Origin: a virus
Taxonomy: Duplodnaviria > Caudoviricetes
Virus record (IMG/VR): IMGVR_UViG_3300049135_000018
Location: 1 to 28,937 of that record
Strand: one strand, 5' to 3'
Length of the DNA stretch: 28,937 nucleotides
Shown here: positions 1-28,937 of the stretch, piece after piece
Layout of the letters: the number at the start of each line of letters is the position of its first letter
How positions within the stretch are numbered: position 1 is the first letter of the stretch
Notes under the pieces: generated by a model
Databases searched by the model: none
What the model was told of the DNA's origin: nothing
Seen by the model: only the letters and a program-made list of their open reading frames with translations
Position numbers and translations under genes: made by a program

Positions 1-1
1 G

Positions 2-472
2 ACGGCTGCCATGGCGCGGCGGCAGGCTCGGCGCGGTGAGGGCGCTCGCTGGGCTGCTGCTGCTGGCCGGATGCGCGGGCGCCGAGCCCGGCAGCCGCAC
101 GCCCGATGCCCGCTTCATCCCCTCAAGGTCGGCATCCATGCGGATTACCCGGTCCCGCAGCGCGTTCATCGCCGCATCGAGCGCCGCATCGCGCGCCTTG
201 GCATCGGCGATCTCGCGGTCGGTCACGTCGAGCCGGGCATAGAGCGCCGGCAGCAACCGCACCTCGGTCGTCAGCCCGGCAACCCCGCCCTCGACCCGCG
301 CCACGCTGCTGGAGAGGTTGGCGAGCTGCACGGCCATGGCCTTGGTGTCGCTATCGCTGCGGCTGAAATACAGCACCAGGCCAACGATAGCGGTGGCGAG
401 GACGACCATCTCGCCGACGCCGATCTCGCGCTTGACCGTCAGCCCGACTACGCCGCTCATGGTGATGTCCAT
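2..472 (-). CDS. Membrane-anchored coiled-coil protein, possibly holin/lysis-associated; 3' end runs off the window
   Basis: My own translation (not in the ORF track because there is no stop): MDITMSGVVGLTVKREIGVGEMVVLATAIVGLVLYFSRSDSDTKAMAVQLANLSSSVARVEGG... One TM helix followed by a heptad-like helix; located after the tail genes. Confidence 0.6.
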   Translation of the reverse strand, partial: MDITMSGVVGLTVKREIGVGEMVVLATAIVGLVLYFSRSDSDTKAMAVQLANLSSSVARVEGGVAGLTTEVRLLPALYARLDVTDREIADAKARDAALDAAMNALRDRVIRMDADLEGMKRASGVRLPGSAPAHPASSSSPASALTAPSLPPRHGSR

Positions 473-535
473 GCGCGTGGAAGGCTTTGGCTATTGGCCA
501 TCGGGTGATCTCCGGTGGGGTGTGGTGGGGCGCAG

Positions 536-766
536 CTAGTCGCGGTCGAGTAAGCCGCGCTCGTCATGCCAGAGCCATGCCGTGTGGCAGTGGCCGGGAT
601 CTCGGTTAATCCGATCTATGACCACGACGCGCACGGTTCCGATGCGCGAGCCGAGCCGGTGCATTTCCCAACTCCACGCAGAAAGCGTGCAGTCACCCTC
701 GCCGCCAGCCACCGCATTGGCGAGCCTGGACAACGCGCGGCCAACCTGCCGCAGCCAGTACGTCAA
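536..766 (-). CDS. Small phage hypothetical protein
   Basis: 76 aa ORF; its TTG start overlaps the upstream stop (TTGA coupling). Confidence 0.65.
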   Translation of the reverse strand: MTYWLRQVGRALSRLANAVAGGEGDCTLSAWSWEMHRLGSRIGTVRVVVIDRINRDPGHCHTAWLWHDERGLLDRD

Positions 767-1167
767 GCAGTCGGCCAGGCGATCTGCTGCGCTGCCCGTA
801 CCGCGGCAACGCTGTTCGCGGCGTCAATCTGCATCTTCGCAGTGCGCCGCAATTCCTTGATGTAGCTGCCGACCGCACGCCATGCAGCGGCCTGTGCATC
901 CACTTCCGCCGCGACTTCTGCCAGTGTCGGCGTTCCGCCCGTGGCGACGAGTGCGTTTAACTCAGCGACAAGGAACGGGTAGTTGGCCGGGTCAGGTGAT
1001 GAATCTGCGAGGTACGCCCGAGCCTCGGCCTCGCCCGACTGATATTCCATGGCTTGCCCCGCGCCGGGCGTGATGAACTGAAGCCGGGCAACTTCGGCCG
1101 CCTCATCCACCGCGATGATAGCCGCAGCCTTCACCGCTTCAAGCGACGGCCCGAGATCAAGTCGCAT
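763..1167 (-). CDS. Tail fibre assembly-like protein (DUF4376-like)
   Basis: LEAVKAAAIIAVDEAAEVARLQFITPGAGQAMEY...AAQQIAWP pattern; downstream of tail-tip genes. Confidence 0.65.
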   Translation of the reverse strand: MRLDLGPSLEAVKAAAIIAVDEAAEVARLQFITPGAGQAMEYQSGEAEARAYLADSSPDPANYPFLVAELNALVATGGTPTLAEVAAEVDAQAAAWRAVGSYIKELRRTAKMQIDAANSVAAVRAAQQIAWPTA

Positions 1168-1591
1168 GGATCACCACCGTCTCGCTGCTGTATTGCGGCT
1201 CGCTGGCGACCGTCACATTGATCGCGCCTGGCGTGGTGGCGGTGAGTGTCAGGCTGCCGCCAGTGACATCCCCAGGCCCCCAGGACACAGCACCGCTGAT
1301 GGTGACGCTGCACGGGTCCGGCAGGCCGGTGATGGTCGCCTCGTCAACGCCGTCCGCCGTGATGGTCGTGGAGGACACCGCCAGCGCCATGGCGTCACGC
1401 GCAACCACCACGCCGTTCAGCAGCCGGTATCCGCCGATGTTGGCGAGGATCGCATCATGCGTGCCCGCGCCAACAACGGCGATGCTGCCGCCTGGGATGA
1501 GTGGCACCTGATAGCCCAGCGTCTCGGCGGCACAAGATCCGGCGCCACGGACGCCGCCGAGCGCATCGCATATCGCAAAGAAGGCCATCAT
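1157..1591 (-). CDS. Tail-associated protein with Ig-like beta-rich C-terminus
   Basis: TITADGVDEATITGLP...LTLTATTPGAINVTV; coupled overlaps with neighbouring genes. Confidence 0.6.
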   Translation of the reverse strand: MMAFFAICDALGGVRGAGSCAAETLGYQVPLIPGGSIAVVGAGTHDAILANIGGYRLLNGVVVARDAMALAVSSTTITADGVDEATITGLPDPCSVTISGAVSWGPGDVTGGSLTLTATTPGAINVTVASEPQYSSETVVIHAT

Positions 1592-1839
1592 CGCTTGGCA
1601 CCAATGATGGATATGCGGGAAGTGTCGTTGATTTTCATATTAAAGACGCCGGAGAACCGTCCGATGAACATCCAGATTTGATATTGGTATGTTCGCCCCG
1701 GTATCAGTTGCTCCGAGTAGGCCATGCCGGTCCCGATGAAAGTCAGCCCGAACCAGTGATCTAGTGTCTCGTCGTAGCGGGCCAGCATCCAGCCCGCCTT
1801 GTAGTCCATGTCGCCGGGCGGGTACGAGAAAGTAGCCAT
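1588..1839 (-). CDS. Small tail-tip-associated protein resembling a detached C-terminal strand set of J
   Basis: 83 aa ending ISIIGAKR; in frame with the upstream tail-tip gene; GGAG RBS upstream of its ATG. Confidence 0.65.
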   Translation of the reverse strand: MATFSYPPGDMDYKAGWMLARYDETLDHWFGLTFIGTGMAYSEQLIPGRTYQYQIWMFIGRFSGVFNMKINDTSRISIIGAKR

Positions 1840-1842
1840 GCG

Positions 1843-4800
1843 TTAGCTCCCCCCTTCGGGTGATACGTAGGTTTCGCCGGGCGATAAGCTGTAGCTAACG
1901 CCAGGCGTGGCCATGACGATCACCCGTCCATCGGAGTTGCCCGGCACCGTCACGGTCAGCCCCACCACGCCCTGGATAACGTTGTGCGTATCTTGGCGAG
2001 GCACGGTGATGTTGTTGTGTTGCGAAATAGCACTGATGTCGGTGATGGCATTGCCGGTTATCTTCTCGGTGCCGACGATCAGATCCTTCACTTGGATGCT
2101 CTGCGAGATGATTTCCTCGGCCGCCAGGTGCGTGGCCTTGATCTCGCCGGCGACAATCTGCTCTGCCCGGATCGCGCCCGCCGCCACCTTGCCAAAGGTT
2201 ACGCTGTTGGCGGCCAGTTTGTCCGTGGTGATGGCATTGGCCGCGATTACCTCGGCCTGCACGCTGTTGGTCCGCAACTGCCCGCCACTGATCTCCGTGA
2301 CACCGCCAGGCGTCCAGTCTGCCACCTCCGTCGCGTTGGCCGGCGCACGGCCGATCATCGTCTTGGAGAAGAACAGGTAGGGGTCGTTCTGCGACGTACC
2401 CGTCATCACCAACCGCAGCACCGCCAGCACCGCCGTGGCCGGGACGGTGCCGATGATGGAGTGGGAGGCAAAGGCATTATCTTCCGTGCCACCGAGCGGT
2501 GATGTCGTTGGCGTGCTGGACAGGCCGCCGACCTGAGCAAAGAAGCCGTCCAGGAAAACGACGTCCAGCCGCCCCGAGCATCGGTGCGTGCCGAGTAGTG
2601 CCCTCGCCTGGATCTTCTCGCCAGCCACCACCGGGATGCCGGGCTGCCCCGTGTCCGGCGTCCAGTCCGTGAACGCGCCCTGGCCCGAGTTGATCGCGCT
2701 TGGTACATGGAGATACCCGCCGCCGATTGCGCGCGGCACCCAGGTTTGCAGCCCATTTGCCAGCGCAGAACCGAGCGTCGCGGACGGAGAACCGCCGTAC
2801 TGCGACGCCACCCACCCGTCCGTGGCCCGAGTGAGACAGCTATTCCAGATCAGGTTGCCGCCTCCGACCGATAGCTTTTCGGTCGTCACCGCGCCGCCCG
2901 CAATCTTCCCTGCCACGACCGACCCGGCGGCCAGCTTCGGTGTCGAGATTGCGCCGTCAGTAATCTGAGTATCGGTGATCTGCCCGGCAAGTTTCGCCGC
3001 CGCCAAACTTTCGATCTGGTCAGAAGTCAGCGTACCGCCCGGCCCAAGCGCCTGCACGGTCGGCACCCACTGACCACCGACGCGGGTATAAAGCCTGTTG
3101 TCCAGCGCGTTGACCGCAACCGTCCCGTCATCGGCAACAGCCGACAGGTTCGGAATAATCACAACCGGCTTGATGCCTTGGGCGAACTTGGCCGTGTTGA
3201 TGATGCCGTCGCCTATGTCATCGACCAGCAGGACGCTGGACGTTGCGTTGACCGGCCCGACATAGGCCGACAGGTTGCCGCTTCGGTCACGCGACCGCAG
3301 CCAGTACCAACGCTGCGTGGATGGCGGCAGGCCGGTGCGGATGAACCCGCTGCCAGATGACTGCCCGACATAGTATCGGCCGGAAGTGCTGTTTATCGTG
3401 TTTTCGTACACCTCCACCGCCGCGAAATCGAGCGCGGTTGGCAGCGTCCATGAGAGACTGACACCACGCAGGATGCCGGTCGCGGTGATGAGGGTCGGGA
3501 GGCCCGGCGCCTCGGTGTCGGGTGCGCCTGTACCATCAACCGCGGCCGTCCACTGGCTGCGGGCAAGCGATGCCACGGCACGAACGCGCACGTTGTAGGT
3601 CGTGCCAACCATCACAGGCGAGATCAGCGCGCGGTTCGTATCCGCGTTGACCTGTATCGTGTTCCAGTCGCCGTCGCCGCCGCCACTCACGCGCCACGCC
3701 ACTTCATGCGCGGTCACAAAGGCATGGCTGGACGGCACCCACTCAATCAGCAGGGCCGGCACAACCGCACCGTCACCCTGAAGCGCAGTGGACGGCGAGA
3801 CGGTCACGCCAGTCGGCGCAGGAATGTCAATCGGGCTGATGAGCGTATTTTCGGGGTTGTCGCCGTCGGGGATGAACTTGTCATATAGCCACGCATAGGC
3901 CGCAGCGACTTCCTCTTGTAGCGTCGCAGTGACGGCCGCGCTTGTCGGGTCGATCTCAAACGCGGTGATGCGGAATGCTTTGTTGGACCAGCCGAGATCC
4001 GGCACGGTCAGGCTCACCACCTGCCAGCAGCAGAGCGAAACCCACTCGTAGCGCAACGGAACCTTGACGACGACCGGGTTGCGCGAACGCAGCAGCATCT
4101 GCCGCGCAAGCCGCTGCGCCTGTGTGCGATCCGTGACGAACGGCAGGTCGATCTGCTTAGGCTGCTCGCCACCGTCGGCAGCAACCGCGGCATCGTCGCG
4201 CATCTGGCCGAACTCTGCGGCCTGGTAGAAATTTTCGGGCGAGACGAACGTGCCGCCGATGACATTAAACATCTCGGCACGCGGCGGACGCGTCTGCACC
4301 TGTATCGGCCCGGCCGGGTCGGACAGGTCTAGCGAGGCAGACGGCGCCGTGTACGCGCCGCCATAGAGCCGATATTGGCCCATGATGTAGACTAGTGAGC
4401 CAGCACCAGCCGACAGCATAGCTTCGGAAATGTCTATGGGCTTTTCGTCCAGCCCAAACGAGCCGTTCAGCCTGTAGCGCGGCTGCGCCTCGGTGCCGGC
4501 TTCGTTCAGCGAAACGGCCTCATCAGACAGATTAGCAGCCGCGATAAAGCTGGCATCGTCAATCTCGGCGGCCGTCGCATCCATACCGAATGGTGAGGTG
4601 AGATAATCGCGGACGCAGAGCGCCCAGTTGTCCGTCCAGCCGGCGATGCCGGTACGCGGGTCAACGATGTCCTTCTTGCCGCGGACCAGCGCGGTAACGT
4701 TCGGGACACCCGAGAATGTGTTGCGGCTGTAGTACAGGCTCACGCGAATGTAAGTGCAGCCGCGGAGAACGTGGGCACCAGACCAGCCATCCGGGGAAAC

Positions 4801-5277
4801 GCCAGCAAGGCCAAGGTCGCCCTCGGTCTGGTCGCCCAGGAACTTCGTGATGGCGACTTGGTTTGCGTACTTCCCAACCGTGACGGCGCCCGTCACAGGG
4901 TCAACCGGCACCTCATCCTCGTTGATCCAGAACCGGTCAATGGACTCGCACGGGTGCCCCGCGAGCACGATCACCATATAAAGCTGCGCCTGATCGGGAC
5001 CAGCCGAACACACGTAAACAATCGAGCCGCCAACGCGAGCCGTGCCATAGATGACACGGCGAGGCGCGATGGGCGCGCGAATGGATTGCTTGTTGTCTGC
5101 CGCCTTGCTGGCGCTGGTCGCCTTGGCGGGCCTGTTCAATCCCAAGGCCGCGCTGATGCCGTAGGAAACGACTGCGCCAACCACAGCGCCGATGATGGTG
5201 CCTGCGACGCCGCCGATTGCGGCGCTTACGGCAGCGGATGCGGCGAAGGCCACAACGGCGACGACCAGTGCGGGCAT
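1843..5277 (-). CDS. Central tail-tip / host-specificity protein (lambda J-like) with FN3 domains
   Basis: PRRVIYGTARVGG, NWALCVRDYL, FN3-like YNVRVRAV and WYWLRSRDRSGNLS, AITTDKLAANSV repeats, carbohydrate-binding-like segment. Start chosen at MPALVV. Confidence 0.9.
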   Translation of the reverse strand: MPALVVAVVAFAASAAVSAAIGGVAGTIIGAVVGAVVSYGISAALGLNRPAKATSASKAADNKQSIRAPIAPRRVIYGTARVGGSIVYVCSAGPDQAQLYMVIVLAGHPCESIDRFWINEDEVPVDPVTGAVTVGKYANQVAITKFLGDQTEGDLGLAGVSPDGWSGAHVLRGCTYIRVSLYYSRNTFSGVPNVTALVRGKKDIVDPRTGIAGWTDNWALCVRDYLTSPFGMDATAAEIDDASFIAAANLSDEAVSLNEAGTEAQPRYRLNGSFGLDEKPIDISEAMLSAGAGSLVYIMGQYRLYGGAYTAPSASLDLSDPAGPIQVQTRPPRAEMFNVIGGTFVSPENFYQAAEFGQMRDDAAVAADGGEQPKQIDLPFVTDRTQAQRLARQMLLRSRNPVVVKVPLRYEWVSLCCWQVVSLTVPDLGWSNKAFRITAFEIDPTSAAVTATLQEEVAAAYAWLYDKFIPDGDNPENTLISPIDIPAPTGVTVSPSTALQGDGAVVPALLIEWVPSSHAFVTAHEVAWRVSGGGDGDWNTIQVNADTNRALISPVMVGTTYNVRVRAVASLARSQWTAAVDGTGAPDTEAPGLPTLITATGILRGVSLSWTLPTALDFAAVEVYENTINSTSGRYYVGQSSGSGFIRTGLPPSTQRWYWLRSRDRSGNLSAYVGPVNATSSVLLVDDIGDGIINTAKFAQGIKPVVIIPNLSAVADDGTVAVNALDNRLYTRVGGQWVPTVQALGPGGTLTSDQIESLAAAKLAGQITDTQITDGAISTPKLAAGSVVAGKIAGGAVTTEKLSVGGGNLIWNSCLTRATDGWVASQYGGSPSATLGSALANGLQTWVPRAIGGGYLHVPSAINSGQGAFTDWTPDTGQPGIPVVAGEKIQARALLGTHRCSGRLDVVFLDGFFAQVGGLSSTPTTSPLGGTEDNAFASHSIIGTVPATAVLAVLRLVMTGTSQNDPYLFFSKTMIGRAPANATEVADWTPGGVTEISGGQLRTNSVQAEVIAANAITTDKLAANSVTFGKVAAGAIRAEQIVAGEIKATHLAAEEIISQSIQVKDLIVGTEKITGNAITDISAISQHNNITVPRQDTHNVIQGVVGLTVTVPGNSDGRVIVMATPGVSYSLSPGETYVSPEGGS

Positions 5278-5355
5278 GCGTGATGCTCCCGGTCCCGCTG
5301 GCATTGCCTGCGGCGACGGTGATATGATCCCCGTTCGGAATGAACGGAGGATGCG

Positions 5356-5715
5356 ATGCGAGTTGTGGTGTTTGCTCTGATCGCCCTGGCCGGGTGCTCA
5401 AGCGCCACGTTGATTGACCCGCCAGATGGCGGCTACGCAGGCATTAAGGCCACTCGGCCCATGCGTGTGCCTCACGCCTTTTCAAGCGTGTGGGAGGTTC
5501 CCGTTGGGACGGTGCTTGTTGCTGATCGACGCAACAGCCAAGGGCTGCCCCTGTATTGCGGGCAAGTCTCCCTTGGAGATGCGGTTATTCGGCAGTCTGA
5601 GTTTGTCTGCGCCACATACAGAAATGGCGTGCTTGGCATGCGTGCCAATCAGGCGTTTTCCAGCCCACCTTTCGCAGTCCCACCCGGCGCCATCGAAGAA
5701 ATCCGCATACCCTAG
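5356..5715 (+). CDS. Lipoprotein (moron; possible superinfection-exclusion factor)
   Basis: MRVVVFALIALAGC lipobox; GGAGG RBS upstream; opposite strand to the structural operon. Confidence 0.75.
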   Translation: MRVVVFALIALAGCSSATLIDPPDGGYAGIKATRPMRVPHAFSSVWEVPVGTVLVADRRNSQGLPLYCGQVSLGDAVIRQSEFVCATYRNGVLGMRANQAFSSPPFAVPPGAIEEIRIP

Positions 5716-5720
5716 ACATG

Positions 5721-5750
5721 GAAAGGACGCCCCTTTCAGGACGCCCTTTC
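5721..5750 (-). terminator. 13-bp hairpin with GAAA tetraloop (3' end of the putative guide RNA; possibly a bidirectional terminator)
   Basis: Minus strand GAAAGGGCGTCCT-GAAA-GGGGCGTCCTTTC. The three non-Watson-Crick pairs are G.U on the minus-strand RNA. It lies between convergent genes. Confidence 0.7.
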
Positions 5751-5829
5751 ACCCCTGCCATACCTTGCCAAGCCGTGCCATGCCAAGCCGGAACACGCCT
5801 TGCCATGCCGAGGCCCGCCTCGGTTTACC
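5750..5829 (-). repeat. Phased pentamer array GGY-NN
   Basis: Minus strand: GGTAA ACCGA GGCGG GCCTC GGCAT GGCAA GGCGT GTTCC GGCTT GGCAT GGCAC GGCTT GGCAA GGTAT GGCAG GGGTG. Strict 5-nt register; 12 of 16 units start with GGY. Confidence 0.9.
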
Positions 5830-5834
5830 GACGG

Positions 5835-6404
5835 TCAGCTAGCGACTGAGAACCTCCCAAATCGCGGACGCCAATCGCCGATCCCTACTTGCTCTCCTGC
5901 CACGACCAGGAAGTTTCGCACGTCCCTGGCGTTCAGCAATGAGGGCAAAAACTTGACTTCGACAGATGCCGCCCACTCGTCGAAGTGAGGGCGGGTCCGC
6001 ATCACGCGGCCCGTTCCAACCTTTACGGCCACACGCAGGCGGAAGCGTTCATCTTCCCATAGTTCTTTAGGGTCGCGCGGCCCCACGTACTCCAATGTTG
6101 AGTTCCGCTCGACCAATAGCCCAGCTTTGGCGGCAGGTCCGCGCTTCTCTTTCATGGCGCCACGGATCATGGCTGCCTCAAGCATCTGCCATGGAATTAC
6201 CGGGCCATCTTTGTCCACGTAAAGCCCGCCCAGCCACTCCCGGCGAGCGACTTCCTCAAGGTCCGCGTCAGTCTTCTTCCGCTTGCCTGTGATCTCCGCC
6301 ACTGCCTTCGAAAAGCGATTCGCTGGGTCTGCCAACTGGCCGTTGTGGAACAGCACGGGACCCGCTCCGGTGATGCGGAAGGTCAAGGTCTGGTAGCCGC
6401 TCAC
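5835..6404 (-). CDS. Stand-alone RAMP/Cas7-like RNA-binding protein (Vipr-like)
   Basis: 189 aa from GTG with GGAGG RBS. RAMP-like motifs: first strand TLTFRITGAGPVLFHN, PVIPWQMLEAAM (cf. PxIPGSSLKG) and C-terminal G-rich loop GIGDWRPRFGRF. Confidence 0.75.
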   Translation of the reverse strand: MSGYQTLTFRITGAGPVLFHNGQLADPANRFSKAVAEITGKRKKTDADLEEVARREWLGGLYVDKDGPVIPWQMLEAAMIRGAMKEKRGPAAKAGLLVERNSTLEYVGPRDPKELWEDERFRLRVAVKVGTGRVMRTRPHFDEWAASVEVKFLPSLLNARDVRNFLVVAGEQVGIGDWRPRFGRFSVAS

Positions 6405-6693
6405 GCGCCACCTCCAAGGTTCCAAACCTGGGGGAATGTGCGGCGGCTATCATACTCACCCGTGCGTACCTCTCGCCCCGAAGCCGCGACGTAATCAGGT
6501 CGTGGCACTGGTTGCACACCGTCGTCAGCGCATCCAAGCAGTCCAAATCCCACCTGCCGCGCGGCGGATACCTTCGGTGGTGAACCTCCAACCCGTCCGG
6601 TGTGTCGCATAGCCGGCATGTCCCATCCCGCAAGAGCGCCTGCTGCCGAAGCATCCGCCATCCTGCGGACGCGATGTATTGCTCGTAGGTCAT
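6268..6693 (-). CDS. HNH-family (McrA-like) endonuclease
   Basis: YIASAGWRMLRQQALLRDGTCRLC...LEVHH...LTTVCNQCH: CxxC / HH / CxxCH zinc-HNH layout. Confidence 0.8.
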   Translation of the reverse strand: MTYEQYIASAGWRMLRQQALLRDGTCRLCDTPDGLEVHHRRYPPRGRWDLDCLDALTTVCNQCHDLITSRLRGERYARVSMIAAAHSPRFGTLEVARERLPDLDLPHHRSGSRAVPQRPVGRPSESLFEGSGGDHRQAEED

Positions 6694-6705
6694 TTTGAGG
6701 TCGCA

Positions 6706-7116
6706 CTATACGGCCACTTTTCCAGCCAGCGCCAGCACATCCCGCGCCAGCGAACACGCAACCGCGTCGCCCTCGTCCGGCGAGCCATCCTCGAAGTAGC
6801 TGTACTGATCCAGAACGAACGCGGCTTTCGCCCGGCAGCCCGCCATGGTCCGCGCTGGCGTGGCGGCAATTGCCGCCTGGTGTGCGTGTCCATGCGGTGC
6901 CAGGACATCACACTCCGCCAGGAGGCTGGCCGGCCAGCCGCCCGGCGTATCCATCCAAGGATCGGTCAGAGCATTCATGGCGGCGTCGTGCGCCTGGTAT
7001 GCGACGCAGAGGCCGATCAGTCGGGCATCCGGGTTGGCTGCGGCCGCAGACTGGCCACCCAAGGCGGCCAGCGTAGCAGCAGCGCCGGCCAGCGACCGGC
7101 GGGACAGGGCGGGCAT
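6706..7116 (-). CDS. Hypothetical protein with twin-arginine-like N-terminus
   Basis: MPALSRRSLAGAAATLAALGG...ATPARTMAGCRAKA; TGATG coupling to the BRO gene. Confidence 0.65.
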   Translation of the reverse strand: MPALSRRSLAGAAATLAALGGQSAAAANPDARLIGLCVAYQAHDAAMNALTDPWMDTPGGWPASLLAECDVLAPHGHAHQAAIAATPARTMAGCRAKAAFVLDQYSYFEDGSPDEGDAVACSLARDVLALAGKVAV

Positions 7117-7706
7117 CAGTGCGTCCCCTGCCCGTTCTGCATCGCCGGGCTGACGGTGATGGTGACGCTGCCCATGCCGGGCGGTGTCGGGCTGTCCAGA
7201 ATGTCGGTCTGGCGCAGCGCGTGCGCCATGGCCGGCACCCAATCCAGCCCGAGCTTCGCCCAGAGCTGCGCTCCGGCCCGCTCCCCGAAGGCGCGGATAG
7301 CGGTGTTCACCTTCCGCAGCTTCAGGCCATCAGGCGTCTGCGGCTCCATGTCCTCATCCGGCGCCGGCGCTTCGTATCCGCCGGTCTGGCGGATCGCCGG
7401 GAGGACCTCGCCGGTGACCCACTTGCGGAACCGATGAGCCACCGTGCCGGGCTTGGTCGCGTCCCGGCTTCGGAGAACCAGGGTGTAGAGGCCGCCCTCG
7501 GATACACAGTTGGCCTCGCCCTGACGCCCTATGTTGAACATAGCCCGTTCGTCGTCGTCTAGCGCCTCCGCCGCCTGGGTCGGGTTCTTGATCTCCAGCA
7601 CCCGGCAGACATCCGCTACTACGAACCACGGCGCGCTGTCCCGATCGACCACACGCACCATTGCTTCCCCCTCGAACAGGAAGGGGGTAATCTTCATCTC
7701 TGTCAT
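7116..7706 (-). CDS. BRO-N domain phage antirepressor
   Basis: PFLFEGEAMVRVV...PWFVVADVCRVLEI...SEGGLYTLVLRS...FRKWVTGEVLPAIRQTGGY. Confidence 0.93.
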   Translation of the reverse strand: MTEMKITPFLFEGEAMVRVVDRDSAPWFVVADVCRVLEIKNPTQAAEALDDDERAMFNIGRQGEANCVSEGGLYTLVLRSRDATKPGTVAHRFRKWVTGEVLPAIRQTGGYEAPAPDEDMEPQTPDGLKLRKVNTAIRAFGERAGAQLWAKLGLDWVPAMAHALRQTDILDSPTPPGMGSVTITVSPAMQNGQGTH

Positions 7707-7780
7707 CTGCTGAGTGTCCTCTCAGTTGATGGTGTAGGGCACGCCTGCCAGGGCGAGCCCGGTGTTAGCCGGCGGCGGGG

Positions 7781-7975
7781 TTAGGCCTGTGAAGCTTCCC
7801 CCGCCGCCGGTGCGCCGCCCGAGGGGCGGCTGGATTCGGCACTGCGCCGCGCTGCATTCAGCAGCGCCACCACCTCACCGTTCATGCTCCGAACATTCTG
7901 CTCCGCCTGCTTGCGGAGCCATTCCTTCAGGTCCTCCGGCAGCCTGAAGCGAACCTGGAGATCACTGCTTGCCAT
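7781..7975 (-). CDS. Arc-family ribbon-helix-helix repressor
   Basis: QVRFRLPEDLKEWLRKQAEQNVRSMNGEVV; AAAGGAG RBS before MASS. Confidence 0.88.
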   Translation of the reverse strand: MASSDLQVRFRLPEDLKEWLRKQAEQNVRSMNGEVVALLNAARRSAESSRPSGGAPAAGEASQA

Positions 7976-7984
7976 GCGCTCCTT

Positions 7985-8064
7985 TCGATGGCCCGTTGTG
8001 GGCCACGGCATTTGGCCCATTTTGGTCCATATCCGTCAAGCACTATTTTGGCCCATAGTGAGCC
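7985..8064. promoter_or_regulatory. Divergent promoter/operator region between the two Arc genes
   Basis: Repeated TTTGGCCCAT (8011, 8047) and TTTGGTCCAT (8021), variants near 7988-8005, and a minus-strand TTGACG at 8034-8039. Confidence 0.65.
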
Positions 8065-8376
8065 ATGGTTTCAGACGACCACATGATGCGGGTCCGCATG
8101 TCGGACGAACTCCGCGCCCGCATTGCCGAGGCGGCTAAGGCGAACAGCCGCTCCATGAACGCGGAGATTGTGCACAGACTGGAGCAGAGCTTCCCGCCGT
8201 CCACAGAGGCGCCGCCGCCCTCGCCGGGGACCGAGAAGCCCGCCCCGTCCCAGGAGGAAGTGGAGCGGATGCAGCGATGGATTGCCTACCTGAGGGATAT
8301 CGAAGCGCGGATTGCGAAAATGGACGCACAGACACGGGCGGCTGTTAACGACCCGCCGCCCAAGCCCGCCCCATAA
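8065..8376 (+). CDS. Arc/Mnt-family repressor
   Basis: MMRVRMSDELRARIAEAAKANSRSMNAEIVHRLEQSF. Confidence 0.92.
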   Translation: MVSDDHMMRVRMSDELRARIAEAAKANSRSMNAEIVHRLEQSFPPSTEAPPPSPGTEKPAPSQEEVERMQRWIAYLRDIEARIAKMDAQTRAAVNDPPPKPAP

Positions 8377-8410
8377 CTCCACCGGTCCACCGTCCGCCAG
8401 AGCGCCTGCC

Positions 8411-8836
8411 CTAAACCGCCCAGGCACGCACCGCGCACCGCAGAGGCGCGAACCGCAGCCCGTCCAGGGACGGTGCGGCAATGCCGTCGCCGGCAACAAT
8501 GCCGACCACATGCCGGTTGCCCAGTTTCATTAGGCACCAGTCGCCGCGTTGCGCCATCAGCGGCGGGATTTCCGTAGCGCCGAACTCGGACATTGCCGCT
8601 GCAACCGCGGCCTCGATCCCGCCGCGCGCGTCTAGCAACTCGTCCAGTTCCTCATCCGTCGCGTAATCGGCTTCCGCCAGCCATGGGGCTGGATGCCGGC
8701 CGGTCAGTGCCTCGGTAACGGAACACGCGAACAGGCCGCAGTCATGCACGCCGCTCTCAAAGTAGCGCCCGCGCGCATCGTCCAGGCATTGCGCCAGGCG
8801 TTCCGGCCAGTCGGGATGACGCTGCCTAATCAACAT
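8411..8836 (-). CDS. NlpC/P60-like tail assembly protein (DUF6950-like)
   Basis: RHPDWPERL...FESGVHDCGLFA...AQRGD...RAWAV. Confidence 0.85.
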   Translation of the reverse strand: MLIRQRHPDWPERLAQCLDDARGRYFESGVHDCGLFACSVTEALTGRHPAPWLAEADYATDEELDELLDARGGIEAAVAAAMSEFGATEIPPLMAQRGDWCLMKLGNRHVVGIVAGDGIAAPSLDGLRFAPLRCAVRAWAV

Positions 8837-9410
8837 GCTGGTTCTTCCAGAAGCTGCCCGCCGGCCACACGATTGTCTTTTCAACCGTGCTGGTCACGAA
8901 CTGGAACCCAAGGTCGCCGGGATGCAGCCGTTGCTGTTCCTCGTCCGTGTAGCGGCTATTGCGTGGCCGCTCCCAGTCCGCCGTCTTGTTCACGGCGCGC
9001 ACGGTCACGGTGCAGGTCGGGCCGTATTCGATCGTCATTTGGTCCATGCGGCCGCGGAACCAGACGAACGGGTCAGGTATGACCTGCCAATCCTCATCCA
9101 ACGCCACTTCGTACAAGATCGCCTCACGCCCCTGGTACGCCTCGGTCATCGCAAGCGCGATGCTGTCGGACGGAACACCGGACAGGCCAACGGTGATATC
9201 CGATGTGGCGAGTTCGTTGCTTTCCATGGCTGTGCTGATCGAGCCAAGCCCGCCGACGCCGAAGTACACATCGCCGCCGATCAGGAGGTCTGCCGGCGAG
9301 CCGTTGAACCTCATCCAGCCTGACGGGAAACTCAGCGCTACGGCCACTGTGCGGCGCGGTGTCTCTGATGCGACCGCCGCGGCAACGCCCGATGTAAGGC
9401 CCCGGCTCAT
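8826..9410 (-). CDS. Minor tail / baseplate hub-like protein
   Basis: YFGVGGLGSIS...FRGRMDQM...RYTDEEQQRLHPGDLGFQFV...IVW. Confidence 0.8.
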   Translation of the reverse strand: MSRGLTSGVAAAVASETPRRTVAVALSFPSGWMRFNGSPADLLIGGDVYFGVGGLGSISTAMESNELATSDITVGLSGVPSDSIALAMTEAYQGREAILYEVALDEDWQVIPDPFVWFRGRMDQMTIEYGPTCTVTVRAVNKTADWERPRNSRYTDEEQQRLHPGDLGFQFVTSTVEKTIVWPAGSFWKNQHVD

Positions 9411-9474
9411 AGCAGGAACCACGCGAGCGCACCGGCCATGGAGCCGATGATGGCCGCAGCGAGATTGGTACGGT

Positions 9475-10086
9475 TCACCATATCGCTTCCTCGATGTTCA
9501 AAACGATGTCGCTAAATCCACCCGGCGCGTAGTCCGTCATCACCGTATCCTCGGACAGTCGCCACACCGCCGCAGGGTTGGTTAGGATCAGCGGCGCGTT
9601 CACGTTCGGGCTGCGGCGAATGATCGGCGCAACAAAGAAGTCGCACCACCCCGCGCCGGTAGTGCCGGCGGCATCGCGCACGCGAAAAAGCTGTGGACGG
9701 CCAGTCGGATCGAGCACGCTGAAGAAGTCACCGGCCTCGAACCCGATGCCGTCTGCGGTCCATCCCTGGGTGGACAGGATGGTGCCGACACTCGGCAACC
9801 GTACCGTAGGCGAGCCGCCGGCAGTGCCGCGGCGCGGAAACGGTGGTGCCCAGGTAAACCGGCCCGCCGTGCCGTTAAGCCCGGCGACGAACCCATCCAG
9901 CACACGGCCTTGCGCTGTGGTTAGGTTGTTGAACCGCAGTTCCGCCACCCACCGCGCGCCGGGCAGAGCGATTGATTGCTCTGTGCCGTCAAATGGGCTG
10001 CGACCGCCACTCTGCGTATTGGCACGCAGCCCCATTGACATGGAGTTGGGCGGCGGCAGACTGCTCGGAAATGCGACGATTGCCAT
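9475..10086 (-). CDS. Distal tail protein-like
   Basis: SPFDGTEQSIALPGARWVAEL...LNGTAGRF; immediately downstream of the tape measure gene. Confidence 0.75.
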   Translation of the reverse strand: MAIVAFPSSLPPPNSMSMGLRANTQSGGRSPFDGTEQSIALPGARWVAELRFNNLTTAQGRVLDGFVAGLNGTAGRFTWAPPFPRRGTAGGSPTVRLPSVGTILSTQGWTADGIGFEAGDFFSVLDPTGRPQLFRVRDAAGTTGAGWCDFFVAPIIRRSPNVNAPLILTNPAAVWRLSEDTVMTDYAPGGFSDIVLNIEEAIW

Positions 10087-12305
10087 TAGCGGCGCCCCAG
10101 TGTACGCGCGGCGGCGCCGCCGCGATTTGCAGCGGCATAGACCCGCTGTTCGCCCAAGCGGCTGCCCATCTCCACAGCCATCGCCACGCCCTGCTGAATA
10201 CGCCGCTCAACGCCTGCATCAGCCCCGCGCGCGTCGATATGCCCGATGGTGACACCGCCACCACCGCCGCTCATCTGCACCGGAATGCGCCGGCCATCGG
10301 GCAGCGGCACGAACGCCTCGGCGCCGGCACCCTCGCCAAACAGCGCCATCTGTGGCGAGTTGGCGATGCCGCCCTTTGCGTACTTGCGGAGTGGCACAGG
10401 ACCGTCAGAAGTCATCACGCCGCCCATGGCATGCTTCACTGGCGCACCGAAGATGGCAGAGCCAATGCTTTCCATGATGCCGCCGCTACCGCCAGCCCCG
10501 TTAAACGCGTCCTTCACGGCACGCGCCAGCGGTTCGGTGATCGTCAACTTGATAATCAGCTTGGCAAGGTCGTCGGTCAAAGCCTTGAACACGTCGCCCA
10601 GGCTCTTGCCGCTTGTAAGCGCCGCCTCAAAGGAACTGGACAGCTTGGCGAACACCTGATCGGTGGATTGCCCTGCGTCGGCCAACTTCTTCTGCGCCTC
10701 GCTGTAGCTTTTCTCGGCCAGGTCAATGCCCGCCGCGAACTGCTCCTGCGAGAGTGCGCCCGCGTCCAGCGCCACGTTCAGCGCCTCGACATTGGCGGTA
10801 TAGGCAGACAGCGCCGCACGCGCGGGGTCGAGTGAGTTCAGAACCCGCTCGGCGCCCTTCGCCGCTGCGTCCTGCGCCTTCTCAAACTCCATGGCGACCT
10901 TCGCTGCCGCCAGCAGGTCATCGTCAGGCTTCTCAGTCTTGGCCTTCTTGACCGTCGCCGTAAGCGCCTCATCCCGCCGCTTCATCGCCGCGGTGAGTTC
11001 GTCGGTCGCCTGTGCCGCGGTCAACTCACCGGCCGCCTGTGCGCGACGGATGGTGGCAACCTGCTGATTATAGGTCGCCTCGATGCCGATCCGCTTGTCG
11101 TAACTCGCGCGCATGGCTGCGAGTGCGGATGCCGCCGCGTCACGCTCGATGCGCGCGCGTTCTTCCGCACCACGGGTCGCCGCGTCAACGCGACCGCGCT
11201 CCATGTCTTCCTGCAACTGGATCAGCCGGATTTCCGCCGCCTGCGCCTGTGCCTCAAACACGGACAACGGATCTTCGCCCGCCTGCGACGCGGCCATGCC
11301 GACCAAGCCCTGCCGCACGCTGCCGCGCCGCACGCCAGCCGCACCCGAACGCGCCGTCGCTACCGAGGCTTGCGCCGCGGCAATCGCTTCCTCTTGCGTG
11401 GATTGCTCAGACAGGAACCGCAGCGCGCGGGTCAGTCCGTCCACCGCGCCGGCCATGACGTTGATAGCGCCAGTCGCAAGCTGGATCGGCCCGAGGTTGC
11501 CGACCTTGACCAGAAACTCTTGGACGTTCTGCCCGAGGCTGTCATAGGCCCCGGCCAAGCCGCCGGCCTCCGCAGCGCCGGCACCGCCAACCTGCTTTTC
11601 GACCGCGGCCAGGATCAGCCGTTGCGCCTCGGCCGCCTGGCCGGTGGCGACCAGGGTTTGAATGACTTCCTTCTGCGCCGCGGAGAACGACACGCCCGAA
11701 CGCCCAAGTGCCGTCAGACCCTTAATCGGATCTTCCAGCGCCTTGCCCAACTGCATAGCCGCGCTGTCAATCGAGCCGAAGCCCGTCGCCGCCAAATCCT
11801 GTGCAGCCACCAGCGTCCGCTTGAACGTATCGCCCGAGATGTTGCGGAAGGTCAGCAGCTTTTGTGCCGCGGCTTCCACGCCCTCGGTGCTGGCGAGCGT
11901 GCTGCGCGCCAACTCCTGCGACATCGTGCGGATCTCGGCGCCCGTCAGCCCGGCAGTCGAGCCGGTGGCCTTGATGATGGCCTCGGTACGCATGCCGAGC
12001 CGTTGGAACTGCTCTGCGGCAGAGGTCGCCGCTTTGAAGCCAGCCACCAGTGACAGCGAGCCAGCCGCCGCGGCAGCCATGGACGTGACAAGGCCAGGGA
12101 TGCCCTTGGTCAATCCGCCAAGGGCACCACTGAACAGGCTGCTGCTATCCGCCGCGTCACGGTTGCTCTTGTTCAGCGTGCCAATAGCGCGGTTCATCCG
12201 CGCCATGCCGGTTTCGAGCGCCGCCGCCGCATCTTGCATACCATTGGTCAGCAGGCGGGCATCAGCGCCAATCGTAACCGACAGGTTGCCAGCGGAACCG
12301 CTCAT
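10086..12305 (-). CDS. Tail tape measure protein
   Basis: Ala-rich helical 739 aa; QLGKALEDPIKGLTALGRSG; C-terminal GEGAGAEAFVPL. Confidence 0.95.
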   Translation of the reverse strand: MSGSAGNLSVTIGADARLLTNGMQDAAAALETGMARMNRAIGTLNKSNRDAADSSSLFSGALGGLTKGIPGLVTSMAAAAAGSLSLVAGFKAATSAAEQFQRLGMRTEAIIKATGSTAGLTGAEIRTMSQELARSTLASTEGVEAAAQKLLTFRNISGDTFKRTLVAAQDLAATGFGSIDSAAMQLGKALEDPIKGLTALGRSGVSFSAAQKEVIQTLVATGQAAEAQRLILAAVEKQVGGAGAAEAGGLAGAYDSLGQNVQEFLVKVGNLGPIQLATGAINVMAGAVDGLTRALRFLSEQSTQEEAIAAAQASVATARSGAAGVRRGSVRQGLVGMAASQAGEDPLSVFEAQAQAAEIRLIQLQEDMERGRVDAATRGAEERARIERDAAASALAAMRASYDKRIGIEATYNQQVATIRRAQAAGELTAAQATDELTAAMKRRDEALTATVKKAKTEKPDDDLLAAAKVAMEFEKAQDAAAKGAERVLNSLDPARAALSAYTANVEALNVALDAGALSQEQFAAGIDLAEKSYSEAQKKLADAGQSTDQVFAKLSSSFEAALTSGKSLGDVFKALTDDLAKLIIKLTITEPLARAVKDAFNGAGGSGGIMESIGSAIFGAPVKHAMGGVMTSDGPVPLRKYAKGGIANSPQMALFGEGAGAEAFVPLPDGRRIPVQMSGGGGGVTIGHIDARGADAGVERRIQQGVAMAVEMGSRLGEQRVYAAANRGGAAARTLGRR

Positions 12306-12652
12306 GTGCCGGCATCCTTTACCGCGGAATTGTAGGAACGAAACGCGCTCAACAGCCGGCCGCTAACATCGGCAGGCGGCGCCACTTCGGGCTTCCGGTC
12401 GAACAGCATGAAATCCGCTGTCGTGAAATGCTTACCATCCGCGCGCTTAACCCACGCGTTCAGCAAGCTGGAAGTCTGCACCGCCATGTGCAGATCAAGC
12501 CGACGATCCGGCAGCGGGCTTTCCGCGTCGAACCGCTGCCAGTCAAGCAGTTCCGCAACGCTCACCGTGGCGCGGATCTCGGCCACAGTCTTGCCTAGAG
12601 CAAGCGCCAACCGATGCAGGAAAAACCGCGTCGGCTGGCTGGTCAGTTTCCC
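12302..12652 (-). CDS. Tail assembly chaperone T-part, produced by -1 frameshift (lambda gpGT-like)
   Basis: The -1 frame from the slippery site reads GKLTSQPTRFFLHRLALALGKTVAEI... and is open to 12302. Confidence 0.8.
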   Translation of the reverse strand, partial: GKLTSQPTRFFLHRLALALGKTVAEIRATVSVAELLDWQRFDAESPLPDRRLDLHMAVQTSSLLNAWVKRADGKHFTTADFMLFDRKPEVAPPADVSGRLLSAFRSYNSAVKDAGT

Positions 12653-12996
12653 GCGGCGGCGTCCTGCTGAGCCGACAGCAAGCCATTGTGCCGCAGCACT
12701 TCAACCTCAAGCCGTTCCATCAACTTCCAGGGCTGCGCGCGAAGCCAGTCCATGTCGGCCTCACCAAACAGCCGCTCGCCGTCAGGACCGGCCGCGCCCA
12801 GCATACCCAGCACCACGCGCGCGGTGTAGTTCCGCCGCTTGGCGTCCGGGTCCGTTTCGGGCGCGCGCGCAGCCTCCCAGGTCAGCAGATCGTCCATGGA
12901 CAGCGTGCGCAGCCAGATATCGCCGCCCCACTCGGGAGCGGGGAACGGGGCAAGCGCCGGCTTCGCAGCGAGGATAGCCTCACGCGTCAACATCAA
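12643..12996 (-). CDS. Tail assembly chaperone (gpG-like)
   Basis: LTREAIL...PEWGGDIWLRTLS...DGERLF; between tail tube and tape measure genes. Confidence 0.88.
   Translation of the reverse strand: MMLTREAILAAKPALAPFPAPEWGGDIWLRTLSMDDLLTWEAARAPETDPDAKRRNYTARVVLGMLGAAGPDGERLFGEADMDWLRAQPWKLMERLEVEVLRHNGLLSAQQDAAAGN
12646..12652 (-). other. Programmed -1 ribosomal frameshift slippery heptamer G GGA AAC
   Basis: GCG GGA AAC TGA at the end of the chaperone gene; XXXYYYZ form. Confidence 0.85.
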
Positions 12997-13427
12997 ACAG
13001 TCGCCGCCTCAGTCACCGCGCCGTCAATCTCGATGGTCAGGCTGCTGGTGATCAGGCCATCCACAGAGCCGGAGGCACTGAAGCCCGACACGTAGCCGGC
13101 GAACGACACCGTAGTGGCAACGCCGGTCGAGCCGGCGATGCCGGCCGGGATCAGCAGTTGGAAGTTCGTCAGCGCGCCGCTGGCCTGCGCATCGCGCACG
13201 TTGTCCTGGCCGGCGTCGCCGTAGTCCAGATGCAACTGCGCCGTGAACTGGCCGTAGTCCGACAGGCCTGTGATCTTCTTGCGCGCCGTGCTGGTCAGAT
13301 TGGTGGCGTCAATGACCGGCCGCGTCGGTGACGGACCATTGAAGTCCAGCACTTCGCCAACCGTGGTGTAAACTTCGCCTGTGCCGACCGCTGCCTTCAG
13401 CAGCGTGCCTTGTGCCCGGATAGCCAT
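12993..13427 (-). CDS. Major tail tube protein
   Basis: IDATNLTSTARKKITGLSDYG...SFAGYVSGF...LTIEIDG. Confidence 0.9.
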   Translation of the reverse strand: MAIRAQGTLLKAAVGTGEVYTTVGEVLDFNGPSPTRPVIDATNLTSTARKKITGLSDYGQFTAQLHLDYGDAGQDNVRDAQASGALTNFQLLIPAGIAGSTGVATTVSFAGYVSGFSASGSVDGLITSSLTIEIDGAVTEAATV

Positions 13428-13433
13428 GTTGTG

Positions 13434-13814
13434 TTACTCCGCTGCGAGGATCAGATAAAGGCCGGTGACAACGTGCAGTTCCACGTCATCTAGGTACTCA
13501 CTCCGCTGCCCGGCCCGGCGTGCAGAGACTATGGTTTGCCCGCCGTTGTACCCATCGAGCGCATCGCGCACGGCAAGCGAGAGGTTTTGCGCCGCGACGG
13601 CATCGCCAGCCACGCAGCCGATAGCCAGTTGCACCCGGTCCACCACACCGCGACCACTAAGCGTGGCGAGGTTGTCGCCCTCGGTACGGGCCTGCACGAT
13701 GTACGGACGCGCAGCACCCTCGGGCGCCAGGTGCGGATAAATGCGGGTGCCAACCAGCGCCGTCACCGCGGGCGATGTGGAAAGCAGTTCAAACACCGCT
13801 TGCTCTAGGATCAT
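13434..13814 (-). CDS. Tail completion/terminator protein (DUF3168)
   Basis: VTALVGTRIYPHLAPEGAARPYIV; synteny. Confidence 0.85.
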   Translation of the reverse strand: MILEQAVFELLSTSPAVTALVGTRIYPHLAPEGAARPYIVQARTEGDNLATLSGRGVVDRVQLAIGCVAGDAVAAQNLSLAVRDALDGYNGGQTIVSARRAGQRSEYLDDVELHVVTGLYLILAAE

Positions 13815-14341
13815 TTGGAACCCCTAGACAGCCGCTTGACCGCAGCATCCACCCGCTTTTGCATCTCGATATTGAGCCGCGCATAGAAGGCCGTTTTCGC
13901 ACCCTCGACCGCACGGAAAAAGAACGGCCGGGCGCGTTGGTGATTGGTGCCTTTCTCTAGGAAGTGGCCCCAGAACGCCGCGCCGCTGCCGATGCTGACG
14001 CTGCCGAACGCGCCGTGGACCGTGCCCTTGCGAGCGCGGCGGCGGACGATGTTCTGATACAGCCGCCCGAAGTCATAGGAGACAGACATGGGCTTTACGA
14101 GCCGCATCTTCGTGCGCTGCCGCCCCTTGCCCCGATGCGTGGTCCATACCCGCCGCGTCTTGCGCGACGATTCCTTGCCCCGTGGTGCCGCCGCGCGAAC
14201 CGCCTTCTGGATCACGCCGGACGCGGCGAAGATCGCGCCTTGTAGTTCCTTCCGCTGCAACTCGCCCGGCAGGTTGCGGAATACATTGAGTATCGGCGCT
14301 TTGTCAGAGACATGCACCGACACAAGCTGCTTGACGGCCAT
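13811..14341 (-). CDS. HK97 gp10-family morphogenesis protein
   Basis: FWGHFLEKGTNHQRARPFF. Confidence 0.9.
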   Translation of the reverse strand: MAVKQLVSVHVSDKAPILNVFRNLPGELQRKELQGAIFAASGVIQKAVRAAAPRGKESSRKTRRVWTTHRGKGRQRTKMRLVKPMSVSYDFGRLYQNIVRRRARKGTVHGAFGSVSIGSGAAFWGHFLEKGTNHQRARPFFFRAVEGAKTAFYARLNIEMQKRVDAAVKRLSRGSK

Positions 14342-14667
14342 TAGCCCTCACCCGGTACGAACGCCGTGCAGCGCAACTCCAGCCCTTCGCGCCGGCCGAT
14401 CATCGCCACGCTGCGGATGTCCCAGATCAGCCCGTCATGCGTGAGCCGCCATGACGAGATGATGTCGGCGCGATACCGCACCGTGAACAGCGTTTCCGTC
14501 TCAGCCTGGCGGGCCATCGCTGCGAAATACTCGCTGCCGCGCGCATCGCGCCGGCCTGCCCAGATGGTGGCCACGTCCGTCCATGCCTCAACAGCCTGGC
14601 CGGCGGCGCCCTGCGTCACGGTCGGGCGTTGCAGGACAACCTGCATATCCATCCGGCCGGCGATCAC
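14341..14667 (-). CDS. Head closure protein (SPP1 gp16-like)
   Basis: AGRMDMQVVLQ...WTDVATIWA...VRYRADI. Confidence 0.9.
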   Translation of the reverse strand: MIAGRMDMQVVLQRPTVTQGAAGQAVEAWTDVATIWAGRRDARGSEYFAAMARQAETETLFTVRYRADIISSWRLTHDGLIWDIRSVAMIGRREGLELRCTAFVPGEG

Positions 14668-15245
14668 CAGAACACCCGATACGGCTGCACCAGCCGCTTG
14701 AACGTGGGGTTATCCTGCAACCGCGCCGAGCCAGAGGCTTCGCGGTTGGCGTAAAGGTCACCCACAGCCAGCAGCAGAGCCGCCCTGAGAGGCTGCGGAA
14801 CCTGGCTGGCACTCGCATACCCTGCCTGGTACGCAACCCGCACAGCGCCACGCACGCCGCCCGCTGTGCTGGGCCAGTAGCCGGAAGCGCGAGGGTACAC
14901 GCGCGCCGGCTGTGCGGTCGGACCAGCCGGCGCATCAACCTGATAGGCGGCGGGATCAAGCGCCGTCTCGGTGCCGTCCGCGGCCACGGTCGTCAGGCTC
15001 ACCACTTCAACGAGTGGCGGGTAAGGCAATTCGATGCACCCACCGCCTGCGGGAAAGCACGGCAGCCGCAGTTCCCAGTCCTGCACCATCAGCGCGCGGC
15101 CAGTAATGGCCTCGACCTGCTGACGTGCCGCCACGATCCACGCAGCGACCAGCGCATCCTCATCGTTGCCGTCCAGGCGCAAATGCACGCGCGCCTCGGC
15201 CAGCGTAATCGGCTCAGAGGCAGGCGTGCCGGTTTGGATCAGCAT
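14664..15245 (-). CDS. Head-tail connector (phiE125 gp8 / HK97 gp6-like)
   Basis: EPITLAEARVHLRLD...VPQPLRAALLLAVGDLYANRE. Confidence 0.92.
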   Translation of the reverse strand: MLIQTGTPASEPITLAEARVHLRLDGNDEDALVAAWIVAARQQVEAITGRALMVQDWELRLPCFPAGGGCIELPYPPLVEVVSLTTVAADGTETALDPAAYQVDAPAGPTAQPARVYPRASGYWPSTAGGVRGAVRVAYQAGYASASQVPQPLRAALLLAVGDLYANREASGSARLQDNPTFKRLVQPYRVFW

Positions 15246-15260
15246 GGGCCGCCTCCGTAG

Positions 15261-15294
15261 AAGGAAAGAAGTGGCGACGCCCGAAGGCGCCGCC
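15261..15294 (-). terminator. Intrinsic terminator after the capsid gene
   Basis: GGCGGCGCC-TTCG-GGCGTCGCC followed by ACTTCTTTCCTT. Confidence 0.75.
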
Positions 15295-15302
15295 GGTTAG
15301 GC

Positions 15303-16484
15303 TTAGGCCGAGACGACCAGGGCCTTGATGACATCGGGGTTGAGCAACCCGCCGCCCACGCGCTTGGTCGTGTAGAACATCACGTAAGGCTTGTTGGTGA
15401 ACGGATCGCGCAGGACGCGAACGCCAACGCGGTCGATGATCAGATAGCCCTGCGCGAAGTTACCGAACAGAACCGGCGTCTCGTCCGCCTCTACGTTCGG
15501 CATACCCGGCATCTCGGTGATGGGGTAGCCGAGGATGCTGCCCGGCTGGCCCGCCACGTAGGTCGGCTGCCACAGGTAGTTGCCCTGGCCGTCCTTCAGC
15601 AGACGGGCCTGGTTCTGGGTGTCGCGGTTCATAATGAACCGGGCGCCCCCAGTGAACTCGGACTTCAGCGCATAGACCAGATTGACCAGGCCGTCCGCGG
15701 TCAGGGCCGCAGCCGAACCGCTGTTGACCACGCCGATGGCGCCCCACGGGTGAGCCGTCGCCGCGCTGCCGCCGGTCACGTAGTTCAGGATGCCCTGCGG
15801 ACGGTTGGTGCCGTTGCCGGTCAGAAACGCAACGCCTTCCTGATAGGCAAACTCGGTCATCACCTCGTTGGCGAGCCACGCCTCAAGGTTCACCTCGGCG
15901 TCGTCAAGCATCTGCTGCGTCGCAGACGGATTGGCGTAGATCTCGCCCGGCGTGTAGGTGAGTTCACCGAAGGTCGGCGTGGCAGTCTCGGTGCGGGAGG
16001 CAGTCTCGCCAACCCAGCCCGAAGTCGCGCCGCGGTTGTTGAACAACTTCTTGAAGCCGGCGGTGCTGATGTTCTGCACGGCGCAGATCGAACGCATGGG
16101 CGAAACCTGCACCAGACGGTCGGTGATGGTGCGGTCCCACTCGACCGGCGCCAGGTAGCCACCCTCGGAAGCCGTGCCCTTGTTCAGAGAGGCAGACACA
16201 TCGCCCTTTTTGAAGTGGGCGCGGAAGGCGTCGGTGTATTCGCGGTCCTTCGGGCCGTTGCCGGCGGAAACGCCGCCCAGGGACAGGGCCGCGATCTTGG
16301 CGTTGGCTTCGTCCACGGCGGCCTGCATCTTGCCCAGTTCGGCGTTGATGCGGTCCACCTTCTCGGCCTTGACCACATCGGCATTGCCGCGCTTGATCTC
16401 GGCAAGCTGCTCGGTGTGTTCCGCCTTGAAGTCGGCGAAAGTCTTCTGGAGGCTGTCGATGACAGCCTTTACTTCGTCAGCCAT
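15303..16484 (-). CDS. HK97-family major capsid protein
   Basis: EGGYLAPVEWDRTI, AFLTGNGTNRPQG, LRDPFTNKPYVMFYTTKRVGG. Confidence 0.97.
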   Translation of the reverse strand: MADEVKAVIDSLQKTFADFKAEHTEQLAEIKRGNADVVKAEKVDRINAELGKMQAAVDEANAKIAALSLGGVSAGNGPKDREYTDAFRAHFKKGDVSASLNKGTASEGGYLAPVEWDRTITDRLVQVSPMRSICAVQNISTAGFKKLFNNRGATSGWVGETASRTETATPTFGELTYTPGEIYANPSATQQMLDDAEVNLEAWLANEVMTEFAYQEGVAFLTGNGTNRPQGILNYVTGGSAATAHPWGAIGVVNSGSAAALTADGLVNLVYALKSEFTGGARFIMNRDTQNQARLLKDGQGNYLWQPTYVAGQPGSILGYPITEMPGMPNVEADETPVLFGNFAQGYLIIDRVGVRVLRDPFTNKPYVMFYTTKRVGGGLLNPDVIKALVVSA

Positions 16485-16495
16485 GGTTTTGAACC

Positions 16496-17338
16496 TTAAC
16501 GCTGGAGAGATTGAACTAGCTGCCGAAGGGCAACTAGGTAGTCAGCGCCAGCGCTAGGCGTGGCAGTCTCAGCGGCAGCGTCATGCGTGCCACTGGATAG
16601 GTCGCGGAACAGGTTGCGGCGCTCAGAGCGCGGCATCCCCTGCTTCGCCATGATTGTGTCCAGACGGTGCCGAGCGCGGATGTCGGCGCGGGCCGTGGTG
16701 CCGCCATCGGCGGTCGGCGCGTCGTCAATCACACCGTCAGCGAACCCGAGTTCCACCGCCTGGGCGCTCGCCATCCACGTCTCTGCATCCATCAGCCCGG
16801 CGATTTCCTTAGCGTCGCCGCCAGTCCGGTGCGCGTAGATGTCCGCCATGGCAGCGTCGAACGGCGCCAGGGTGGCCGCGATCTCGGCATGCGCGTTGCG
16901 GTCGCCATAGATGCCGATGCTGGCGTTGTGGATCATAAAGAATGCACCGCGGCCCATGGCGATCTCGTCGCCCGCCATGGCGATAACCGAAGCCGCCGAG
17001 GCCGCAATGCCCATCACATGGACCGTCACCTTATGCGGGTGCTGGGCCAGCATGTTGTAAATGGCGATGCCCTCAAACATATCGCCGCCAGGGCTGTTGA
17101 CGCTCACCGTCACATCACGCGAACCGATGGATCGCAGCACGCCAGCCATGCGTTTGGCCGTCCAGCCGCCACCGGAAAAGATGTCCTCGCCGATATAGTC
17201 GTGGACGCTGATCGTCGCGCCGTCATCATCTGCCGCGGCAACGGGCGACCAACGCTCCAACGCCTTGACCGGCGCATCCCAAGCCAACGCGGCGGGCCGG
17301 TCGAATGCCTGGATCGCAGGCAGCTTGCGGAGGCTCAT
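16496..17338 (-). CDS. ClpP-like head maturation protease
   Basis: VNSPGGDMFEG, GIAASAASVIAMAG, FMIHNA, ETWM. Confidence 0.95.
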   Translation of the reverse strand: MSLRKLPAIQAFDRPAALAWDAPVKALERWSPVAAADDDGATISVHDYIGEDIFSGGGWTAKRMAGVLRSIGSRDVTVSVNSPGGDMFEGIAIYNMLAQHPHKVTVHVMGIAASAASVIAMAGDEIAMGRGAFFMIHNASIGIYGDRNAHAEIAATLAPFDAAMADIYAHRTGGDAKEIAGLMDAETWMASAQAVELGFADGVIDDAPTADGGTTARADIRARHRLDTIMAKQGMPRSERRNLFRDLSSGTHDAAAETATPSAGADYLVALRQLVQSLQR

Positions 17339-18588
17339 GGTGCGGGTTCCCCCTTGGGCTGCGTCATCGGATTGGTCAGCGCATCGGCGCTCGGGTCTTT
17401 GCTGCGGCTAAGTTCCTGCAAGCCGCGAACCTCGTTCTGCGAGAGCCACGGGCTATGCCCACCAGAACCAAGCGCCTTGGCAAAGAAATCAGCCTGATCC
17501 TTCAGCGTGCCGCGAAGCAATGCACGCTCGTTGAACTTGGCCTTGTACTTTTTCTTCTCGGCGCCAACCAACAGCGACCGCGCGATGGCCTGCTCCCATG
17601 ACGTGAACCACGGCTGCAAGGCATGCTGGACAAAGAAGATGCCCAACTGTTCTATGCCACTGCCCCAGGACGTGTCATCCATCATCAGCAACGGCCGAGG
17701 CACGCCGAATACGCGGGCGATTTCCTCGATCTGGTGCTTGCGATGCTCGATGTGCTGGCTATCAGAGGCCGTCGCCGCGAACTTCTCCGCGGTCATGCCT
17801 TCTTCAAGCACCATCCACTTGTGCGCGTTCTCTGCACCGGAGTAGCGAGATTCAATGCTTTCCCGCAGCCGCGCCAGGGCATCGTTGCTCAGTTTGCCCG
17901 GGTGGTTCAGCGCGCCGCCCACCATCATGCCGTTGCGGAACAGCCGCGCCGCCGCCTGCTCAGTCTGCATGGCGAGGCCGATAGCCTCCTTCGCCATGCG
18001 GGTCCGCGACAGGCCCAGCAGCCCATCGAACGACAGGCCGCGGAGGTGGAACACATCGCTGCCCGGCAGCGTCACACGTCCGCCATCGTCGCGGGTCCAC
18101 ACATACTCAACGGACCAATCCGGCTTCTGCTTCGGCTCAACCCGCGCCGGGTCCATCGGCACCAGGCGAATGATCCGGCCGCCCGACCGGACGATGAGCG
18201 CATAGGCATTGCCGTGGATCAGCGCCCGCATTTGCATGAGCGAGCGGAACTCCATGGCGGTCTGCCAGTTGTTCGGCTCGCTGTGCAGGATGTCGAACAG
18301 CGGATGCGCTTCGGCCTTCGCGTTCGTGTCGTCATCATGCCGTAGGTGCAGCGGCAACATACCAATGGCGCTGGAAATCAGATCCACGCACCGGAACACG
18401 GTCGAGTTGTGCAGCGCGGAAAGCGCCGTCACATAGGTGCCCGATCCGGTTTCCGCGCCACCGCGCATGAAATCCAGCAGAGACGGGTCATCCAAGCCGG
18501 TGAACGTGCCGCCGGCCGAAGCCATGGGCACGCCATTCGGCCGCGTGGCCGATGACGGCCCGCGCCTGAATAGGTCCAAAATGCCCAT
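17335..18588 (-). CDS. HK97-family portal protein
   Basis: PNNWQTAMEF, HGNAYA, VFHLRG, IARVFGVP. Confidence 0.97.
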   Translation of the reverse strand: MGILDLFRRGPSSATRPNGVPMASAGGTFTGLDDPSLLDFMRGGAETGSGTYVTALSALHNSTVFRCVDLISSAIGMLPLHLRHDDDTNAKAEAHPLFDILHSEPNNWQTAMEFRSLMQMRALIHGNAYALIVRSGGRIIRLVPMDPARVEPKQKPDWSVEYVWTRDDGGRVTLPGSDVFHLRGLSFDGLLGLSRTRMAKEAIGLAMQTEQAAARLFRNGMMVGGALNHPGKLSNDALARLRESIESRYSGAENAHKWMVLEEGMTAEKFAATASDSQHIEHRKHQIEEIARVFGVPRPLLMMDDTSWGSGIEQLGIFFVQHALQPWFTSWEQAIARSLLVGAEKKKYKAKFNERALLRGTLKDQADFFAKALGSGGHSPWLSQNEVRGLQELSRSKDPSADALTNPMTQPKGEPAP

Positions 18589-18596
18589 GGAAAATC

Positions 18597-20156
18597 CTAA
18601 AACATGAGAACGCCGCGGTCCTCGTAGACCGACGGGCCTTCGATCTCGCCGGGATCACCCGCCGTCGCCACAGCCATCGCAAGCGCGATCATGCCGTCTA
18701 TGCGGCGGCTGGTAGCCAGCTTCACCAGCTTGCGGTTGCCCGCCGGGTCCGACTTCACCACGGCGTTTGCCGCACACATGGACAGCACAGGATGACCGCC
18801 GTGGCGCATCTTGCCGTTCAGCAGCACACCATCCATGGCTCGCAATGCCGGGGTCATCGACTGGAACCCCTGGCCGAACTCCACGAACCGTTCAATCTCA
18901 TCCTGCGTCGCGCCGGCACGCTCTAGCGCCGGCTGAAAAAACCGCATGTTCCAGCGGTCAAACGCGATCTTGGCTATCTGCTCAGAGCGCATCAGGTCCA
19001 GCACCACAGGCGCCACCCAGTCGTAATCGACCGTGCGCCCCGGCGTGGCGACGAGATGCCCTTCCTTGTGCCACACGTCATAGGGCACACGATCCGCCCG
19101 CGCCTTCTCCCGCAAGTCCTCGCCAGGCAGCCAGAACAGCGGGCGCACATGCAACTCGCCGTCGATCCATGCCAGCCGAACAAATGCGGTAAGGTCATTC
19201 GCCGCGGACAAATCCAGCCCGGCAAAAACCTCGGCGCCGGACCAATCATCGGCCGGCTTGCCAGCGCATGCGTCCCACAGACCGCGGGATATGTATGGCG
19301 CGTCAGCCGAAACCCGCTGATTTAGGAACAGCCAGCGGAATGACTGCTCCTGCGCCGGCGACACTATCGCCCGCTTGCAGTAATCCTCCATGTCCTGTTC
19401 CGACCGGAACACCCCAAGCGCGGGATTTGCCGCCGCCCATGCATCTCGGTCGCTCAGTTCGCAACTCTCGTTGGCCGCATAGAGATGCGACACAACGCGC
19501 GGTGACGGGTGATCGCGCGCCTTATCAAGCCAGTCGGAAAACAAGTCGCCGTCCGTCGCGGCCTGTGTCGAGATTGCCAGCAACAGCGGCGCATCATGCG
19601 CACCCTGCGCCGTCTCGATGGCCTCGATAAAGGCGTCCGTCATCCCCTTGACCTGGCCGACTTCATCGAGGATCGCCAGCACCGGGGAAAGCCCGTGCGC
19701 CGTCCCGGCTTCTGCGCTAATCGCCTTGAACTCTACGTTCATCGGTAGGCCCATCAGCGTCTTTTTCGATGGGATGGACCGGACCAGCTTCGCCAGATCG
19801 GGGTTGAGGTAAACCATCTTCTCGGCCAGATCGAACACCAGCCCGGCCTGCTCACGCGACCGGGCGCCGCTGATGATCTGAGAGTTTAGCCTCGCCTCCG
19901 GTCCGACCAAATGCGCAAGCACAAGGCAAGCAATAGTCGCCGTCTTGCCGTTCTTCCGCGCAATGGACAAGTACGCCCGCGATGTACCGGCGGGATTGTC
20001 ATACACGGCCCGGATAAACCGTTCCTGAAATGGCAGAAGCCGCAGCGGCTTGCCAACCTTCGCGCCGCTAGGAACCCGGCAGTATTGGTGGATAAAGGCG
20101 ATTACTCGATCCGCACGCGACCGCGCCTTAGTTCGGGCGGGCAAGCAGGTCATCAT
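18597..20156 (-). CDS. terL: Terminase large subunit
   Basis: Walker A ARKNGKT, Walker B AILDE, nuclease GLDLS and RIDGMIALAMA. Confidence 0.97.
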   Translation of the reverse strand: MMTCLPARTKARSRADRVIAFIHQYCRVPSGAKVGKPLRLLPFQERFIRAVYDNPAGTSRAYLSIARKNGKTATIACLVLAHLVGPEARLNSQIISGARSREQAGLVFDLAEKMVYLNPDLAKLVRSIPSKKTLMGLPMNVEFKAISAEAGTAHGLSPVLAILDEVGQVKGMTDAFIEAIETAQGAHDAPLLLAISTQAATDGDLFSDWLDKARDHPSPRVVSHLYAANESCELSDRDAWAAANPALGVFRSEQDMEDYCKRAIVSPAQEQSFRWLFLNQRVSADAPYISRGLWDACAGKPADDWSGAEVFAGLDLSAANDLTAFVRLAWIDGELHVRPLFWLPGEDLREKARADRVPYDVWHKEGHLVATPGRTVDYDWVAPVVLDLMRSEQIAKIAFDRWNMRFFQPALERAGATQDEIERFVEFGQGFQSMTPALRAMDGVLLNGKMRHGGHPVLSMCAANAVVKSDPAGNRKLVKLATSRRIDGMIALAMAVATAGDPGEIEGPSVYEDRGVLMF

Positions 20157-20598
20157 CCAGCGGGTTGTCAGCCTCTACAGCCTTCGCCTGCCCGCGGCGC
20201 TTTGCCACGTCCCGAGCCTCGCCCCCTTGCGCGCGCGCGTGAAGGGACAACGACCGGCGGAAGGAAAGGATGGACGATGCGTGCATCTGCACCACCGTCT
20301 TGCGCGGGTTGACGACCGGCGTGCCCTTGTCCGTCTTGGAAACCGAACCCTCTAGCCGCAACTCGCGCTGCTCATGCGCCAGGTCCGCCATCGTGCGAGC
20401 CAGCATCGCCGCAAGTTCAAGCTGGTGCGCCGTCCATTCCGACCGGGCGAACTCAGCCAGCACCGAGGCGAAAAACCCCATGTCGCACTGGTCCAGCGGG
20501 ACGTTAGACGGCGGCTCAATGGTGCGCGTGGCCGCAGCCATCACCCGCACGGCGCCGGTCAGGCTGTCCACGCGCTGGCGGCGGGGCTTGCTGCTCAT
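20128..20598 (-). CDS. terS: Terminase small subunit (P27-like)
   Basis: GTPVVNP...RSLSLHARA; upstream of terL; start MSSK follows an AGGA RBS. Confidence 0.85.
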   Translation of the reverse strand: MSSKPRRQRVDSLTGAVRVMAAATRTIEPPSNVPLDQCDMGFFASVLAEFARSEWTAHQLELAAMLARTMADLAHEQRELRLEGSVSKTDKGTPVVNPRKTVVQMHASSILSFRRSLSLHARAQGGEARDVAKRRGQAKAVEADNPLDDDLLARPN

Positions 20599-20681
20599 CG
20601 GAAATCCTGTGTTAGCGCAGAGAAAAGAGGGGGCATCGGTCCCTGGACGCGACAGGTCCAGACTTTGAGACGCCCCCCCTA

Positions 20682-20987
20682 TCATCCAATCGGCCACCCG
20701 TCCGGCCCGACCGCACGCAGGGCATCGCGGCCCGTCGATTGGCGTCCAGTTCGGTGTCGGTGGCAGGGAGTGCAGAGAGGGCGGCAGTTGTCAGGGTCCA
20801 GCCGTAGCGGGTCCGCAAGGCCGTTGAATGGCTTGATGTGGTCAACCTCTCGCGCCGCAGTCACACGACCCTCGGCAGAGCACATGCGGCATAGCGGCTC
20901 ATCGGTCAGGACCTGGAGCCGAAGCCGCGTCCAGTCCGACCCATAGCCGCGGGCGTGGCGTGAGGTGGTGTGGCGCCAGCCAGTCAT
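20682..20987 (-). CDS. Packaging-associated HNH endonuclease (HK97 gp74-like)
   Basis: RGYGSDW...EPLCRMC...VDHIKP...NCRPLCTPCH. Confidence 0.93.
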   Translation of the reverse strand: MTGWRHTTSRHARGYGSDWTRLRLQVLTDEPLCRMCSAEGRVTAAREVDHIKPFNGLADPLRLDPDNCRPLCTPCHRHRTGRQSTGRDALRAVGPDGWPIG

Positions 20988-21000
20988 CAGCCCCTCAACG

Positions 21001-21034
21001 CAAAACGCCCGGCAGCCATTTCTGGCTCCGGGCG
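21001..21034 (-). terminator. Hairpin plus T-tract at the start of the late operon
   Basis: CGCCCGG-AGCCA-GAAA-TGGCT-G-CCGGGCG-TTTTG on the minus strand. Confidence 0.6.
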
Positions 21035-21075
21035 CAAATATCCGGGGTCACATTGCGCCGCTTTTCGTGAGGCCG

Positions 21076-21597
21076 TCAATAGGTTTTCTCCGCCGCCCAC
21101 ATCTCGCCATCCCAGCGCGCCGGCAGGTGGTCGAGGCGGTCGAGTGCCGCGTGCAGCGTGGCCAGCCAGTGCACTCCGGGGTGCTTGCCCCGCAGCATGC
21201 CCATCAGGATCTCAGCAGGCCGGCCGGTGAAGCGCTTCATCTCCCGGTGAAAGTGGTCCTCTGCTTCGGCCTCCTCGATATCGCCCACAGGTACGGCGCC
21301 ACGCGGCCCGGCCTCGAGGTCGGCCGTCATCCTCGGCTCCAGCCCAGCAGCCCGCCACAGCGCCAGCAGCGCCGCTGCATTGGCGTGCTGCCGGTCATTG
21401 ATCTGGCCACGGGCAGCGAGGCGGTCCACCAGGTGGCTGTCGCTGTAGCGCAGCACGTCCGTGCGGATGAGGCGGTCACCATCACCGGCCGGGAGAGCCA
21501 CGGTGACGACGGACGATGGTCTGGCCTGCATGGCGTGGCCATTGGCGCCACGGTCGAGGGCTGGTGGCTGGGCGGCCCGTCGCTGCTTCCGACTCAA
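21076..21597 (-). CDS. Putative late-transcription regulator (DUF6456-like)
   Basis: LVDRLAARGQINDRQHANA...LHAALDRL; last gene before HNH/terS; TTG start coupled to the upstream stop. The long ORF-track N-terminus is probably spurious. Confidence 0.55.
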   Translation of the reverse strand: MSRKQRRAAQPPALDRGANGHAMQARPSSVVTVALPAGDGDRLIRTDVLRYSDSHLVDRLAARGQINDRQHANAAALLALWRAAGLEPRMTADLEAGPRGAVPVGDIEEAEAEDHFHREMKRFTGRPAEILMGMLRGKHPGVHWLATLHAALDRLDHLPARWDGEMWAAEKTY

Positions 21598-21905
21598 GCC
21601 GCCGCCCTCCCGCCACTGGTGGTCGCCGTCCATCGCGCCAGCTCCAGCGGGCACCAGAGCGCATCGTCCAGCCTGCTGAACTCCCTCAGCGCCCTCACCC
21701 GCGCCTGGGTGTCGGCAAAGCCCCAGGCGGCCACCAGGAGAGCCCACACGGCCCGGCTGGTCTGGCGCGGCTCGGAGATCAGCGGGCGGCTGATGTCGCC
21801 GGCGGGAGTGCGGTCGCGGCCGAGCGGCATCGGGAGGATGCGGAGGGAGACGATGTGGCCGTCGGCGTCGAGGGAGGCGACGAGCCAGGCGGAGGTGGAG
21901 GTCAT
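21594..21905 (-). CDS. Hypothetical protein
   Basis: 103 aa; ATGA coupling upstream and TTGA coupling downstream. Confidence 0.55.
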   Translation of the reverse strand: MTSTSAWLVASLDADGHIVSLRILPMPLGRDRTPAGDISRPLISEPRQTSRAVWALLVAAWGFADTQARVRALREFSRLDDALWCPLELARWTATTSGGRAAA

Positions 21906-22690
21906 GCCCAGCAGAGCGCCCGGGCGCCAGGTATCTCCGCCTCAATGTCCCGCTCGAACAGCAAGGTGTACCCGTTGGCGCTGAACATCTCCCGAAGCTG
22001 CGGCTCGGAGACGGCGCGGCCGGAATAAGACCCGAGGACCAGCACCGAAGCGCGAATCCGCTGCATCTGCCGCAGGACGCTGGGGAAGTCGTCGCCCATC
22101 GTCGGCTTCAGCTCGACACTGATGCAGCCGTCCGGCGACCGATAGGCGCGTTCACTTGCGTCGGGCCGCTGGTTTGCGCTGCGCCAACCAATCAGGACAT
22201 CGACGCCGGATTGTTCGAAAGCGACCTGGGACGCGAAGCGCCATTCGGCGAGGAGGGCGGCTTCGTGCCGCGCCGTCGCGTTGTCCAGATCGGCCTCAAC
22301 CTGCTCAAGGTCGCCGTTTTCGATCGGCCGCGGACTGGTCGCACGCCATGTGAGCTGATCCATCAGCCTCTTAGTTTCCGATACGGCCCAGCTGCGCTCT
22401 TCAGCGTGGTTGAACGCCTTCAGCTTGGGTCGGGCGGCCAGAACGCACGCCATCCGGTACAGCGGGTCGAGAAACCGCACCTGCATCGCATTGTGCTCGG
22501 GCGTGTCGTCAGTTCCAGCACCGCGGGTGGCGATAGCCGCGTGCAGCTCCGCGAACCGCTCTGCCAGCCAGCCTTGGGCGGCCAGCCACTCGGCATAGCC
22601 GGGATCCTTGGCCAGCACCTCAGCGACGGTGGAGCCCTTGTGCTTGCCGAACGGCAGAACCAGGGCGGCGGGCTCGCTACTGGCGATCAT
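21902..22690 (-). CDS. Protein with N-terminal PFGKHKG (DUF3820/ExoX C-terminal-like) domain and putative PD-(D/E)xK domain
   Basis: LPFGKHKGSTVAEVLAKDPGYAEWL; C-terminal FEQSGVDV...ISVELKP...RQM. Confidence 0.7.
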   Translation of the reverse strand: MIASSEPAALVLPFGKHKGSTVAEVLAKDPGYAEWLAAQGWLAERFAELHAAIATRGAGTDDTPEHNAMQVRFLDPLYRMACVLAARPKLKAFNHAEERSWAVSETKRLMDQLTWRATSPRPIENGDLEQVEADLDNATARHEAALLAEWRFASQVAFEQSGVDVLIGWRSANQRPDASERAYRSPDGCISVELKPTMGDDFPSVLRQMQRIRASVLVLGSYSGRAVSEPQLREMFSANGYTLLFERDIEAEIPGARALCWA

Positions 22691-22698
22691 ACCGAGGC

Positions 22699-22925
22699 TG
22701 TCCCGGTTGCCCCGGTGCCGCATGGCATACCGGGACAGCAACGACCCTTATTGGGCTTGGCTTGTCTCTTCTGTCCCGTTTGTACCAGATAAATAAGAGA
22801 GAAGAGAGGAAGGCTGTGCATAACTGTCTCCCTATACGTGTGTTGGTTGCCGGGGCAGCCGGGGCAAACGGGACAACCCGCAGAAATCCGCCATTTTTCT
22901 GTCCCGCCTGCCTCGGTTGCCCCGG
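22699..22925. repeat. Iteron-like repeats, candidate replication origin
   Basis: About ten TGYCCCG(G) copies in both orientations, several at 9-bp spacing, around an A/G-rich core. Confidence 0.65.
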
Positions 22926-24629
22926 TCAGGTCGCGCCGAGCGGTGGCGCGTCGTCGATTAGGACGCCCAACGGGATCGCCAGCGACTTGCTCTTGAAGGC
23001 GGTCGAATATCGGACATCGAGGCCGCGCTTCGCTCCAGGCGCTCGCGCCAGGGTGCGGGGCCATCCGGCAGCCCAGCGGGTCGCCTTGAAGCGATCGGCC
23101 ACGAACTCGGATTGGTTGGCGATCAGCAGCCATCCATCCCGCACCAGCAGCCCGCAACGCCGCAGCGCCGGTTCGCAATCCTTTGCGGTCAGGTATTCGA
23201 ACCGGCCGAGGCAGCCGCCGATCAGCTCACTGATGCCCCGCTGATCAGGGCGGCCGTTGACGATGAGGCGGGTCTCGCCCTGCACCAGATGGGCGAGCGA
23301 GACTGCCCATTCCTTCTCGACCTTCGCGGCCGAAGCCGCCTCGCCGATCCACTCACGGTCCTCCAGGTACTTCGCTGCTTCCTTCGCGGTCATCTCGTGG
23401 CTGCTGGCCAAGGCGTAGGCGCCCGCCAGGACGACGCCAAGCGTATCGCCGGTCCGCCGACTGTGCCCCTGCCGGGCGATCGTGTCGGCCAGGGTCTCAG
23501 AATTGGCGCGGATCACGGGCAGCAGACTGAGCATCCGCGCGAGCAGCCTTGCGCCGAAATCCTTCACCATCACATCGGCGCAGGTGGACTTCAGCGAGTC
23601 GAAGCCGCCGCCTTGCTCGCTGTCGCCTGCATGCGGTGCCATGTTGAGCACGATGGTCCGGCTCTCATCGGCGGCCTGGGTCAGGCTGATGTTAATGGAT
23701 GAAAACACGAAGCTCGACCGGATCCGGTACTCCCGGTAGCCGCCGTCCTTGGTCCCCTTGATGATCGCGCCACCGTCCTCGCTGGAGGCTTGGCGCGCGA
23801 GATGCAGGACCTGCTGCATGCGCGCCGTCGCGCCAACCGCCCCCTCGTCGGGCTCCGCCTCATCAAAGATGATGGGCCGCGCATCGCTGCCCAGGCGCCC
23901 TCTGATACCGGCCTCACTGGTGAAGCCCTGGGCCTCGATGGCCAGGTGGCGCAGCACCGGCTTGATGATGTTGTCGAAGACCCAGCTCTTGCCCTCGCCG
24001 CTCTCACCCGTGATCCAGAGGTGCGGCCGCCACGGCATGCCGCCGCAGAGCATCGCCGAGACAAGAAAGCCAGCCAGCAACCGCCTGTCGCGGTCCGGCT
24101 TCTCCCACCCAACCTCGCAGCACAGGCGGAGAAGGCCCGCCGCCTCCTTGTCGCTGAGGGGGGCTGCAATCTCCAACGGCATCTGCCGTGACTGCTCGTA
24201 GATGTATCGGCTTTCGAATTCGGACGGCGCAACGTCGCGTCCATCCACCCGCAGCACGTCGCCGAGGTGCATCACGGTGCGGCCCGCGTCCAACCACACG
24301 CCACGACCCCGGAGCCGGTCGGGATCATAGACGCCAACGCGCTCGCAGGAGCGCATCAGCTCGTCGCCGGCCTGCTTGATGGAGAAGCTCTCTCGGCCAC
24401 CTGGATAAGCATTCTCCCACCAGCCCAGGCGGGCCAGCTGGACCAGCTCGCCGGCGGAATGCAGATCCCTCGCCCGCAGGCAGACAACCTGCCCCGTACC
24501 CTTAGGAAGGAAATAGTAGCGCCCTCGATCATGCCCAAGCGCCCGGAACGGTGCGCTGCCATGGGTGGTGCCGAGCTGCATCTTGGCCGCGTTGAAGGCC
24601 GCATCGAACCCGTCCGGCGCTTCAGGCAT
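22926..24629 (-). CDS. Primase-associated P-loop helicase/NTPase
   Basis: Walker A GESGEGKS, Walker B IIFDEAE, sensor SSIN, DESR arginine finger. Confidence 0.85.
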   Translation of the reverse strand: MPEAPDGFDAAFNAAKMQLGTTHGSAPFRALGHDRGRYYFLPKGTGQVVCLRARDLHSAGELVQLARLGWWENAYPGGRESFSIKQAGDELMRSCERVGVYDPDRLRGRGVWLDAGRTVMHLGDVLRVDGRDVAPSEFESRYIYEQSRQMPLEIAAPLSDKEAAGLLRLCCEVGWEKPDRDRRLLAGFLVSAMLCGGMPWRPHLWITGESGEGKSWVFDNIIKPVLRHLAIEAQGFTSEAGIRGRLGSDARPIIFDEAEPDEGAVGATARMQQVLHLARQASSEDGGAIIKGTKDGGYREYRIRSSFVFSSINISLTQAADESRTIVLNMAPHAGDSEQGGGFDSLKSTCADVMVKDFGARLLARMLSLLPVIRANSETLADTIARQGHSRRTGDTLGVVLAGAYALASSHEMTAKEAAKYLEDREWIGEAASAAKVEKEWAVSLAHLVQGETRLIVNGRPDQRGISELIGGCLGRFEYLTAKDCEPALRRCGLLVRDGWLLIANQSEFVADRFKATRWAAGWPRTLARAPGAKRGLDVRYSTAFKSKSLAIPLGVLIDDAPPLGAT

Positions 24630-25140
24630 CGGGCATCTCCGGTACGCCATCGAGGCCGCACAGCCGGGCCAGCCGGTAGCCGGCTTTGCCGTAGGGAATG
24701 CCAAGCATCATGGCAGCGAGGTCGATAATGCTGTCACCACGGGCGCCGCCGGCATGATGTCGCCACTCGCCGGTCACCTCATCGAACAGGACGCCGAGGC
24801 GGTCGCGCATCAGCAGGCGGCATGGGCGGGTGAATAGCTCGCGGTTGATCGCCGCGACGCGACGACGCTCGAACCAGTCGGCACGCACTGCACGGCCATC
24901 GGCCAGATAGTCCCACCCGGGGACGCCGCGGCTGGCGATGGCGTCGGCGGCCGCGAGGCGCGTCCGGAGCGGGCGGAATCGATAATAGCGCGGGGCGAAC
25001 TCCGGCAACGCGCCGCGCGGCACCGGGCCGATGGTGGAAGTGAACCCGAGGCCCGCAATGGCGCGCGGCAGATTGCCCGGCTCCATGGCTGTCAGTTCGA
25101 CCATGCGCCAGTTGAGGCGGGGTTTGGTGGTTGGTGTCAT
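24622..25140 (-). CDS. Protein ending in a primase N-terminal-like helical motif
   Basis: TGEWRHHAGGARGDSIIDLAAMMLGIPYGKAGYRLARLCG resembles the GDxIxL...A..L tail of primase Zn-binding domains. Confidence 0.55.
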   Translation of the reverse strand: MTPTTKPRLNWRMVELTAMEPGNLPRAIAGLGFTSTIGPVPRGALPEFAPRYYRFRPLRTRLAAADAIASRGVPGWDYLADGRAVRADWFERRRVAAINRELFTRPCRLLMRDRLGVLFDEVTGEWRHHAGGARGDSIIDLAAMMLGIPYGKAGYRLARLCGLDGVPEMPDA

Positions 25141-25484
25141 GGAACCAGCCCCAGCACCATGCGCGCCTGGCCAGGATTGCGAGCCATGCCGGCAAAGCCG
25201 CCGGCGGCGCTCACCACGTCGATGAAATGCCGCTGTTCCGCTGTGAGGCGGCCGCCGTCCTTCACCTCGATGGCGGCGAAGATGGCGACGCGCTGGCCCA
25301 CCATGTCAGCGGTGACCGTGATGGAGCGGAACCCGATCAAATCGGATGATCCGGGATGGAGCCCAAACCGCACCAGCCGGCCAGTGTGATCCTTCATCGC
25401 GCCGGTGTTGTTCCGCCAGAGCACGAGGCCGGGCTCACGGCCGAGGCCGAGGCGGATCGCCTGCAGGGTGGCGGCCTCGCTCAT
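25137..25484 (-). CDS. VRR-NUC domain nuclease
   Basis: LWRNNTG...GSSDLIG...AIEVK...LTAEQRHF; ATGA coupling to the helicase gene. Confidence 0.9.
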   Translation of the reverse strand: MSEAATLQAIRLGLGREPGLVLWRNNTGAMKDHTGRLVRFGLHPGSSDLIGFRSITVTADMVGQRVAIFAAIEVKDGGRLTAEQRHFIDVVSAAGGFAGMARNPGQARMVLGLVP

Positions 25485-26884
25485 GCCGCCACCCCTGCCC
25501 GCTGCTGGCGTTCCTGCATCTGGTGCCAGACCCACCCATTCTTGTATCCGCGAGCCTTGGCGATCTCTGCCAGCTCGGCCCGGCTCTGCGCCTTCGCCAG
25601 CAGCGCCTTCAGCGGCGCGGCCCGCAGCGCGGCCAGGCGCTCGCCATCCACCTCGGACAGCGCCCCATCGACCGCCTCGATCTCGCGCGCCTGGATCTGG
25701 TACTCGTGACCGCATTCGGGGCAGGTCGGCGCCGGCGCGTGGACGGAGAAGCACTCCGGGCACTGCCGCGCCGGGTCCACCTTCTCCCTGTCGCGCTTCT
25801 TCTTGCCTGCGAGGCTCCATTGCCGATCCGCGTCCGGCATGCCGTGCGTCAGGGTGTTCGCCGCGTGGTCCAGCACGACCAGGTGCGTCTTGCCAGGCGC
25901 TGGCCGCAGCCCCCGCCCGACCTGCTGCAGATAGAGGCCGAGGGATTTCGTGGGCCGCAGCAGGATGACGGCGCCGACGGCCGGCACATCCAACCCTTCG
26001 CTGATCAGGTCGCAGCTGCACAGCACCTGCACGGCACCGGTGGCGAGGCCGCCGATGGCCGAATCGCGGGCCGCGGCTTCAGTGGCGCCGCTGGCGGCGA
26101 CGGCACGCCAGCCGGCATCGCGGAATGCCTGGGCGGTTGCCTCGGCATGGGCGACGGATGGGGAGAACACGATGGCCGGGAGTCCGGCGGCATGGCGTCC
26201 GTAGTGTTCGACCGCGTTACCGACGATTTTCGGTGTGGCCATGGCGTCGGCCAGCGCACCGGCCTCATAGTCGCCGCCGCGGGTCCGAACGCCGGACAGA
26301 TCGGGCGCCTCAGCCGGGGCAAAGACCTTGGCTGGCGTGAGGAATCCGCCGCCGATCAGTTCCGCCACGGTCGGGCCCACCACCATGGCATCGAACGGTC
26401 CGCCCGCCTCGACCCCCAACCCGAGGCCATCCATGCGCTGCGGCGTGGCGGTGACGCCGAGCAGCCGGGCGTTCGGATAGGCGGCGCATACCGTCGCCCA
26501 CTGGCCGGCAACGGCGTGGTGCGCCTCGTCGATCACGATCAAGTCCGGCGCCGGATAGCGCGGATCACTGATCCGGCGGCCGAGCGTCTGCACGCTGGCG
26601 ACCTGGCATGCGTCCCGCGTCGGGGTGTGGCCGGGGGCGATGATGCCATGCTGCACGCCAGCGTCGGCCAGTTTGGCACTGGCCTGGCGGACCAGCTCGC
26701 GGCGGTGCGCCAGGATAAGCACCCGCTTGCCCCGTTCGGCCGCGGCTGCGGCAACGTGGCTGAAAACGATCGTCTTGCCGCCGCCAGTCGGCAGCACCAG
26801 TAGGGGGGCGCGAGCGCTGGAGCGATAGGCATCGCGCACCGCCTCAACGGCACGAGCCTGATAGTCGCGCAGCGCGACCGTCAT
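25481..26884 (-). CDS. SF2 DEAD/DEAH-box helicase with C-terminal Zn ribbon
   Basis: LRDYQ, PTGGGKT, DEAHH, TATP, QQVGRGLR, CPEC...CPECG. Confidence 0.96.
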   Translation of the reverse strand: MTVALRDYQARAVEAVRDAYRSSARAPLLVLPTGGGKTIVFSHVAAAAAERGKRVLILAHRRELVRQASAKLADAGVQHGIIAPGHTPTRDACQVASVQTLGRRISDPRYPAPDLIVIDEAHHAVAGQWATVCAAYPNARLLGVTATPQRMDGLGLGVEAGGPFDAMVVGPTVAELIGGGFLTPAKVFAPAEAPDLSGVRTRGGDYEAGALADAMATPKIVGNAVEHYGRHAAGLPAIVFSPSVAHAEATAQAFRDAGWRAVAASGATEAAARDSAIGGLATGAVQVLCSCDLISEGLDVPAVGAVILLRPTKSLGLYLQQVGRGLRPAPGKTHLVVLDHAANTLTHGMPDADRQWSLAGKKKRDREKVDPARQCPECFSVHAPAPTCPECGHEYQIQAREIEAVDGALSEVDGERLAALRAAPLKALLAKAQSRAELAEIAKARGYKNGWVWHQMQERQQRAGVAA

Positions 26885-27123
26885 GCCGGACCCTCGATCT
26901 CGAACGTCACCGCCGCCAGCAGCCGTCCATGCACCTGCACCAGCGTCGCCCGCGGCAGCACATCACCCAACGGCATCCACCCGCGCTTGGCTCCGGCCCA
27001 CACCTCCACGCCAGCTGCGAGGCCTTCTATCTCCGAGCCGTCCTGGCGGCGCAGCAGGCCGGAGAGCGTGCCGGGCTCTGGTGCCGGTTCCAGCGGGGCG
27101 AGAAGGTCGAGGCAATCTGTCAC
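26881..27123 (-). CDS. Hypothetical protein
   Basis: GTGA and ATGA coupling with its neighbours. Confidence 0.55.
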   Translation of the reverse strand: MTDCLDLLAPLEPAPEPGTLSGLLRRQDGSEIEGLAAGVEVWAGAKRGWMPLGDVLPRATLVQVHGRLLAAVTFEIEGPA

Positions 27124-27521
27124 GACGTGCACCTGGCGCACCGCCGTACCGTCCGCGACGGCGCCCGGAACCGCGCCTCACACCTGCTGCACGTCCGCCA
27201 TGGCCGCGGCCCCGCGCACGGCTCGCACAGCGCCTGGCCCGCGCCAGCCGGCACGAAGTCATCGCCGCAGGCGCACTGCGCGACGGCGCGGCCGGTCATC
27301 TGGATGTGCGCTGCCGCCCGAAAAGGCGCGGCCGAGGCCGAAGCCCCGGCCGCCAAGTTTTGGGAGGAAACACCATGACCGGCGGCCGTCTCGGCGCACG
27401 GCAAGCCGCCGCCTCCCTGGACCGCAACAGGGAGAAGCGCGGCGGGGCGGTTGTCAGACCGGAGGGGCCCCGCCGCAGCGCCGGCCGGAGCCGGGCGCGT
27501 CTGTGTGTGGGTGGCGCTCAT
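27120..27521 (-). CDS. Hypothetical protein with Cys-rich (Zn-finger-like) C-terminus
   Basis: CAC...CEPC...CSRC...CARC. Confidence 0.5.
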   Translation of the reverse strand: MSATHTQTRPAPAGAAAGPLRSDNRPAALLPVAVQGGGGLPCAETAAGHGVSSQNLAAGASASAAPFRAAAHIQMTGRAVAQCACGDDFVPAGAGQALCEPCAGPRPWRTCSRCEARFRAPSRTVRRCARCTS

Positions 27522-27649
27522 TGGCGCCTCCCGAAATTGGTTCCGTCCATCTCGCGGATCTCAAGCCACATCGCGCGGATCACGAGGCAGAGGCAGGCGA
27601 CGATGCTGGCCAGCACCACGACGGCGGCGGACAGCGCGGCGGTCATCAT
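27518..27649 (-). CDS. Small membrane protein
   Basis: MMTAALSAAVVVLASIVACLCLVIRAMW; ATGA overlaps at both ends. Confidence 0.5.
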   Translation of the reverse strand: MMTAALSAAVVVLASIVACLCLVIRAMWLEIREMDGTNFGRRQ

Positions 27650-27834
27650 GCGTCGGGCGCCCGCTTGAGCGCCGCCAGCCAATGGCGATTGGCGCGACGC
27701 TCGATAGCTGCATCGAGGGCCATCCCCTTGGCCCATGCGGCGCGGAGACGCTTTTGCCTCCTATGCACCATCCGCAGCACCGCAAACCAGAACTGCGCCA
27801 TGGCTCGATGCCATGCCAGCTTGAGATATGCCAA
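27646..27834 (-). CDS. Small basic hypothetical protein
   Basis: 62 aa; overlaps the upstream gene and is coupled to the downstream gene. Confidence 0.4.
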   Translation of the reverse strand: MAYLKLAWHRAMAQFWFAVLRMVHRRQKRLRAAWAKGMALDAAIERRANRHWLAALKRAPDA

Positions 27835-28147
27835 GTTTCGCTCTCCAGATGGCGGCGCGGTGTGCCGCGCGGCGTTCCTCGCGCTCCATGGCTGTGAGCA
27901 GGGCCATGCGAAGCGCCTCGATTTCGTGGGCGGCCACCGTGATGGGCTCGCCGAGGTGATGCGACCGGACGCGGCGAGGCGTCAGGCCGGTGTCACGGGC
28001 AACGGCATCGAGCGCCGCTGCCATTTTGCCGCCATGCGTACGGATCAGTTCGCGCGCGATTTCGTGCGCTTCCTGCCGCAGACCAGCAGCGCGTTTGGAC
28101 CAATCAGCCAGCATTTTGTAGCTCTCCATCGTTACTGTTCGGGTCAT
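27761..28147 (-). CDS. Putative HTH DNA-binding early regulator
   Basis: KMAAALDAVARDTGLTPRRVRSHHLGE HTH-like segment; start uncertain (28147 or 28129). Confidence 0.6.
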   Translation of the reverse strand: MTRTVTMESYKMLADWSKRAAGLRQEAHEIARELIRTHGGKMAAALDAVARDTGLTPRRVRSHHLGEPITVAAHEIEALRMALLTAMEREERRAAHRAAIWRAKLGISQAGMASSHGAVLVCGAADGA

Positions 28148-28403
28148 GGCGAGTGACCTGAACAACGGAGACGGCGGCGAGAGCGGGGGACGGCAATCCC
28201 CTGCTGTTCGCATTGGTGCGACGAGTCGCGGTGCTGAGATGCGCCTCGCATGGGCCTGCGTTGCCGCGGGCGCGCTGGTCGCTGGGACGCTGCTGGCGCT
28301 GGCGTGGTGAGCGCATCAGGCGGCCCTCACCGGCTCGGAATCATTGCGACCCCCCGCCGGCTCGGCCACCATGGGGATTGCGACACCACCCAGGGAGAAC
28401 CTC

Positions 28404-28631
28404 ATGTTCAAGGACGAAGCCGCCATTCTGCAGGCCGCCGCCACACTGGCCGCAGCCCAGCACACGGCCTCTGCCATCCGCGAATCTGCCTCTACCAGCG
28501 CCTTCGGGCGCGCATTCGCACAACCCACGCCAGTAGACCGGTTGGTAAAAATCCTACGCGAGATGGAGAGCGGCGGCCTCATTTTGGCTGGCCTTGCGCC
28601 ACCGGAGCCGGAGACGCCGCCGTCGCCGTAG
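28404..28631 (+). CDS. Small hypothetical protein (counter-oriented)
   Basis: GGGAG RBS then MFKDEAAILQAAATLAAA...; convergent overlap with the next gene. Confidence 0.5.
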   Translation: MFKDEAAILQAAATLAAAQHTASAIRESASTSAFGRAFAQPTPVDRLVKILREMESGGLILAGLAPPEPETPPSP

Positions 28632-28902
28632 GCCCACCTTCCAGGTATCGGCAGAGAGCTTCGGCGGAGGAAAGCAGGTCCAGCATTTCGGGGCCGTCTT
28701 CGCTGCCCACACCGAGCAGGCCGAGCGCCTCAATGCGGCGCTCCGCCGCGGCAGGCGACGGAGCGGCCAGAACAAATTCGCTGAGCGACTCGGTCTCAAC
28801 GATGGCTGTTGCCGCGTCTGCGCGAATTCCGCGCAGCTTGAGCATATTCATGCGCGCCTCGGGCAACGAAACGGACAAAGACCAATCTGCGCTGTCAGAC
28901 AT
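28579..28902 (-). CDS. Hypothetical protein
   Basis: 107 aa ORF co-oriented with the early operon. Confidence 0.45.
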   Translation of the reverse strand: MSDSADWSLSVSLPEARMNMLKLRGIRADAATAIVETESLSEFVLAAPSPAAAERRIEALGLLGVGSEDGPEMLDLLSSAEALCRYLEGGPTATAASPAPVAQGQPK

Positions 28903-28937
28903 TGTGAAAGCCCTCGGGATGTGGCTGGCAGGGCGGC

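Follow-up and report, generated by a model that had tools for sequence, protein, structure and literature searches.

Gene content of the locus

The window, by which we mean the whole stretch of DNA analysed, is an entire virus record, 28,937 bases long; its terminase, head and tail genes place the locus in a phage, a location in keeping with the phage or provirus setting of VIPR systems. The features that concern us lie on and beside its tail-tip gene:

1843 to 5304, minus strand: J, a tail-tip (J-like central tail fibre) gene (PF13550; phrog_5616, phrog_31)
4237 to 4272, plus strand: site nearly matched by the guide when every third base is skipped (19/24 nt)
5305 to 8410, no strand assigned: tail-operon insertion with the VIPR cassette, a Bro-N antirepressor, two Arc-like genes and ORFs without assignment (flanking genes adjacent in L087, L088 and L097)
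5708 to 5754, minus strand: predicted vrRNA 3′ tail, GGG-led, with a 12-13 bp hairpin (fold prediction)
5755 to 5819, minus strand: vrRNA repeat tract, units 3 to 15 (GGY in 11 of 13 units)
5835 to 6404, minus strand: vipr, a 189-aa RAMP-like protein (PDB 36pp, E 3.3e-27; phrog_4652)
6268 to 6693, minus strand: HNH-like accessory gene, a vap candidate (HNH PHROGs, best E 5e-8; Pfam HNH under cut-off)

The vipr gene begins with GTG, has GGAGG upstream, and encodes a protein that matches SUSP1 Vipr (PDB 36pp) over residues 4-185, which supplies the RAMP-like Vipr protein of a VIPR system. Our searches returned 852 Vipr homologues among 1002 candidates, and because the nearest named relatives are from Roseomonas and Azospirillum, we infer that the carrier is probably an alphaproteobacterial phage. 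The GGY-reading residues H17, R138, D177, W178 and R179 (SUSP1 numbering) are all kept, four of them invariant in 119 of 119 homologues, and the DNA-clamp residue R39 is kept as well. At two other positions K33 of SUSP1 aligns to A, and K82 to M with a neighbouring lysine; according to the available text of the structural report, both lysines are required for repression in SUSP1 (10.64898/2026.04.26.720927). The same changes occur in 102 and 69 of the 119 homologues, respectively, and are therefore a trait of the clade and not a lesion of this copy.

Directly upstream, the HNH-like ORF overlaps the vipr start, and its homologues adjoin vipr in related loci; it stands in the place of the accessory vap gene of VIPR systems. 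Overlaps of about 100-140 bases between an HNH-like gene and the vipr start are seen in the window (6268-6404) and in two related loci (L007:644-771 and L008:10001-10095). What we take to be the HNH asparagine position is occupied by alanine in the window and in L007; L008 has asparagine there, and many others have aspartate, so that nuclease activity of the predicted protein is uncertain. A single-sequence structure model of it was uninformative (pLDDT 41).

The VIPR cassette sits within a 3.1 kb insertion between J and a gene that directly adjoins J in L087, L088 and L097. The same insertion holds, at 7119-8376, the Bro-N antirepressor and the two Arc-like genes, which are divergent. A further ORF of 119 aa (5356-5715, plus strand) lies directly upstream of J and converges on the vrRNA tail; it has no Pfam or PHROG match, carries what we take to be a lipoprotein-like signal peptide, and could be an exclusion protein.

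Guide array and predicted vrRNA

Read on the minus strand from 5829 to 5755, the region next to vipr forms 15 five-base units in GGY/NN register, with GGY in 12 of the 15, and it is the only such array in the 28,937-base window, bar one weak six-unit run within a coding gene. The repeat array itself starts 16 nt past the vipr stop and comprises 13 units (5819-5755), which falls within the 9-16 GGY/NN units adjoining vipr by which VIPR arrays are recognised. The GGY scaffold is missing from unit 2, and that of unit 4 is degenerate. Unit 15 is likely a constant end unit rather than guide, because the last dinucleotide starts with A in 39 of 47 GGG-tailed arrays of related loci. This contig carries a single guide.

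The structured 3′ tail of VIPR systems has its counterpart in a predicted, strand-specific hairpin: the calculated fold reaches -25 kcal/mol (z -4.13, equalled by 0 of 200 shuffles) and is stable on the minus strand only (plus strand z -1.24). Comparable GGG-led tails are present in related loci. We found no CRISPR-like repeats in the whole window (longest period 22) or in 4800-7000, and no sigma-70 promoter-like site in 5200-8500. By this anatomy, which fits the published definition (10.64898/2026.04.26.720920), the locus is, on sequence grounds, a VIPR system.

Two smaller elements lie around the start of the array. A 13-base stretch between the vipr stop and the array (5821-5833, minus strand) also occurs after the arrays in L082 and L086, and is possibly a conserved RNA element. 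A short perfect inverted repeat over units 2-4 (5808-5823) was spotted by eye and was not chosen by the computed fold; if it forms, the working guide would begin at unit 5.

The guide matches the resident J gene

Published VIPR guides are read with a one-base skip, align the skipped base with the wobble position, and have targets in competing phages (10.64898/2026.04.26.720920). As described in the available text of the structural report, Vipr protomers coat the RNA one per unit and hide GGY, and the NN dinucleotides pair with one DNA strand while every third base is flipped out (10.64898/2026.04.26.720927).

We scanned the window with four skip lengths, four orders and both strands. Apart from the array itself, the best site was 4237-4272 on the plus strand, and the next best scored 16/24. 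There the twelve units at 5819-5760 match 9 of 12 dinucleotides and 19/24 nt, the last ten units match 17/20 nt (4243-4272), and the five tail-proximal units match 10/10 (4258-4272). The site corresponds to J residues 345-356, a conserved motif of the J family, and the skipped base falls on codon position 3 throughout, in the frame of the 1843-5304 ORF. All three mismatches within the last ten units oppose a guide U to a plus-strand C, and so would pair as rU.dG with the minus strand; at unit 4 both letters are true mismatches, and at the extension of the site the flanking units 1, 2 and 15 do not match. Paired in this way, the guide would lie on the minus strand, the coding strand of J. The first-pass annotation had picked out this match by eye, including the nine dinucleotides, the 17/20 over ten units, the constant wobble skip, the exclusively rU.dG mismatches and the non-matching flanks, and every one of these particulars held.

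The comparison with shuffled guides that it had proposed gave the following. For twelve units, a score of 19 turned up once in 2000 unit permutations and once in 2000 nucleotide shuffles; for ten units, the observed score was reached by 2 of 2000 permutations and 0 of 2000 nucleotide shuffles, and for 13 units by 13 of 2000 permutations. When the best sub-window of all 15 units was allowed, 18 and 21 of 2000 did as well under two scoring schemes, which corrects P for the choice of units to about 0.01. All 15 units taken together (19/30) are not significant (252 and 138 of 2000). Only the one-base skip in guide order yields a significant site, in computational agreement with the wobble-position skip of VIPR systems. 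The other skip lengths and reversed orders were discarded, with no site above 15/24 apart from the array itself. We regard the match between guide and J as confirmed, real and not due to chance.

The guide fits the J family where the resident copy diverges

We scored the guide against 159 J homologues. Its best family-level site is the same motif, with a mean of 17.35/24 compared with a permuted maximum of 15.67 (0 of 5000 permuted guides), these protein-based scores being upper bounds. At the three units mismatched to self, the guide specifies K/N, I/M and D/E, residues found in 33, 48 and 110 of the 159 homologues, whereas the self residues G, V and S are found in 2, 83 and 18; the G at unit 9 is one change from R, the common residue of the family (108/159). 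At units 14, 11 and 10 the guide and the self copy share I/M, V and I/M, which are found in 9, 2 and 9 of the 159, and no homologue has all three or matches all five tail-proximal units. The guide is thus tied to the lineage of the resident J, yet family-typical where the resident copy has diverged.

Search for target alleles in other phages

We searched for alleles that fit the guide better than the resident copy does. The stricter pattern, in which the three self-mismatched units are fixed to the guide letters, returned nine matches in viral contigs, eight of them in J at the homologous motif and six at 21/24; one permuted pattern returned a single match, outside J. Looser patterns gave one match in species genomes, in the J of a Cupriavidus prophage (21/24), and 28 in metagenomes, 13 of them in J, with the best J allele at 22/24 in L119; two non-J matches also score 22/24. 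In these pattern searches scores of at least 18 follow by construction, the relaxed positions were picked once the family consensus had been seen, and several matches are duplicates. The foreign J proteins with pattern matches are 25-49% identical to the resident J. The self copy matches all ten tail-proximal letters, whereas each of the foreign alleles fails at two or more of them. On the last ten units, most foreign J alleles tie with the 17/20 of the self copy and one reaches 18/20.

More exacting patterns returned nothing that could serve as a target. The exact 12-unit pattern had no match in viral contigs, hybrids taking guide or self letters had none in viral contigs or metagenomes, and blastn of 3600-6700 against annotated phages found no match. 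The exact nine-unit pattern gave six matches, none in J, which we treated as chance. Across the viral contigs, metagenomes, annotated phages and genome samples searched, neither a close sister phage nor an allele at 23/24 or 24/24 came up. Peptide words retrieved J relatives from one locus, L087 (17/24), J in plasmids was represented by 22 records, all below 60% identity, and samples of 401 genomes from one order gave 24 distant J-like matches at 24-33% identity; the databases searched contain no J above about 57% identity to the resident one. The suggestion that the guide is directed at the J of a related competitor therefore stands in part: better-matching J alleles do exist in other phages, up to 22/24, but neither a close sister nor the perfect 24/24 target came to light in the viral contigs and metagenomes.

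Recurrence in related VIPR phages

Of 102 viral loci that carry related Vipr genes we used the best 80, took 90 distinct ten-unit guides from them and scored these over 1.67 million bases. Scores of at least 18/20 at a one-base skip were reached by 5 of the 90 guides compared with 1 of 270 permuted ones; the corresponding counts were 1/90 with no skip, 0/90 with a two-base skip and 3/90 with a three-base skip, the last of which are probably the array copies themselves. Among the 22 top-ranked rows, six guides fit a foreign site better than the homologous self site (19 versus 16, 19 versus 15, 19 versus 15, 18 versus 15, 17 versus 14 and 17 versus 14) and a seventh ties at 17, with the reservations that the loci are not independent, that the foreign score is a maximum over many loci, and that site homology was read by eye from peptides. 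The six guides match genes for terminase large subunits, for a portal and for a head-tail joining protein. A self score of 17/20 occurs in only 1 of the 90 related guides, in its own fetched locus, so that the self site of the window lies at the top of the range.

Several of these loci merit mention on their own. In the small VIPR phages L066, L083, L037, L035/L060, L017 and L019, the guides fit a sister's terminase, portal or head-tail joining gene above their own copy. In L052, L058, L061 and L065 the guide matches the head-tail joining gene, which begins immediately past the guide's own tail, and at L061:1744-1780 nine consecutive units match the self site perfectly and in codon register; this set would be a stronger candidate for self-targeting than the window. 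The GGY/NN tracts at L008:10576-11090 are very long: they run to 20-31 units, against the 9-16 given for vrRNAs.

Probable kin targeting and its alternatives

We propose that the VIPR guide probably silences the J allele of a closely related competing phage, to which the carrier's own copy is mismatched. What the sequence itself shows is the Vipr homology, the anatomy of array and hairpin, a gapped match in codon register, and agreement of the guide with the J family. Published VIPR work describes how Vipr protomers bind each GGY, how the NN pairs read double-stranded DNA with every third base skipped, and how this binding represses transcription. Here a vrRNA would be made from the vipr transcript, and the Vipr-vrRNA complex would read the coding strand of J and repress J. 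Because the guide shares three rare residues with the resident J, the target is likely a close sister allele; it would reside in the same host and combine the M, V and I of the lineage with K/N, I/M and D/E. Differing from it at three amino acids, the self copy would be bound weakly enough to be tolerated. Points against this reading are the non-significant 15-unit match, the lack of a sister at 23-24/24, the distance of the foreign J genes and their frequent tie with self over the last ten units, and the A and M at the K33 and K82 positions, although these are clade-wide; on balance we consider kin targeting probable.

It is somewhat unlikely that the arrangement is instead a relic of self-conflict, in which either the cassette arrived from an element aimed at the lineage of the resident phage or an ancestral self J supplied the guide sequence, after which amino-acid changes let the resident J escape; such a history requires no competitor today. 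This history would agree with the position of the cassette in the 3.1 kb insertion inside the tail operon, with the three rare residues shared by guide and self and the five tail-proximal units that 0 of 159 homologues match, and with the rarity of the self G at unit 9 (2/159). That G, however, need not be an escape, given its distance of one change from the common R, and the better-on-sister pattern in six guides of related phages fits ongoing kin conflict. The missing sister allele would also suit a relic, although its absence says little, since J proteins in the databases searched do not exceed about 57% identity. We also think it unlikely that the guide binds its own J through the three rU.dG wobbles to dampen or delay tail-tip expression, because selection on self would not be expected to leave family-consensus residues in the guide exactly where self differs. 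The features that invite such self-regulation are the 17/20 score in the last ten units, with mismatches that are all wobble-compatible and five perfect tail-proximal units, the assembly of the Vipr filament from the tail end (10.64898/2026.04.26.720927, available text), the degenerate scaffold of the truly mismatched unit 4, and a self score equalled in its fetched locus by only one of the 90 related guides. Against these, three mismatches that are all transitions are unremarkable, the available published text is silent on whether VIPR tolerates rU.dG, and an active HNH partner would make self-binding harmful. We are similarly doubtful that one guide does both, tuning its own tail through rU.dG pairs and a perfect tail-proximal seed while shutting down sisters, and so driving amino-acid change in the J motif.

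Two further readings separate the match from the resident lineage. The target may be the J of a distant, unrelated phage or the tail gene of a satellite, with the high self score due to conservation of the motif alone; this appears improbable, as it does not account for the rare residues that guide and self have in common at three units (9, 2 and 9 of 159), even though alleles at 21-22/24 occur in phages whose J is 25-49% identical, the family as a whole already averages 17.35/24, and SUSP1 guides hit a satellite with homologous structural genes (10.64898/2026.04.26.720920). Least credible of all, and barely so, is that the guide has another target and its match to J is a coincidence. The self-mismatched units independently fit the J family, and patterns made from the guide letters retrieve J genes, which outweighs for us a corrected probability of about 0.01 per window when many windows were scanned and a 15-unit match that is not significant.

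The locus offers a natural test case for how VIPR separates self from near-self, with a self site at 85% over ten units and wobble-only mismatches beside foreign alleles that match there. It puts the tolerance of VIPR for mismatches and wobbles within direct experimental reach, and this bears on the use of VIPR as a programmable repressor. Together with the six similar guides in related phages, it points to VIPR being deployed among close relatives, with shared packaging and tail genes as targets.

Comparison with known systems

The locus resembles the VIPR systems of SUSP1 and of Pseudomonas fulva prophages in its RAMP-like Vipr, its 9-16 GGY/NN units, structured 3′ tail, accessory gene and location in a phage, and also in the one-base wobble skip and targets in other phages (10.64898/2026.04.26.720920). 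It differs from them in having only one guide in this contig, an HNH-like accessory gene and a hairpin tail, and in a target that is a homologue of the carrier's own essential tail gene, with a self site above 80% over ten units. In the P. fulva clade and in types III and V no self-match at 80% or more is reported (10.64898/2026.04.26.720920); the self site here stands at 79% over twelve units and 85% over ten, so that its comparison with that cut-off depends on the true guide length. In the available preprint texts, including 10.64898/2026.10.21.760802, we found no description of a vrRNA that matches a tail gene of the phage carrying it; their supplements may list such targets.

Guides of the SUSP1 family score lower on self than on rivals (10.64898/2026.10.15.759431, available text), and their solo and vrRNA-targeting vrRNAs share with the present guide both this ranking and wobble-aligned footprints on conserved codons. 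As far as that text describes them, these self-avoiding guides aim at vrRNA or vipr sequences or at satellites, whereas the gene matched here is a structural one shared with the carrier; the satellite targeted by SUSP1 guides has homologous structural genes (10.64898/2026.04.26.720920). At the protein level, H17, R138, D177, W178, R179 and the clamp residue R39 are conserved with the SUSP1 Vipr structure PDB 36pp (10.64898/2026.04.26.720927, available text), unlike the K33 and K82 positions, which hold A and M as in most of this clade. With class 1 CRISPR-Cas effectors (the Cas5/6/7 RAMPs), the system has in common the RAMP fold family and RNA-guided recognition (10.64898/2026.04.26.720920); it departs from them in its five-base repeat with gapped pairing, and our repeat searches showed nothing of CRISPR type next to vipr. 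Since earlier work has described the gapped code, its skip of the wobble base and the targeting of one phage by another, the locus is a further example of VIPR. What goes beyond the available preprint texts is the probable kin targeting of a structural gene that carrier and target share, together with a self site that is unusually close to the guide.
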